From Nannocystales bacterium (lineage in GTDB: Bacteria; Myxococcota_A; Polyangia; Nannocystales; Nannocystaceae), in contig JBOEGF010000006.1 of assembly GCA_050633305.1 (NCBI GenBank), positions 96,001 to 160,000 on the forward strand: a stretch of 64,000 nucleotides of DNA, written 5' to 3'. The notes beneath the pieces are model-generated. The model was not told where the DNA came from. It was given only the letters and a program-made list of their open reading frames with translations, and ran no database searches. Of this stretch, positions 1-64,000 are shown in pieces; the stretch's first letter is position 1; each line of letters opens with the position of its first letter. Made by a program: the position numbers and the translations under genes.

Positions 1-1
1 T

Positions 2-799
2 CGCTTCGTCCCGTGCGGCTCGGAGTTGCTCGACCAGGGGAGCGAGCACCCGCCCTTCATCGCTGGGCACGTCCGCGTAGATGGCCAACAGGTTGTGCTC
101 CCGATCCGAGGTTACGAGGTAGCCACGCGAATCGATCCCGTCTTGCTCGAAGGAAGCCTGGCCCTCGAACCGAGACATCAGGTCCTCTCCCGTGGCGACC
201 GCCTCCAGAGTTTGCGCAAGCTGGGCCAGTTGGGCGAGGCCCTCCGCGGCCTTCTCCGCTCCACCGGCCGCCGCTCCATCGTCCTCCCCACCCTCGAGTC
301 CCGCCTCGATCTGCGCGGCCAGCCCAGAGAGCCAACCTTCGAGCCCCTGCTCGACAAACGCACCGCCGTCCTGACCTGGAGGAAGTGCTGCCGCGAGCTG
401 CTCCAGTGCCGCCGGCTGCTGCAGCAGTAGGATCGACGCGATGTCTCGCGGGTTCACACGTCCGAACACCCGTCCGTTCAGCGCTGGGTCTTTCTCCAGC
501 ACCGTGGTGATCGTGTCGACGACCGTGCGTCGGTCCTCGGCACTCCCGCCCGAGATCACGAACAGCGGATAGTCCGGACGCCCGAAGCGATCGTAGAACG
601 CGTTCATCCTGCGTTGCTGCGGATCCTCGTCCGACACCATGTTGGTTCGCGACGTGGTGACCGCCAGACCCGGGAGCGTCGCAGCGAATCCGACCAGTGC
701 GATCAACAAGACGCCAAGCACTCGCCACGGACGCTCGACTCCCCAGCGTGCGAGAGCATGAAACGCGCGGTCACGCCATGATCCATCGGTCCCGGACAT
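2..799 (-). CDS. MMPL/RND-family transporter, N-terminal part (runs off the left edge)
   Basis: Not in the ORF track (stop lies outside the window). Manual translation from ATG 799: MSGTDGSWRDRAFHALARWGVERPWRVLGVLLIALVGFAATLPGLAVTTSRTNMVSDEDPQQRRMNAFYDRFGRPDYPLFVISG. This is an amphipathic helix + TM1 + periplasmic start typical of MMPL/HpnN-like proteins; TATAGT lies 9 nt upstream. Confidence 0.75.
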   Translation of the reverse strand, partial: MSGTDGSWRDRAFHALARWGVERPWRVLGVLLIALVGFAATLPGLAVTTSRTNMVSDEDPQQRRMNAFYDRFGRPDYPLFVISGGSAEDRRTVVDTITTVLEKDPALNGRVFGRVNPRDIASILLLQQPAALEQLAAALPPGQDGGAFVEQGLEGWLSGLAAQIEAGLEGGEDDGAAAGGAEKAAEGLAQLAQLAQTLEAVATGEDLMSRFEGQASFEQDGIDSRGYLVTSDREHNLLAIYADVPSDEGRVLAPLVEQLRAARDEA

Positions 800-926
800 A
801 GGTCGGGCACTATACGCGCGCGTTGTCAGCCCGTCAGTTGCGGCGCGTCACGGTGCTCCGTGTGTCGAACCGCGTCTTGCCGCCACCGCAACGAGAGGCG
901 CGCACGAGAGGCGCCCAACAGGGGGC

Positions 927-1649
927 TCAACCGGTCTCGGTCGAACCGGGGGTTTGGCCCCCGGACTGCCCGGGGCGTACGCGCTTGAGTCGCGTCGCGG
1001 GCAACTCGACGAACAAGCTTTCGTCGTCGATCAGCGCGTCCAACTCAGCATCCTCGTCTCGGGGAGTGAGTCGGCGGCCGCTGGGGGCGACCTTGGAGAC
1101 CTTGGCCGCGGGGAGTTTCGCATCCCGCTTCTTCCCGGAGGTTTTGGTCCGAGCGAGCGGCTTGTTGGCGGACGACGGTTTCGCCTTCACGCCCGTCTTG
1201 GAGGTTTTCTTCGCCGCCTTCTTCGCGCCGCCTCGGGCCGCGGTCTTGGTCGCCGTTCGTGCCGTCGTCCTAGAGCTCGTCTTGGACGTCTTCGCTGCCG
1301 AGCGCCGGGTCGTCTTCGTAGTCTTGGTCGTCTTGGCGACCGTGCCGTTCATCTGGTCGCGAAGCTCTTTGCTCGCCTTGAAGTCGACCGTGCAAGACGC
1401 GTCGATCAACATCGGTTCGAGCGTGCGCGGGTTGACGCCACGACGCGCGGGTCGCTTCTTCTTTGTGAACGTTCCGAATCGCGGAAACGTGAAGCGGGGG
1501 GAAGAGGTTCGCGTGACCTTCGCCTTCGCGAAGTACGTCGCGAGCTCCTCGAACGCAATGCCGAGGATGGCCGCAATGTCCTTCTTGGTGATGTCGGGCG
1601 GCAGGTTGCGTGAACGCGCGATTCTCTCGATGAGTTCAGCCTTCGTCAT
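927..1649 (-). CDS. HU/IHF-family DNA-binding protein with long Lys/Ala/Thr-rich C-terminal tail
   Basis: MTKAELIERIA...FTFPRFGTFTKKKRPARRGVNPRTLEPMLIDASCTVDFKASKELRD is an HU fold, followed by ~140 aa of low-complexity basic tail. Confidence 0.9.
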   Translation of the reverse strand: MTKAELIERIARSRNLPPDITKKDIAAILGIAFEELATYFAKAKVTRTSSPRFTFPRFGTFTKKKRPARRGVNPRTLEPMLIDASCTVDFKASKELRDQMNGTVAKTTKTTKTTRRSAAKTSKTSSRTTARTATKTAARGGAKKAAKKTSKTGVKAKPSSANKPLARTKTSGKKRDAKLPAAKVSKVAPSGRRLTPRDEDAELDALIDDESLFVELPATRLKRVRPGQSGGQTPGSTETG

Positions 1650-1685
1650 GCGCCTGTTGCCCCCCGCATCCCTCGGGGGGTGGCC

Positions 1686-1714
1686 AACTTAGAAGGGCGG
1701 CCCATCGACGTCAA
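1686..1714 (-). promoter_or_regulatory. sigma70-type promoter for the HU gene
   Basis: Minus strand TTGACG-N17-TAAGTT, 36 nt upstream of ATG 1649. Confidence 0.6.
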
Positions 1715-1792
1715 CAGTTTTCAGGATCTCTTCTGAGATCGTCCCGCAACATCACCAACGACGCGGGGATTCGTCGAAGACTTGACACGCCG

Positions 1793-2749
1793 TCACGGCA
1801 TGTCGCGGACGCTCTGCCGCGCGATGTCCAACGCGCGGCGCAGGTCCGTCATCACCAATCCCGTTGCGGTCTTCTCCGCGTCCCCGCTTTGCCGCAGGAC
1901 ATACGCCGGATGGTAGGTCACCACCAGAGGCATGACGAGACTACGGGGCGCTTCCTTGGGCGAAGTCGCGTCGTATTCAAGACGAGCCCCACGCATGGCC
2001 CTCAAGGACATGTCCTCTCGCCGAGACAACAGCATGCCGGCATGTCGACCGAGCCCGACAACAACGGCGGGCCGAATCGCACGAATCTGTGCGCGAAGGA
2101 ACGGCGAGCACCGCTCGACTTCGACGGGTTGAGGATCGCGATTGCCGGGGGGGCGACACTTGAGGACGTTGGCGATGTACACGTCCGCTCGAGACATCCC
2201 GAGATCGATGAGCCATCGGTCGAGCAACTGCCCTGCCCGACCGACGAAGGGTTCTCCGACCCGGTCCTCATCACCACCGGGGGCTTCCCCGACGAACATG
2301 ATCTTGGTCTCCGCGTTGCCGACACCAAACACGATGTTCTTCCGCGTTTGGCACAGCCCACAGCGTTGGCAGTTCCCGACGTTCTTCTTCCGGAGGTACT
2401 CGAGCTTGGTTGCAGCACTCCAGCTCTCAGCCTGACTCCGTAGAGCCTCCTTGGCGTCGATCGACTTTCCGCGGTTGCGCGTCGGGGGGCGCGGAGGCGC
2501 AGCTGCGGGGCGCGTTGCCTGCTGAGCCTGAGGTACATGCTGAGCCTGAGGAGCCCGCTGTCGCTGTGTCGGCTGCGTCTGAGGTGCCCGCTGTGTCTGC
2601 GGCGCATCAGGACCCGGTTGAGCCTGGTTCGAAACAACAGCCGTGGGAGGCGCTGTGCCGACCCGCACGTACTGGGTGCCGTGGCTGCCCTGCAGACGAC
2701 GAAGACGAAGGGCAACCTGGCGCGCCAACAGTTCGAGTTCTTCGCTCAT
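1793..2749 (-). CDS. Uracil-DNA glycosylase, family 4 (4Fe-4S), with Gln/Pro-rich N-terminal extension
   Basis: CQRCGLC, FVGEAPG, GEPFVGRAG, NVLKCRPPGNRDP, TYHPAY motifs. Confidence 0.93.
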   Translation of the reverse strand: MSEELELLARQVALRLRRLQGSHGTQYVRVGTAPPTAVVSNQAQPGPDAPQTQRAPQTQPTQRQRAPQAQHVPQAQQATRPAAAPPRPPTRNRGKSIDAKEALRSQAESWSAATKLEYLRKKNVGNCQRCGLCQTRKNIVFGVGNAETKIMFVGEAPGGDEDRVGEPFVGRAGQLLDRWLIDLGMSRADVYIANVLKCRPPGNRDPQPVEVERCSPFLRAQIRAIRPAVVVGLGRHAGMLLSRREDMSLRAMRGARLEYDATSPKEAPRSLVMPLVVTYHPAYVLRQSGDAEKTATGLVMTDLRRALDIARQSVRDMP

Positions 2750-4002
2750 GCCCCGGCCACCTCAAAGACAAGCTGGTCGAGCAACCATCCCGCGAGCTCC
2801 GGCTTGGGCCGCGGAGGGCCCGCGTCGCGCACGTCGTCGCCACCGCCAAGCAAGAGCACCCCAGTGTTGGTCTCGCTTCCGAATCCAACCCCGGGCACCC
2901 CGACGCGATTGACGAAGATCGAGTCCGCGCCCTTCTTGCGAAGCTTGGTCCGCCCGACGTCGACGAGTGCCGCACGAATCGCAGCCTCGTCCTCGGGTGA
3001 GTCGACGGTCTGCGCACCGAAGCCCAAGAAATGCGTCCGCTCGGCGTGACGGGCGGTCAGGGTGGCGAGCACATCGACGCCCTCGACCAAGAGGCCAGCT
3101 GCGAGAGCCTTCGTCATGTCCTCCTTGGGGAGTTTCTGCGACGCGGGCTGCGACGAAACCAGATCGGAGACCGCTGCGACCATCGCCACCAGATCGACGG
3201 TGCCGTCGGACAACTCCGCCTCCATTGCAGAGAGCATCTCGTCGGCGGTCTGTACGGCGACGCGGCGAACACCCACGGGCGTCGGTCGCTGCACCGGGCC
3301 ACTGACCAGGACCACGTCGGCCCCACGCGCCGCCGCGACTTCGGCCATCGCAAACCCCATCGCGCCGGTCGACGCATTGGAGAAGAATCGAACTGGGTCG
3401 ACGTACGCCCGCGTGGGTCCGGCCGACACCACAACGCGCTTGCCGGACCAATCCAACCCGCCGCGCAGCATCGCGTCGGCTCGGTCCGCGATGATGTTGG
3501 GATCGATCATGCGGCCCTCCCCCACCCAACCGCACGCGAGTTCCCCGGCGTCGGGACCGACGAACGAACAACCGCGCTCTGCGAGGGTAGCGATGTTGGC
3601 GACCGTGGCGCGGTGCTTCCACATGTTGGTGTTCATGGCGGGCGCCCACAACACGGGAGCCCGAGTCGCCAACAAGACCGTGGATGCAAGGTCACCGGCG
3701 AGGCCGTGCGCGGCCTTGGCCATCAGATCGGCGGTGGCCGGAGCCACCACGACGAGGTCGGGCCAGTCCGCGAGTTCGATATGGCCGACCGTGCCTTCCT
3801 GAGCGGGGTCGAGCAACGACGAGCGGACCGGGCGGCCGCTGACCGTCGACAAAGAGAGTTCGGTGGTAAAGGAGAGCGCCGCCGGGGTCGCGATGACCTG
3901 GACCTCGTGGCCGCGCTTGACGAGCGCCCGGACGAGCGCGGGAGCCTTGTAGGCCGCGATGCCGCCGCTGACGATCAGCAGCACCGATGGCCGCTGCGTC
4001 AC
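2746..4002 (-). CDS. coaBC: Bifunctional phosphopantothenoylcysteine decarboxylase/synthetase
   Basis: SGGIAAYK, HIELA, APATAD, PAMNTNMW, GELACGWVGEGRM, SAGPT..DPVRF.SN.STG.MG motifs. Confidence 0.95.
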   Translation of the reverse strand: MTQRPSVLLIVSGGIAAYKAPALVRALVKRGHEVQVIATPAALSFTTELSLSTVSGRPVRSSLLDPAQEGTVGHIELADWPDLVVVAPATADLMAKAAHGLAGDLASTVLLATRAPVLWAPAMNTNMWKHRATVANIATLAERGCSFVGPDAGELACGWVGEGRMIDPNIIADRADAMLRGGLDWSGKRVVVSAGPTRAYVDPVRFFSNASTGAMGFAMAEVAAARGADVVLVSGPVQRPTPVGVRRVAVQTADEMLSAMEAELSDGTVDLVAMVAAVSDLVSSQPASQKLPKEDMTKALAAGLLVEGVDVLATLTARHAERTHFLGFGAQTVDSPEDEAAIRAALVDVGRTKLRKKGADSIFVNRVGVPGVGFGSETNTGVLLLGGGDDVRDAGPPRPKPELAGWLLDQLVFEVAGA

Positions 4003-5168
4003 GCCTGAACCTCCAGCGGAACCGTTCCGGCGACTTCGATGCCGTAGCCGCGCAGACCAATGATGCGCCGCGGGTTGTTCGTCAGCACCCGAATCCGTCG
4101 CAGCCCTAGGGTGCGAAGGACCTGAGCCCCGAGTCCGAATTGGCGGAACCCTTGTTCGGCGGGCCGCAGACCCAGCCCGCCTTCTCCCGCCTCGTCCCCG
4201 GTCGCACCGACCAGCGAGCGAACATCTTGAGCCTCTTGGCCGATGATGTAGAGGAACACGCCGCGCCCCGCCCGATCGATCTGCGACAACGCACTACGCA
4301 CTCGGCTGCCCGCTCCGTCGCCGAAGCCGAAGACGTCACGCAACATGTTCGCGCGTTGGGCACGAAGGAGCACCGGCTCCTCCTGACCGCCGTCCGAAAG
4401 GTCTCCCTTGGACATCGTCATGTAGTGGGTGTCGGGGGAGACCGATGAGCGCCAGGTGCGGACCGACCAACCTGCATCGGGGTTGACCCCCAGAACGGCG
4501 GAAGCCAACGGTGGGTGCTCGACTTCCTCGACCAGGTCCTCCTTGCCCAGCCGGTACTCGATCAAGTCGGCGATGCTCAGCACCGGCAGGTCGTGCTCCT
4601 TCGCGAAGACCTCGAGGTCGTCCATGCGCGCCATCTCGCCGTCGTCTCGCATGATCTCGCAGATCACCCCCGCGGGCTTGCACCCCGCAAGGCGGGACAG
4701 GTCCACGGCGCCCTCGGTGTGACCCGAACGCACGAGCACGCCGCCGGGCTGAGAGCGAAGAGGAAAGATGTGACCGGGGCTCACCAAGTCGTCCGCGGTG
4801 AACACGGGGTCCGCCGCGACCCGAACCGTCTCGGCTCGATCTGCCGCGGAGATTCCCGTGGTCACGCCTCGGCGCGCTTCGACCGAAACGGTGAACGCCG
4901 TGCCCATGTCGCCAGGGTCGGTCGGGACCATCATCGGAAGTCGCAGCGCGTCGACGCGCTCGGGGGTGAGTGCGAGACAGATCAGCCCGCGCCCGTACCT
5001 GCACATGAAATTGATGTCGTCCGGACCGCAGTGTTCGGCCGCGATCACCAAATCGCCCTCGTTTTCGCGCTCTTTGTCGTCGACGAGCACGACCATTTTT
5101 CCGCGGCCGTAGGCCTCGATGGCGCGTTCGAGGGACTCGATATCGATTTGGTGTTCTTCGTTGTTCAT
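3999..5168 (-). CDS. ribB: DHBP synthase fused to a degenerate GTP cyclohydrolase II-like domain (RibBX type)
   Basis: Start reassigned to MNNEEHQ (ATG 5168, overlaps the ribE stop). DDKERENEGD, TAFTVSV, TTGISAADR, PGHIFPL, RSGHTEG motifs; C-terminal half keeps GLGAQVL..LG..RIRVLTNNP but lacks the Zn-binding Cys. Confidence 0.92.
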   Translation of the reverse strand: MNNEEHQIDIESLERAIEAYGRGKMVVLVDDKERENEGDLVIAAEHCGPDDINFMCRYGRGLICLALTPERVDALRLPMMVPTDPGDMGTAFTVSVEARRGVTTGISAADRAETVRVAADPVFTADDLVSPGHIFPLRSQPGGVLVRSGHTEGAVDLSRLAGCKPAGVICEIMRDDGEMARMDDLEVFAKEHDLPVLSIADLIEYRLGKEDLVEEVEHPPLASAVLGVNPDAGWSVRTWRSSVSPDTHYMTMSKGDLSDGGQEEPVLLRAQRANMLRDVFGFGDGAGSRVRSALSQIDRAGRGVFLYIIGQEAQDVRSLVGATGDEAGEGGLGLRPAEQGFRQFGLGAQVLRTLGLRRIRVLTNNPRRIIGLRGYGIEVAGTVPLEVQA

Positions 5169-5833
5169 CGCTCGTCCTCGGTGGCGAAGCCCGCCTGTTG
5201 AAGCAGAGATCGGGTAACGCGGGAGCGCGGCGCAGCGGCCTCGCCCTCGCACTGTAGAAGTCGGGCGACGTAGCGTGCCAGCACGTCGACCTCGAGATTG
5301 ACCGGGTTCCCGACGGACAAGCCGCCGAGCGTGGTGACCGAAAGGGTGTGGGGAATGATGCCGACCATGAATCCCGCCTGATCGACGTCGTTGACCGTCA
5401 GGCTGACCCCTTGGATGGTGACGGAACCCTTTGGCGCGATGTAGCGGTGCAGCGGCCCGGGGGCGTCGATCCAGACCTCCCAAGCCTCGCCACGGAGTTC
5501 GAGCGTCCGCAGTTTGCCGACACCGTCGACGTGGCCGGAAACCAGGTGCCCGCCCAGCGCGTCGCCAAGCCGCAGCGCAGGCTCGAGGTTGACCTTCGCG
5601 CCCACGTCTTTGGCCCCGAGCGTGGTGGCCCGCAGCGTCTCGAACGCCGCGTCGAACGACGCCGTGCCGGCCCCCGCCTCGACGACGGTGAGGCAGACGC
5701 CGTCCACGGCGACCGACGCTCCGAGCACGAGGTCGCGGTCCTCGAACGGACACTCAAGGGTCAGGCGACGACCGTCGCGAACGTCGGTCACTTGGACCAA
5801 CGTGCCGGTTGCTTGCACCAAGCCCGTGAACAC
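5165..5833 (-). CDS. ribE: Riboflavin synthase (alpha chain)
   Basis: MFTGLV N-terminus, GASVAVDGVCLTV, GGHLVSGHVDG, VNLEVD. Confidence 0.96.
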   Translation of the reverse strand: MFTGLVQATGTLVQVTDVRDGRRLTLECPFEDRDLVLGASVAVDGVCLTVVEAGAGTASFDAAFETLRATTLGAKDVGAKVNLEPALRLGDALGGHLVSGHVDGVGKLRTLELRGEAWEVWIDAPGPLHRYIAPKGSVTIQGVSLTVNDVDQAGFMVGIIPHTLSVTTLGGLSVGNPVNLEVDVLARYVARLLQCEGEAAAPRSRVTRSLLQQAGFATEDER

Positions 5834-5854
5834 GCGGCGGTTGTAGCAGGCGAA

Positions 5855-6982
5855 TTACGGAGCGTCACGCTGCGGCCGAAGCACGGTGAGCAGGTCATCT
5901 CCGAGCGCTGCACGACGCTCCACCTCGAGCGCAGGCGTACTCGCCACCTTGGCCCAACTCACTCCAGCCACCGCTGCGGTGCCCTCTCCGAGGACTTTGG
6001 GGGCACTGAACCAGAACCACCGATCCCACGCGCTGGCCTTCGCGAACGCCCCCACGAGGTTGCCGCCGCCCTCGACGAGCAGCGAACGCACGTCGGAGCG
6101 TCCCAGCGCGCGAAGTGCAGCGCGCACGCTCACGCGGCCATCTCGGGTCGCCTGCACGCGCACCGTTTCGACCCCGCAATCCTGCAGGGCATCCGCGTCC
6201 GCGGCGCGGGCGGCAGCCGTATGCAACACAAGCGTGCCGGGCGAACAGATGGCCTTGCGCCGGGCGCTCGCGAGTTTCAGGGTGGAGTCGAACACGATCC
6301 GGCGCGGGTCCACGCCTTTGACCAAGCGAACGCTCAACGACGGGTCATCCGCCAGCACCGTCCCGATGCCCACGGCGATCGCATGGTGCTCTGCCCGCAA
6401 CCCATGACCAAGCTTGCGAGAGCGCTCAGAGGTGATCCACTTGCTGTCCCCCGTGCGCACGCTGACCTGTCCGTCGAGGCTCGCCGCGGTCTTGAGGGTG
6501 ACGAAGGGCCGGCCTGCGGCTGCGTGATGCAGGTAGTGCTCATGAACCGCGAAACATCGCTGGGCCTCGACGCCCACGCTCACCTCGACCCCCGCCTCGC
6601 GGAGGATCGCCTGAGCTCGTCCCGACGCGTGCGCCGCCACGTCCTCGACCCCGTACACGACGCGCGCGATCTGAGCACGCTTGATCGCGTCCGTACACGG
6701 CGGCGTGCGTCCATGATGCGAGCACGGTTCGAGCGTCACATAGAGCGTGGCTCCCCGTGCCGCGTCGCCCGCTTTGGTCAACGCACGAGCCTCCGCATGA
6801 GGGCCACCGGTTGGGGCGGTCCGTCCCGTGGCGACGACGACCCCCTCGCGCACAACCACCGCACCGACGGAAGGGTTGGGATACGTGGACCCGAGCCCGC
6901 GACGCGCCAGCGCGACCGCGCGACGCATCATCGTCCGGTCGAGTTCGGCGTCACCGCGGTTCGCTGCGCTTCTTCTTGCCAT
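5855..6982 (-). CDS. ribD: Bifunctional riboflavin deaminase/reductase
   Basis: PNPSVGAV, HAE, TLEPCSHHGRTPPC, AASLDG, KWIT, LLVEGGG. Confidence 0.96.
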   Translation of the reverse strand: MARRSAANRGDAELDRTMMRRAVALARRGLGSTYPNPSVGAVVVREGVVVATGRTAPTGGPHAEARALTKAGDAARGATLYVTLEPCSHHGRTPPCTDAIKRAQIARVVYGVEDVAAHASGRAQAILREAGVEVSVGVEAQRCFAVHEHYLHHAAAGRPFVTLKTAASLDGQVSVRTGDSKWITSERSRKLGHGLRAEHHAIAVGIGTVLADDPSLSVRLVKGVDPRRIVFDSTLKLASARRKAICSPGTLVLHTAAARAADADALQDCGVETVRVQATRDGRVSVRAALRALGRSDVRSLLVEGGGNLVGAFAKASAWDRWFWFSAPKVLGEGTAAVAGVSWAKVASTPALEVERRAALGDDLLTVLRPQRDAP

Positions 6983-7481
6983 TGCCCGCCGATTCGAACA
7001 GCGTCCGCTGCCCCTCGATGTTGACCCGCTGACGCTTCTCCATCTCGTGCAGCAATCGCTCGAACTCCGCGATCGTCTCGAAGCTGCGATACACCGACAC
7101 GAAACGGACGTACGCGACCTCGTCGAGTTCGTGCAGGATCTCCATCACCCGCTCCCCAACCTCCGACGCGAGAATCTCCCGGTCGCCGCGTGTCGTGCAC
7201 CACTGCTCGACCTGCTGCACGATGTTCTCGAGTTGGTCGTTCTTGATCCCGCGTTTTCGGCACGCCGCCTCGAGACCGCGGAGAAGCTTGCGTCGGTCGA
7301 ACGGTTGCTTGGCCCCGTCCCGTTTCACGACGGCGGGCAACTGCTCGTCGACGCGCTCATGCGTCGTGAAACGATGGCCGCACGCATTACATGTCCGACG
7401 GCGGCGAATGGACCGACCGTCCCGTCCCTCTCGGGAATCGAGCACCTTGGTGCTCGGGCTACCGCAAACCGGACACTGCAC
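6951..7481 (-). CDS. nrdR: Transcriptional repressor NrdR
   Basis: GTG 7481 after GGAG; CPVC...DSR...IRRRRTCNACGHRFTTHE, ATP-cone VVKRDG, DEVAYVRFVSVYR. The ORF track call (to 8120) is over-extended. Confidence 0.95.
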   Translation of the reverse strand: MQCPVCGSPSTKVLDSREGRDGRSIRRRRTCNACGHRFTTHERVDEQLPAVVKRDGAKQPFDRRKLLRGLEAACRKRGIKNDQLENIVQQVEQWCTTRGDREILASEVGERVMEILHELDEVAYVRFVSVYRSFETIAEFERLLHEMEKRQRVNIEGQRTLFESAGNGKKKRSEPR

Positions 7482-7581
7482 GAACTCCGCAGGATGATAC
7501 CGCGAAAGATGAAGCGTCACCGCCTGCGGCAGCAGGACTCGGTCGCGAACGGTCGACCTGCAGACACCGGAGCCGGACGAC

Positions 7582-8034
7582 TCAGGCGTCCAGGGCCGTG
7601 ATCTTGTCGACGCGGCGTTGATGCCGGCCGCCCTCGAAAGTACCGCGGACGAACGCCTCGAAGATGGCGGTCGCCAGGCCCAGCCCGACGACCCGTGCAC
7701 CGACACACAGCACGTTTGCATCGTTGTGCGCCCGGCCCATGTCGGCGCTGAACGTGTCTGAACAGACGACCGCTCGGATCCCCGAGATCCGATTGGCGGT
7801 GATCGCCATGCCCTGCCCGGTGCCGCAGACCAACACGCCAAACGCGCCAGCATCACCGCGAACTCGCTCGGACAACTCGACGGCGACGTCGGGGTAGTCG
7901 GCCTTGTCGGTCGAGGCTTGGGGACCCAGCGTCGCCACAACCTCGTGGCCCCCCTCGCGGGCATGCGCCGCCAAGTGCTCACGAAGCTCGATCGCCGCGT
8001 GGTCGCTGCCGAAGTACAGACGGAGCCCACCCAT
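7582..8034 (-). CDS. rpiB: Ribose-5-phosphate isomerase B
   Basis: GSDHA, DYPD, VCGTGQG, AHNDANVL, FEGGRHQRRV. Confidence 0.95.
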   Translation of the reverse strand: MGGLRLYFGSDHAAIELREHLAAHAREGGHEVVATLGPQASTDKADYPDVAVELSERVRGDAGAFGVLVCGTGQGMAITANRISGIRAVVCSDTFSADMGRAHNDANVLCVGARVVGLGLATAIFEAFVRGTFEGGRHQRRVDKITALDA

Positions 8035-8037
8035 GAC

Positions 8038-9279
8038 TCAGACCTTCCGCAGCACGATGGAGGCGTTGGTGCCCCCGAATCCGAAGCTGTTGCTGATCGC
8101 GTACTCGACGTCGGCTTCACGGGCCGTGTGGGGCACGTAGTCGAGGTCGCACTGTGGGTCGGGATCGTCGAGGTTGATGGTCGGCGGGATCACGCCGTCC
8201 CGCAGGACCAGCGCGGCGATCGCCGCCTCGAGGCTGCCGGTCGCCCCCAGCAGGTGACCGTGCATCGACTTGGTAGAGCTCACCGCGAGCCCATTGTCGG
8301 CATGAGCACCGAACACCGTGCGGATGGCAGCCGTCTCGAGGATGTCTGCATCCGTCGATGTAGCGTGTGCATTGATGTAGCCGACCTGCTCGGGGGAGAT
8401 CCCCGCATCTTGGAGGGCCAACTTCATGCACCGAGCACCGCCCTCTCCCTTGGGCGCCGGAGCCGTGATGTGGTGCGCGTCCGAGTTGGCCGCGTACCCG
8501 ACCAGCTCGGCCAGGATATTCGCGCCTCGGGCCTTCGCGTGCTCGTAGGACTCGAGCACCATGATCGCAGCGCCTTCGCTGAGCACGAAGCCGTCACGCG
8601 ATGCGGTGAACGGTCGGGAGGCCTTCGTGGGCTCGTCGTTGCGAGTCGACAGCGCGCGCGAGGCACAGAATCCCCCTACGCCCAGCTGCGTGACGGTGGA
8701 CTCGGTACCGCCGGCCAACATGATGTCCATGTCGCCGCGCTCGATCAGACGCGCGGCCTCACCCACCGAGTGGGCGCCGGTCGAACAGGCCGAGACCATC
8801 GACATGTTCGGACCCTTGAGGTCGTATCGGATCGACAGCTGGCCTGGCGCCAGGTTGATGATCACACCGGGGGTGAAGTACGGGCTGATGCCCAGGCGCG
8901 GACCCTTGGCGCCGATCTTCTCGAGCGTCGCCTCGATGGTGGTCAACCCACCCATGCCGGAGCCGACGTAGCAACCGGCGCGCTCGGGGTCCGGGGTCTT
9001 CTCGCGCAGACCCGCCATCTCCATGGCCATGTCCCCAGCCGCGATCGCGAACTGGATGAACAGGTCGCTGCGGCGGACTTCCTTTTTGGGCATCCACGGC
9101 GTGGGATCCCAGTCTCGGACCTCACCGGCGATGGTCGTTGTGTATTCGGACGCGTCGAAACGCGTGATGGGACCGATCCCAGACTCACCGGCTCGCAAGC
9201 GTCGCCAGTTGTCCTCGAGACCGATTCCCAGCGGCGTCACAAGGCCGACTCCGGTGATGGCGATTCTGCGTCTTGTCAC
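8038..9279 (-). CDS. fabF: Beta-ketoacyl-ACP synthase II
   Basis: GTG 9279 ([12 protein letters not shown]); [32 protein letters not shown]. Confidence 0.96.
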
Positions 9280-9382
9280 GTCGAGCTCGATTCGGGGTGC
9301 GCACGGGTCCCGCCGCGTTCTACGGGCGGGAGGAAGCGAGGAGGCGGCCGCGCGCGCCCGTCCCCTCATCCTGTTCGCGACG

Positions 9383-9622
9383 CTACTCCTGCGTGTGGCT
9401 CTTCACGAAGCTGATCGCGTCGCCGACGGTCTTGATCTTGTCGACTTCGTCGTCGGGGATCTTCACTTCGAAGCGCTCTTCGAGCGCCAGCACGAGCTCG
9501 ACGATCGCCAGGGAGTCAGCGCCCAGGTCGTCTTGGAACGTCTTGCTGTCGCTGACGTCTTCGGGTTTGACGTCGAGCTGTTCGACGATGATCTCTTTGA
9601 CTTGGCTCTCGATGTCGGACAT
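9383..9622 (-). CDS. acpP: Acyl carrier protein
   Basis: 79 aa acidic protein from ATG 9622 with DLGADSL phosphopantetheine site, between fabG and fabF. Confidence 0.95.
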
Positions 9623-9684
9623 TGGCTTGTCTCGTAGTGTCTTGGAAGGGGGGTTGTCGCGGGCCTCGATGAGGCCCGGAAGAC

Positions 9685-10464
9685 TCAGATGTGAAGGCCG
9701 CCGTTCACCCGGAGCACGTGCCCGGTGATGTAGCCGGCGGCGTCCGAAGCCAAGAAAGCGACGGACTCCGCGATATCGTTGGTCGCGCCGATGCGCCCAA
9801 GGGGAATGTTCCCGATCAGCGTGTCGCGGGCGTCGCCCACGAGCGCGGCATCGGTCATGTCGGTGGCGATGAAGCCCGGCGCAACGGCGTTGACGGTGCA
9901 CCCGCGGGAAGCGAGTTCCCGGGCGATGGACTTGGTCATTCCGATGACGCCCGCCTTGGTCGCGGCGTACATCGTCTGGCCAGCGTTGCCCTGTTCACCG
10001 ACAACGGAGGTGAGGTTGATGATCCGGCCCGAGGACTTCGCACGTAGCAGGGAGCGCGTGGCGGCCTTGCTGCACAGGAGCGTGCCGCGAAGGTTGACCC
10101 GCTGCAGCGTCTCCCAGTCTTCTTCCTTGGCCCGCATCAGCAGCGCATCGATCGAGATGCCAGCGTTGTTGACCAGGATGTCCAGGCCCCCGAGGGCCTC
10201 GGTGACCTGCTTGAACCCGGCGGTCACGGCGTCAGCGTCGCTGACATCGAATCCGACCGCGACAGCCGTGCCGCCGGCGTCCTCGATCGCGCCGACAACC
10301 TCTCGGGCCGCCGCCTCGCCGCGCGCGTAGTTAACCGCGACAGCGGCACCACGAGAGGCGAGCGTGATGGCGATCGCGCGGCCGATACCGCGGCTTCCGC
10401 CGGTCACCAGGGCACGGCGCCCCGACAGGTCCAAAGACGCCGGAAGTGCGTTGGAGGGTTCCAT
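9685..10464 (-). CDS. fabG: 3-oxoacyl-ACP reductase
   Basis: [25 protein letters not shown]; start MEPSN overlaps the fabD stop (TGATG). Confidence 0.95.
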
Positions 10465-11393
10465 CAAGCGCCCTCGTGTAGCACATCGATATCGTCCGGG
10501 GAACCGACCCCACGGACGCTCACGCTGCGATCGATGCGACGCACCAACCCGGCAAGCACCTTCCCATGCCCCACCTCGAGCGCCGCGTCGATGCCCAGGT
10601 GCGCAGCCTTCTGCACGGACGCTTCCCACTTCACCCGGTGCGTGACCTGACGAACGAGAAGCTCGGCAACGCGCGAGGGATCTTCGTTGGGCTCGGCTTC
10701 CACGTTCGTGATCACCGGTGCCTCGAAAGCGCTCATCTGCACATCTGCGAGTGCGTCCTGCAGCCGATCGGCTGCCGGCTGCATCAGCGCGCAATGGAAT
10801 GGTGCGGACACCTTCAGCGGGATGGCGCGGGCCTTTTTTTCCTTGGCCAACCCCACGAGTCGCCCGACCGCCTCGGCGTGTCCAGCCACAACGATCTGTC
10901 CCCCGCCGTTCTCATTCGCGGGGCTGAGGACCTGATCTTGTGCGGCCTCCAGACACAGGGCTTCGAGCGCCTCGCCGTCCATCCCGATCACAGCCGCCAT
11001 CGCGCCGACCCCGGCGGGCACCGCTTCCTGCATCGCCTGCCCGCGAAGCCGAACGAGTTTGACGGCGTCCGCGAACTTCAACGCGCCCGCCCCGACGAGC
11101 GCCGAGAATTCACCGAGCGAGTGCCCCATGAAGAATGCCGGCTTCAGCTCGGTGCGCTCGCGAACCGCCGCGAGCGCAGCCACCGACGTCGTCAGGATCG
11201 CCGGCTGGGTGTTCGCGGTGAGCGTGAGGTCTTCGGCCGGGCCCTCGAAACACATCTTCGAGATCGACAAGCCCAGGGCGTCGTCGGCCTCGTCGAAGAT
11301 CGCTTTGGCGGCGGGGCTTTGCTCGTAGAGCGCCTTGCCCATGCCGACCTGTTGAGAACCCTGCCCAGGAAACAAGAATGCGAGATTGGTCAT
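10464..11393 (-). CDS. fabD: Malonyl-CoA:ACP transacylase
   Basis: FLFPGQGSQ, GHSLGE, SAPFH; ATG 11393 overlaps the plsX stop. Confidence 0.96.
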   Translation of the reverse strand: MTNLAFLFPGQGSQQVGMGKALYEQSPAAKAIFDEADDALGLSISKMCFEGPAEDLTLTANTQPAILTTSVAALAAVRERTELKPAFFMGHSLGEFSALVGAGALKFADAVKLVRLRGQAMQEAVPAGVGAMAAVIGMDGEALEALCLEAAQDQVLSPANENGGGQIVVAGHAEAVGRLVGLAKEKKARAIPLKVSAPFHCALMQPAADRLQDALADVQMSAFEAPVITNVEAEPNEDPSRVAELLVRQVTHRVKWEASVQKAAHLGIDAALEVGHGKVLAGLVRRIDRSVSVRGVGSPDDIDVLHEGA

Positions 11394-12448
11394 GACGCGC
11401 TTTCGGCCGCCTTCGCGGCATCGAAGAGGGGTTTGTGCTCCGCGACCGCGGCCTCGAGCTGCGGTGCGAGTTTCTCGGACACGGAACGTGCGGCGAACTC
11501 GAGACTGTGCGCGATGGCATTCGCGCTGGCGGACCCGTGACAGATGAACGCCAAGCCTCGAACACCCAGCAATGGCGCGGCCCCGTAGACGTCGGGGTCC
11601 AGCGCGGAGCGAAGCTCCATCAGGGCGGGCTTCATCAGCAACGCACCCATCTTGGAGCGACCGCTTCCGCCGATCGCATCCTTGAGCCACCCGCCGATCG
11701 CCCGCCCGGTCGCCTCCATGACTTTCAGCGCAATGTTGCCGGTGAAGCCATCGGTGACCATCACATCCACCGCGCCCGCCATCAGGTCGGATCCCTCGGC
11801 GTAGCCGGCGTACTCGAATGCCTCGCTGGGGTGCTCCCGCAACAACTGATGCGCGACGCGAGTCAGCTCGGTGCCCTTGCCATCTTCCGATCCATTGGAG
11901 AGCAAGCCGACGTTGGGCCGCGTTCGCCCGTGCTTGAAGCCGGCATAGACCGCGCCGAGCACCGCGAACTGCACGAGGTTGACCGGCTTGCAGTCGACGT
12001 TGGCGCCAACGTCGAGGAAGGCGGTGAGCTTGCCGTTGCGGGTCGGCGTCGACGTGACCAACGCCGGTCGGTCAACGCCCTTGATGCGGCGGTACTTGAA
12101 CAGTCCACACGCCAACATCGCGCCAGAGTTGCCCGCGGAGACCACCGCATCGGCCTCTCCGTTCTTGACCAACTCGAAACACTGCGGCATCGAAGCCGCT
12201 GGCTTCCCGCGGACAGCCTTGCTGGGGCTGTCCTGCATCGTAATGACGTCGGGCGCGTGATGGACCCGAATCGGCAGCGAGGCCCAATCACGAGCCTGCG
12301 CGTCCAGGGCAGTCTTTAGTTTTTTTTCGTCGCCAACGAGGACGACATCAACCCCGCCGGTTCGTACGGCCTGCAGGGCCCCTTCGATCTCAGGGCCGGG
12401 GCAAGCGTCTCCACCGAAAGCATCCAGGGCGATCCTAGCGTTTGCCAT
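11390..12448 (-). CDS. plsX: Phosphate acyltransferase PlsX
   Basis: IALDAFGGD, SAGNSGA, IKGVDRPAL, LDVGAN, TDGFTGNIALK, CHGS. Confidence 0.96.
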   Translation of the reverse strand: MANARIALDAFGGDACPGPEIEGALQAVRTGGVDVVLVGDEKKLKTALDAQARDWASLPIRVHHAPDVITMQDSPSKAVRGKPAASMPQCFELVKNGEADAVVSAGNSGAMLACGLFKYRRIKGVDRPALVTSTPTRNGKLTAFLDVGANVDCKPVNLVQFAVLGAVYAGFKHGRTRPNVGLLSNGSEDGKGTELTRVAHQLLREHPSEAFEYAGYAEGSDLMAGAVDVMVTDGFTGNIALKVMEATGRAIGGWLKDAIGGSGRSKMGALLMKPALMELRSALDPDVYGAAPLLGVRGLAFICHGSASANAIAHSLEFAARSVSEKLAPQLEAAVAEHKPLFDAAKAAESAS

Positions 12449-12583
12449 GGAAAAGCCTTGAAGCTCATCAACGCAGACGGGGCAGACGGGTTCGAGGAGC
12501 AGACTGCAAAGAAGTAGAGGAGTCGGTCTCGGTTCGGGAACAGGGAGGACACCCGGTCCTCCCTGTTGACCACGAACGAGAAC

Positions 12584-12769
12584 CTAGTCTTGGGCGACCG
12601 CAACCACCTCGCGTCCGCGGTACTGACCGCAGGCCGGGCACACGCGGTGGCTGATCATCAGCTCTCCGCAGTTGGGGCACGGTCCGAGGTTCGGCGCGGT
12701 GATCTTGTCGTGGTTGGCACGACGCATGTTGCGGCGCGAGGAAGACGTTCGTTTCTTAGGTACAGCCAT
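12584..12769 (-). CDS. rpmF: 50S ribosomal protein L32 (Zn-ribbon form)
   Basis: MAVPKKRTS...CPNCGE...[12 protein letters not shown]. Confidence 0.97.
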
Positions 12770-12836
12770 CGGGCCCTCGAAGAGGCGGGAGTGTAGTGGT
12801 GGCCCGCACCCGGCGGCAAGGGCCTAAGTCGGGTTT

Positions 12837-13529
12837 TCAGTCGGGCAATTGGAGCTTTCTCAAGGCGTCCGCCAGGGCGGTCGACTTGGGCGGTTCTTCC
12901 GCGTCGCTGTCCGATTCCGCCTCCGTGGGCGGGTCGCCGACGGCGCCGAGGAATTCCTGGCCGCACTTCACGCAGAACGCGCGGTTGCCAGCGATCCGCG
13001 GGGGGACCTCGTTGAAGTTGTTCCCACAGCCCGAGCACAGGCCTTCACAGGCCTCGCCCTTCTCGCACAGGGCGCGCATGGGGTACGCCACCTTCACGTA
13101 CTCGGTCACGACCCGGGCGAGGTCGATCGTCCGTCCATCATATGGCCAGCTGTCGAGCGCTTCGTCGTCGAGCGCCAATCCGTCCTCATCTTCCTCCTGG
13201 CGGGCCACAGGGGTGCCGGAGAGCACGAACATCGCGTCGATCCGGCTGTTGCCGTCGACCACCGCATCCTCAAGACAGCGTCCACAAGGAACGATGAACG
13301 TCACTGCGAGCTGACCGGAGACGATCACAGGCCCGTCGCCGGGCAGGTTGAGGTCAAATGCGACCCTGCCCGCCTCGCGAACCTCGGCGTCAGTATCGGA
13401 CAGCGCGTGCGCGAGCCACTCGGAGGAGAGATCCGCCTCCACGCGGCCGTGGGTTTCGCCGCGCCGCCGCATCGCGGACACGTCGACGCTCAACGACTCG
13501 GGCGGCGGTGGAGCAGCGGCTTCGGACAT
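12837..13529 (-). CDS. yceD: YceD/DUF177 family protein
   Basis: ATG 13529; PCGRCLE, IDL..V.E...AYPMRALC...CEGLCSGCG, C-terminal LADALRKL; canonical position upstream of rpmF. Confidence 0.88.
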   Translation of the reverse strand: MSEAAAPPPPESLSVDVSAMRRRGETHGRVEADLSSEWLAHALSDTDAEVREAGRVAFDLNLPGDGPVIVSGQLAVTFIVPCGRCLEDAVVDGNSRIDAMFVLSGTPVARQEEDEDGLALDDEALDSWPYDGRTIDLARVVTEYVKVAYPMRALCEKGEACEGLCSGCGNNFNEVPPRIAGNRAFCVKCGQEFLGAVGDPPTEAESDSDAEEPPKSTALADALRKLQLPD

Positions 13530-13536
13530 GCGCGGC

Positions 13537-13565
13537 GGTGTAGTGCGTCCGCCGCCCGCTGTCAA
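13537..13565 (-). promoter_or_regulatory. sigma70-type promoter, 7 nt from the yceD ATG (leaderless-type)
   Basis: Minus strand TTGACA-N17-TACACC, then 7 nt, then ATG. Confidence 0.6.
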
Positions 13566-13665
13566 AACGTCCGTGCAGGCGTGAGCCGGGCCGTGATCCC
13601 GATCGTAGGGTCGAACCCCGCGCCATTGACCGCAAACCGCACAGTGTCGTAGACCGTCGCGACCC

Positions 13666-16600
13666 GTGCCGGCAGCGCACAACCAACCACCTCGTCGGGC
13701 CTCGCGCCTGGCATGGCTGCTCCCGCTGGCCGCCCTGTTCGTGCTGACGCCGAGCCTCGCGCGCGCTGGTTCGATCGCGCACATGCCCGTGCGCTCACCG
13801 GCCGCCCTGATTCCACCGCAGGCTCCGGGAGTCTCGCTCGGTTCCGCAACAGCGTTCGCGCCCGCGCCCGAGTCTCCGCCCCCCGGAACCCCGAGCCCAG
13901 ATGCGAAGCCGGATCCAGATGCGAAGCCGGATCCAGATGCGAAGCCGGATCCAGATGCGTCGGACGACGAAGCGTCGACGCTGATCCGTCAGCGCAACAT
14001 CCCGCCGCTGTGGTTCAACCGCGAGTTCGACACGCACCAAACCAAGGCGGTCCCGCCGTTCTTCATCCACCGGACGCCCAAGGCTGGGCACCCCGAGAAG
14101 CTCCTTCATGCCGACCTGTCGTTGACCTTCGCTTGGTACGACAAACGGATGGAGCGTCGGCGGTGGATGAACCCCGCGGTCCTGTTCTTCGGAAGCTACT
14201 CCAAGCGCAAGACCGTCTGGGGCGCTGCGCCTCTGTTGATGGGCTACCGACGCGTCGGCGAGCAGTTCAACTTCGGCCAGTTCCCGCTGGTGTGGTGGTG
14301 GGGCACGAAGTTCGTGAAGAACTTCCTTGTCGTCCCCTTCCACTACCAACAGAAGACGCCCGACAGCTTCCGGGGTGTGTCCGCGTTGTTCTTCTGGTAT
14401 GGGCGCAAGGACACCGAAGACGCCGATCTGCAAAACGATCGGAAGCACTTCGTCGCGGCCCCCTTCTTTTTCCGGTTCCAACGCGGACTCAAGCGTTTCG
14501 ACTACTCGCTGGTCTACTTCGGCGGCCACAACAAGCTCAAGGGCCGCAAGTTCTCCGCATTCGCCCCCTTCGTGCTCCTGCAGCAGAGTGAGTTCGGCAA
14601 CCGCAAAGAAGTGTGGTCGCTCCCTTGGATTCGACGGACGGACACGGCACGCCGCAAATCGGCGTGGTCGGTTCCGGTCGCCTTGACCTTCGGCACCAAG
14701 AACCCCGACGGCAGTCTGCTGTCCGTCACGCCGCTGGTCTGGCACGCCCGCAACAACCTCAAGGGCAGCAAGCTGACCATCGCTGGGCCGCTCGGCTGGT
14801 ACGACGATCCCAACCAGCGCAACATCGTCGGCGCTCCCCTCTTCTACCGGTTCCACGACAAGACCTACGGACGCACGACCAACGTGTTCGCACCGCTGGT
14901 CTTGACCCGGAGCACGCCCAAGAGCACCGCCGTGTGGACGCCGATCGGTGGCGGACGTCGGGGTCAAAACGGCTGGGGCTTCGGCATCGTCCCAGCCCTG
15001 ACCGGCTTCGCCCAAGGTCCCGACGGCCGTCGTTTCGGCACCGTCGGTGGACTCGTGTGGCACGCCAAGCGCCCCGCGAGCGAGAGCAAGCCCGCCCGCA
15101 GCCTCTGGGTCGCCGGCCCGCTCGGCTACGGAGACCGCCGCGGCAGTCGCATGCACTTGGGCCTCGTCCCGGCCATGACCTTCGTGGGCTGGGGAGAAGG
15201 CAAGAACTACCAAGTCGTCACGCCGCTGCTGTGGCACGTGCGCGACGCGGCAGCCGATCGACGCACCGTCGTCGCCGGGCCGGTCTACCACCACCACGAC
15301 AAGGCCGGCAGCGCGGGCGGGATCGCTCCGCTCGCGTTCTGGGGCAACAGCCCGCAGCACCGCTACGGGATCCTTCCGTGGCTCCTCATCGGTGACGTCA
15401 CCTTCAAGGACACCCAAGAGCGGCTGACCGTCTCGCCCGTGTTCGTCCGCTCCAAGAGCCCGACCGCCCGCACCCTCGGCGTGGCCGGGATCGCGTGGGA
15501 TGTGCAACGAGGCAACGGGGCCGAGCGACACAGCGTGCTCTTCCCGCTGTACTACCGTCGCCAGCTCCCCGGACGCACCACGGTCGTGACGCCGATCGGT
15601 GGCATGTACGCGAGGGGCGCGGATCGAACCTCGGTCTACGGCCTGTACTACCGCCGCAAGACCGCGGACCGGAACGGCTGGGGCGTACTGCCCTTGGTCT
15701 TCCACGACGCGCACCCGGTCGAAGGCGGCCGGTCCTCGCACACGGTGGCAGCGCCTCTGTATCTCCGGCGCCGCACCCCGACCGACGACCTGGACGTGTT
15801 CACCCCCCTGGTGTGGCGCAGCAACGTTCGCGGCGACAAGCCCCGCAAAGGCCTGGCCGTCGCCCCCTTCTACTTCCGACAGCGCCAACCTGGCGGCGTG
15901 GATGTGGATGCGGGTCTGCCGTTCTTCTTCTCCCGCGATCGGGTGCGGCACACGCACACGTACATCGTCGCGACAGGGTTCCACCGGCTCAGCCGCAAAG
16001 GGCTCAACTCCGGCGTGGCACCGCTGTGGTGGTGGGCCGACTCCGAGGAAAAGCGTCGCCTCGTCGCACTCCCCGCAATCTTCCACTTCGAAGACAAGAC
16101 CAAGAACGAGCACACCACCATCGCGGTGCCGTTGTGGTTCGACCGCCAGCGCGCCGATGGGCGCCGACGGTGGGCCGCGTTCCCGTTCGTCTTCGGTGGC
16201 CGCAAAGGCTACGACCACAGCCGCTTCTCGCTGGCACCGATCGGATACTTCGACCTGTTCCGCCTGCAACGGAACACCCGGTTCACGGGCTACGTGCCGC
16301 TGCTGTTCCGCTTCCAAAAAGGCGGATTCCAGGCCGGGGACGACCCCAAGAGCCGCTACACCCTGTGGGGAAGCGCTCCACTGTTCCTGTACGGCAAGGA
16401 CGGCAACGGCCGCCGTACCCACGGCGCGTTGGTCTACTACTACGACCGCAAGCCCGGCAGCGTGAAGCTGTACACCCCCGTCTTCGGGGTCACGAACGAA
16501 CCCGGCAAGACACTAGGCTGGTACGCGGGCAACTTTGGCCTGCGGACCACCAACACCCACAAGCGCTCGTTCTTCTTCCCCCTTTGGTACCGCAAGGCGC

Positions 16601-17379
16601 ACCGGCTCGAGGATCGCAGCCTGACCCTGGCCGCGCCGCCCGTGTTCATCTCGCAGCGCCGCGAGGACCGTCGCTTCTTCGAAGCCGGGCTCGTCGTGTG
16701 GCAGTGGAGGCAGCAGCACAAGGTGTCGACCGCCGTCGCACCTCCGGTGTTCTACTTCTCCGAGGCCTACGCGCAGCGTCGTCTGTACTGGCTGATGCCG
16801 CTGTTCATTCGCGACAACAACTTCGCGAAGGACACCGCCGCGTTCGCCATCCCCGGCGTGTACACGCAGGTTCGCAAGGGTGAGAACCTGGACTTCGTGC
16901 AGTTCCCGCTCGTGTGGCACATCGAGCGCGGCCAGAACCAAGGCACGTTCGGCGCGTTTGCGTGGTGGGATATCCGAGTCAAGGGCAAGACCCTCCAGAT
17001 GGTCCCTGCCCTGTTCACCCGCTGGAAGACCCCCGAGCGAGACACCAAAGTCATCGGTCCAGGCTTGGGCTGGTGGAGCCGCGGAAGCGTAGAGGACCCC
17101 AAGGCCAAGGGGTGGCGCGTGTTGTTCGGAGCCTTCGGCGCGGGGACACAGAACGGTCGCAAGTACATGAGCATCTTCGGTGCTCGCATCGACCGAGGTC
17201 CTGCGCCCGCAGAGCCGACCAAGGCCGAAGCTCGCCGAGCGGCTCGCCGTGACCGTCGACAAGCCAAGAAGACCGCGCGCGCGACCGCACAGTCCGACCG
17301 TCGGTTGAAGCGCCAGGCAGCGTCCGCAGCCCGGATGCGCAAACCGACCGCTTCGGCCGCCCCCACCCCGGCGCCATAG
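13666..17379 (+). CDS. Large secreted aromatic-rich repeat protein of unknown function
   Basis: 1237-aa ORF with GC3-biased codons; N-terminal hydrophobic signal (WLLPLAALFVLTPSLARA), Pro-rich linker, then dozens of P(L/F)(F/W/Y/V) units; TTGACC-N18-TAGACC at 13626-13655. Confidence 0.85.
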   Translation: MPAAHNQPPRRASRLAWLLPLAALFVLTPSLARAGSIAHMPVRSPAALIPPQAPGVSLGSATAFAPAPESPPPGTPSPDAKPDPDAKPDPDAKPDPDASDDEASTLIRQRNIPPLWFNREFDTHQTKAVPPFFIHRTPKAGHPEKLLHADLSLTFAWYDKRMERRRWMNPAVLFFGSYSKRKTVWGAAPLLMGYRRVGEQFNFGQFPLVWWWGTKFVKNFLVVPFHYQQKTPDSFRGVSALFFWYGRKDTEDADLQNDRKHFVAAPFFFRFQRGLKRFDYSLVYFGGHNKLKGRKFSAFAPFVLLQQSEFGNRKEVWSLPWIRRTDTARRKSAWSVPVALTFGTKNPDGSLLSVTPLVWHARNNLKGSKLTIAGPLGWYDDPNQRNIVGAPLFYRFHDKTYGRTTNVFAPLVLTRSTPKSTAVWTPIGGGRRGQNGWGFGIVPALTGFAQGPDGRRFGTVGGLVWHAKRPASESKPARSLWVAGPLGYGDRRGSRMHLGLVPAMTFVGWGEGKNYQVVTPLLWHVRDAAADRRTVVAGPVYHHHDKAGSAGGIAPLAFWGNSPQHRYGILPWLLIGDVTFKDTQERLTVSPVFVRSKSPTARTLGVAGIAWDVQRGNGAERHSVLFPLYYRRQLPGRTTVVTPIGGMYARGADRTSVYGLYYRRKTADRNGWGVLPLVFHDAHPVEGGRSSHTVAAPLYLRRRTPTDDLDVFTPLVWRSNVRGDKPRKGLAVAPFYFRQRQPGGVDVDAGLPFFFSRDRVRHTHTYIVATGFHRLSRKGLNSGVAPLWWWADSEEKRRLVALPAIFHFEDKTKNEHTTIAVPLWFDRQRADGRRRWAAFPFVFGGRKGYDHSRFSLAPIGYFDLFRLQRNTRFTGYVPLLFRFQKGGFQAGDDPKSRYTLWGSAPLFLYGKDGNGRRTHGALVYYYDRKPGSVKLYTPVFGVTNEPGKTLGWYAGNFGLRTTNTHKRSFFFPLWYRKAHRLEDRSLTLAAPPVFISQRREDRRFFEAGLVVWQWRQQHKVSTAVAPPVFYFSEAYAQRRLYWLMPLFIRDNNFAKDTAAFAIPGVYTQVRKGENLDFVQFPLVWHIERGQNQGTFGAFAWWDIRVKGKTLQMVPALFTRWKTPERDTKVIGPGLGWWSRGSVEDPKAKGWRVLFGAFGAGTQNGRKYMSIFGARIDRGPAPAEPTKAEARRAARRDRRQAKKTARATAQSDRRLKRQAASAARMRKPTASAAPTPAP
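13897..13959 (+). repeat. 18-bp perfect tandem repeat x3.5 (encodes PDAKPD)
   Basis: ccagatgcgaagccggat at 13897, 13915 and 13933, plus a 9-bp partial copy. Confidence 0.95.
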
Positions 17380-17711
17380 CGGCCGCACACGGAAGCCTGC
17401 CAGCCTGTTCCAGGGTGTCTGTCCTGGGCCTTGAGTTCAGGACAGTCCGGGGGGCAGGGTGGCGCCGCTGCGGGACCCTGCGCGCCCCAGCTCAGGTCAT
17501 CCACCGCTCGAAGGCACACGGACCTCCAGACGGCGGAGGCACGCACCAGCATCGCCTAGTCGGGCACGGGCGAACGCGAAGCGCCGACGAGGGTGACAGA
17601 TCGGGAAGCCGGGGCCTGCGGTGCGGGTGCCGATTCGTGCAACGGCACCCCCCCCTCCCCCCGAAGCGCCGCGAAAACGTGCTTGGCATGGTTCTTCCAA
17701 AGCCTCCCCGC

Positions 17712-19142
17712 ATGACCACTCTGCGCTCTCCCGCACTCCTCCTGCTGCTTTGCTCGGCGTGCTCGCTGTTCGGGGCGTCCAGCGACACCGCGCAGCCGGA
17801 GCCCGGCCCCGTCATCGGGCAGGACTCGAAGGACACGGTCAGAGCGGGAGAGGCCGCGATGATGGCCAACATCGCCCAGATGGACGAGGAGATCGACAAG
17901 AACGAGGCGAAGCTCCGCACAGCGCTTGAAGCCGCGCTCGGCAAGGCCTCCCCGGTCCCCGGTGGAGCCGTTCCCGCGTCCGCCTCGCAAACCGTCACAG
18001 CGTTGAAGAAGTCGAAGGTCGAGCTGCGCATCGAGCCCGTCCTCGATGCGCAGGGCAAGCCCCTGGGCAGCGGGCTGGTCCAGCTTACGGACTCCAACAC
18101 CGTCAAGATGGTCGAGATCTCGCGGAAGATGGGCTCTGGCGGGAAGGTCTCGAAGAAAGAGCAGAAGTTCATGCAGGACGCGGCAAAACAGATGACGCCG
18201 CTCAACGATCTGAAGGCGCAGGTCCGCGCCGCGGTCGACCCCGCGATGAACTCGGGCTGGATGATCACGACCGGATCGCTCACGACAATGCAGGTCGCCG
18301 CCAACATGGTCCGGACTCGACGACAGATGGAGATGGAGTGGCAGGACGAGGACTACGCGATCGTGCAGCAGCTCCTCGCCAGCCAGCGACGCCGCGAGTC
18401 GATCGGCGCGGTCTCGATCGGATTGATGGCCTCGTACCAACTCGCTTTCGCCGAAGGAGGAGACCCGTCGGTGGTGGAGACCGTGTCCCAAGCCAGCCTC
18501 GATGCGCTGCCGATGAAGGGCGAGGCGTCCCTCGACGAAGCCAAGGCGTACATCGAGAACTTCGATGCCAACGTCGAGTCTTCCCGCGTGCAGTACGAGA
18601 CGCAGATGCGGAAGTCCTTCGGCGATGAGGTCTACGAGACGAAGTACAAGGCAGGCATCGACACGATGTTCACCCAAATCGCGGGCGCGTCCTCGGCCCA
18701 GAGTGCGACCGAGATGATGGCGGAGAACAACGCCACGTACGAAGAACACCTCAAGATGTGCGCACGCGGAGAGACCCCTCCCCCGGGCACCATGGTCGGC
18801 CCGGGCAAGTGCAAGGAAGCGAAGGCCGCCGCGGGCAGCGGGGGGGAGCTCAGCGCGGATGTCCTCGCGGGACTGCTCGGCGGACCCGGCGCGGTCGACG
18901 GCAAGGCCATCGCCAAGAAAGGAATCCTGCTCGCTTTGGAGAAGATTCCAGGCGGAAACCAGGTCAAGCGTGCGCTCGAAGGGGTGAAGGCGCTTCGTGA
19001 TGGAGACCCGTCGGTCGCGCTGCGGCTTGCCGCAGACCTCGTGCCCCTGCCCGGTCCCGCCAAGATGGCGCTCAGCGGCGCCGCCACCATCGCCGAGGCC
19101 CTCCCCAAGGCCAAGCGCAACGCCCGGCGCATGCGCGGCTAG
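17712..19142 (+). CDS. Hypothetical helical lipoprotein
   Basis: ATG 17712: MTTLRSPALLLLLCSAC lipobox-like signal; 476 aa, coiled/helical character, Met-rich. Confidence 0.8.
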   Translation: MTTLRSPALLLLLCSACSLFGASSDTAQPEPGPVIGQDSKDTVRAGEAAMMANIAQMDEEIDKNEAKLRTALEAALGKASPVPGGAVPASASQTVTALKKSKVELRIEPVLDAQGKPLGSGLVQLTDSNTVKMVEISRKMGSGGKVSKKEQKFMQDAAKQMTPLNDLKAQVRAAVDPAMNSGWMITTGSLTTMQVAANMVRTRRQMEMEWQDEDYAIVQQLLASQRRRESIGAVSIGLMASYQLAFAEGGDPSVVETVSQASLDALPMKGEASLDEAKAYIENFDANVESSRVQYETQMRKSFGDEVYETKYKAGIDTMFTQIAGASSAQSATEMMAENNATYEEHLKMCARGETPPPGTMVGPGKCKEAKAAAGSGGELSADVLAGLLGGPGAVDGKAIAKKGILLALEKIPGGNQVKRALEGVKALRDGDPSVALRLAADLVPLPGPAKMALSGAATIAEALPKAKRNARRMRG

Positions 19143-19310
19143 AACAGCAGAGGCGTGCGTTGCAGGCCGAATCCAAACCGGTCGGCGCTCTAGAGCACGA
19201 CTGGGCCCGCCCCTCGGGCGCCCGAACGCTCGGGGCCGCGGGGAGCAGCACCGCCGCGGCCGTACGGGAGCTGGCAGTGAGGGAGGCCTCCCGCTGCGAG
19301 CGAGGCCTGT

Positions 19311-20168
19311 CTACCGTCGTTCGACGTAGACGCGGGTCATCACCGCCCGGTCTTCTGGCACCGGGCGGTCATTGGGTCCCGCCGAAGCCGCGAGCACCTC
19401 GCCGACGGAGATCGACCCCTCGGTGCACTGTCCGAAGATCGTGTGCACACCGTCGAGGTACAGCGCAGGCCCCAGCGTCAGGAAGAACTGGCTGCCTCCA
19501 GTGCCCGCGCCTCGGTTCGCCATGCTGAGCCGACCTGCGCGGTCGTGGCTGACCCCAGGGGCGAGCTCGTCCGGGATGACGTAGCCCGGGCCACCCTGCC
19601 CGGTCCCCTGAGGATCGCCGCCCTGCACCATGAACCCGGGGATCGCGCGGTGGAACAGGGTCCCGTCGTAGTACGGCCGGGTGATCCAGGCATCGTGTTC
19701 GGCGTCCTTGAACGGTCGCTTGCCCCGAGCCAAGCCGACGAAGTTGGCGACGGTCTTGGGGGTCTGGTTCTCGAACAGCTCGCACTCGAGTTTGCCGGCG
19801 GGCATCTCGATGACCACCCACAGCGGACCTTCGCCTTCCACCCCGTCGAGCGCCTCGTCGAGCGTGAACACCCCCCCTTTGGGGTCGCCCTGGGCGGTGG
19901 CGTAGGCCTGCATCTCCGCGTCCGTCATTCCGATTGCGGGAGGATCGCCCTCGGCAAATACGGTCTCCAGGCCCTTCGCGCCGGGGTCCTGAGCGTTCGC
20001 GTCCGGCGCGGATCCGCCACCCCCAGCCGGATCCCCGTCCTTTGCCAGCTCCTCGGGCAGCGGCGGAGGCGGTGTGAACACACACGACATGGCTCCGGTC
20101 GTCCCCAGGAGGGCCAAGGTTGCGACAAAGCGGGAGCTTCGGGCGAACACGAGCCTGATGAATGGCAC
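19311..20168 (-). CDS. Cyclophilin-type peptidyl-prolyl isomerase, probable lipoprotein (start uncertain)
   Basis: TPKTVANFVGLA, YDGTLFHRAIPGFMVQGGDP, LSMANRG, GSQFF, HTIFG; N-terminal LALLGTTGAMSC. Confidence 0.9.
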   Translation of the reverse strand: MPFIRLVFARSSRFVATLALLGTTGAMSCVFTPPPPLPEELAKDGDPAGGGGSAPDANAQDPGAKGLETVFAEGDPPAIGMTDAEMQAYATAQGDPKGGVFTLDEALDGVEGEGPLWVVIEMPAGKLECELFENQTPKTVANFVGLARGKRPFKDAEHDAWITRPYYDGTLFHRAIPGFMVQGGDPQGTGQGGPGYVIPDELAPGVSHDRAGRLSMANRGAGTGGSQFFLTLGPALYLDGVHTIFGQCTEGSISVGEVLAASAGPNDRPVPEDRAVMTRVYVERR

Positions 20169-20263
20169 TGGTCCTAGCGCTTGACAAGCCCGAAGCCGTG
20201 GGCCAAAACCGCCGTCCGTTCGAGACTCCGCCGGGCAGCGCCCGCAATTCGAGAGAAGACACC

Positions 20264-20536
20264 GTGGCAAACCACAAGTCCGCAGAAAAACGTAACCGCC
20301 AGCGCCCCAAGCGTCGCGCTCGCAACCTCCTTCACCTCAGCACGATGCGCACGTTCATGAAGCGTCTTCGCACCGCTCTGGGCAAAGGCGACGTCGAGAC
20401 CGCCAAGGAGACGCTCCCCAAAGCTATCCACGCCGTGGCCAAGGCCGCCAGCAAAGGCGTCATCCATCGCAACACCGCCGCACGTTACTTCTCGCGCATG
20501 ACCGTCGCGGTCGCAAAAGCCGAGAAGGCTGCCTGA
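20264..20536 (+). CDS. rpsT: 30S ribosomal protein S20
   Basis: GTG 20264: ANHKSAEKRNRQ...SKGVIHRNTAAR; TTGACA at 20181 upstream. Confidence 0.96.
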   Translation: MANHKSAEKRNRQRPKRRARNLLHLSTMRTFMKRLRTALGKGDVETAKETLPKAIHAVAKAASKGVIHRNTAARYFSRMTVAVAKAEKAA

Positions 20537-20571
20537 TCCGACTGGGCTCGCCGCCTGGCGTTCTTGAACGG

Positions 20572-20608
20572 AGAAACCCCGCCCAGCTCAGCTGGTGCGG
20601 GGTTTTCT
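20572..20608 (+). terminator. Intrinsic (likely bidirectional) terminator between rpsT and holA
   Basis: agaaaccccgc-ccagctcagctggt-gcggggttttct hairpin between convergent genes. Confidence 0.75.
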
Positions 20609-20669
20609 GATTCCAGTGTTCTGATCCCAGTGCGGGCGGCACCGCGGGCGAGTGGGCCCACCGCGCTCG

Positions 20670-21734
20670 TCAAGTCCGCGGCGCCACGCGGGGAAGCGTG
20701 TCGCAGACGTCGAGGATCCAGCGCTGCAGGGCGAGGTACGGGCTCTTGGTCACCGAGAACGACCCGCCCTTGAGGTCCTTGTCGAGCCGAGCCAGGCCCG
20801 CGTACGCGCGACGTAGCCGGCCCTCATCGAAGCCCCGGGCTTGCGCGGCAAGCTTCTTGGCCACGAAAGGCGGAACCCCTGCGACCTGGCCGATGCGGGC
20901 GGGGTTCGCCCCTGCAGCTTTGGCCGTGAACACGAGGCGCAGCTGACGGATCAGCATCGAGAGCGCCTGGTTTGCCTGGCCGATCTCCCCGGCGGTGGAC
21001 TCGGTGAACAGATGGGCGAGGACAGCGAGTGCCTTGTCGCACTGGCCGAGGCCCACGGCGTCGGTGAGATCGAAGATGACCGCGTCCCGGGTATGGCCGC
21101 AGGTCGCCCGCACGTCCACCACCGAGACCGAGGCCCCTTCTCCAGCGTGCAAGCTGGCGCGCTCCAGGGCGGCGAGGAGCGCGGACTGGCCGGTCCCCAC
21201 ACGAAGCACGAGCTGCTCGATCGCGCCACGGTCGATCGGGACCCCGCGATCCAGCGCCATCGCGGCGACAAAGTCGACCGCATCTCGATCCCGCTTGATC
21301 GCCTCGAACTTGGCGACGAACCCGACCTTTTTCGTCGCCGAGACGAGCTTGGACCGTCCGTCGATACCCGCACTGACGAGGACGAGCACGGTCGTCGGGC
21401 TGGGGTCCTTCAGGTACTTCACCAGCGCGTCGAGGCTGGCCTTGGCGGCGTCCCCCTTCTTGCCGACCATCTCGGGGTCGTGCAGCTCCACCAGGCGGCG
21501 TGAGGTCATGAAGGGCAGCTGTGCACACGCACCCAACACCGGACCGATGCCCTCGAGTTCACGACCCGCGAACCGCTCGTGGTTGAAGGATTCCATGCCC
21601 GGCTCGAGCACTTTGGTGCGCAGCTCCGCGAGGCACGCCTTCACAGGCCCGGGCTCGTTGCCGTACAGGAGGTAGACCGGCTCGAACGTCTCCGCCGCCA
21701 GCGCGCACTTGAGCGACTTGAGCGGGTCCGTCAT
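20670..21734 (-). CDS. holA: DNA polymerase III subunit delta
   Basis: PVYLLYGNE, QLPFMTSRRLV, YLKDPSPTTVLV, IFDLTDA, GVPPFVAKK, LDKDLKG; convergent with rpsT as usual. Confidence 0.9.
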   Translation of the reverse strand: MTDPLKSLKCALAAETFEPVYLLYGNEPGPVKACLAELRTKVLEPGMESFNHERFAGRELEGIGPVLGACAQLPFMTSRRLVELHDPEMVGKKGDAAKASLDALVKYLKDPSPTTVLVLVSAGIDGRSKLVSATKKVGFVAKFEAIKRDRDAVDFVAAMALDRGVPIDRGAIEQLVLRVGTGQSALLAALERASLHAGEGASVSVVDVRATCGHTRDAVIFDLTDAVGLGQCDKALAVLAHLFTESTAGEIGQANQALSMLIRQLRLVFTAKAAGANPARIGQVAGVPPFVAKKLAAQARGFDEGRLRRAYAGLARLDKDLKGGSFSVTKSPYLALQRWILDVCDTLPRVAPRT

Positions 21735-22999
21735 TCAGCGCTCCGGGCCCGCAGCGTCGCCACAACCTCGACATGACTGGTCATCGGCATCAAGTCGAAC
21801 ACCGTCAGGTCCACCACGTCAAAGCCCCTGCTGGTCGCCACGGCGAGGTCGCGCGCCAAGGTGGCGGGGTCGCAGCTGACGTATACGATGCGCTGCGTCG
21901 CGACGCGGCAGGCCGACGCCATGCCCTCCTTGCCCAGCCCGGTCCGCGGCGGATCGAGCACGATGACATCGTAGGTGCTTCGACTCTCGGCCAGCTTCGG
22001 CAGCAAGTTGGTCGCGCTTTGACGCTTGGCGTTGATCGGCAACTCGTGGGCTTTGGCGAGGCCCTGCAGCTTCCGGATCGCATCGTGGTCGGTGTCGCTT
22101 GCCCACACCCGCTGCGCGTCTCGAGCCAGCGCTCGGGAGAAGTTGCCCGATCCCGCGTACAGCTCGAGGACCCTCAGCCCGCTGGCGTCGGCTTGCTTGA
22201 CGACGTGGTCGACCAGCGACTTGTTGCCGGCCGCGTTGGCCTGGCCAAAGGAGAACGACCCCAGCCGCACAGCGGGCCACAGCACCGTACCGTCGACGTC
22301 GAGCACCCGTTTGCCGACATGGCCTTGTGCCCGACCGCCACGCACCTCGATGCCGACGAGCGTGTCGTCCAAGACGGCGCGCAGGGCTTCGAGGACCTCC
22401 GGATCGGGTTTCACTTTGGGGAGGCCGAGCACGGCTTGCTTGCCGTCGGAGAGGCCGAGGATCTCTCCCGAAGCCGGGAGAAGCCCAGCCACCGCGCGCA
22501 ACCGTTGGGCCGCGGCATCGAGAGCAGGGTCCAAGACGAGGCACTTCGAGACATCGACGACCTCTCGCGAGCGCGCCGCGTGGAAGCCGAGGGAGAAGCC
22601 AGACTCCGAGCGCCGATAGTGGAACCGTGCACGTCGCCGATAGCCCTCGGCGGGACCCGCAAAGCCGACGCGCACGCCCGTAAACACGCTGCGGAGCTGA
22701 TCCGCTGCGATGCGTGCCTTGAACTCCGGCTGTTTGATCGGATCCACGTGTTGCCACTGGCAACCGCCGCACGTCATCGCGTACGGGCATGGCGGTTCGA
22801 CCCGGTGCGGAGATGGCTCGACGATCTCGACCAGGCGGCCGTGCACAAATCGTTTGGCGGCTCGAACCTCTTGAGCGTCCACGACCTCGTCGGGCAGTGC
22901 GCCAGGCACAAACCAGGTCGGGCCCTCGCCCTCGACCAAGTTGCCAACGCCGTCTCCACCATGGGCCAGCGCGCGAATTCGAATCCTGGAGTCGCTCAT
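21731..22999 (-). CDS. TRAM-domain RNA m5U methyltransferase (RlmD/TrmA family)
   Basis: ATG 22999; FVPGALPDE, CPYAMTCGGCQWQH (Fe-S), YRRR, ELYAGSGNF, LDPPRTG, YVSCDPATLARD, HVE. Confidence 0.92.
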   Translation of the reverse strand: MSDSRIRIRALAHGGDGVGNLVEGEGPTWFVPGALPDEVVDAQEVRAAKRFVHGRLVEIVEPSPHRVEPPCPYAMTCGGCQWQHVDPIKQPEFKARIAADQLRSVFTGVRVGFAGPAEGYRRRARFHYRRSESGFSLGFHAARSREVVDVSKCLVLDPALDAAAQRLRAVAGLLPASGEILGLSDGKQAVLGLPKVKPDPEVLEALRAVLDDTLVGIEVRGGRAQGHVGKRVLDVDGTVLWPAVRLGSFSFGQANAAGNKSLVDHVVKQADASGLRVLELYAGSGNFSRALARDAQRVWASDTDHDAIRKLQGLAKAHELPINAKRQSATNLLPKLAESRSTYDVIVLDPPRTGLGKEGMASACRVATQRIVYVSCDPATLARDLAVATSRGFDVVDLTVFDLMPMTSHVEVVATLRARSAE

Positions 23000-23209
23000 C
23001 GAGCCCCCACCCTTGCCGTAGTGGGCCACCGGGGTCAACCGACAGTGGGCCGGATGCAGGACACGCGCGGGTTCGCTGGAAGCGACGTGAAATCACACCG
23101 TCAAGATGGCAACGGTCGGCGCCAGTCTCACGACGACAGTGGCCGGTCTAGGGCCACATCGCCGTGTCTCCGCTCGTGTATTTCCGGTGAGTTGGAACAA
23201 CACTGGATC

Positions 23210-23225
23210 CGGCACGTGGTTTGCT
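23210..23225 (+). promoter_or_regulatory. sigma54 (-24/-12) promoter
   Basis: CGGCACGTGGTTTGCT with GG-N10-GC spacing, just upstream of ATG 23239. Confidence 0.7.
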
Positions 23226-23238
23226 TCGTATGGTCAAC

Positions 23239-23700
23239 ATGGCCGCCGCCGCTTCGCGACTCCTCGCCCTCGTCCTCTCCGCCACCACCTTGGCGGCGTG
23301 CGACCAGGCGCAGGGCACGGAGGTCGGGCCGCGTGGGGGCGTGGTCGTGAGCGAAGATGGGCGCCTCAGCGTCGAGATCCCCGCAGGTGCGCTCGACAAG
23401 ACCGTCGACATCTCCATTCACGTGGTCGAGGACGGCCCCGAAGGCGATGAGACCGCGATCCGCGCGTACGCAATCGAGCCGCTCGGAACCGCGCTCGTCC
23501 TTCCCGCCCACGTCGAGTACGACTGGACCGTCGAGGCCGCGGCCGATGCACTCACCCGGGACGGCGAGGTGGTCGACCCCGCGCTGGTCATCGAGCGCGG
23601 CCCGCAGTGGCGCGCCCTCGCCGACCGAACCGTTGACCACGACGCCGGCTACGTATCGGGCACCGTCAACTACCTCGGCGTCGTCGCAGTCATCGACTAG
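23239..23700 (+). CDS. Small lipoprotein with ZU5-like beta domain
   Basis: LLALVLSATTLAAC lipobox; VGPRGGVV.S.DG.LSVEIPAGAL...I.I pattern resembles the ZU5-like N-terminus. Confidence 0.75.
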   Translation: MAAAASRLLALVLSATTLAACDQAQGTEVGPRGGVVVSEDGRLSVEIPAGALDKTVDISIHVVEDGPEGDETAIRAYAIEPLGTALVLPAHVEYDWTVEAAADALTRDGEVVDPALVIERGPQWRALADRTVDHDAGYVSGTVNYLGVVAVID

Positions 23701-23929
23701 TCGTTCATGCCCGAAGTCCGTGCGGGGTTTCTGCGGCCCCCCTTCGAGCGTCGGGTAGAGAGAATCGCGATTCGCGGAACCCGGAGTCATTCGCGAATCG
23801 AAGGGCCGAGGGGCCCTCCGAACCCCTCGGTTGGCCAGGCCTGCGTTCGGTCCTTTTCCGCTCCGCATCCCTCGGGCACGCTTCGCTCTGTTGCTCCGAA
23901 CTCCCCGGCGCCTCCCGCTGGAGCCCCCG

Positions 23930-24417
23930 CCACGGTCAACGCGCGGGAGACCATTCGCCTCGAGACCAGCCTGCCGTTCGCGGTCACCTCGAACGACCCC
24001 GAGCGGTCCTCTCCCATCACGGAGTTCCTGCTCAGCTCCCAAGCGCTCGACGGGTTGAGCAGCCAAGGCGACCCCGCGATGCTCTCTCTCCCCGCATCGG
24101 CCCAGCACCAGGAAGACGATGTGTTCTTGGTGCCTGACGGCGACGCAAGCAACGACGTGACAGTGATTCACCAACAAGGCGGCGCGGAGCGGGATGGGGT
24201 CTTGGTCGATGCCGCCAGGTGGCCACCGTTGGGTGTGCTCGATGGTGTGGGCTACGAGTCCGTGCACCTGGGTGTCGAGACCGGCTCGCACAGCATCAGC
24301 TCGGACCAGCCATGCGGCATCGTCTCGGTCGGCTACGACCAGGATGTCAGCTACGCCAATCCCGGCCGGAGCGGGCTCGAAGTCACCTCCGAGCCGCCGC
24401 CGCCTCCGGTGGGATGA
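23930..24417 (+). pseudogene. Remnant of the C-terminal part of an IgGFc-binding-domain protein
   Basis: GDPAM...VFLVP...GSHSISSDQP.GIVSVGYDQDVSYA.PG..GL matches my recollection of the C-terminus of myxobacterial IgGFc-binding proteins. The upstream in-frame part looks non-coding and has no signal peptide. Confidence 0.55.
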
Positions 24418-24515
24418 ACCCACGGGCCGCCGCGACACCCGCGTCATGCGTCTGCGCGTCGCGGCCCCGAATCGGCGCGCTGCATCCGGGCAGAGTGCGG
24501 CTATTGTGACAGTCT

Positions 24516-26018
24516 ATGTGTCTTAGGTTGAAACGATGGATTGTGATGTTGAGTTGTGGTGTTGGCGTTGCCGGATGCGACGGAGAAGCGGTCGATGCGT
24601 CGGGAAGCGACATCGCCACGTCGGGATTCGGCGAGTCCTCGGGCGCCAACGAGGGACCGGCCGACAGCGTCGGCGACGATGACGTCGACCCCGCACCGCC
24701 CCTGCCCGATGCGGGGAGCGAACCGTGGTGCGGAGACGGGGTCCTCGATGACGGCGAAGCTTGTGACGGTGAAGACTTCGGAGGATGGACCTGCGCAGAC
24801 GAAGGTGCGGACGGAGGCCAGCTGCGGTGTACCGACGACTGTCAGATCGACAGCTGTGACTGCACATGGGAGGACGGTGGCGGTGACTGCACCCCAGACA
24901 CCCCGCCCGTCTGTGGCAACGACATCCAAGAATCCGGCGAAGCGTGTGACGGGAGTGACATCCCGAGCTGGGACTTCGACCCCTGCGAAGCCGCCCTCGG
25001 CAGCGGCCACTACGGCAGCGTCTCGTGCAACTCCGACTGCACCCTCGACACCACCAGCTGTGGCTCGTGCGGGGACGGACTGTGGCAAGAATGGGAGGAG
25101 GAATGCGACGGTGACGCACTTGGAGAGGTCACCTGTGAGGACGCAATCCACGTCCCGGCCTCCGGCTCGCCGACATGCAACGAGTGGTGCGAGCTGAGCT
25201 TCGAGAGCTGTCAGCCGCTGTGCGGCAATGGTGTCCTCGACCCCGGCGAGGCCTGTGATGGCGATGCCGCCGGAGCGCAGACCTGCACCGACGTCGGCGG
25301 AGTCGGTGGTACGCCGACGTGCACGTCCCATTGCACGCTCGACACGTCGCCGTGCGAGTTCTGCGGTAACGGGGTCCTCGACCTCGGAGAGGTTTGCGAC
25401 ACCGATGTGTTCATCGAAGCCCAGTGCTCCGAGATCAGTGCGTTCGCGACCGGAGAGCTGAGTTGCTCGGACAGCTGCACCTACGACCTGTCGAGCTGCG
25501 ACATTCCGCTTGGAACCGTCGTGATCTCGGAGGTCATGCCCATCGCTGTCCCCGACCCGCTCTTTCCCCAAGGAGAGTGGCTCGAGCTTCACAACCCAGG
25601 AGCGGACGTCGTCCTCTTGGACGGCTGCACGCTATCGGGGGTCGTTCCCTTCGAGACCGAGCCCTTTGAAGCGGGCGCGGTGATCGAGGCCGGTGGATAT
25701 GCGACGTTCGGACACGGAACGGCCGAGCACCTCGGTTTCACGCCCGACTACAGCCTCGACGAAGCTTCGTCATTTCTCAACGTCGGCGACCTGATCCGGG
25801 TCGAATGTGCGGGGGTCCTGGTGGACGAGGTGGAGTACGACGACGCAAAGCCGTGGCCGCCTCTGGATCCCGGTCGTTCCATCGAGGTGTCGACCGCCGC
25901 TCTCAACGTCGTCAACAACGACGCGGGCACGTCGTGGTGCGCCGCCACCACACAGTACGCGCCGGGATACTCGGGAACCCCGGGCGAGCCGAACGACTGC
26001 CCACTGGAGGACAACTAG
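24516..26018 (+). CDS. Lipoprotein with Myxococcus-type Cys-rich repeats and C-terminal lamin-tail domain
   Basis: GVAGC lipobox; five CG(D/N)..…GE.CD repeats; VVISEVM…GEWLELHN…LN.GD…GTPGEPN LTD signature. Confidence 0.85.
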   Translation: MCLRLKRWIVMLSCGVGVAGCDGEAVDASGSDIATSGFGESSGANEGPADSVGDDDVDPAPPLPDAGSEPWCGDGVLDDGEACDGEDFGGWTCADEGADGGQLRCTDDCQIDSCDCTWEDGGGDCTPDTPPVCGNDIQESGEACDGSDIPSWDFDPCEAALGSGHYGSVSCNSDCTLDTTSCGSCGDGLWQEWEEECDGDALGEVTCEDAIHVPASGSPTCNEWCELSFESCQPLCGNGVLDPGEACDGDAAGAQTCTDVGGVGGTPTCTSHCTLDTSPCEFCGNGVLDLGEVCDTDVFIEAQCSEISAFATGELSCSDSCTYDLSSCDIPLGTVVISEVMPIAVPDPLFPQGEWLELHNPGADVVLLDGCTLSGVVPFETEPFEAGAVIEAGGYATFGHGTAEHLGFTPDYSLDEASSFLNVGDLIRVECAGVLVDEVEYDDAKPWPPLDPGRSIEVSTAALNVVNNDAGTSWCAATTQYAPGYSGTPGEPNDCPLEDN

Positions 26019-26085
26019 GGGGCGTCCCAGGGATGGTGGGGCCGGAATCCGTCGGGGCGGTGGTCGCCTCGCACGGGTTCCGCTT

Positions 26086-26880
26086 TCACTGCCCGCGTAG
26101 CGTGTCACCCACGCGCAGCATGCCGGGCTCGCGGACCACCACGTTGCGCCCGAAGATCACCTTGCCGCTCGCGTCGCGGCGAAAGGTGGCCAGAGTCCGA
26201 AGCGGCTCACCGTCAGCCCGCGGGCGGTCGGGCCTTTCTGGGTCCAGCAGTGTCATCGAACAACGCTCGCAGCCGGTCGTGCACTCGAGAACGGTCTCCC
26301 CGCTGCGCAGCAGGGCCCACTCGTCTTCCGCCCAGGCCTGTTCAGCCTCGACCACGACGTTCGGCCGAAACGCGAGCATGGGGATCGGGCTGCCCTCGAT
26401 GCGCTCCTGCAAGTCGAGCAGCGACGCGGTATTGGCGACCAAGATCGGGTAACCGTCGGCGAAGCTGACCGCGAGTCCCTCGACCCCCCCGACGGGGCGC
26501 CGAGTCTGCTCGGGCATGTAGACGAGCTGGGCTGGCTCTCCGACAAGCGCGGTGAAGAACGCATCGAGTTGCTCACAGACGCGTAGCGCGGTCATCGTGT
26601 CGCTCCAGACCGACACCTCCACCTGTGATCCCTGCGTCGGCGCGAGTGGAACGGAACACGATCCAACACCTTCTGCTTCGAGCCGCAGTTGGTCTCCGTC
26701 AATCCGAACCGCGCATCGTCCCAACGCGGGATGGCTGCGCTGCGAGAGGAACTTGCCGCTCGCCGAGGTGACCATGAACCTGCGGTCGTTCGCGAGGCCC
26801 CGCTCCTGCGCCACGGCGACCTCGACCGGGATGCCCGGTCCGCTCTTGATCGGGTAGATGAAGAGACGCGAGATACGCAT
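26086..26880 (-). CDS. MOSC-domain protein (YcbX/mARC-like)
   Basis: IYPIKS, DRRFMV, SFADGYPIL, FRPNVVV, CERCSMT, FGRN, LRVGD. Confidence 0.92.
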   Translation of the reverse strand: MRISRLFIYPIKSGPGIPVEVAVAQERGLANDRRFMVTSASGKFLSQRSHPALGRCAVRIDGDQLRLEAEGVGSCSVPLAPTQGSQVEVSVWSDTMTALRVCEQLDAFFTALVGEPAQLVYMPEQTRRPVGGVEGLAVSFADGYPILVANTASLLDLQERIEGSPIPMLAFRPNVVVEAEQAWAEDEWALLRSGETVLECTTGCERCSMTLLDPERPDRPRADGEPLRTLATFRRDASGKVIFGRNVVVREPGMLRVGDTLRGQ

Positions 26881-26922
26881 GCCGGAGGCTACCGTACTGC
26901 CCTGCGCAACGCCGGGCCCACG

Positions 26923-27951
26923 TCAGCCCGCAGCGAATCGGGCGAGGATCCCGTCCGCGACCGCAGTTCGAGCCTCGGACCGCACCCCCGCATACAACGC
27001 AACCGCTTTGGCGTCCCGATACAGCCGCTCGACGGCGTACTCCTCGGTGTACCCGTAGCCACCGTGGATCTGCAGCATCTCCGAGCAACCGACCGTGACC
27101 GCTTGCACGGCAGCAAGCGTCGCGCGTGCGGCCGCTGCAGGGCGGCCCGGCTCCGTGCTCGCAGCGGCCAACCCGAGCATGAGTTCGGCAGCATCGAGAC
27201 CCGTCGCGAGATCGGCGAGCTTCCACTGAATCGCCTGGAACTTGGCGATCGGCTTCCCGAACTGCTGTCGCTCCATGGCGTAGCTGGTGCCCTCGGCAAG
27301 CGCAGCACGCCCGATGCCCGCAGCAATGAAGCCCAGCGCGAGCCGCAGGTCGGTCTGGACGGTTTGTAGGTCCCCGGGGAGCGCCCTCGCACCGGATCCC
27401 TCGAACGAGACGCTGCCGATGTCGGCAGCACGCAAACCCAACGTACGGCTCCGTGCGCCCTCCAGGGCTTCGGTCCGCGGGACCAGCATCGGGGTGTCGA
27501 CGCCCTGAACCGTCGCCACCACCGCGAGGCGGGGCGCACCCGTGGCACCGATGGCGACACGGTCGGTGCCGCGCAGCGTAAACCCGTCGGAAGACGGCGT
27601 GGCTTCGAGGCCCCGCGCCATCCCGATCAGGCCGCTCGACCCCTCCCCCGCCGGACCCAGTCCCAGCCCCAGCCCCACCATGTTGTGGACCGCCACGCTC
27701 AGCGCCGTCGAGGCACAGAACGCCCCGAGTTCCTGCAGGACCGCGAGCGCCGCGAGGGTGGAGAGACCGGCCCCGCCATCGTCCTCGGGCACCCGCATGG
27801 CGAGCAGACCCATCTCCTCGAGTTCGGTGATCCAATCTCCAGGAAGGGTGCGAGCGGACTCCCATTCGCGGACCGTCTCGGCCTTTTGCTTGCCGAGTTC
27901 GCGAACGCTGTCGCGCAGGAGGAGGGTGTCTTCGTCGAGTTCAAAATTCAT
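26923..27951 (-). CDS. Acyl-CoA dehydrogenase-like subunit, short, lacking the usual catalytic Glu
   Basis: ATG 27951 (MNFELDE); keeps RQQFGKPIAKFQAIQ and QIHGGYGY, but lacks LSEPxAGSD and KxWIT, and has LYAG in place of IYEG. Confidence 0.85.
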   Translation of the reverse strand: MNFELDEDTLLLRDSVRELGKQKAETVREWESARTLPGDWITELEEMGLLAMRVPEDDGGAGLSTLAALAVLQELGAFCASTALSVAVHNMVGLGLGLGPAGEGSSGLIGMARGLEATPSSDGFTLRGTDRVAIGATGAPRLAVVATVQGVDTPMLVPRTEALEGARSRTLGLRAADIGSVSFEGSGARALPGDLQTVQTDLRLALGFIAAGIGRAALAEGTSYAMERQQFGKPIAKFQAIQWKLADLATGLDAAELMLGLAAASTEPGRPAAAARATLAAVQAVTVGCSEMLQIHGGYGYTEEYAVERLYRDAKAVALYAGVRSEARTAVADGILARFAAG

Positions 27952-27977
27952 GGGCCGGCCTGTGGTGGGAGACGGGT

Positions 27978-29126
27978 TCAGGCTTGGTCGGAAAAGCGCC
28001 GGGCGATGCCGCGGCTGACCACAATGCGCTGCACCTCGGAGGTGCCCTCGTAGATCATCGTGACTCTCACGTCGCGGGCCAGCTGCTCGACCTTGGCGGC
28101 AGCGTTGTTGCCCAGCTCGCCCAAGACCTCCAGCGCTCGGTTGCACGCGAGCACAGCTTTCTCGGAGCAGAACATCTTGGCCATCGAGGCCTCGCGCGAG
28201 AAGTCCATCTTGTTCTCCTTGCGCCACGCGGCCTGCAACGCGAGCAAGCGCCCTGCCTCCAGATCGGTGCCGATGTCCGCCAAGCGGAACATGACGGCCT
28301 GGGACCGACCGAGTTCGCGGTCCTCCCGGACGTGCGCGACGGCGAGATCGAGCGCAGCCAACCCGACGCCCAACGCCTGAGAGGCGATACCCACACGCCC
28401 CCCATCGAGGGCCATCATCGCGGCCCGAAAACCGCGGTCGGTCTCGCCGAGCAGCGCCTCGTCCCCGACCTCCACGTCCGTGAAGTCGAGCGCCGTGGTT
28501 GTGCTGCCGTGCAGCCCCATCTTGTGCTCGGGCTTCCCGGGTTGGACACCGGGAGCATCGCCCGGCACGAGGAACGTGGAGATGCCTCGTGCGCCGGGAG
28601 CATCGGAGGTTTTCGCCCAGACGATGAACAGACCAGCGTCGGTCCCCGAGGTGATCCACAGCTTCGAGCCGTTGATGATCCAACCCTTGTCGGTCTTGAC
28701 CGCCTTGGTCCGCATCCCGCCCGGATCCGAGCCAGCACCCGCTTCACTCAGGGCGAAGGCCCCGACGACGTGTTCGAAGTTGCAGAGCTTGGGCACATGC
28801 AGCGCCCGCTGCTCAGGCGTGCCGAACGCCTCGACAACCTCGGCCACCATGTTGTTCACGCACAGCGCGACCGTCGTCGACGCGCAGGCCTTGGCCATCT
28901 CGGTCACCGCGAGGCTGTACGCGACCGTTCCCGCGCCGAGCCCCCCCAGGTCCTTGCCGACGCCGATCCCGGTCAGTCCGCGCTTCGCCGCCTCGGCGAG
29001 GTTCTCCCGAGGAAAGCCCCCCTGAAGATCCCATCCTTGCGCTGCCGGAGCCAGCACCGATTCCGCGAACTCCCGCGCAATCCCCTGAACTTCGAGCTGC
29101 CGCTCACTCAACGTCACGTCCATCAT
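27978..29126 (-). CDS. Acyl-CoA dehydrogenase (catalytic motifs intact, partner-contact motifs lost)
   Basis: FALSEAGAGSD, NGSKLWITSG, KMGLHGS, LDGGRVGIA, MIYEGTSEVQR. Confidence 0.92.
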   Translation of the reverse strand: MMDVTLSERQLEVQGIAREFAESVLAPAAQGWDLQGGFPRENLAEAAKRGLTGIGVGKDLGGLGAGTVAYSLAVTEMAKACASTTVALCVNNMVAEVVEAFGTPEQRALHVPKLCNFEHVVGAFALSEAGAGSDPGGMRTKAVKTDKGWIINGSKLWITSGTDAGLFIVWAKTSDAPGARGISTFLVPGDAPGVQPGKPEHKMGLHGSTTTALDFTDVEVGDEALLGETDRGFRAAMMALDGGRVGIASQALGVGLAALDLAVAHVREDRELGRSQAVMFRLADIGTDLEAGRLLALQAAWRKENKMDFSREASMAKMFCSEKAVLACNRALEVLGELGNNAAAKVEQLARDVRVTMIYEGTSEVQRIVVSRGIARRFSDQA

Positions 29127-29150
29127 TCACTCTCCAACCCGCCGACCATC

Positions 29151-29179
29151 CGGCCATTCGGCCATTCGGCCATTCGGCC
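29151..29179. repeat. 8-bp tandem repeat (cggccatt) x3.6
   Basis: cggccattcggccattcggccattcggcc read directly. Confidence 0.9.
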
Positions 29180-29204
29180 TCAACCATGCACCACTGCCGC
29201 TTCT

Positions 29205-29434
29205 CGGCCGCCGAAGGCGGCACGGCCCGCACCGCGGGCCTCGTTTGGGGTGAAGCGGAGGCGGCTTCGCCGCCGCAGCGAGGGGCCTTTCCGAAAGGCC
29301 CCTCCGAGATTAGCCCAGAACGCCTCGCCTTCGCGGCCGCCGAAGGCGGCACGGCCCGCACCGCGGGCCTCGTTTGGGGTGAAGCGGAGGCGGCTTCGCC
29401 GCCGCAGCGAGGGGCCTTTCCGAAAGGCCCCTCC
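29205..29434. repeat. Two identical 101-bp multi-hairpin direct repeats (29205-29305, 29334-29434)
   Basis: Copies identical by eye, 28-bp spacer; each contains four short inverted repeats. Confidence 0.92.
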
Positions 29435-29438
29435 AAAA

Positions 29439-29981
29439 CTAAAACGCTTCGCCGACGGTGCCACGGTACGTGTGCACGAAGTCGATCTCGGGCGGAGGAT
29501 CGAACTCCCACTCGGTGACCGACGTCTCGATGCAGGACTTCATCGAAGCGCTGTCGAGTTCGCCCGCGTCGGCGCCCTTTGCGGTCTGCTTGCGCGTCTC
29601 GATCTGAAGCACCTTGCCCTGAGAGGTTTGCCCGGCGGTGTTGATCGTGAACTCCACCAAGAAGGCGGAGCGCACGAAACGACTCTCAGCGGAACTCATC
29701 TCATCCTCGAGGCACCGCTCGATGTCGGTGAGGTACACGGTGAGAATCGTGTCGTCGATGTTCTGGAGCACCTCGGGGCTGATGCCCTTGCCCTGGTCGT
29801 CGTAGTCCTTGCTGCGATCGGCCGTGACGATGTCCCCCTCGTAGTCGTTGTTGCCCGCGCCGCGATAGCCGGCTGCAACGTCGGGGTTGTCGCTGTCCTG
29901 TTGTTTCTTGCAGCCCGAGAGCCCGAGCCCAAGGCCCAGGACGAGAAGCGCTGCGACCTTGCTTGTGTTGCCGTGTTTCAT
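29439..29981 (-). CDS. Lipoprotein with AgmX/PglI-type (TonB-C-like) C-terminal domain
   Basis: GLGLSGC lipobox; IERCLE…FLVEFTINTAG…MKSCIETSVTEWEFDPP pattern. Confidence 0.72.
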   Translation of the reverse strand: MKHGNTSKVAALLVLGLGLGLSGCKKQQDSDNPDVAAGYRGAGNNDYEGDIVTADRSKDYDDQGKGISPEVLQNIDDTILTVYLTDIERCLEDEMSSAESRFVRSAFLVEFTINTAGQTSQGKVLQIETRKQTAKGADAGELDSASMKSCIETSVTEWEFDPPPEIDFVHTYRGTVGEAF

Positions 29982-30045
29982 GCTGCGGTCTCCTGTGCAG
30001 AGTGTACCGGGCGAACGGGTCTGGGCTCAGCCAACTCGGCCTCCC

Positions 30046-31188
30046 CTAGCCTTTCATCAGGCTGGCCGCGATGACCAGACGCTGAATCTCGCTCGTTCCC
30101 TCGTAGATCTCGGTGATCTTTGCGTCACGGAAGGCACGTTCGACGGGGTACTCGGTGACGTACCCGTTGCCGCCGTGAACCTGAATCGCGTCCTTGGCGA
30201 CCTTGTTTGCCGTCTCGGACGCGTGGAGCTTGGCCATGGCCGACTCCTTGCTGTGGCGACGCCCCTGCATCTTGGCCATCGCGGCGCGCAACGTCAGCAG
30301 ACGCGAGGCCTCGATCTGCGTCTCCATGTCGGCCAGCATGAAGGCGACTGCCTGGTGTTCGATGATGCGTTTGCCGAAGGTCCGACGGTCGCAGGCGTAG
30401 GACGCCGCCGCTTCGAAGGCACCTTGCGCGATGCCCAGCGCCTGAGCAGCGATGCCGATCCGGCCGGCGTCGAGTGTTCCCATGGCGACCTTGAAGCCGT
30501 CGCCTTCCTTGCCCAACCGCTGGTTCTCGTGGACGCGGTGGCCCTCGAAAAAGATCTGGCAGGAGTGACTGCCCCGAATCCCCAGCTTGTCGTCCTTGGG
30601 GCCGCGGGTGATGCCCTCGGCGTTCATGTCGATGACGAACGCTGAGATGCCGCGGTGCCCCAACGACTTGTCGTGCATGCAGATCAGGATCCCGGTATCG
30701 GCCTGCGGCCCGTTGGTGATCCAGTTCTTCACGCCCTCGATGACGTAGTGGTCCCCATCGCGAACGGCCACGGTCTGCTGCGCCGCGGCGTCGGAGCCCG
30801 CCTCGGGCTCGCTGAGCATGAAACACCCGAGCTTCTCGCCCGAGGCCAGCGGCGTGAGCCACTGGGTTTTCTGCTCCTCGTTGGCCCACTTCATCAGCGG
30901 CTCGCACACCAGCGAGTTGTTCACGGACATGATGACGCCCGTCGAAGCGCACGCAGCCGAGATGGTCTCCATCGCCAGCACGTACGAGATGGTGTCGAGC
31001 TCGCTGCCGCCATAGTCGACGGGGACCTCGATCCCCATCAGCCCAAGCTCGCCCATCTGCGCGACGAGTTCCTTGGGGAACCGGGCGTTCTTGTCGAGTT
31101 CGTGCGCGACCGGCTTGATCTCGCGCTCGGCAAACTCGCGACACGTCGTCACGAGCGCTTCTTGTTCTTCGGTCAGGGAAAGATCCAT
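30046..31188 (-). CDS. Short-chain acyl-CoA (butyryl-CoA-type) dehydrogenase
   Basis: ATG 31188; FMLSEPEAGSD, KNWITNG, KLGIRGS, RRTFGK, QVHGGNGY, IYEGTSEIQR all intact. Confidence 0.95.
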   Translation of the reverse strand: MDLSLTEEQEALVTTCREFAEREIKPVAHELDKNARFPKELVAQMGELGLMGIEVPVDYGGSELDTISYVLAMETISAACASTGVIMSVNNSLVCEPLMKWANEEQKTQWLTPLASGEKLGCFMLSEPEAGSDAAAQQTVAVRDGDHYVIEGVKNWITNGPQADTGILICMHDKSLGHRGISAFVIDMNAEGITRGPKDDKLGIRGSHSCQIFFEGHRVHENQRLGKEGDGFKVAMGTLDAGRIGIAAQALGIAQGAFEAAASYACDRRTFGKRIIEHQAVAFMLADMETQIEASRLLTLRAAMAKMQGRRHSKESAMAKLHASETANKVAKDAIQVHGGNGYVTEYPVERAFRDAKITEIYEGTSEIQRLVIAASLMKG

Positions 31189-31208
31189 CAGAGGTTCGTT
31201 TCGTCCGT

Positions 31209-31994
31209 TTACTCGCCCTTGAAGTCGGCCGCCCGCTTCGCCATGAACGCGGCCATGCCCTCTTTTTGGTCGGCGCTCGCGAACAGGCTCGCGAATGCGG
31301 TCTGCTCTTGGAGGTTCGCGTCGTCGAGCGACTTGTTGGCGCCCTCGTGAATCACTTCCTTCACCTTCGCGATGGCCAGCGGACCCATGCTCGCGATGGT
31401 CGTCGCCGTCTTGACCGCCGTGTCGAGTAGCTGCTCGTTTTCGACGACCTTGTTGACCAACCCGATGCGCAGGGCCTCCGCCGCGTCGATCATCTCGCCG
31501 GTCATGCACAGCTCGAGCGCACGGGCGATGCCCACCCGGCGAAGCATTCGCTGGGTTCCGCCGAAGCCAGGAATGACGCCCAGCTTGACCTCCGGCTGAC
31601 CGAAGCGAGCCGTGGTCGAGGCGTAGATGAAGTCGCAGGCCAGCGCCAGCTCGCAACCACCACCGAGCGCAAAGCCGTTGACGGCCGCGATGACCGGAAT
31701 CCCGATCGCGTTGAGTTCTTCGCCCAGCGCATGTCCTTGTCCCGCAAACGCGAGCGCCTCGCCGGGGTTCATGTCGGACATCGACTTGATGTCCGCGCCC
31801 GCGACAAAGGCTTTCTCACCGCCGCCGGTGAGCACCAGCGCGCGCACGGAGTCGGAGATGGCGGTCTCTTCGACCACCTCGGTGAGTTCGGCGACGACCT
31901 GCGCGTTGAGGGCGTTGAGGGCCTTGGGACGATTGATCGTGATGACCCGGACGGGCCCGCGATCCTCGACGAGAAGGGTTTCGTAGGTGCTCAT
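31209..31994 (-). CDS. Enoyl-CoA hydratase (crotonase)
   Basis: ATG 31994; NRPKALNALN, AFVAGADI, AVNGFALGGGCELA, GQPEVKLGVIPGFGGTQR. Confidence 0.95.
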   Translation of the reverse strand: MSTYETLLVEDRGPVRVITINRPKALNALNAQVVAELTEVVEETAISDSVRALVLTGGGEKAFVAGADIKSMSDMNPGEALAFAGQGHALGEELNAIGIPVIAAVNGFALGGGCELALACDFIYASTTARFGQPEVKLGVIPGFGGTQRMLRRVGIARALELCMTGEMIDAAEALRIGLVNKVVENEQLLDTAVKTATTIASMGPLAIAKVKEVIHEGANKSLDDANLQEQTAFASLFASADQKEGMAAFMAKRAADFKGE

Positions 31995-32001
31995 CGTGGG
32001 C

Positions 32002-32868
32002 TTACTTCTTGCTGTAATCGTAGAAGCCGCGGCCGGTCTTGCGGCCATGCCATCCGGCAGCGACGTGCATGCGAAGCACGTTGGCGGCCCGGTACTTGTC
32101 GTCACCGAGTTCTTTGTGCAGCACGTCGGCGATCGCGAGGCACGTATCGAGGCCGATGAGATCGGCCAGCGCGAGCGGGCCCATCGGGTGGTTGAGTCCC
32201 AGCTTGATGCCCGTGTCGATGTCCTCGGCCGTGCCCAGGTTCTCTTGGAGCGCGAAACAAGCCTCGTTGATCAACGGGATGAGGATTCGGTTGACGATGA
32301 ACCCTGGGCTGTCGAGCGAGGTGACGACCGTCTTCCCTAGCGCTTCGGCCAAGTCCTTGGTTGCCTCGTAGGTCGCGTCCGAGGTCGGCAGACCGCGAAT
32401 CAGCTCCACGAGCTTCATGACCGGCACGGGGTTCATGAAGTGCATGCCCACGACCTTCTCAGGGCGAGACGTCTCGGCGCCGAGCAACGTGATGCTGATC
32501 GAGCTGGTGTTCGAGGCGATGATCGCCTCGGGTCCGCAGGCCTCATCGAGACCCCTCATCAGCTTCTTCTTCAGCTCGATGTTCTCGGTGGCCGCTTCGA
32601 TTGCGATCTCCACCTCGCCAAAATCCGCGACGGAGTCCACGGGCTCGATCCGGTCCAGGACCGCATCTCGCTCTTCGGCAGTCATCCGCCCCTTCTCGAC
32701 CGAACGACCCAGGACCTTGGCGATCTTCGCCTTGCCGGCTTCGGCATGGGCCTTGTCCATGTCGGCGAGCAGAACCTTGCGTCCGCTCTGGGCGACGACT
32801 TGGGCGATGCCACCGCCCATCTGGCCGGACCCGAGCACGCCTACGAGTTTGATCTTGCGCTCGGCCAT
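32002..32868 (-). CDS. hbd: 3-hydroxybutyryl-CoA dehydrogenase
   Basis: [45 protein letters not shown]. Confidence 0.93.
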
Positions 32869-34049
32869 CAGAGCATCTCCACCATCATCGCGAGGCCTTC
32901 ACCGCCGCCGAGGCAGATCGCAGCCATGCCGCGTTTCTTGCCGGTGCCCTGAAGGGCGTACAGCAGGGTGGTGAGAATGCGAGCACCCGAGCAACCGATC
33001 GGGTGACCGAGCGCCACCGCGCCACCGCGGACGTTGATGCGGTCGTCGGCGATGCCGATCTCATCCTGGTTGGCCAGCGAGACCACGGCAAAGGCTTCGT
33101 TGATCTCCCAGAGGTCGACGTCGTCCGCCTTCAGCCCGGTCTTGTCGAGGACCTTGGCGACGGCCTTGGCCGGCGCGGTCGTGAACCACTCGGGTGCCTG
33201 GGCAGCGTTGTCGTAGGCGACGATCTTGGCCAGCGGCTTGAGTCCGCGCTTGTCGGCCTCGTCCTTGCTCATCACCACGAGCGCGGCACCGCCGTCGTTG
33301 ACGGCCGGAGCGTTGGCGGCGGTGATCGTGCCGTCCTTCTTGAACGCGGAGCGCAGCTTGGGGATCTTGTCGAGCTTGGCGCGGCCCGGCTCTTCGTCCG
33401 TGTCGACCACGACCGGATCACCTTTGCGCTGCGGGACTTCAACCGAGACGATCTCCCCCTTGAAGTGGCCCTCGTCGATCGATTGCTGCGCACGCTTGTA
33501 GCTGGTGATCGCCCACGCGTCTTGACGCTCTCGGTCGATCTTCCGCTCCGTCGCGCAGAGCTCGCCCGAGATCCCCATGTGGTGGTCGCCGTAGGGGTCC
33601 CACAGGCCGTCGTGGATCATCCCATCGACGACCTCGCCGTTGCCCATCCGGTATCCGGTCCGGGCCTTGGGCAGGTAGTACGGCGCGTTGGACATCGACT
33701 CCATCCCACCGGCCACGGCAACCTCAGCGTCGCCAGCCTTGATGGATTGTGCCGCCTGAATCACCGCCATCAGTCCACTGCCGCAGACCTTGTTGAGCGT
33801 GACGCAGCCGACGGAGTCGGGCACGCCGGCACCCAGCGAAGCCTGACGTGCGGGCGCTTGGCCGACACCCGCGGGCAAGACGCACCCCATGTACACCTGG
33901 TCGACATCGGCCCCTTCGACCGACGCCCGGGACAGGGCCTCCTTGATGGCGGTGGCACCGAGCTTGGGTGCGGGAACAGAGGCGAACACTCCACCGAAGC
34001 TCCCAATGGGGGTTCGGGCGGCGCTGACGATCACGACTTCACGAGACAT
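32868..34049 (-). CDS. Acetyl-CoA C-acetyltransferase (thiolase)
   Basis: ATG 34049; [38 protein letters not shown]. Confidence 0.95.
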
Positions 34050-34609
34050 CGAAACAGACCTTGTTTGAGAGGCCACGGGCACCGTCGTGGTGCCTCGCAG
34101 CGGGGACGTTCAAAAGCGGCAGAGCGCGCCGCGAGAGGGCGGCGCAGGGGTCTCCGACACCAGGTGACGCCCTAACATGGCGCCCCGTCCGGCTCCAGGA
34201 GTTGTCGCACTTCGAGCGCTCAGAAGCGACCAGAGACCGCCAGACCGACCTGCGAAGCCGCCGTGGTCGGCGCAACCGACCACCGACGAGCCCCTCGACG
34301 GTACCCGATGGCGAACGTCGCAGGTTGAGGCCTGCCCCTGCCACCACGAAGCCAACCGTGTGGGCAGCGAACGACGTCGCGACGGCACACCCAGTCGAGA
34401 AACAGGCCCGTGGCACGAACTCGGCCGCCACCATCACCGCCGCGCCCACCCCGAAGAGGTCCACCCCAGCGCCGGCCTCAACCGGACGCGGCGCGCCTGC
34501 CAGCCCCACAGCTGACCGAGCTGCTCACTGCCGTGTCCCACCACCGCGATCCCGGCGATCTCGAATGCCCCACCGAGCGCGAGCAATCCCCGCCCGTCCA
34601 ATTCCTGAC

Positions 34610-34638
34610 TTGACGAGCCGGCCGGGGAATCGCATAAC
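34610..34638 (+). promoter_or_regulatory. sigma70-type promoter of tRNA-Met
   Basis: TTGACG-N17-CATAAC, 26 nt upstream of the tRNA. Confidence 0.65.
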
Positions 34639-34664
34639 TCGCGTCCGCAATCGCGGTACCCAAC

Positions 34665-34738
<74 letters not shown>

Positions 34739-34741
34739 CCG

Positions 34742-34775
34742 AAAGAGCGCATTTCCTAGTGCGCTCTTTTTCTTT
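34742..34775 (+). terminator. Intrinsic terminator after tRNA
   Basis: aaagagcgca-tttcctag-tgcgctcttt followed by a T-tract. Confidence 0.85.
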
Positions 34776-34924
34776 GGTTCGCCCCACACGTTCGCGCCGA
34801 CCGCGGACCGGTCGAGACGCGCACCGCAGCAGTGGCGCCCGCCCCCTGTCCTCATCAAGGCGCGCGGCCCCGCAGCCTACGGCCCGCCGCCGTGGCTCCG
34901 GAAGGCACTCGGGGCAGGGGCCGG

Positions 34925-35347
34925 TCAGGTGGGCGCCGAGAGGCACTCGGGGCAGGTGCCGCGCAGCTGCAGTGTCGCGCCGCGAACGGAACTCGACCAC
35001 GGTCCATCGATCTGGATGGACGTGGTGAGCTCGCGCGGCAGGCAGGCGAGCCGGCCGCAGTCTTCGCAGACGAAGTGCGCGTGCGCGTGCGCTTCTTCGG
35101 ACGCCAGAGCATAGCAATCCGTGCCCTCGACCCGACTGACGATCCGCGCGAGCCCCGACTCCCGCAGCTTGACGAGGTTGCGATAGACGGTCGTGCGTTC
35201 CCAATCCGTCTCGCCGAGGCGCTCGAAGACCTGACGACAGGACAGCGGGTCCTCTGCGCCGGACAGAATGCGCATCACGGCGAGGCGGGGCCCGGTCGCC
35301 CGGAGTCCGCGCGTTCGCAGGCGCTCGCGCGCTTCGCCTCGTGTCAT
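34925..35347 (-). CDS. Fur-family metal-responsive regulator
   Basis: GLRATGPRLAVM, TTVYRNL..L.ESGL, HAHAHFVCEDCG, GTCPEC; start ATG 35347 or a GTG a few codons upstream. Confidence 0.92.
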   Translation of the reverse strand: MTRGEARERLRTRGLRATGPRLAVMRILSGAEDPLSCRQVFERLGETDWERTTVYRNLVKLRESGLARIVSRVEGTDCYALASEEAHAHAHFVCEDCGRLACLPRELTTSIQIDGPWSSSVRGATLQLRGTCPECLSAPT

Positions 35348-35408
35348 TTCTTGGGGCACGACAGCACCCTCGGACTGCGGTCGCGTGGCGTGGGTTCTTC
35401 GCATCCTG

Positions 35409-35963
35409 TCATCCTGCGCACGGGCACGCCGCGCACTCGCGAACACTCGAGACACCGCAGTGTTCCTGCAAACGCGTCGCGAGCACCCGCCGAGCGCGGT
35501 GAAGCCGAACGGTGGCGTTGTTGGTCGAGATGCCGAGCGCTTTCGCGGCTTCGGCCACGGAAGCGTCGCCGAGGTCGACGAGTTGGAGAATCGAGGCGTA
35601 GCTGTCCTTGATGCCCTCGGCGAGCACCAAGCTACAGCCGCAGCCCGGATCGTCAGCGAGGGGCTGCTCCTCGACTCGTTGAAGGTGTGAAGCGACCTTC
35701 AGCGCCCGACGCTCGCTCCCCTGCCTGCGGATGGCATCGGCGATCGCGTTTCGGTGAACACGGAACAACCACGCATCCAAGCGACCCGGGTCGCGTAGGG
35801 TCTCGGCGCGCTCGAGCGCACGAACGGCTGCGGTCTGGAGGACGTCGTCAACCAGACTGCCATCAACCCTGCGAGCGACAAACGCCGCAAGGCTTCTGTG
35901 CAGCCGCCGCAGGCCGCTGGAGACGAGTTCAACGCTCGCCCGAGCTGTCGAGTCCGCTCTCAA
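35409..35963 (-). CDS. ECF sigma factor with CxC linker and Cys-rich C-terminus (CorE/SigZ-like)
   Basis: sigma2 DDVLQ…AWLFRVHRNAIAD; linker GCGC; sigma4 AKALGISTNNATVRLHRARR; tail HCGVSSVRECAACPC. Start reassigned to TTG 35963, 4 nt after the upstream small gene. Confidence 0.88.
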   Translation of the reverse strand: MRADSTARASVELVSSGLRRLHRSLAAFVARRVDGSLVDDVLQTAAVRALERAETLRDPGRLDAWLFRVHRNAIADAIRRQGSERRALKVASHLQRVEEQPLADDPGCGCSLVLAEGIKDSYASILQLVDLGDASVAEAAKALGISTNNATVRLHRARRVLATRLQEHCGVSSVRECAACPCAG

Positions 35964-35967
35964 GGGG

Positions 35968-36129
35968 TCAGCGTTGCTTGGGTGGACAGCCGCAGGTTGG
36001 ACCACATTCGCACGACCCGGCGCAGGTGCAGCGCGGCCCGCAACAGCAGTTGGGCTGCTCGGGTTCTCGACGCTCGCAGGAGCAACGGTTGGTACAGCGG
36101 TCACAAGCACAGATTTGGTTCGGTTTCAT
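35968..36129 (-). CDS. Metallothionein-like protein (53 aa, 14 Cys)
   Basis: Manual translation: MKPNQICACDRCTNRCSCERREPEQPNCCCGPRCTCAGSCECGPTCGCPPKQR*; AGGAG 4 nt upstream of ATG; below the ORF-track length cutoff. Confidence 0.85.
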   Translation of the reverse strand: MKPNQICACDRCTNRCSCERREPEQPNCCCGPRCTCAGSCECGPTCGCPPKQR

Positions 36130-36179
36130 GGGGCTCCTGGCGGTGGCGAACTTGGGTTCTCAGCTCGCTCGTTCAGGCT

Positions 36180-36206
36180 GACGCTCGACCCGTCGCGATT
36201 CTTACA
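36180..36206 (-). promoter_or_regulatory. Putative ECF-type promoter for the MT-ECF-Fur operon
   Basis: Minus strand TGTAAG-N17-CGTC, 50 nt upstream of the MT ATG; CGT in the -10 is a common ECF signature. Confidence 0.55.
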
Positions 36207-36271
36207 GTTCGGGTTCCCTGCCGGCGCCCCGGTGTTGCAAAACGTCGGCATATGACTATAACTTGCAGCAC

Positions 36272-36712
36272 GTGACCGCGCCATCGGCCCCTCGGGTCCC
36301 CCCCCAGCTCGACCGCCTCGGGCTTGTGGCGAGCACCGCATGTGCGCTCCATTGCGCGGCGACAGCTCTGGTCCCGACCGTCCTTGCCCTGCTCGGCGCC
36401 TCCGCCCTGCTCGACCATGAAGCGGAGTGGGTCTTCACGGTCCTGGCGGTCGGTGTCGCCAGCCTTGCGCTCGCCCTCGGGTGGCGCAGGCATGGCGCCA
36501 GCATGGCGACACTGGCACTGAGCCTGGGCATTGTCGGGCTGCTGTGCGCACGGGTGCTCGAGGAGGGTGGGCACGGGCATGGCCTTGGGCTCGCCGTCAG
36601 CCTCTTGTCGGGCGGTGCACTCGTCACGGGGCACATCCTCAACCTCCGGCGAACCCCCGCGGCGGCGCCCGAACCCGAGTCGGCACCTGAGCCGTGCTGC
36701 GTGCCCGAGTGA
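36272..36712 (+). CDS. MerC-family membrane protein
   Basis: LDRLGLVASTACALHCAATAL.P, HEAEW, GWRRHG, LVTGHILNLR; 4 TM; C-terminal PCC. Start GTG 36272 or TTG 36263. Confidence 0.88.
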   Translation: MTAPSAPRVPPQLDRLGLVASTACALHCAATALVPTVLALLGASALLDHEAEWVFTVLAVGVASLALALGWRRHGASMATLALSLGIVGLLCARVLEEGGHGHGLGLAVSLLSGGALVTGHILNLRRTPAAAPEPESAPEPCCVPE

Positions 36713-36840
36713 AAGCTCCGTCGGGTACGTGAGACGCCCGACGCGCGCTCGGTGGTCGCCCTAGGCAGGCCGCCGTCGACCTCCGCACGAGACGCGCGTC
36801 TGCCGCCTAGGGCAGGCCGGTGCGCGTCGATACGCAGATG

Positions 36841-36881
36841 ATATGCAACACAAATCGAGTTGCATATGCCACCTGCTTGCA
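36841..36881 (+). promoter_or_regulatory. Palindromic operator-like region upstream of the His-rich lipoprotein
   Basis: ATATGCAAC-N9-GTTGCATAT (36841-36867), overlapping GCATATG-N7-CTTGCA (36862-36881). Confidence 0.6.
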
Positions 36882-36896
36882 TTAGAGACGTCGATC

Positions 36897-37604
36897 ATGA
36901 ACTGGAAAACGCTTCTGGCCACTTGCCTGATCGCTACGCTCCCGCTCGGCTGTGACTCGGATGGCGACGACGACCACGACGCAGACACGGAGCACCACCA
37001 CGACACCGAGGGTGACAGTGACGAAAGCGAAGGCCACGACACCGAGCACGATCACGGTGAGACGGAGCTGATCACCACGGTCACGCTCACCTTCACGTCG
37101 GACACCGCAGACACGGTCACCGCAGCCTTCAGCGATCCCGACGGCGACGGCGGGATGTCTGGCTCGTCCGACCCCGTTGTGCTCGCCCCGGACACGACCT
37201 ACGCCCTGTCGGTCGAGTTCACGAACGAGCTCGAGCAACCCGCCGAGGACATCACCGAAGAGGTCCGGGAGGAGGCCGAGGAGCACCAGGTCTTCATCTA
37301 CGGCAGCTCGGTCACCGGACCCGCGTCGATGGGAGACGGCCTCCTGACGCATGCCTACACGGACTTGGAGTCCGACTACACCGAGAACACGGTCGGCGAC
37401 GACCTTCCGGTTGGACTGGTCAGCTCGATCACGACCGGCGCCGCCAGCACAGAGACCGGTGAACTCGAGGTCATGCTCCGACACCTTCCCGACGTCAACG
37501 GAAACCCGGTCAAGACCAGTGACCTCAGTGCAGTCCTCGCGGCTGGCGACGCTCTTCCCGGCGATGTCGACGCGAATGTGCACTTCGACGTCACTGTGCA
37601 ATGA
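36897..37604 (+). CDS. His/Asp-rich putative metal-binding lipoprotein
   Basis: ATG 36897; LPLGC lipobox; 7 His in the acidic N-terminal stretch; ELITTVTLTF, DPDGDGG, DITEEV.EEAEEHQ, LRH.P motifs. Confidence 0.85.
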   Translation: MNWKTLLATCLIATLPLGCDSDGDDDHDADTEHHHDTEGDSDESEGHDTEHDHGETELITTVTLTFTSDTADTVTAAFSDPDGDGGMSGSSDPVVLAPDTTYALSVEFTNELEQPAEDITEEVREEAEEHQVFIYGSSVTGPASMGDGLLTHAYTDLESDYTENTVGDDLPVGLVSSITTGAASTETGELEVMLRHLPDVNGNPVKTSDLSAVLAAGDALPGDVDANVHFDVTVQ

Positions 37605-37686
37605 TCCATCACGGCCGCTGCGCCGTAGAAACGGCGCGTTGACCGGCGAGGTAGACCGACCCCGAACTGAACCCACCGAGGCCTAC

Positions 37687-39282
37687 GTGCCGCAGGTGGG
37701 TTCGTCCGTGGTTGCGCCGACGCAGGTTTTCCAAGCGACGAGTTCCCCCTCCGGGGCTCCGCCGGCCCTTCCCTCCACACCGCACACGCAGGTCGGGGGG
37801 CCCCAAGCGGCGGCCCTCGTCCCGGATTCGGCCCCGCTTCTCGACGACCGCGAGCACTACCTCGCCCGTGTCGATCACCGAGCGACGGTCGGGCGTATGC
37901 GAACGCTGGTCCCCGCCGCGGCGCTGGGATGGATCGCGTTCTTCTCGCTCGACCTCGTGGTCGCGCTGTGGGTCTTCCCCACGGACATCCTGCCGTTCGT
38001 CCTTCTTCGACTGGCAGGACTCGTCGTCCTGTTGCTCGCGGGCTTCATCCTCCGGCGAACCGCGGCGCCCTCCGGGGCGCTGGTGACCGCGCTGGACACG
38101 TCGATGATGGTGGCGACCGCGGGGTGCTTGAGTCTGATGGGGCTGTTCGCCGGCGGTGTCGCCAGCCCCTACCACGCGTTCGTGGTGTTGGTGTTGCTCG
38201 GTCGCGCGGCCGTGCTCCCGCATCGATGGCAGGAGGGGATGTGGCGACTCGCAATTCCAGCGCTCGTCGACCCCGTGGTTCTGGGCATTGCGAGTCTCGC
38301 GGTGCCTTCGATCGGGGCGCAATGGCTCGACCCCGCCGCCCGCGGGACCTACGTCTTCTACGCGGCGCTCCTCGTCGGCGCGTGGACGCTGGTCGTCGTC
38401 GGAAGTCACCACGCGTGGGCGTTGCGTCGCCAGGTGTTTGCGTCGCGAAACCTCGGACGGTTCAAACTTCGCCACCGCATTGGCCAAGGCGGGATGGGCG
38501 AGGTTTGGGTGGCACGAGACGAGCAACTGCGGCGAGACGTTGCGCTCAAGGTGCTCCGGCCGAGCGAACACGAAGATGAAGAGGCGGTGGCCCGCTTCGA
38601 GCGCGAGATTCGAGCCACCGCGGCATTGCGTCATCCCAACACGATCCGGATCTTCAGCCACGGCGTGAGTGAAGACGGGCTCCGGTACTACGCGATGGAG
38701 CTGCTGGAGGGCGAGACGCTCCAAGGCCTTGTGCAGCGTGTCGGGCCGCTTCCCCCCGAGCGAGCCGTCTTCTTGCTTCACCAGGCGTCGCGCGCTCTGT
38801 CCGAGGCGCACGCCCGCGGCATCGTCCACCGAGACGTCAAGCCCGAGAACCTTTTCGTCACCGCATTGGGTGGCGAACCCGATGTCGTCAAGGTTCTCGA
38901 CTTCGGCATCGTGCGGATGTCCGAAGACGACGTCGGCCTGACCTCGACCGGCTTCGTCGCGGGCACGCCCGCGTACATGGCCCCCGAGGTCGCGACCGGC
39001 GAGCCCGCAACCCCGGCCGCCGACGTCTACGCGCTGGGTGCGACGCTGTACTTCGCGCTGACCGGTGGCCCCCCGTTCGATGGCGCCGACGCGGCCAGTG
39101 TGCTGCACCAACACGTGAACACGCCGACCCCGCGCTTGGCGTCACGCATGCACACCCCGATCGCCCCGGCCCTCGAGCGGGTGTGCATGTGCGCGCTCAC
39201 CAAAGACCCGCAGAAGCGGTTCGAGGGGGCGGCAGACTTTGCCGCGGCGCTCGAACGAGCCGTCCGCCCAGGGCCCGCGTGA
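37687..39282 (+). CDS. Membrane-anchored Hanks-type Ser/Thr protein kinase (start uncertain)
   Basis: ~6 N-terminal TM segments, then [39 protein letters not shown]. Confidence 0.92.
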
Positions 39283-39327
39283 GCCCGCGTCGTGGCTGGC
39301 GCAGGATGAGGGTGTAGTCTCCGCGGC

Positions 39328-40440
39328 GTGAGAGCCTCCCTCGCGCTCCTGCTGCCCTGCGTCCTCTTGTTGCCTGGTTGTAGCGACAGCCGGCGAAACG
39401 TGAAGCGGGCGCCCGGACATCCAGACGTGTTCGCCACGAAGTTGTTCGAGGAAACCCAGATGCTCGCCGCCGAGCAGCTCGACCCCGCCTCGGCGTGCGA
39501 GCGCTGGCAAGGCGCCGCGTGGTGCCAGGCCCTCATCAGCGGCTGGAGCTTCGTCCCCGAGACGCTGGAGGTCTGCGGCGCGGAGGCAGACGAAGCGGCG
39601 GTGACCGATTGCCTCTCCCGCACCGCGAACCGCGAGTTCTCCCCACTGGGGCTGGAAACCTGCGCGGGCCTGCAGACGCCCAAGCACCGCTACACCTGCC
39701 TCAACGCGGTCGCGGATCGCCACTTGGAGACACCGCAGTACCTGTACTGCGCACAAAAGCCATCGAAGAAGGTGGCGGGCTGTCTCGCCGACGCTCACGA
39801 ATACAAATTCCACCCCGACGAACTCCAGCGCATCGTCCAGCGCACGACCGAGGACACGCCAACAACCGACCCTCGCACGCTCATCGGCAACCTCGAGAAC
39901 AACGTGGCCGACGCCTACGCGCTCGACCGGAGCGAGTGGCCCGAGCATTACATCTTCAACTTCGCTGGCGGAGCCACCACCCACATCCGGGCGATGTACT
40001 GCGCGCTGGATGAGTATCTGCTGATCGTCGGCGCGCCGATCAACGTCAATGGGTACTCCGGCCGCTATCCCGCCGAAGTCCACGATTTCGTGTTCACCGG
40101 CCTCATGCATGACTTCGAAGAACACGACTTCGAACAACACGACTTCACCGCCGGTGCGTGGGCCTATCTCCCCCACGGCGGACACCGGGTCTACGCCACA
40201 GAAACCCCGACCTACATGCTGGAGTACGCGCGCGGCTCGGTCCCCGGCATGCTCAACTTCGGGATCCGGCATCCGCGCTACTCGATCACCCGCGACCGCA
40301 AGAACATGAAGCAGCAGGTCCGGATGTGCGCAAGCCGTGCCTTGGCTGCGAACAGGGCCAACCGGAAGCAACGCCGCTCGCTGCGACAAACGAAGCGGAA
40401 GACGATCCGAGAGATCCGCCGGGCCCTTCGCGGTCTGTAG
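39328..40440 (+). CDS. Lipoprotein with Cys-pair repeats and ERG2/sigma-1 receptor-like domain
   Basis: LLLPGC lipobox; YIFNFAGG…EYLLIVGAPI…GYSGRYPAEVHDFVFTG…YMLEYARGSVP.ML.FG matches ERG2/SIGMAR1 motifs in order and spacing. Confidence 0.82.
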   Translation: MRASLALLLPCVLLLPGCSDSRRNVKRAPGHPDVFATKLFEETQMLAAEQLDPASACERWQGAAWCQALISGWSFVPETLEVCGAEADEAAVTDCLSRTANREFSPLGLETCAGLQTPKHRYTCLNAVADRHLETPQYLYCAQKPSKKVAGCLADAHEYKFHPDELQRIVQRTTEDTPTTDPRTLIGNLENNVADAYALDRSEWPEHYIFNFAGGATTHIRAMYCALDEYLLIVGAPINVNGYSGRYPAEVHDFVFTGLMHDFEEHDFEQHDFTAGAWAYLPHGGHRVYATETPTYMLEYARGSVPGMLNFGIRHPRYSITRDRKNMKQQVRMCASRALAANRANRKQRRSLRQTKRKTIREIRRALRGL

Positions 40441-40585
40441 TGTCGCGGTCGTCTCGACTCAGAAGATCCCCTGAGGGAACCGGACCCCCCCACAGGCTCT
40501 GACCCCGGCTGAGCGGTCTCCCGGCGGGGGGAGAGCGGCGCCCCTCGCGAACGGGCGGCCCTGCGGGCATAGTGGAGCCCGTCCC

Positions 40586-41395
40586 ATGGATCTGCTGTCC
40601 GTCGAGAACTTCGCCAACCTGGGCGTGCTGCTGTTTCTGCAAGCCGTACTCGGGTTCGACAACCTCCTGTACATCGCGATCGAGTCTAAACGAGCTCCTG
40701 AGGAACATCAGCAGGCCGTCCGACGCAACGCGATCCTGATCGCGATCGCCCTGCGGGTCGTGCTGCTGTTCGTGATGGTGAGCCTCATCGACCGCTTCGA
40801 AGAGCCGTTCTTCGTCGTGGACAGCGGGCCCATCCATGGGGAATTCAACTTCCTGGTCATCGTGTTCCTGCTTGGCGGGGGATTCCTGATGTACACAGCC
40901 GTCAAGGAGATCGGGCACATGATGTCCATTGAGGACATCAGCGCAGATGTCACCGACGACGGCAAGAAGAAGACGGTGGGTCAGGTCATCTCGATGATCG
41001 TCTTGATGAACCTCATCTTCTCGTTCGATTCGATTCTCTCGGCTCTGGCCATCACCGATGTGTTCCCGGTGCTCGCGTTGGCGATTGTGGGCTCTGGACT
41101 GGCCATGCTGTTCCTCGCAGACCACGTCTCGGAGTTCCTGCGGAAGAACCGCAAGTACGAGGTCCTCGGGTTGTTCATCCTGCTGATCGTCGCCATCGTG
41201 CTTCTCGGCGAAGGAGGCCACACCGCCACGCTGACGCTGTGGGGGCACCACGTCGAGCCGCTCGCCAAGAGTACGTTCTACTTCTCGATCGTCGTCTTGG
41301 TGGTCGTCGACATCATTCAGGGCCGATACCAGAAGAAACTCGCCGCCGAGCGTGCGCAGCAATCCGGGGCCGACAACACAAGCCCCGCGGCATGA
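40586..41395 (+). CDS. TerC-family membrane protein
   Basis: VLGFDNLLYIAI, GGGFLMY.AVKEI, NLIFSFDSILSA; 7 TM. Confidence 0.92.
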   Translation: MDLLSVENFANLGVLLFLQAVLGFDNLLYIAIESKRAPEEHQQAVRRNAILIAIALRVVLLFVMVSLIDRFEEPFFVVDSGPIHGEFNFLVIVFLLGGGFLMYTAVKEIGHMMSIEDISADVTDDGKKKTVGQVISMIVLMNLIFSFDSILSALAITDVFPVLALAIVGSGLAMLFLADHVSEFLRKNRKYEVLGLFILLIVAIVLLGEGGHTATLTLWGHHVEPLAKSTFYFSIVVLVVVDIIQGRYQKKLAAERAQQSGADNTSPAA

Positions 41396-42321
41396 CCCCC
41401 CTTCCCCGCCGCGCGCTCCTGGCCGGTGCGGCGTCGAGTCTGCTCGCGTCCGGGGCGCGGGCAAACGCGCCACAAGCCGAGGAGCAGATCCTCGAACGGG
41501 CGACGTCCGACTCCAACGAGATCGTCGTCACCCAGGCCGGGTCCGTCCGCACGATGTACTTCGTGCAGGGCGAGCGGTGGCTGATCGAATCCCGGCTCGA
41601 CCTGCGCGACCCCGACGCGTTGAGTCTCAGCGTCTTCCGCTCGATGCGAGCCGCGTTGCTGTTGCAGCCGATGCCCAAGCGCGTGTTGATGGTGGGCGTG
41701 GGCGGTGGACAGCTGAGCAACTTCTTGTTTTCGCGGCTGCCCGGGGTCGAAATCGACGCTGTCGACATCGACCCCGAGGTTGTTCGCCTCGCTCGGGCGC
41801 ATTTCCAGATCCCAGAGGACCCCAGGTACCGCACCCACGTGGGTGACGGGCGGCTGTTCGTCGAGCAACACGCGGAGCGCGACACCGACTTGCTGATCCT
41901 CGACGCCTTTCGAGGCACCTCCGTGCCGTACCACCTGCGGACCCGTCAGTTCTACGCGGCGTGCCGGACTCGTCTTCGGCCCGGCGGCGCGGTGGTGGCC
42001 AACCTGCATACCCACGCATCCCGCTACCTCGACGACCGAGCCACCTTCGGCGCGGTCTTCGAGCACGAGTACGGCTTCATCGATGAACGAGAGGCCGAGA
42101 CGACCCTGGTGTGTACCCGGGAGCCCGTAGGGATGTACCAACTCCGCAAGAACGCAGTCGCCGCAGACCAGACCTTTGGGCCGGGCATGCAGCGACTGGG
42201 CTCACATCTCCAGATGCACACCGTCCGCGGAGGACAGGTCTTGCAGGATGACTTCGGGGACTCGGCCACAGGGGCGAAGCGACACAACGAGAGTTGTCGC
42301 CCCCGCTGTAAGGGGGACTGA
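41392..42321 (+). CDS. Spermidine-synthase-like SAM-dependent methyltransferase with Tat-like signal
   Basis: ATG 41392 overlaps the TerC stop; PRRALL..AASSLLASGARA; VLMVGVGGG, VDIDPEV, GDGR, LILDAF, VPYHL.T..FY, L.PGG.VVAN. Confidence 0.85.
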   Translation: MTPLPRRALLAGAASSLLASGARANAPQAEEQILERATSDSNEIVVTQAGSVRTMYFVQGERWLIESRLDLRDPDALSLSVFRSMRAALLLQPMPKRVLMVGVGGGQLSNFLFSRLPGVEIDAVDIDPEVVRLARAHFQIPEDPRYRTHVGDGRLFVEQHAERDTDLLILDAFRGTSVPYHLRTRQFYAACRTRLRPGGAVVANLHTHASRYLDDRATFGAVFEHEYGFIDEREAETTLVCTREPVGMYQLRKNAVAADQTFGPGMQRLGSHLQMHTVRGGQVLQDDFGDSATGAKRHNESCRPRCKGD

Positions 42322-42367
42322 CCGATGAGAATCCCTCTCGCCGGTCCGTCCCCCCGCGCGAGTCAGA

Positions 42368-43084
42368 CTACAAGCAGCAGACCCCGCCGTTCTTCGGGAA
42401 CGGCATGCCGGGCTCGAAGTCGAGAATCCCCAGCGGTGACTCGCCGCTCTCGCAAACGTAGTCGGGGTCGAACACCGAGCCGTCGCCGGGATCCCCGACG
42501 ACCTCACCACCAGCATCGAGGCAGTCTCCCACGGTGAGCGGTGCGGCCCCTCCGCTGCTTTCGCCTGCGGAGGCAGACTCGGGCCAGCTGTCCGTGGTTG
42601 ACGCCCCGCCGTCCGTGTCGGGCCAGTCGCCGGTTGTGGCTTCAGGACCGCCGCCGACGCCCCCTTCTCCTTCGACAAAGCCACAGCCCGCTTCGGCGCA
42701 CAGACAGTCACACATCCCGCCCGTGTCGAACAGCTCCACGGTCTCGAGGGGAATGTCCGGGTAGGACAGCTCGCAGGTCTGGCAGAGGCACTCCCACGAG
42801 TAGCTGAAGTCAGGGTCCCCGACCGGACCGGCGTCGAACTCCTCGCACGCTTGCACACCCGTGCTCTGCGAGGCGGTCGTCACGGTGCCGCCGGGCGAGG
42901 TCGGGTCACCGCCGCTTGTCGTGGAATCGGAGACCGCGCCCGTCGAAGAAGACCCCTGAGTGCCCGGCGAGGACGAGTTGGAGTCCTCTCCACTCGTGGT
43001 CGAGCTCTCGTCGCCGACGGATTTGGGAACGTCACACGCCGCGAGGGAGGCACAAACAAAGAGGATGCTCAGCGTAGTTCGCAT
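42368..43084 (-). CDS. Ser/Thr/Gly-rich, Cys-containing lipoprotein
   Basis: MRTTLSILFVCASLAAC lipobox; low-complexity linkers between two small Cys clusters; ends GGVCCL. Confidence 0.8.
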   Translation of the reverse strand: MRTTLSILFVCASLAACDVPKSVGDESSTTSGEDSNSSSPGTQGSSSTGAVSDSTTSGGDPTSPGGTVTTASQSTGVQACEEFDAGPVGDPDFSYSWECLCQTCELSYPDIPLETVELFDTGGMCDCLCAEAGCGFVEGEGGVGGGPEATTGDWPDTDGGASTTDSWPESASAGESSGGAAPLTVGDCLDAGGEVVGDPGDGSVFDPDYVCESGESPLGILDFEPGMPFPKNGGVCCL

Positions 43085-43094
43085 AGTGTTCACG

Positions 43095-44339
43095 TCATCT
43101 CCGTCGTGGTGTTGATCCGTCACCCGCTTGCGCACAAACATCTGCGACCGCCGTCGCGACCGCGGATCCAGGCCGCTGGTTCGAAAGCCGCCGACGCACC
43201 CGCGCCGCCTCGTCGGTGCGGCCCAGAGCACACAGTGCCCGAACGAGTGCTCCTTCTCGGACGTCGACGAGCCGCCCGTCCGCGAACTGAAGTTCGTGCT
43301 GTCGAAGCAGACGCACCGCCTGCTGCGGCTCGTCGCTCCGTAGGGCTCGCTGCGCGCGCGCGAGCAGCCGGGACTCGTCATCGAGGACGGGGCCGGGCTC
43401 AGACTCGGACCCCTCCAGGGGTTCGGGCTCGGGGGCGTCGGCAACGGGAGGCTCGGCAACGGGAGGCTCAGCAACGGGCCCGACCGAGCGCGCCGGCTTG
43501 CGATGCGGCGACTCTGGGAGCGCCGCGACCGGATCGGCAGCGGCGGTCTCCACATGGACCCGGCTGGGGACGGAAGAGACAGCCTCCTGCGGTTCACTCG
43601 AGACGAGGAGCGCAGCCCGTGCCGGGGTTGCCGGGGGTGCAAGCGCCGACCCCCCCGCGGTCGCGAGCACACCGCCAAGCGCACCGCCCAACGCGAACGC
43701 TTTAATCGTGGACACCGCAACCCACGGAGCCTGCGTCCATGGGAGCACCGCTCGAAGGACGCGTTGGCGAACCTCGGCGGACGGAGACTCTCGGGGCTCG
43801 AGCGCATCCTCGAGCTCCCGACGCTTCACGTCGAACGCCGCGATGCGCTGGCGGGCAAGCCTCAGCCGCGAGTAGACGGTGTTGAGCGGCACGCCGAGCG
43901 CGGCGGAAACCTCCGGCGCCGTGAAACCGTGCACGAGCGTGAGCACCAGGACACGGCGCTGCGCATCGGTCAGACTGCGGAGCGCCTCGGCGGCGGTGGT
44001 GACCGCCTCGTAGCGCGTGGAGGCGTCCGCAGGGGCGAGCCGCGGAGCCTCGGCGAAAGCCGCAACGCGCGCGTCGAAGCGCCGCGTGTTTCGACGGAGA
44101 CGCCAGACGACTTTCTTCGCGATCGCGCACAGCCACGCCCGCTCGGATGCGTCGGGGTCCAGGGTGTGCAAACGCCGAACCACGACGATCCAGATCTCCT
44201 GGGCGGCATCTTCCCGAGCAGCGCCATACAGTCCCAGCTGCCCGATAACGGACCATACAAGCCGGAAATGGCTCGAGTACAAGCGGCGGAACTGGGCGGA
44301 TTGGACGCGGGACAACGGAGTCTCCCCTCGGTCAATCAC
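43095..44339 (-). CDS. ECF sigma factor fused to TM + Pro-rich linker + TPR-like C-terminal domain
   Basis: EDAAQEIW, AWLCAIA, EVSAALGVPLNTVYSRLRLAR; hydrophobic AFALGGALGGVLATAGG; ESRLLARAQRAL…H..QF.DG.L…ALCALGR. Confidence 0.85.
   Translation of the reverse strand: MIDRGETPLSRVQSAQFRRLYSSHFRLVWSVIGQLGLYGAAREDAAQEIWIVVVRRLHTLDPDASERAWLCAIAKKVVWRLRRNTRRFDARVAAFAEAPRLAPADASTRYEAVTTAAEALRSLTDAQRRVLVLTLVHGFTAPEVSAALGVPLNTVYSRLRLARQRIAAFDVKRRELEDALEPRESPSAEVRQRVLRAVLPWTQAPWVAVSTIKAFALGGALGGVLATAGGSALAPPATPARAALLVSSEPQEAVSSVPSRVHVETAAADPVAALPESPHRKPARSVGPVAEPPVAEPPVADAPEPEPLEGSESEPGPVLDDESRLLARAQRALRSDEPQQAVRLLRQHELQFADGRLVDVREGALVRALCALGRTDEAARVRRRLSNQRPGSAVATAVADVCAQAGDGSTPRRR
43438..43478. repeat. 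15-bp tandem repeat x2.7 (PVAEP linker)
   Basis: tcggcaacgggaggc x2 + tcagcaacggg. Confidence 0.85.
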
Positions 44340-44357
44340 CTCGCCCGGCGCAATCCG

Positions 44358-45365
44358 TCAACTTCGGGGGCGAAAAATCGAGAACTCGACGCCCAGCACC
44401 CCCCGAGCGCCGATTCGAGGCGTTTCGAACAGCATCGCGTCGGGATCGTCGGGGCGCCCCGTCACCACCTGGGCATCGACGAAAGACACGCTGCCCTCAA
44501 CATCCGCCGCCAAGGCCCATCGGGGCGCGAACCGCCATCGAACCCCGCCACGAACCAGTCCCGCGGACCATGGGAAGTGCTGCGTCCGGGCGTTGGACAC
44601 GCGATCTCCCGAGGCCCGAAGCGCGCCGACCTCCACGCCCGAGCACAGCAGTCCTCGGACCACTCCGGGCCGAGACGTCAGGCACGCCCGCGCTGCGACC
44701 ACGCCGGCCTGGGCGACCGCCGCAGCCCCGTCTCCCCGCGAGCTCGACTGGGGGAGCACGTACCGGCCCGTGATCTCAAACCGGCTGTGGTCCAGCGACA
44801 GCCCCACCGCCAACGTAGGACCGGAGGAGACGGTCGGGGTCATCCCGGTGACCACCCCCCATCCCGCGCCCACGAACGGGACGAAGCGGGGCTCAGCGGG
44901 CGCTGCCCCGACCTCGGTCTCGGCGGCGGTGGCCCCGGGGTCACGATCCGGCTCGGCGGCTTCAGCCGAAGCAGGCTTGATGGCCTCGTCCGCGAGCGGG
45001 ACTCGCGCGACACTCGCACTCGAGACGGGATCGATGCTGACGGCGACGATCAACGCCGCCGCGCGAGCGAGCGCGGCGCAGGACTCCGCTTCCATCTCCT
45101 GGCGGTGAACCTTGTCGCCCAGCACCATGGTGAGCGACAGCCCCCACCGTGCCTCGCGGGGCTGCAGGAAGGCCTCCACCTGCAGCTCATCCCGGTCAGG
45201 CCACCGGCCGGCGAGTTCGACCACGGCCTCCCGAACCTCGGCTGCGGCTGGGCAACTGGGGTCGTCAGCAACCCAACGGAGCGGCGCCTCCTCGACCTCG
45301 ACCTCGACCTCTGCCGGGTGGCCGGGCGCGAGCAAGCGCGCGAGCAGGACGATGCTCGGCGTCAC
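44358..45365 (-). CDS. Hypothetical exported protein with C-terminal beta-barrel-like region (start uncertain)
   Basis: N-terminal W...PSCP…AESCAALARAAALIVAV.IDP domain, Pro/Ala linker, then alternating beta strands ending GVLGVEFSIF; directly upstream of the ECF gene. Confidence 0.7.
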   Translation of the reverse strand: MTPSIVLLARLLAPGHPAEVEVEVEEAPLRWVADDPSCPAAAEVREAVVELAGRWPDRDELQVEAFLQPREARWGLSLTMVLGDKVHRQEMEAESCAALARAAALIVAVSIDPVSSASVARVPLADEAIKPASAEAAEPDRDPGATAAETEVGAAPAEPRFVPFVGAGWGVVTGMTPTVSSGPTLAVGLSLDHSRFEITGRYVLPQSSSRGDGAAAVAQAGVVAARACLTSRPGVVRGLLCSGVEVGALRASGDRVSNARTQHFPWSAGLVRGGVRWRFAPRWALAADVEGSVSFVDAQVVTGRPDDPDAMLFETPRIGARGVLGVEFSIFRPRS

Positions 45366-45420
45366 CTCGTGGTGATGACACGGCGAACACGGCCGGTCCA
45401 GGACGGAGGGAGAAATGCGT

Positions 45421-45978
45421 TTAGAGCCAGCGGAGCAAACCGTAGGCGAACAGCACCGGAACCTCGCGCAACGCCCCCTTGAGACGGAGCCGCAGCAGCG
45501 GATGCACCGAACCGGCAGTGGCGACCCGTTCGAAATAGCGGGCAAAGACCCGGCGCGCGCGGGCGCAGTGGTAGGCGTCGGTCACCAGCAAGACACGACG
45601 GGCCGGGACCTGCATCGCGCAGTAGCGGGCGTTCTCCTGGGTGCTCGTCGAGCGCGACTCCATATGGATCGCGTTGCGGGGAACGCCCAGCTCCAGCGCG
45701 AGCCGGGCCGCGACCTCAGCCTCCGCAAACCCCGAGTCCCCGGTACCGCCGGTCGTGATCAGCAACGGGGCCCGTCGACTCTCGAACAACGACACGGCGA
45801 GCTTGACCCGCTCGCGCAGCGCCGTGCTCGGCGCACCGCTGGGGAACACACGGCACCCCAAGACGACGATCGCTTCAAACGCATCCTCGGCGGGTGGGGT
45901 CCGGCGGCCGAACACGTCGAGTCCGACGGCCAGCGCCAGCCACCCTCCCAAGAGACCCAGAATCCAAACCATGCTCAT
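45421..45978 (-). CDS. YdcF/DUF218 (ElyC/SanA-like) protein
   Basis: AIVVLG, ITTGG, EAEVA, ESRSTSTQENA, LVTDAYH..RA. Confidence 0.9.
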   Translation of the reverse strand: MSMVWILGLLGGWLALAVGLDVFGRRTPPAEDAFEAIVVLGCRVFPSGAPSTALRERVKLAVSLFESRRAPLLITTGGTGDSGFAEAEVAARLALELGVPRNAIHMESRSTSTQENARYCAMQVPARRVLLVTDAYHCARARRVFARYFERVATAGSVHPLLRLRLKGALREVPVLFAYGLLRWL

Positions 45979-46610
45979 GTGCTCTCTTCGTTTTCTTGCA
46001 GGAACGCAGCGGCCCGATCGAGGATCGACGGCGTCCACTGGAGCGCCCCGTGGACCCCCCCCACGAACTCGAGTGGGATGCCCGGGAGCGACATCTCTTC
46101 GACCGCGACAACCCCATCGTCGTCCCCGTCGAGGACCGGATTGTACCCGCGGGGTTCCCCTCGCCCACCGGCGAGCACCAACACCTGGGCGTTGTCGGGC
46201 GCGGGTGGCAAGCCGGGAACCCCGGGCTCGCGGAGCACCTTGGCCGCGTCCCCATACAACAAGTGAAACAACGGGTTGCGGTCATTGGCACGCGCCAGCG
46301 CCGATCCCTGGTTGGGTGGAGACAGCATCGCGACCCGCACCTGGGCCGCGGGTGCGCAGTGCGCAAGCCAGGCTCGGACGACCAGCCCCCCCATCGAGTG
46401 CGTGACGAACCCCAGGCGCGACGGCGGGTCACGGAGCCAGTCACGCAAGAATCCATCGAGCGCCCGGGCGTGGTCTTCAAGACCTCCACTGCGGGTCGCG
46501 TAGCCGAACGTTCGCGCATCGAGGCCTCGACGCCGCAGGTACACCGCGGTGGGCCACATCCCCGCCCGAGACCGCAGCGCGCCATGAATGCAGACGACAG
46601 GGAACGTCAT
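45975..46610 (-). CDS. Small alpha/beta hydrolase (lipase/esterase-like)
   Basis: ATG 46610; VVCIHG, VTHSMGGLVVR, SPPNQGS, DDGVV, H near C-terminus. Confidence 0.88.
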   Translation of the reverse strand: MTFPVVCIHGALRSRAGMWPTAVYLRRRGLDARTFGYATRSGGLEDHARALDGFLRDWLRDPPSRLGFVTHSMGGLVVRAWLAHCAPAAQVRVAMLSPPNQGSALARANDRNPLFHLLYGDAAKVLREPGVPGLPPAPDNAQVLVLAGGRGEPRGYNPVLDGDDDGVVAVEEMSLPGIPLEFVGGVHGALQWTPSILDRAAAFLQENEEST

Positions 46611-47476
46611 CGCTTGCGCTTCTTCTTCCGGGACGAACCAGGCTTGGGTTTCCGCGAAGGCGCTTGGGTCCCGCGGCGTTGCAGGACCGCGTACACGACC
46701 CCAAGCACGACCAGCATCGCCGCTGCACCGACTTGCCCGGTGTTGAGCGGTCCCAGCACCCCCGCAGGCGCGTCCGCCCGCATCGGCTCTTCGACGAATG
46801 CCCGGACGACCAGATAGAACATGCCGAAGCTCAAGAAGACTTGCCCCTCGAACCGGCGACGGGTGCGAACCCAGACGCACAGGGCAAGCCCCAGAAGACC
46901 CAGGGCCGCCGCGTAGAGCTGAACGGGATGAACCGGAAGCGACTCGAGTGCCCCGGAGCGCATCAGGTTGGCCAGCGTGCGCTTGTGCTCCACGAACGCG
47001 GGCGACCCCACGGGGAACTGCACCGACAACGACGCATCGGCGGCGTATCGACCGAACGCAGTGCCCGCGAAGAATGCCCCGAGGCGCTCGAAGACCAGAC
47101 CTAAGGCGAGGGCCGGCGCGAGCACGTCGTACCAGGCCCATGGCCGAACCTTGAGCCGGCTCGCCCAGGCACCACCCACGATCAGCGCGACGGCGACCCC
47201 TGCAAAGGGAGCCATCGTCCCGGCCCGCAGCGCGACGAGCGAGGCCACGCCCTCGTAGGCCTGTGGATGCTGAACGACCCACGCCGCCCGAGCACCGACC
47301 AGACCAGCCGCGGCAGACGCAACGAACACAGGCCCCATCGCCTTCGGGTCGAAGCCCTCGGTCCGGGACAGACGCAACGTCTGGGCCCAGGCGACCACGA
47401 GGGCAAGCGCCACGAAGAACCCGTAGGCCTGAATCTCCCACCCAAGACCTGGCAGGGTGAACAGCACCGGCTTCAT
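46607..47476 (-). CDS. lgt: Prolipoprotein diacylglyceryl transferase
   Basis: ATG 47476; AYGFFVALA, GLVGAR, APALALG..FERLG.F..G..FG, VHPVQLY, RAFVEE.MR.D. Confidence 0.85.
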   Translation of the reverse strand: MKPVLFTLPGLGWEIQAYGFFVALALVVAWAQTLRLSRTEGFDPKAMGPVFVASAAAGLVGARAAWVVQHPQAYEGVASLVALRAGTMAPFAGVAVALIVGGAWASRLKVRPWAWYDVLAPALALGLVFERLGAFFAGTAFGRYAADASLSVQFPVGSPAFVEHKRTLANLMRSGALESLPVHPVQLYAAALGLLGLALCVWVRTRRRFEGQVFLSFGMFYLVVRAFVEEPMRADAPAGVLGPLNTGQVGAAAMLVVLGVVYAVLQRRGTQAPSRKPKPGSSRKKKRKR

Positions 47477-47553
47477 CGGCCCCGGACGGTAGCACGTTGC
47501 CGCGCCCAATCCTGCGCCGCGTCGAGGTCGGCGTGGCATGATGGAGGTCGGTT

Positions 47554-48618
47554 ATGGACGCGTCCACGCAGAACGACCCCGTACGCAGCTACGAGGCCGC
47601 CCGCAGGCGTCTTTTCTTCGCCTTGGCACTGCTCACGACCGTCACCGCGGTCGGTGCAGGCGGATACTGGTACCTCGGCCAAACCGTCGGCGAGGGGATG
47701 TGGTCGCTTGCGGATTGCATCTACATGACCGCGATCACCATCACCACGGTGGGGTACGGCGAGGTCATCGACCTGGAGAAGGTCCAGTTCGCCAGGGAAT
47801 GGACCCTCCTGCTGCTCACGTTCGGGATCTCGGCCAACCTGTACGTGGTCTCGGCGATCACCAGTTTCTTCGTCGAGAGCGACTTCAACAATGTGCGCCG
47901 CTTCAAGCGGGATCGAAAGCGGATGAAGGAGATCAGCAATCACTACATCGTCTGTGGCGTGGGCCGGACCGGCCTCAACGTGATCGAGGAGCTCCTCGCG
48001 GTTGGGGAATCGGTCCTGGCCATCGACGAACGCGCAGACCACCTGGAGCAGCTCCGAGACCGCGGTGTCTTGATGCTGCATGGGGATGCCACCGACGACG
48101 AGATTCTCATCAAGGCCGGCATTCATCGCGCCAAAGGCATCGTGTCCGCCCTCGACGACGACAAGACGAACCTATTCGTCGTCGTCTCCTCCCGCCAAAC
48201 CAACCCGAAGCTTCGGATCGTCACCAAGGCCGTGGGGACCTCGACCGCCGCGAAGCTCCGCCGGGCCGGGGCCGATGCGGTCGTCACCCCGGCCAAGATC
48301 GGCGGGATGCGACTCGCATCCGAGCTCCTACGGCCCCACGTTGTCCGTTTCCTCGACGAGATGCTTCGAGACAAGGAAGCGCGGCTGCGCATCGAGGAAG
48401 CCACGGTCGGGCCCAGCGGCGACGTCGTGGGCATGGCCCTGGGCAAGGCCGACCTGCAGCACCGCGCAGGCGTCCTGGTCATGGCGGTCCGTCAGCCCGA
48501 CGGGGACGTGGTGCACGTGCCGCCCGCCGAGCTTGTCATCGAACCCGGCCAGACCCTCATCGCGATCGGAACGCCGGAAAACATCGACGAGCTCCGGGCA
48601 ACGGTCGGACACCGCTGA
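47554..48618 (+). CDS. Potassium channel with RCK (TrkA-N/TrkA-C) domains
   Basis: 2 TM + TTVGYG filter; HYIVCGVGRTG; GDAT; C-terminal TrkA-C. Confidence 0.93.
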   Translation: MDASTQNDPVRSYEAARRRLFFALALLTTVTAVGAGGYWYLGQTVGEGMWSLADCIYMTAITITTVGYGEVIDLEKVQFAREWTLLLLTFGISANLYVVSAITSFFVESDFNNVRRFKRDRKRMKEISNHYIVCGVGRTGLNVIEELLAVGESVLAIDERADHLEQLRDRGVLMLHGDATDDEILIKAGIHRAKGIVSALDDDKTNLFVVVSSRQTNPKLRIVTKAVGTSTAAKLRRAGADAVVTPAKIGGMRLASELLRPHVVRFLDEMLRDKEARLRIEEATVGPSGDVVGMALGKADLQHRAGVLVMAVRQPDGDVVHVPPAELVIEPGQTLIAIGTPENIDELRATVGHR

Positions 48619-48648
48619 GGGCCAGCAGCGTCGGCCTCGGTTGGCGGA

Positions 48649-50139
48649 TCAGAACTCGATGACCATCCGTCCGACAACGGCGGGGTCTCGGTAGCGGCCA
48701 AAGTACACGACTGTGCTCGCCTCGTCCGGGTCGATGCCGAATCGCCCGGTTGACAGCCCCTGGCGGCTCTCGAGCTCCGACAGGTCGTCTCCGTCGTACA
48801 CCGCGAATCGGCCGTTGCTGCCCACGTAGACCCGGCCGAATCCGTCGACCTCGACGTCGGCGTTATAGCCCTGCTCGACCTCGACATCCGCCACGACCGT
48901 CGCGTCGGAGACCCGGAACTTGTACAGGTGCTCGCCGGTGTGCGCGAACATGTAGTCCGTGCCTCCAACGGAGCCTGTCGCGATGCTGACTTCGCCGTCC
49001 TGCGGCCAAAGGTTCTGCCCGGACTGGGAGACCGACCACCCTCCACCGGAAAACTCCAACACCGCGTAGGGCTGCGGTCCGCCAAAGAAACTCGCAAACG
49101 AGAAGAATCGGCGCGAGCCGACCTGGGCGGTTGCGACGACCTGGGCGAGCGAGTTGTGGGGTGTCGGAAGCGTAGGATCGGCGATGACGGTCTCGAACGG
49201 GTTGAGGTCGTCGGCCCCGATGTTCGTGTACGCCCGGACATCGCCCGAGTAGGACATGTCGACGAACAACGTGCCGTCGTACTGCTGCATTCCGTAGCAG
49301 TACGGACCGCCACCTTGCGGGACGGGTGTTGCGACCGTGACGCCTGGCGACGCGGCGCCCTCGGAGATGTCGATCCGCCGAACGATGCAGTCGCCTCCGC
49401 CAGCGGTCGTCCCGGCCAGGAACAGCGCATCTTGTTGCGGGTCATAGACCATCCCGCCCAGCTCTCCGGACAGCGCAGCCGAGTCGTCGTGGAAGTTCGC
49501 CGTGAACTCGAAGGTGCGGAAGGCGACGACCTGGTCGAGGGTGTTGGTGTTGCCGTCGAGGTCGGGCAGCCCGGCACCGACGATGATGCTGTGCTCGGTC
49601 GAGCCTGGCAGGTCGCCCTGGTCGGGATCGACGAACTCGGTCGGGAACAGACCGGCGACACACTGAGGGTCGGCGTCGCGCGGACACGGCTGGGGCGCCA
49701 CCAAAACGGGTTCGCCGTCGCCCTGCGTCACGAAGATGTGGCCGAGCGCGTCGTTCTGCGAGATCGGACGGTCGAAGTGCAGGAGGAAGTATCCGTCTAG
49801 CGCGGCGTCGAGGTCACCGTCCTCGGGCGTGCTCATCTCCAACCGCGGGCCAAGTTGCGGCTCCCCGGTGGTGTCGTCCGCATCGGTGTCCGTCGCGCTC
49901 GGTTCTCCCGTGGACGCTGACGGGTCCTCCGTATCGGTCGCAGTCGTCGGCGTCGCCCCCGTCGTGCCCGAACTCGATCCGGTGCCGGGTGTCGTCGCGG
50001 TGTCCGACTCGCTCGCACCGGTTCCGGTCGAACTCTCGCCTTCGGTTTCGGCGGAGACCCCAGGCGGCGTCTCCTCCGGGTCGAAACACCCGGATCCGGT
50101 CAACGTGATCAGAGAAAAGAGCGCAATCGTTCGTTTCAT
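48649..50139 (-). CDS. Lipoprotein with Ser/Thr linker, Ig-like (Big_5-type) domain and beta-rich C-terminal domain
   Basis: ATG 50139; LTGSGC lipobox; STPEDG…LHFDRPI…LPGSTEH.I.V..GL.DLDGN…F.T. Confidence 0.75.
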   Translation of the reverse strand: MKRTIALFSLITLTGSGCFDPEETPPGVSAETEGESSTGTGASESDTATTPGTGSSSGTTGATPTTATDTEDPSASTGEPSATDTDADDTTGEPQLGPRLEMSTPEDGDLDAALDGYFLLHFDRPISQNDALGHIFVTQGDGEPVLVAPQPCPRDADPQCVAGLFPTEFVDPDQGDLPGSTEHSIIVGAGLPDLDGNTNTLDQVVAFRTFEFTANFHDDSAALSGELGGMVYDPQQDALFLAGTTAGGGDCIVRRIDISEGAASPGVTVATPVPQGGGPYCYGMQQYDGTLFVDMSYSGDVRAYTNIGADDLNPFETVIADPTLPTPHNSLAQVVATAQVGSRRFFSFASFFGGPQPYAVLEFSGGGWSVSQSGQNLWPQDGEVSIATGSVGGTDYMFAHTGEHLYKFRVSDATVVADVEVEQGYNADVEVDGFGRVYVGSNGRFAVYDGDDLSELESRQGLSTGRFGIDPDEASTVVYFGRYRDPAVVGRMVIEF

Positions 50140-50272
50140 GATGGGCACCGGGCGATCGACACGGCCATACCCTATGAGTGCCGAAACCCGCGGAACGATC
50201 ACGAGACGGGTGCAGTTTTCCGAAACGCTCGGAGCCCCGCCGCCCGGAAGAGCCCCGTGCGCCACGCTGCGG

Positions 50273-50650
50273 TCAGTCGTCCGCGTAGACGGCTTCTTCT
50301 TTTTCCTGGGCCTCTTTGCACTGAATGCAGAGCTGGGCCTCAGGGCGGGCTTGCAACCGTTTGAGCGAGATGGGCTCGTCGCACTCTTCGCAGAGCCCGT
50401 ACTCGCCGTCGTCGATCTTGCGGAGGGCCTTGTCGATCTTGCCCATCAAGAAGCGTTCCCGGCCGCGAAGGCGGAAGGAGAACGCCTGCATGTACTCGCT
50501 CGACGCTTGGTCGACCTCGTCCATCCGTTCCTCGGACGGGACGACCATGTCGTTATCGAGCGTCCGCTTCGCCTCCTCGATGAGGTGATCCCGCTTCTCT
50601 TTAAGCAGTTTGGCGAAGGCTTCGAGTTGTGGCTTCGTCAGTTCGGTCAT
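50273..50650 (-). CDS. dksA: RNA polymerase-binding protein DksA
   Basis: ATG 50650; DEVDQA coiled-coil tip; YGLCEECDEPI..RL.ARP.A.LCIQCK Zn finger. Confidence 0.92.
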   Translation of the reverse strand: MTELTKPQLEAFAKLLKEKRDHLIEEAKRTLDNDMVVPSEERMDEVDQASSEYMQAFSFRLRGRERFLMGKIDKALRKIDDGEYGLCEECDEPISLKRLQARPEAQLCIQCKEAQEKEEAVYADD

Positions 50651-50894
50651 GGCAGCGCGCAACCTGATGAACCCGGAGGTTCGAGGACGCAGGACAATAG
50701 GGGCTTTGAGGTCGCCAAACAACGGCAAAAGCGACCAGGTTGCGATCGACTGATCAGGCCGGCCACCCGGCTGGTCATTGCCCATTCGGAGGGTTTTGCA
50801 CCTGGAGAGATCGCGTCTAGGGGCCTGTACTCGAAAAACCGACGCCTCGGTCCCAGATCGGCGCCGAATTCGTCAAAATGCACGGGTTCAGCCG

Positions 50895-50924
50895 TTGACA
50901 ACGTGTCCCGCCGAGGCCTACCTT
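50895..50924 (+). promoter_or_regulatory. sigma70-type promoter
   Basis: TTGACA-N18-TACCTT, 40 nt upstream of ATG 50965. Confidence 0.6.
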
Positions 50925-50964
50925 TGTGCGACTTTGCCGCATTTTGGCGGAAAGAGTGCGCAAC

Positions 50965-51174
50965 ATGGCCAGCTCTGACAAGCGTAAGCAAAGCCTCTAT
51001 TTCCCTGAGCAGATGTTGAAGGAGATCCAAGAGGAGGCCGCGCGGCAAGACCGCTCGCTCTCCTGGATCGTCCAGAAAGCGTGGAAGATCGCGCGGAAAG
51101 ACATCATGAAATACCCGAGCGTCAATGAAGTGCCCGACGACGCTCCAGATGACGAGCGCGGCAAGAACGAGTAA
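50965..51174 (+). CDS. Myxobacterial small protein, TIGR04563 (MXAN_4361/4362)-like, RHH-like
   Basis: DKRKQSLYFPE.ML.EI..EA.RQDRSLSWIVQ.AWKIAR signature. Confidence 0.88.
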   Translation: MASSDKRKQSLYFPEQMLKEIQEEAARQDRSLSWIVQKAWKIARKDIMKYPSVNEVPDDAPDDERGKNE

Positions 51175-51403
51175 CCGCGTCAACCGACCGCCGGGCAGAC
51201 CCCACCGAGAGTTCATCGCCGGGGTCGCCCTCAATCACATGTGGATCACATGTGGGTCACAGCACTGTGTTTGCTCGAAGCGGGCATGCTCTGCATGCCA
51301 TCCGGAGCCGAGGGTCGGTAATTGTGCGTAGCGCCCAGGCTGCTGGCGTGCTGCGTGGTCGACGCCGTCACAACGCGACGGGTCCAGGTCGGGTCCAGGG
51401 TTG

Positions 51404-52333
51404 ATGTCGCCCCCGCATTCCGAAGCTGACTCGGCACCGCCGAGTGCTGGAGTACGCGCCGAATCTGAGCGGTTTCTCGACCGTCCGGACGGCGCGTCCG
51501 TATGCATTCAGGCCTGGGGCGAGCGCGGCTCTCCAACGATCCTCATCCTCGACGGCATCGGCTGCGCGGGTTGGGCGTTCCGAAAGATCCTCCCGGTCCT
51601 GCGTGACGACTTCCGCATCCTTCTGATGCACTACCGCGGGCACGGGCGTTCACCGAACCCGCCGCGTCCTTGGCATCTGGGCCTGGACGTTTTCGCGGAC
51701 GACGCGGAGGCGACGTTGCGCAGCGAGGGCGCCGAACAAGCGGTCCTGCTCGGGTTTTCGATGGGCTTTCAGGTCGCGCTGGAGGTCTACAAGCGGCACA
51801 GGACCCGCGTTGCCGGGATGATCTCGATCGCAGGTCCATCGGGGCGCGCACTGGCCCAGTTCCAGGGCACCGACGTCATCGCCCACGCCCTGCCCTTTTT
51901 GCGTGCGGCGACACGCCATGCATCCGACCTCACCGTCCGAGTGTGGAAAGCACTGGTCCCCAACCCGACGCTGCGGCGACTCGGGATGGGAAGCCAACTC
52001 AACCTCGACCGGATCGACGTCGAGGACATCGACTTCTACCTGTCGCAGATCTCGAAGATGAGCCCAGAGCTGTTTCTCGAGGTCCTTCAGCAAGCCGCCC
52101 GTCACAGCACCGAAGACGTCATGCCGCGCGTGCGGGTCCCCTCTCTTGTCATGGCCGGCGGAAAAGACACCTTTGTTCCGCTGTCGACCATGCGAGACGT
52201 CGCGTTCGCGATTCCCGGCGCACAGTGGGTGGTGCTGCCCGAGGCTTCGCACGCTCTCCCAGCCGAGTACCCCGAAGACGTCGCCGAGCACATCCGCCGG
52301 TTTTCGGCAGCGACGCTGTGCCCGCCCGCGTAG
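51404..52333 (+). CDS. Alpha/beta hydrolase
   Basis: YRGHGRS, LGFSMG nucleophile, GGKDTFVP, ASHA. Confidence 0.9.
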   Translation: MSPPHSEADSAPPSAGVRAESERFLDRPDGASVCIQAWGERGSPTILILDGIGCAGWAFRKILPVLRDDFRILLMHYRGHGRSPNPPRPWHLGLDVFADDAEATLRSEGAEQAVLLGFSMGFQVALEVYKRHRTRVAGMISIAGPSGRALAQFQGTDVIAHALPFLRAATRHASDLTVRVWKALVPNPTLRRLGMGSQLNLDRIDVEDIDFYLSQISKMSPELFLEVLQQAARHSTEDVMPRVRVPSLVMAGGKDTFVPLSTMRDVAFAIPGAQWVVLPEASHALPAEYPEDVAEHIRRFSAATLCPPA

Positions 52334-52337
52334 CGCT

Positions 52338-53744
52338 CTACTCGCCCGACTTCCGCCGCTTGCCGCCCTGACCGTCGTCGTCCTTCTCGATGGCGTAGCG
52401 CGTGAGCCGTTTGAAGGTCTCGTTGCGCTCGAGGTCGCTGAGGATCTTGACCAGGTCGTCGTGGGGCTTGGAGTCGTTGACCAGCTTGCCGATCGTCCCC
52501 TCCCCCTTCTCGATACGCGCGGTGATCCGCGAAGCCGAAGCGGTCGTTTTCTCCACGTCTGCGAGGATCTTCTCGAGGTCGCTGGTGAGCTCCCCCTTCT
52601 CGTCGTAGAGCAGCTTGGAAGCCAACGACTTGTTGGTGGGGTCCTTGAGGTCGTCGAGCAGCTTCCGCAAGCTGGCCATCGTCTCGCGCGCGTCGTCGAC
52701 GGTGGGCTGAAGGTTCTTGTCGATCTTCGACAGCGAGTTGTTCGCCTTGCCGACGAATCGGTCCACCCCCTGCGCGGTGTTGCGAACGCCTCGAAGGGTC
52801 TGGCCGAAGTCAGCCTTGTACTCCTCGCTGGACAGCAGGGCGCCGACCAGGCCCTCCCCCTCGGCGATCTGCCGCGTGATTTCTTCGGTGTGCTGGATGA
52901 TGTTCTTGACGTTGTCGAGCGTCCGCTCGTCGTTGAGCTCGGAGAACAGGCTGGAGATGCCACCAAGGGCCGTGTCGACCTTGTCGGTCAGGCCATCGAT
53001 GCGTTCGCGAAACAGCTCGATGTCCTCGTACAGCGACGGGGAACTCTGGATGATGAGGACATCCGCGTCGTCGTGGCTGTTGAGGGCTTGTGGGGTGAGC
53101 TGGGCTCGCGCGCCGGGCGTGATGGCGACGAGCTGGTCACCGAGCACGCCGTTTTGGGCGATGGTCGCTCGGGAGTCCTCTCGGATCAGCGGAAGCTTGT
53201 CGGCGAAGATCGCCATGCGGACCTCGACCCGGCGGTGTTCCTTGTCGAAGCGCGCACAAACCCCCTCGGGCCCCGTCCAGAACACCCTGCGATACCGATT
53301 GCGGAACTCCTTGGTCACGCAAATCTCTTCGACCATGCAGTCCTGGGTGGTCATGCATGGCGCGTGCAGGCCCTTGGCGGCATAGGGTTCGAGCTCGGCG
53401 CAGACGCGGTCTGGACTGCAGAAGAGGAAGGAACTGCAATCGTCGGAACGGTCGCCGTCGAAGCGACCGATGTCCTCGGTCAGCGGGTCACAGACCAGGT
53501 CGTCGCCCGAACGCTGGACGAAGTTGATCGCGTCGACGGTGCCAATCTCGACCCCCGCCAGCTGCACTGGCGACCCTCGCCGGAGCCCGGAGATGGTGCG
53601 GAAGTCCGTATAGACGGGGACCTTGTCGGCCCATGTGCCCTCGGCCTGGCCGATGAGGAACAGCGACACGAAGCCCAGTGCCGCGAGGATGGTGACGAAC
53701 AGCCCGACGATCAGCCGGGTCCGGGTTTCGCGTTCACGGGCCAT
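52338..53744 (-). CDS. mlaD: MlaD/MCE-family protein with Cys-rich insertion and long helical region
   Basis: ATG 53744; N-terminal TM; F..ISGL..GSPVQLAGVEIG.V; IREDSRATIAQNGVLGDQLVAITPG; GEG..G.L repeats. Confidence 0.88.
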   Translation of the reverse strand: MARERETRTRLIVGLFVTILAALGFVSLFLIGQAEGTWADKVPVYTDFRTISGLRRGSPVQLAGVEIGTVDAINFVQRSGDDLVCDPLTEDIGRFDGDRSDDCSSFLFCSPDRVCAELEPYAAKGLHAPCMTTQDCMVEEICVTKEFRNRYRRVFWTGPEGVCARFDKEHRRVEVRMAIFADKLPLIREDSRATIAQNGVLGDQLVAITPGARAQLTPQALNSHDDADVLIIQSSPSLYEDIELFRERIDGLTDKVDTALGGISSLFSELNDERTLDNVKNIIQHTEEITRQIAEGEGLVGALLSSEEYKADFGQTLRGVRNTAQGVDRFVGKANNSLSKIDKNLQPTVDDARETMASLRKLLDDLKDPTNKSLASKLLYDEKGELTSDLEKILADVEKTTASASRITARIEKGEGTIGKLVNDSKPHDDLVKILSDLERNETFKRLTRYAIEKDDDGQGGKRRKSGE

Positions 53745-54525
53745 GGTGTCGGGCCTCCGCTTCTCTGAGGGTGCCGTGGATGAAGTCCCGAACCTCGCCC
53801 TGAGGCGAGTGCCACATTTCTTCGGCCGTCCCCACAAACGGGAATCGTTTTTCGTAGAGCATGGCGATGCGGTCCGACACCTTGCGCGCCGTGGGCATGT
53901 CATGGGTGACCACGACGGAGGTCACCTTGAGTTCCCGCTGGAGCTTCATGATCATGGCGCTGATTCGGTTGATGTTCTTGGGATCGAGTCCGGTGGTGGG
54001 CTCGTCGTACAGGATAACTTCGGGCTCGATCGCAATCGAGCGTGCCAGCGCGACCCTCTTTCGCATCCCACCGGAGAGCGACGAGGGCATCGACTGCAGC
54101 ACCCGCTCCTGCAGGCCGACCATGTCCACGCAGGACCGGGCCTTGTCCAGGATGCCAGCATCATCGAGTTCGGTGTGCTCGCGGAGTGCGTAGCCGATGT
54201 TCTCGAGGACGGTCATCGAGTCGAACAGCGCCCCGCCTTGAAAGACATACGCAACCCGCTGACGAATGGCGCGCAGTCCCTCCGCGTTCTGCTCCCCGAC
54301 CGTTTTCCCCTCGACCTTCACCACCCCGGCATCCGCCTGGAGCAAACCGATCATCATCTTGAGGCAGACGCTCTTCCCCTGGCCGGAGCCTCCGATGATC
54401 GTCAGCGTCTCCCCGCGCTTCACGCTCAGATCCATGTCGGCGTAGACCGTGTTGTCGCCGAAGGACTTTTCGACCCCGATGAACTCGATGACGGGGGCCG
54501 TCGCTGAGGGCTGGGTCTGCGTCAC
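53734..54525 (-). CDS. mlaF: MlaF-type ABC ATPase
   Basis: GTG 54525; GGSGQGKS, FQGGALFDSMTV.EN, LSGGMRKRVALAR, YDEPTTGLDP, VTHD. Confidence 0.92.
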   Translation of the reverse strand: MTQTQPSATAPVIEFIGVEKSFGDNTVYADMDLSVKRGETLTIIGGSGQGKSVCLKMMIGLLQADAGVVKVEGKTVGEQNAEGLRAIRQRVAYVFQGGALFDSMTVLENIGYALREHTELDDAGILDKARSCVDMVGLQERVLQSMPSSLSGGMRKRVALARSIAIEPEVILYDEPTTGLDPKNINRISAMIMKLQRELKVTSVVVTHDMPTARKVSDRIAMLYEKRFPFVGTAEEMWHSPQGEVRDFIHGTLREAEARHHGP

Positions 54526-55292
54526 AGGAACAGGATCGTGATGTAGAAGTCTGCGAGAATCACGCAGATCGACGTGGCGACGACCGTCTCCATCGTCGAC
54601 TTGCCGACCGCCTCGGTCCCGAACTTGGTCGAGAAGCCCTGGTAACAACCGATCAGCCCGACCAAGTAGCCGAAGGTGCCGCCCTTGACGATGCTCTGGA
54701 GGTAGTCGACCGGGGCGAGCTCGTCGACGTAGGTCTCGTAGAAGTAGCCGGCCGGAACACCGTAGACCCACTCGCCGATCAGCATCCCGCCGACGAGGGC
54801 GATGATGTTGCCCCAGGCGACCAACAGCGGCACGGCCATGGTCCCGGCGACGAGCCGCGGCCAGACCAGTTTTTTGATCGGGTCGGCACCCAACGCGGCG
54901 ACAGCGTCGATCTGCTCGGTCACCTTCATGGACCCGAGCTCCGCGGCCATGCCCGCCGCCATCTTGGCGCCCACGGTCAACGCGATCAGCGTTGGAAGCA
55001 GTTCTCGCACCAAGGCCAACGAGCTGGCGTCGCCGAGCTTCATCGTCGCGCCGAAGTCCGCCAACGCCGCACCGAACTGCACCGCGAGGATCATCCCGAT
55101 GAACAGCGACATGAAGGAGGCGATCGGGAGTGACCGGATCCCTTGTTCGACGAGCTGGGCCGCGATGTCGTCGATGCCCCACGGCCGCCGGGGTCCCGCC
55201 GCCGCAGAGCGCAGCGCGAGCGAAGTCAGACCTCCGACCCAGTCCAAGCCGGACAGGACCATCGCGCCGAACCGTTCGATGAGCCGTCGCAT
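54522..55292 (-). CDS. mlaE: MlaE-type ABC permease
   Basis: GIRSLP, LVREL.P, AELGSMKVTEQIDA, LVWPR, EAVGKST...VV. Confidence 0.93.
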   Translation of the reverse strand: MRRLIERFGAMVLSGLDWVGGLTSLALRSAAAGPRRPWGIDDIAAQLVEQGIRSLPIASFMSLFIGMILAVQFGAALADFGATMKLGDASSLALVRELLPTLIALTVGAKMAAGMAAELGSMKVTEQIDAVAALGADPIKKLVWPRLVAGTMAVPLLVAWGNIIALVGGMLIGEWVYGVPAGYFYETYVDELAPVDYLQSIVKGGTFGYLVGLIGCYQGFSTKFGTEAVGKSTMETVVATSICVILADFYITILFL

Positions 55293-55306
55293 ACGGAGGA
55301 CTCAGC

Positions 55307-55864
55307 CTACAGCGGGAAGCGCAGCCCCTTCACCACGCGCGAAAAGGCGGCTTGGCCGGATGCGAAGTTCTCGGCGCCAGCCGAGTAGCGCAGGTCGAAC
55401 AGGCAACCGTCCTTCTTCACAACCCACAGCTCGTTGCGGCGGGGGATGCCGTCGAGCGACGCGTCGACCACGGTACGCATCGCGGCCCGCCCGATGAGCT
55501 CGGTCTCGGACTGCTCGAGGACGGTCCACCCGTCCCAGTCGATGCGGAGGTGGTCGGTGTATTGCTGCAGCGAGCTGTCGCCCTGGTCATCGCACTGCGC
55601 GTAGACCTCGATGATGCCGACGCCCTCGAGGGCGGTGTTCACCCAGGCGACCTGGATGTCGTCGACATCGCGCACCGGACGCCACTCGCCTCCGGGGACG
55701 CCGAACGAGAACGTCGTCTCGGCGGGTCCACGATGACCGTAGTAGGTGTCCCCGTGGTCACGCCAACCGGCGCAGCCGATGAGGAGGATGGACGCCGCCC
55801 ATCCGACCGTCCGTCCAAGAAGTGCAACGCCCAACCGGGCGCTCGAGGCGCGAAAACGAGACAC
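55307..55864 (-). CDS. Hypothetical lipoprotein, first gene of the mla-like operon
   Basis: SILLIGC lipobox; ends 14 nt before mlaE; TGcTATGCT upstream. Confidence 0.72.
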   Translation of the reverse strand: MSRFRASSARLGVALLGRTVGWAASILLIGCAGWRDHGDTYYGHRGPAETTFSFGVPGGEWRPVRDVDDIQVAWVNTALEGVGIIEVYAQCDDQGDSSLQQYTDHLRIDWDGWTVLEQSETELIGRAAMRTVVDASLDGIPRRNELWVVKKDGCLFDLRYSAGAENFASGQAAFSRVVKGLRFPL

Positions 55865-56048
55865 GAGCGGCCGCGAGCATAGCAGCCCTGGGCGCTCCGC
55901 AGCGAGGGATCAACGAGGCGGGCTGACGATCCGTGACGTGGGCTGTGCTCCGACTTGCACAGCCATGACCCAACTTGGCGCAAAGACATGCGCAGTTGTC
56001 CGCGCATGGACCTGCGCACCGCGAGCAGCGCGCACTTTCAAGGTTTAC

Positions 56049-56122
56049 AGTCAACGAGTTGGAAACGCAGGTAGTTTTCAAAACCGGTGCGCAGTCCGCT
56101 CCACTTCGGCACTCGCGTTGCA
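56049..56122 (+). promoter_or_regulatory. sigma54 promoter with upstream IHF-like site
   Basis: CGGCACTCGCGTTGCA (56107-56122, GG-N10-GC); AGTCAACGAGTTG (56049-56061) is one mismatch from WATCAANNNNTTR, in an AT-rich patch. Confidence 0.6.
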
Positions 56123-56166
56123 GAGTTCTGCGACGTGCCGCCTTCGTTTGGTGGCGCGGAGATCCC

Positions 56167-56352
56167 ATGCAGCTCTCGAACGAAACCTCTCGCAGCACCC
56201 TGACGGACGAACGAGGAGTGAGCATCCTCGCCCGCTCGCTGTTCAAGGAGATGCGAACGCAAGGCTACTCCCCGGATCAGATCGTCGGCCTCTCCTCGGA
56301 GCTGATCGAGCTGGTCCGCGACGACCTTCGGTCCGGCCTCGCCGCTGAGTAG
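56167..56352 (+). CDS. Small helical hypothetical protein (61 aa)
   Basis: GGAG RBS, ATG 56167; ILARSLFKEMRTQGYSPDQIVGLSSELIELV two-helix pattern; typical codon bias. Confidence 0.75.
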   Translation: MQLSNETSRSTLTDERGVSILARSLFKEMRTQGYSPDQIVGLSSELIELVRDDLRSGLAAE

Positions 56353-56486
56353 CGCGACGCCTCCCTTCACAGCTGGCCCCGCGTCTGCCCCCACTGGGCA
56401 GGTCGGGGCTTTTGCTTTGGTTCCCGCCTGATTCGTGTGAGATGGAGTCTAGACGGCAGCGTCGGGCCCGGTTATGTCTCCGACCC

Positions 56487-57740
56487 ATGCTCTCGCTGTC
56501 GGATCTGGACGTCGACAATCGCCGTGTACTCGTGCGCGTGGACTTCAACGTCCCGCTCGACGCGGACGGAACGGTCCGCGACGACACTCGGATCCGTGCT
56601 GCCCTCCCCACCCTCCGGGCGCTCCGTGAGCGCAGCGCGCGTTTGATCATCGCCTCCCACCTTGGACGCCCGAAAGGCGCGTTCAAGCCGGAGTTGTCGA
56701 TGGAGCCCGTCGGCGCGCGCCTGGCGGAATTGCTGGAGTGCGAGGTCCGCGTGCCCGATGAGGTCATCGGGGATGGTGTCACCAAGCTCGTCAACGACAC
56801 GACCAACAAGCAGGTCGTCCTCCTCCAGAACCTGCGCTTTCATCCCGGAGAGACGAAGAACGATCCCGACCTGGCCGCGGGGCTCGCCTCCCTCGCCGAC
56901 GCGTACGTCAACGACGCGTTCGGCGCATGCCACCGGAGCCACGCCTCGGTGGTTGGCGTCCCAGCCAAGGTCTCAGCGCGGGCCCCCGGACTCCTGTTGG
57001 AACGGGAGCTCACGGCCCTGCACCGGCTCACCCACGATCCCGCCCGACCTTTGGTCGCGATCGTCGGTGGTGCGAAGGTCTCGGACAAGCTCAGCGTGCT
57101 GGTGGCCCTGGTCGAGCAATTCAACGCGGGGGATGCGCTCCTCATCGGCGGCGCGATGGCCAACACGTTCCTTGCGGCCGCAGGCGGCGAGATGGGCGCC
57201 TCCCTGCATGAGCCCGACCGGTTCCGCGACTGCAAGACCGTCCTCGAGAAAGCGGCCGCACGAGACATCCGCGTGGTGCTTCCGACCGACGTCATGGTCG
57301 GGCACGGCCTGGACACGACCGAGGCCACGCCACTGCGCCTGGGAGCGCGGGACGTCGGCGATGAAGAGATGGCGCTCGATATCGGGCCCGACTCGGTGGA
57401 GCAGTTCGCGCAGATCCTCAGCCGTGCGAAGACCATCTTCTGGAACGGCCCGATGGGCCTGTTCGAAAACCCAGCGTTTGCCCAGGGCACGCTTGGCGTC
57501 GCCAAGGCGGTCGCCGAGAGCGACGCGTTCTCCGTCGTGGGCGGTGGGGATTCGGTCGCCGCGTTGCACGAAAGCGGCCTGGCAGACCAGATCAGCCACG
57601 TCAGTACCGGAGGCGGCGCGTCTCTCGAGCTGATCGAGGGGAAGGTCCTCCCCGGCGTCGCGGCCCTGGTCCCAGACCCCGTACCCTTCGACTCCGTCCC
57701 CGACGCGCAGTCCGGCATCTACGAAGAGGACAGCGAATGA
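56487..57740 (+). CDS. pgk: Phosphoglycerate kinase
   Basis: RVDFNVP, SHLGRP, NLRFHPGE, VNDAFG, GGAKVSDK, WNGPMG, GGGDS, STGGGASL. Confidence 0.97.
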   Translation: MLSLSDLDVDNRRVLVRVDFNVPLDADGTVRDDTRIRAALPTLRALRERSARLIIASHLGRPKGAFKPELSMEPVGARLAELLECEVRVPDEVIGDGVTKLVNDTTNKQVVLLQNLRFHPGETKNDPDLAAGLASLADAYVNDAFGACHRSHASVVGVPAKVSARAPGLLLERELTALHRLTHDPARPLVAIVGGAKVSDKLSVLVALVEQFNAGDALLIGGAMANTFLAAAGGEMGASLHEPDRFRDCKTVLEKAAARDIRVVLPTDVMVGHGLDTTEATPLRLGARDVGDEEMALDIGPDSVEQFAQILSRAKTIFWNGPMGLFENPAFAQGTLGVAKAVAESDAFSVVGGGDSVAALHESGLADQISHVSTGGGASLELIEGKVLPGVAALVPDPVPFDSVPDAQSGIYEEDSE

Positions 57741-58546
57741 CCAACCGCATCACCTGGATCCTCGGAAACTGGAAACAGAACCACCTCTGCGCCGCCGCTG
57801 TCGAATGCGCGGAAGGGGTGGCGACCGGGCTGGAGGCGGCTCTGGCCGACCCCGTCGCGGGCTGCCCGGAGGTCCGCGTGGGCTTTGCGCCGACGTACCT
57901 CGCGCTCTCGGCCGCGGCACCATTCACGCGACCGGCCGGAGGCGCTTGGCTGCTTGCCCAGGACGTCGGGGCACAAGAGTCCGGTGCGTTCACGGGAGAG
58001 ATCGGCGTCGCGATGCTCAAAGAAGCTGGCGTTGATGCCGCCATCATCGGGCACTCGGAGCGCCGCGCCCTGTTTGGCGACACCAACGCTCTGGTCGCGG
58101 CGAAGGTCGCCAACGCCCTCTCCCACGATCTCACCGTCGTGCTCTGCGTGGGCGAGTCACTCGACGCCCGCGACAAAGGAGAACATGAAACGACCGTCAT
58201 TACGCAGCTTTCGGAGTCACTTGCTCAAGTGGGTTCCAGCGAAATGGATGCTAGGGTCGTCATCGCCTACGAACCTGTGTGGGCCATCGGCACCGGCCGC
58301 ACCGCGTCTCCGGAGCAAGCTCGCGACATGCATCGCGCGATTCGCACGTATCTTCGCGAGACCTACGGAGATGCCGGCCGCGACAGATCCATCCTCTACG
58401 GTGGTAGCGTGAAGCCCGGGAACGCAGCCGAACTCCTCTCCGCCGGAGACATCGATGGTTTCCTCATCGGTGGCGCATCCCTCAAAGCTGATTCCTTTCT
58501 GGCCATTGCGGCCGCCGCCGCGCAAACTGCTCGGCCCACCGCCTGA
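57737..58546 (+). CDS. tpiA: Triosephosphate isomerase
   Basis: GNWK, GAFTGE, IGHSERR, AYEPVWAIGTG, LYGGSV, GGASL. Confidence 0.97.
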   Translation: MTNRITWILGNWKQNHLCAAAVECAEGVATGLEAALADPVAGCPEVRVGFAPTYLALSAAAPFTRPAGGAWLLAQDVGAQESGAFTGEIGVAMLKEAGVDAAIIGHSERRALFGDTNALVAAKVANALSHDLTVVLCVGESLDARDKGEHETTVITQLSESLAQVGSSEMDARVVIAYEPVWAIGTGRTASPEQARDMHRAIRTYLRETYGDAGRDRSILYGGSVKPGNAAELLSAGDIDGFLIGGASLKADSFLAIAAAAAQTARPTA

Positions 58547-58602
58547 GTCCTTCGACTCCAACGGAAACTCTTCGTTTCGCTCCCCGCCCTGGTTGTCCTG
58601 TC

Positions 58603-59160
58603 ATGGATCTGTTCGTCGAGATCGTCTACGTCCTCATCACCATCGTTCTGGTGCTCGTTGTCCTGCTGCAAGCTGGCAAGGGCGGCGGCATGGGGAGCGC
58701 ACTTGGCGGCGGCGCCAGCCAGAGCGTCTTCGGAGGCGGTGGTGGCGCCGACTTCCTTGCGAAACTGACCCAGGGCCTCGCAATCGGCTTCATGGTCTGT
58801 GCCGTCTACCTCGCCTACGCGAGCACCCACGCCGGGTCGGACCGGCTGCAGGACATGTCCGAGGAGCTCGAGTCCGAGAAGAACCTCGCGGGTGAGGACG
58901 ACGAGGTCAACTACGAGCGTGTGGGGCCCAGCCCCTTGAAGCTCCCGGCAGCCGGCTCCGCGCCAGCCGACAGCGCGACCCCCGCTGCCGCGGCTCCGAC
59001 GCCCGCTGCCGAGGAGCCTTCGGCTGAAGAGCCTGCCGTGGTCGAAGCTCCCGCGGACGAGAAACCCGCGGTCGAAAAACCGGTCGAGAAACCTGCCGCC
59101 GAGGCACCCAAAGCGGCTCCAGAGCCCACCCCGGCCGACGGCACTGCGGTCACCGGCTGA
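58603..59160 (+). CDS. secG: Preprotein translocase subunit SecG with long acidic/Pro-Ala tail
   Basis: VLLQAGKGGGMGSALGGGASQSVFG, two TMs; follows tpiA. Confidence 0.92.
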   Translation: MDLFVEIVYVLITIVLVLVVLLQAGKGGGMGSALGGGASQSVFGGGGGADFLAKLTQGLAIGFMVCAVYLAYASTHAGSDRLQDMSEELESEKNLAGEDDEVNYERVGPSPLKLPAAGSAPADSATPAAAAPTPAAEEPSAEEPAVVEAPADEKPAVEKPVEKPAAEAPKAAPEPTPADGTAVTG

Positions 59161-59241
59161 TCCGCTCTGCGCTCGAATCGAGCGCGCGCCGCCCGCGGAT
59201 GTTGCCGCGCACTATGCGACTCCCCATAGAGGTCGAGTCGC

Positions 59242-60168
59242 ATGGAAGAGCGTCCCGTCATTGCCCTATCTTCGCTGGAATTCGGTTCCAGCCCTGTTGT
59301 CGACGACGCGTGGTTGCACGGCTCGAGCGAATGCTTGACCCGCCTCCGCCGCCGCGCTGCCGCGACTGCGGACGCGGGCTCCCGGGTGGTGGTGATCACC
59401 GGTCCGGTCGGTATCGGCAAACGCAGGCTCGCGAGATGGATGCAACATCGCAGCGCCGGGCCCCTGACCCCGCTGCTGGAGCTTCACGGAAAAGCGCTGC
59501 CCTCAGACCTCGCGAACGCTCAGGGTCCGATCCTGATCCACGGCGCTGAGACGATCGACAGCCGCGCTGCACAGCTGATCAAGGAGCGGATCACGGCCAA
59601 CCCCGACGCGACGCTGTTCCTCACCAGCCGACTTCCCCTGGCCACCCTGCGAGAGCGGTCGCTGGAGCACGAGCAGCTCTTCGGTCGAATGACCGAGGCG
59701 GTGCTCGACATCCCCTCCCTCGCCGACCGCACCGAAGACATCGCGGGTATCGCACGTGCCGCACTCGATGATGCGTGCGGCCGCTACGGGCTCGCGACTC
59801 GCGCGCTGTCCCCAGGCGCACTCGCGGAGCTGGAGCGGCAGCCCTGGCCGGGCAGCGCGCGTCAGCTGCGAGCCCTGCTGGACCAGTCGGCGCTTCGGGC
59901 CAAGGGACGCTGGGTTGGACCTGCGGACTTGGGCCTTGCCACGTCCACCCCCCAAACCAGCGGGGTCCTTCATGTCCGGCTGCCCGGAGCATCCCTCCGG
60001 GAGATCGAGGTCAAGGCGATCACGCTCGCGCTCGAGCTCGCCGACGGCCGGATCGTTCGAGCCGCTGAGCTGCTCGGCATCACCCGCCACGCGCTCCGGC
60101 GCAAGATCGACAAGTTCGGCGTCTCGGCGCGTCCCGCACTCGCCCAAGACCCCGACGCCAGCATCTGA
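59242..60168 (+). CDS. Degenerate sigma54-activator-like AAA+ / Fis-HTH protein
   Basis: ITGPVGIGK..LAR..H, IPSL.DR.EDI, WPG..RQLR, SL.EIE..AI..AL....G....AAELLGITRHALRRKI; no GAFTGA. Confidence 0.8.
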   Translation: MEERPVIALSSLEFGSSPVVDDAWLHGSSECLTRLRRRAAATADAGSRVVVITGPVGIGKRRLARWMQHRSAGPLTPLLELHGKALPSDLANAQGPILIHGAETIDSRAAQLIKERITANPDATLFLTSRLPLATLRERSLEHEQLFGRMTEAVLDIPSLADRTEDIAGIARAALDDACGRYGLATRALSPGALAELERQPWPGSARQLRALLDQSALRAKGRWVGPADLGLATSTPQTSGVLHVRLPGASLREIEVKAITLALELADGRIVRAAELLGITRHALRRKIDKFGVSARPALAQDPDASI

Positions 60169-60264
60169 GCTGCGGATCGCGACCGCCCCACGGCGGGGCG
60201 CTCCCCTCCCCCGCCGCGAACGGGTGCGCTTGACCCCGCTCGCCGCGGCCTCCACCCTCGCTGC

Positions 60265-61083
60265 GTGTCGCTGACGTTTCGCAAAGTGGAGGGCCTCGGC
60301 AACGACTTCCTGCTGATCGACCGCACGGCGCTCCCCTGGGACGCCATCGAGGCCGAAGTCGCCGCGCTCCAACCCTTCGCTCCCGCGCTGTGCAATCGGC
60401 GGACCGGGGTTGGTGGCGACGGACTGCTGATCGTGGGCTCCGGGCCCGAGGGCACCGACGGCGCCATGCTGGTGATCAACCACGACGGCTCGCGCCCGGA
60501 GATGTGCGGGAATGGGCTTCGATGTGTCGCCCAATCCCTGGCCGACCTTCGCGGACGCCACACGCTCGTCGTGCAGACCGACGCCGGCCCCAAGACCTGC
60601 GAGGTCACAGGCAGCGGTCGTCAGGTCGAGGTCGGTGTGAACATGGGACCGGGCCAGGACCTGGGCAGCCGGACCGTCGCGAGCGGCCGAACCTACCAAG
60701 CGGTGTCGATGGGCAACCCCCACGCGATCGCGTTCGTGGACGAAGACCCGCAGACGGTATGCCGCGCCGAAGGTCCCGCCGCCGAAATGGACGTCGTGTT
60801 CCCGGACCGAACCAACGTCGAGTTCGCACGCATGGCGGACGGCGGCATGACGCTGTGGGTTTGGGAGCGTGGGTGCGGGATCACCCAGGCCTGCGGCACC
60901 GGTGCATGCGCGGCAGCATGCGCGGCGGTCTGGAGCGAGCGCCATGCGCCAGGAACTCCGCTGACCGTCGACCTCCCGGGCGGACGCCTGTGGATCACGG
61001 TCCCCGAGGACCGCAGCGCAGGTGTGCACATGCGGGGGCCCGCCCGCGTCGCCTTCGACGGCTCGATCGAGCTTCCGGACTGA
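60265..61083 (+). CDS. dapF: Diaminopimelate epimerase
   Basis: K.EGLGNDF, GVGGDG, EMCGNG.RC, SMGNPH, TNVEF, WERG.G.T.ACGTG. Confidence 0.95.
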   Translation: MSLTFRKVEGLGNDFLLIDRTALPWDAIEAEVAALQPFAPALCNRRTGVGGDGLLIVGSGPEGTDGAMLVINHDGSRPEMCGNGLRCVAQSLADLRGRHTLVVQTDAGPKTCEVTGSGRQVEVGVNMGPGQDLGSRTVASGRTYQAVSMGNPHAIAFVDEDPQTVCRAEGPAAEMDVVFPDRTNVEFARMADGGMTLWVWERGCGITQACGTGACAAACAAVWSERHAPGTPLTVDLPGGRLWITVPEDRSAGVHMRGPARVAFDGSIELPD

Positions 61084-61100
61084 GCACCACGCAGGCACCA

Positions 61101-61144
61101 CGCAAAAACGCCGCCGAGGGGAAACCCAAGGCGGCGTTCTTGCG
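61101..61144. terminator. Hairpin between convergent genes (probable bidirectional terminator)
   Basis: cgcaaaaacgccgcc…ggcggcgttcttgcg inverted repeat. Confidence 0.65.
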
Positions 61145-61155
61145 AGGCGCGGATG

Positions 61156-62799
61156 TCAGCAGCTGCAGGAGCCCTGAACTTCGGCCTCTTCGACACAGAG
61201 GTCGTCCCACTCGGTCTCGCAGCAGAACGGGTCGGCCTCGCAGACGTCCGTGGCACATTCGCCGCAGCTGTCGTTGAGCGCCTCGCCGACGACACACTCG
61301 TCGTGGCATTCGACGCAGTACAGGTCGACTTCGTTGACGCAGGTCTCGTCCCACTCGGTCTCGCAGCAGTAGCTGTCGACCGCACAGACCGCCTCAGCAC
61401 AAGCTCCGCACATCGAGTCGAGCGGCGTACCGACCTCGTCGACCTCGTGCTCGCACATGCCACTGCCGCCGCCGCCGCCCAAGGAGCAGTCGCTCAACAG
61501 GTTCGGGCAAGGCACGCAGGCGCCATATCCGGCCGCGACCGGCTGGCAGAACATGTGAATCACGTGCTCACTGGGACCGAAGAGTTGATCGAGCAGCAGC
61601 GCGGTTGCGACGGCTCCCAAGGGGCCGAACGCATCGCCGGCCACGTCGTCGATGTCGAGGTCTTGGCAGTCGTTGTCCTCTTCACACGGGACACAGATGC
61701 CGCAGCTGATCGAGACGTCGTCGGTTCCCACCGTGAGCTCGGCGCAGCGAGCCATCGGGTACTCGACGATGGCGTCGTCGATCTCGTTGAAGCCGGTGAG
61801 GTCGCGAAGCAGCTCGCCGACGTTGTACTGGATGCCGATGCCGTCGCAGTCGCCGTCGTTCGAGCAGGCGTTCGTCACCTGGGAGAACGGCTCGGGCAGC
61901 ACGACCACGCCGTCCCCGAGATCGGAGCAGCCCGACGCGGTCGGTCCACACTCTCCGCGGTCGTCGTTGATCGGCACGATGCAGGTGGTGTTGTCGCCCT
62001 CGCACCCGGCACAGTCGTCGTCGACCTCGCAGCTACCCGGGCTCTGTCCAGGGATGCCGCACTGGGGAACGCAGACGCCTTGGTCGGTGCACAACAGGCC
62101 GTCGGGGCACGCGATGGGCACCGAACTGGTGTTGGAGCACTCGGCACACTGGTGGTTGTGGCACGCGTTTAGCGGCGTCGCGTCTTCGGCCGTCGTCGTG
62201 CACTCGCCACACTCGTCGTTGCTGCTGCACTCGTCGGGACACTTGGCGACACACTCGTTGCCGATGCAGATCTCCGTCGACTGACAGGCATCCATCGCAT
62301 CGCCGCGACACTGGACGCAGCTTCCTGCGGAGCAGATCTGATGGTCGGGATCGCAAGCGGCACAATCGGGGTCGTCGTTGCAGGTGATCGTCGGCTCGCC
62401 GTCCCCGTCGACGTCGCAGGTCAGCCCCTCGGGCACGCAGTCGCCAAACGCGGTGCACGACTCGCCAGCCTCGCAGCCGGAGCCCGTGTCGGGGTTGCAG
62501 GCCACGCAGCGCCGGTCTGGCACGTAACACGTGGTCTTTCCATCCGAACAGCCACCACACTCGAGGTCGGTCTCGCAGTTTTGCGCAAGGCAGATGTCGG
62601 AGGCGGTGTCGCCTTCGCTCTCGCTCTCGCTCTCGCCCTCGGTGTCGAAGGTGTCCCCATCGGACATGCTCGCAGCACTGTCCGTCGCGCCGAGCGTGTT
62701 CCCTCCCGGGCGGGCGCCATCGTCATCCGGACACCCGGTGAGGCCAAGGAGGAGAGCTACCCACGGTAGCGCGCGAACGTTCAAGGGTCCCATCGTCAT
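61156..62799 (-). CDS. Very Cys-rich acidic lipoprotein with two C-terminal C..VC..D..CC...WD..CV repeats
   Basis: LLLGLTGC lipobox; repeated C..D.(D/E)C modules; 24-bp DNA repeat at 61202-61225 and 61346-61369 (48-aa period). Confidence 0.85.
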   Translation of the reverse strand: MTMGPLNVRALPWVALLLGLTGCPDDDGARPGGNTLGATDSAASMSDGDTFDTEGESESESEGDTASDICLAQNCETDLECGGCSDGKTTCYVPDRRCVACNPDTGSGCEAGESCTAFGDCVPEGLTCDVDGDGEPTITCNDDPDCAACDPDHQICSAGSCVQCRGDAMDACQSTEICIGNECVAKCPDECSSNDECGECTTTAEDATPLNACHNHQCAECSNTSSVPIACPDGLLCTDQGVCVPQCGIPGQSPGSCEVDDDCAGCEGDNTTCIVPINDDRGECGPTASGCSDLGDGVVVLPEPFSQVTNACSNDGDCDGIGIQYNVGELLRDLTGFNEIDDAIVEYPMARCAELTVGTDDVSISCGICVPCEEDNDCQDLDIDDVAGDAFGPLGAVATALLLDQLFGPSEHVIHMFCQPVAAGYGACVPCPNLLSDCSLGGGGGSGMCEHEVDEVGTPLDSMCGACAEAVCAVDSYCCETEWDETCVNEVDLYCVECHDECVVGEALNDSCGECATDVCEADPFCCETEWDDLCVEEAEVQGSCSC

Positions 62800-62940
62800 C
62801 ACGTAATCCCGCGGAGTGCTCCGCGACGGCCCAGTGTACCTGGGAGCCGGAAACGAACAAAGGGAGCACCGACCGCAGTCGATACTCCCCAAGTTGAATG
62901 CCAGGGGACCCCTGAAGGTCTCCGCGGCGGCAGCGCGAGC

Positions 62941-63999
62941 CTAGCCCTGGCAGCCTTCGATTTCGCCGTCATCTCCACCGCGTGCGAGGCACGCTGCTGC
63001 CGCACGCTCGACGATGTCGAGGGTCGGGAGGTGGCAGGTTCCGTCCTGGTCGGTCTGGCTGATCCACTTGATGAGACCGGTCCGCCATGCCCAGAGCACC
63101 GCACCGCGAGCGCTGCTGCTGCTCTCGGAGAAGTCGTCGTTCCAGTTGAAGAAGCGTCCGCTCCAGTTGGTCTCGTCGCGAAGCGTGACCATCGACTCCG
63201 GAGGATCGGCCATGATGGCTTCGAAGCGAATGGCGCTTGCGCGCATGCACTTACGGCCGGCCTCGGTGCCCTCGCCGTAGCTGTAGGTGGGGTTGTGACC
63301 GCCCGCCCACTTCTGCCAGAACTCGGTCCCGCCCAAGCCGAAGCCGCTGTCGACGCTGGGGTAGCTGTACTCGATCGCGGGCCCACCGATGGTGACCGAC
63401 TCGCGGTTCACATCGCGAGCCTGCGCGTAGTCGTCGACAGGCTCGTCGGGCTCGACGGGAGCTTCTTGGCCGCACTCGTAGCCGTCACACTGTGCGTCGA
63501 ACTTGTAGCCGAAGTCGCCGACGAGGGAGTTGCCCACGCCCGAGTTGATGACGAATCCAAGGACGAGGAAGTTCGCTTGCGAAGCGTCGAAGCCGAGAAC
63601 CGAAGTGGTCGAGCCGCCGGAGGAGTCCGAGCCGATCGTGATGGTGTTCTCCTCGACGTTGATGCTGGCCGTCTGGAAGTAGGTCGCGAGAACGCCTGCG
63701 GACTGCGCTTCGCCACCCTCGGGCTCATCGCCGTCCTCGAAGGTGCCTTCGCCCTCAACGGTGATGATCTCGTAGTAGTCGCCTGCGTCGCGCACGAGGA
63801 AGAACCGCATGTCGGTGCCTTCGTCGCCGCTGATGGTGACCTGCAGGCTGTCCTCGAACGCGGGGAGTTCGATGAGCGGAGCCTGAACCGACATGCGCTC
63901 GTCGGTGATGTCCGTGACGGTGGACTTGCCCTCTTGCGTTTCGGGGCCGTAGGCGACGATCTCGGTGGCCTGCGGTCCGACCTGCCGGCCGGCGAGCGC
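62941..63999 (-). CDS. Hypothetical protein, C-terminal part (runs off the right edge)
   Basis: Frame is open to the window end; acidic beta-rich region, then a Trp-rich domain (LGGTEFWQKW…WSGRFFNWNDD…LWAWRTGLIKWISQT). Confidence 0.75.
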   Translation of the reverse strand, partial: ALAGRQVGPQATEIVAYGPETQEGKSTVTDITDERMSVQAPLIELPAFEDSLQVTISGDEGTDMRFFLVRDAGDYYEIITVEGEGTFEDGDEPEGGEAQSAGVLATYFQTASINVEENTITIGSDSSGGSTTSVLGFDASQANFLVLGFVINSGVGNSLVGDFGYKFDAQCDGYECGQEAPVEPDEPVDDYAQARDVNRESVTIGGPAIEYSYPSVDSGFGLGGTEFWQKWAGGHNPTYSYGEGTEAGRKCMRASAIRFEAIMADPPESMVTLRDETNWSGRFFNWNDDFSESSSSARGAVLWAWRTGLIKWISQTDQDGTCHLPTLDIVERAAAACLARGGDDGEIEGCQG

Positions 64000-64000
64000 A

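Follow-up and report, generated by a model that had tools for sequence, protein, structure and literature searches.

The window analysed here, a stretch of 64,000 nucleotides from a Nannocystales bacterium, encodes on its minus strand a 53-amino-acid peptide with 14 cysteines directly in front of a CorE-like ECF sigma factor. We propose that the two genes probably represent a self-contained cassette consisting of a histidine-independent bacterial metallothionein and its own metal-sensing sigma factor. Judged by sequence conservation, the 53-codon open reading frame is a real, conserved and mostly uncalled gene, and a sigma factor gene of this type usually follows it as second member of a two-gene cassette. 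The relevant features are:

35968..36129, minus strand: gene for a 14-Cys metallothionein-like peptide of 53 aa (5-Cys N-terminal part, 9-aa linker, 9-Cys C-terminal part)
36134..36138, minus strand: Shine-Dalgarno sequence AGGAG of the peptide gene, 4 nt upstream of the ATG
35409..35963, minus strand: CorE-like ECF sigma factor of the ECF44/ECF238 type (Pfam PF04542, PF08281), probably starting at a TTG that is coupled to the stop of the peptide gene
35964..36110, minus strand: region upstream of the sigma gene where its frame stays open through the peptide gene; an extension regarded as spurious from frame variation, stop codons and GC3

The peptide gene and its homologues

Translation of the minus strand between 35968 and 36129 (ATG start, TGA stop) yields exactly the peptide that had been described in an earlier note on this DNA, with 53 residues, 14 cysteines and neither His nor Phe, Trp or Tyr. 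The cysteines make up 26% of the residues (family mean 27%), are located at positions 7, 9, 12, 16, 18, 28, 29, 30, 34, 36, 40, 42, 46 and 48 of a 5.8 kDa product, and follow the spacing CxCxxCxxxCxC-x9-CCCxxxCxCxxxCxCxxxCxC. The ribosome binding site AGGAG is indeed present 4 nt before the ATG. After the peptide stop come CCCC and then, in frame with the sigma core, a TTG (35963), as expected from the proposal that the gene ends 4 nt before the sigma start, but this TTG lacks a Shine-Dalgarno sequence of its own and the sigma start is only probable. The host genome (11.0 Mb, 66% GC, 92% complete) contains the full spacing pattern once. Because Cys-rich short frames arise frequently by chance in a GC-rich genome (50 of 367,581 candidate start-ORFs have at least 8 Cys and at least 18% Cys), we used conservation as the test of whether the gene is real. 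Searches of Pfam, NCBIfam and PDB sequences with the peptide gave zero matches, and six family members matched nothing in Pfam at E<=10. An AlphaFold2 model calculated without metal is of low confidence (pLDDT 61.6, pTM 0.32) and uninformative on the fold; neither Foldseek nor VIA-align found a structural match to it.

Homologues came from three sources: 185,579 species genomes (27 loci), a metagenome scan (at least 15 loci, including one false positive and one duplicate) and a profile search over 1.84 billion representatives, whose 16 proteins include an unrelated one. Pooled, these searches gave at least 50 non-identical sequences showing the full pattern, defined as CxC-x2/3-C-x3/4-CxC-x6-12-CCC-x3-CxC-x2/3-CxC-x3-CxC, which bears out the claim of a real, conserved gene for a Cys-rich peptide that, unlike SmtA/BmtA, is essentially independent of His and aromatic residues. 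Among the 50 listed sequences His is absent from 39 and aromatic residues from 47, and where His occurs its positions are scattered. An alignment of 38 genes has 532 cells in its 14 Cys columns, of which 530 hold TGC or TGT (393 and 137, respectively), with both codons in every column; differences at the three codon positions amount to 0.38, 0.34 and 0.57. The homologues begin with ATG, and an SD-like motif lies upstream of 34 of the 38 genes. The aligned peptides contain 27% Cys, are rich in Gly, Pro, Ser, Thr and Ala and have hardly any hydrophobic residues; no signal-peptide-like, leader or hydrophobic segment was found in the alignment. Across the family the number of cysteines ranges from 13 to 16, and identity at non-Cys positions is only 30%, with no conserved surface. 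The 9-aa linker had been characterized as charged; its length is conserved among the homologues, its charge is not. As predicted, the Cys pattern recurs upstream of orthologous sigma genes: in each of the five relatives that have a close orthologue of the sigma factor, the peptide gene immediately precedes it, with 14 of 14 Cys invariant and 42-46% identity.

The hosts belong to Myxococcota, Acidobacteriota, Alphaproteobacteria (Roseibium, Algihabitans, Erythrobacter, Algimonas, Parvularcula) and Actinomycetota (13-Cys form), plus one gammaproteobacterium. The distribution is rare and patchy: the peptide occurs in 6 of 60 relatives and in 3 of 6 other genomes of the same genus, was not found among 400 further genomes sampled in the class of Roseibium, and was seen neither in viral contigs nor in plasmids, the plasmid search being weakened by a low-complexity filter. 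Among the sequencing runs listed, none of RNA was seen to contain the region, and one of DNA covers parts of it in short contigs. The expectation that gene callers miss it is largely true, as all nine DNA-derived sequences tested are missing from a collection of 15 billion proteins, although some homologues have been called and labelled 'hypothetical protein'. In the ESM Atlas, unnamed clusters of 52-76 members score 0.89-0.92 to the peptide. Variants with 16 Cys, two of them additional in the N-terminal part (L004, L033, L049, L055), and 13-Cys variants of Actinomycetota (L052, L057) together provide a natural series for stoichiometry.

Several loci were treated separately. L070 (a false positive, namely the Cys-rich end of a long ORF resembling a protease) and L064 (same contig as L053) were dropped, L061 and L046 are near duplicates of L045 and were omitted from some counts, and L031 and L032 duplicate the contigs of L006 and L002. 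L063, L065 and L059 were left out as partial, the upstream region is cut off in L035 and L066, L069 (different spacing) was counted for the promoter only, and L060, readable for 72 nt downstream, was dropped.

The partner sigma factor and the cassette

The sigma factor is composed of sigma2, a linker with a CxC motif (C108, C110), sigma4 and a C-terminal C-x7-C-x2-C-x-C tail; C108 and C110 are invariant in 24 of 24 aligned sequences. Its top NCBIfam match is SigZ, below cut-off. A CxC linker and a Cys tail are given as hallmarks of the ECF44 clade of ECF238 in the available text of PMC7826278. In other peptide-linked sigma factors the tail is mostly followed by x4-CC, which is absent in the window's genome. 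Twenty-five peptide-linked sigma factors form a clade (support 95/91), to which the window's sigma factor is sister with weaker support (93/57).

The sigma gene lies downstream within about 150 nt at 24 of 27 genome loci, and among 60 relatives the peptide and a close sigma factor (E<1e-45) are found in the identical six genomes and neither in the other 54. Peptide and sigma distances are correlated (rho 0.47, reached in 0 of 2000 permutations, with kin that are not independent), and the flanking genes vary between loci. Starting from the sigma factors, a Cys-rich mini-ORF was found behind the promoter-like motif described below for 10 of the 12 same-tail sigma factors with readable upstream DNA (7 of 12 being members of the peptide family), two of the 12 lacking a peptide; for sigma factors with other tails the figure was 8 of 26, with different Cys spacings. 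In several assemblies of one lineage the peptide and the sigma factor are fused in frame to a protein of 252 aa (P0019-P0021), beside which internally deleted derivatives exist (P0005; L063, L063:3-410); the fusion looks like the loss of a single stop codon.

Peptide genes also occur without a sigma gene (L041, L042, L044, L058, L059, L062, L072). Intact solo genes at six loci are scattered over a weakly resolved tree, corresponding to six changes, which suggests that the peptide is useful without the sigma factor. In the genomes of L041, L042 and L044, which may be incomplete, no sigma factor of the CorE-like clade was found anywhere. Two solo loci (L059, L062) are located near CobW/COG0523 genes, and at L058 and L059 the peptide gene precedes a gene with an XRE-type HTH domain.

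A conserved promoter-like motif

36180..36206, minus strand: predicted ECF promoter with -35 element TGTAA(G) (36206-36202), 18-nt spacer and -10 element CGTC (36183-36180), 50 nt upstream of the ATG

In the DNA alignment of six relatives the upstream blocks TGTAAGA and CGTC are invariant (6 of 6). The motif TGTAA-N17/18-CGTC is present 20-54 nt before the ATG at each of the 32 sigma-linked loci whose upstream DNA spans 150 nt, a count that is partly circular because the motif was first read off the same loci. By comparison, it occurs upstream of 3 of 12,333 long ORFs of the window's genome and at one of six loci without a sigma gene (L072; not at L041, L042, L044, L058 and L062). Support independent of motif discovery comes from the loci L073 and L074, which were found sigma-first, and from a position weight matrix built from 29 other promoters with the window left out, with which the window's site is the best in the genome (28.1 bits). 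Since the next site reaches only 19.5 bits, the predicted regulon in this genome is the peptide operon alone; a wider regulon of the motif was looked for here and none was found. It is thus very likely, from the distribution of the motif, that the peptide promoter is transcribed by the sigma factor of the cassette.

TGTAA/CGTAA-N17/18-CGTC was also seen upstream of ECF44-type sigma genes that lack a Cys-rich ORF (L075, L080, L089, L090, L095), and the TGTAA/CGTC motif may represent a general ECF44 promoter. The available CorE promoter text gives AAC at -35 and G at -10, with which the motif of the window is compatible, short of proof of identity. Where the leader is longer (about 45-50 nt), its 5' end carries a hairpin of unconserved sequence (window 36130-36175; L005, L051, L055, L067).

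Neighbouring genes

34925..35347, minus strand: Fur-family regulator (PF01475), 61 nt after the sigma gene and co-oriented
36263..36712, plus strand: MerC-domain membrane protein (PF03203), divergent neighbour
36866..37604, plus strand: Fur/Zur-like inverted repeat (36866-36882) and gene for a His-rich lipoprotein (36897-37604), local neighbours

In the window the Fur-family gene is possibly co-transcribed with the cassette, but Fur homologues are found near it only at L040, L110 and L111, i.e. they are not a conserved part. A MerC-domain gene adjoins the cassette at four loci (window, L107, L110, L111). A Pfam scan of the 152 nearest ORFs at 40 loci, with long ORFs trimmed, revealed neighbours of the zinc-homeostasis type (ZnuA, ZIP, CobW/COG0523, CDF, Fur, MerC) at 8 loci (window, L037, L040, L059, L062, L107, L110, L111), a figure that has no control set, and none at the other 32 of the 40 among the few nearest ORFs scanned. 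Cu-ATPases, multicopper oxidases and arsenic families are missing from the Pfam hits of these 152 ORFs; the nearest ORFs showed no conserved modifying enzyme or exporter, and redox neighbours (MsrB, GST, OsmC, peroxiredoxin) are scattered.

The His/Asp-rich lipoprotein (36897-37604) belongs to no Pfam family and has a 59% identical paralogue in the same genome (G000 C13:75018-75545). It is preceded by palindromes resembling ATGCAAC-N3-GTTGCAT (window 36843-36885), a Zur-like motif; a weaker copy is located before merC (36234-36268), and others were noticed elsewhere (G000 C18:942862, C18:939838, C8:111310, C43:310982), also before a COG0523-like start. These palindromes possibly mark a Zur regulon. 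This is only a lead, because genome-wide the motif is not over-represented, with 8 sites against 3-35 in four scrambled controls. A tRNA-Met with a terminator-like hairpin behind it (34665-34770) lies at the margin of the metal-gene cluster and is a possible integration site. Genes for a TerC-family membrane protein, an ERG2/sigma-1-receptor-like protein and a second long ECF sigma factor (40586-41395, 39328-40440 and 43095-44339, respectively) are, as far as seen, unrelated to the cassette.

Relation to known metallothioneins

Only SmtA/BmtA-type proteins and MymT have been characterized as bacterial metallothioneins according to the available texts (PMC7387436, PMC10612145). Like SmtA, BmtA, PflQ2 (PF02069) and MymT, the peptide is bacterial, small and Cys-rich and is predicted to be under the control of a metal sensor. 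It differs in that SmtA-type proteins use His and a zinc-finger fold, whereas the peptide has no conserved His or aromatic residue, and in that the regulators of SmtA, BmtA and MymT are, in the texts at hand, SmtB, Zur and RicR, whereas for the peptide an ECF sigma factor is predicted. Zinc-uptake genes near the peptide at some loci recall bmtA of marine Synechococcus, where Zur controls znuABC and bmtA (PMC9337993, as far as available). PF02069 does not match the peptide, nor was a match found in the 92% complete genome; a comparison with MymT by way of Pfam, NCBIfam and PDB gave no match.

The peptide also resembles eukaryotic metallothioneins. Both are small and gene-encoded, with about 27% Cys, runs of CxC-x3-CxC-x3-CxC, two linked Cys clusters and few hydrophobic residues, and the ESM language model gives scores of 0.81-0.86 against clusters of PF02067, PF02068 and PF00131 (Drosophila, plant and vertebrate metallothioneins), a lead only. 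The named proteins compared comprise the mammalian beta-domain Zn3Cys9, the 9-Cys beta domains of molluscs, plant type 2 (14 Cys) and Drosophila family 5. The term 'eukaryote-style' in the earlier note is appropriate for the short [CxC]x3[CxC]x3[CxC] runs, which are shared with mollusc domains, but the 5+9 layout with its CCC motif and 9-aa linker fits no Pfam metallothionein family and none of the mollusc layouts in the available tables of PMC7826182. Plant type 2, in the available account of plant types 1-4 (PMC10603854), has 8+6 Cys and a spacer of about 41 aa. Eukaryotic families (PF00131, PF02067, PF02068 and others) gave no Pfam match to the peptide, and their layouts differ. The likeness is most likely convergent; horizontal transfer from eukaryotes was considered and is unsupported. 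In function the peptide would be a metallothionein, but none of the named families examined includes it.

In the literature, mainly open texts, we found no paper pairing a metallothionein with CorE, ECF44 or ECF238; a prior mention is possible. The word metallothionein is absent from the available parts of the CorE, CorE2, review and ECF-classification texts and from most CorE2 supplements, and the family motif from the DeepMetagenome supplements. A soil-metagenome study of candidate bacterial metallothioneins was reportedly carried out by Li et al. in 2020.

Proposed function

The peptide is highly likely to bind metal, given its density and arrangement of cysteines. It would reside in the cytoplasm and bind several thiophilic metal ions via Cys thiolates only. 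The 9-Cys part might hold a three-metal cluster, because its nine cysteines match mammalian Zn3Cys9, with nine Cys and three metals (PMC10243857, available text), and the 5-Cys part one or two ions. By analogy with CorE and CorE2, metal entering the cell would be bound by the CxC linker and the Cys tail of the sigma factor, which would thereby become active and transcribe from the TGTAA-N18-CGTC promoter the peptide gene, then its own gene and, in the window, perhaps also the Fur-family gene. Owing to its strong Shine-Dalgarno sequence the peptide would be made in excess over the sigma factor with its unaided TTG start. Its thiolate clusters would lower free metal and thus switch the sigma factor off, compensating for the missing equivalent of CorE Cys184; we consider such feedback by metal capture an evenly balanced proposition. 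The cassette would be a horizontally spread two-gene unit operating without an anti-sigma factor.

CorE and CorE2 of Myxococcus xanthus (ECF44, now ECF238) resemble the cassette sigma factor in their sigma2-CxC-sigma4 architecture, in the Cys tail and in lacking an anti-sigma gene. CorE has cysteines at 181, 184, 189, 192, 194 and 206, of which Cys189 is required to activate it and Cys184 to inactivate it, the C184A variant being constitutive without shut-off (PMC3107203, available text); in CorE2 the CxC linker and the Cys tail are essential and Cys174 sets the choice between Cd and Cu (PMC4937300, available text). The tail of the cassette sigma factor is in the CorE 181/189/192/194 register, including the equivalent of the essential Cys189, but lacks equivalents of CorE Cys184 and CorE2 Cys174. 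As both are missing, the published specificity rule is inapplicable. Zinc or cadmium is weakly favoured, at about even chances; copper is unlikely, and a metal other than these three unlikelier still. The predicted target is the cassette's own peptide operon, whereas CorE and CorE2 act on efflux pumps or oxidases. The cassette sigma factors have a conserved, predicted autoregulatory promoter, in contrast to the ECF238 description, whose available text reports that promoter motifs are not conserved (PMC7826278); autoregulation is partial for CorE and absent for CorE2 in the text of PMC4937300 at hand.

A more far-reaching reading is rather doubtful: the peptides would be a third, all-Cys class of bacterial metallothionein serving as off-switch of a sigma factor that lacks its own inactivating Cys, with the same promoter slot convergently filled by unrelated Cys-rich mini-proteins across phyla. 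In such an off-switch, metal would possibly be handed over directly, as hinted by the natural fusion.

Alternative explanations

The order of the two genes, with the peptide directly before the sigma factor, their co-occurrence in six of six genomes, the fusion P0019-P0021, the lack of Cys184 and a predicted regulon that consists of the peptide operon alone would all suit a peptide that is mainly a dedicated regulator, i.e. a soluble anti-sigma factor or metal shuttle binding the sigma factor directly, instead of a bulk metal store. However, intact solo genes at six loci, three of them in (maybe incomplete) genomes without a detected sigma factor, do not fit, and neither does the absence of a conserved surface at non-Cys positions that are 30% identical. 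In addition, the same slot is taken by differently spaced Cys-rich peptides, CorE and CorE2 operate with no anti-sigma factor, and the fusion resembles one lost stop codon accompanied by deleted derivatives (P0005, L063). The repeated solo genes, the low identity and the unrelated peptides in the slot lead us to favour a bulk binder, and we regard the dedicated regulator as improbable. CCC and CxC motifs suit three-coordinate ions. Their presence in the peptide, the proximity of the sigma factor to SigZ models and the scattered redox neighbours (MsrB, GST, OsmC, peroxiredoxin) raise the question whether arsenite, some other soft metalloid or thiol-oxidative stress, and not Zn, Cd or Cu, is what the cassette senses or buffers. 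Arsenic-resistance families are absent from the Pfam hits of the 152 neighbouring ORFs of 40 loci, where zinc-type genes recur, and the CxC linker is a mark of the metal-sensing ECF44 clade and not of ECF24/SigZ, so that this alternative seems hardly more probable than a dedicated regulator.

Small size and an even number of cysteines would also be expected of a disulfide-rich exported peptide, an Fe-S carrier or the precursor of a modified peptide. Against these stand the lack of a leader and of a hydrophobic segment, the lack of a conserved modifying enzyme or exporter nearby, a Cys number that ranges from 13 to 16 and, as a weak point given the low-confidence model, the lack of a fold match, making them very improbable. 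Least credible is that the stretch is no gene at all but the N-terminal extension of a sigma factor starting at GTG 36110. The sigma frame is indeed open over the peptide from this GTG, as noted earlier and confirmed by translation, and it is likewise open at 11 of 32 loci, while the TTG at 35963 lacks a Shine-Dalgarno sequence. Yet, taken against the peptide, the sigma frame is 0 at 7, 1 at 10 and 2 at 15 of 32 loci, and stops close it at 21 of 32, because of which we consider the extension spurious and reject the start at 36110, which the earlier note had named as a refuting case. GC3 is 0.55 in the extension versus 0.74 in the sigma core, conservation sits in the Cys frame, a Shine-Dalgarno sequence precedes ATG 36129, and the peptide ORF is present at loci without any sigma gene.

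Implications and further cysteine-rich mini-genes

If the metallothionein cassette is confirmed, a His-independent 14-Cys family in five phyla-level groups under an ECF sigma factor would offer both a scaffold and a mode of control that are new, and a branch of ECF238 described without conserved promoter or context would gain a predicted promoter and target. The context of this branch was probably overlooked because the intervening mini-gene is seldom called. With less than 0.8 kb the circuit is portable, tractable in a laboratory host and a candidate biosensor part, and it would allow the arrangement of the Cys tail to be tied directly to metal specificity and shut-off. Its ecological weight is probably modest, given the rarity of the cassette (not found among the 400 further genomes from the class of Roseibium).

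Differently spaced Cys-rich mini-ORFs were seen upstream of other CorE-type sigma genes (L069, L077, L081-L084, L092, L099), most of them behind TGTAA/CGTC, and further ones downstream of such genes (L010, L011, L013); the one at L079 encodes 104 aa. As a lead from their sequences, these might represent several further metallothionein-like families.
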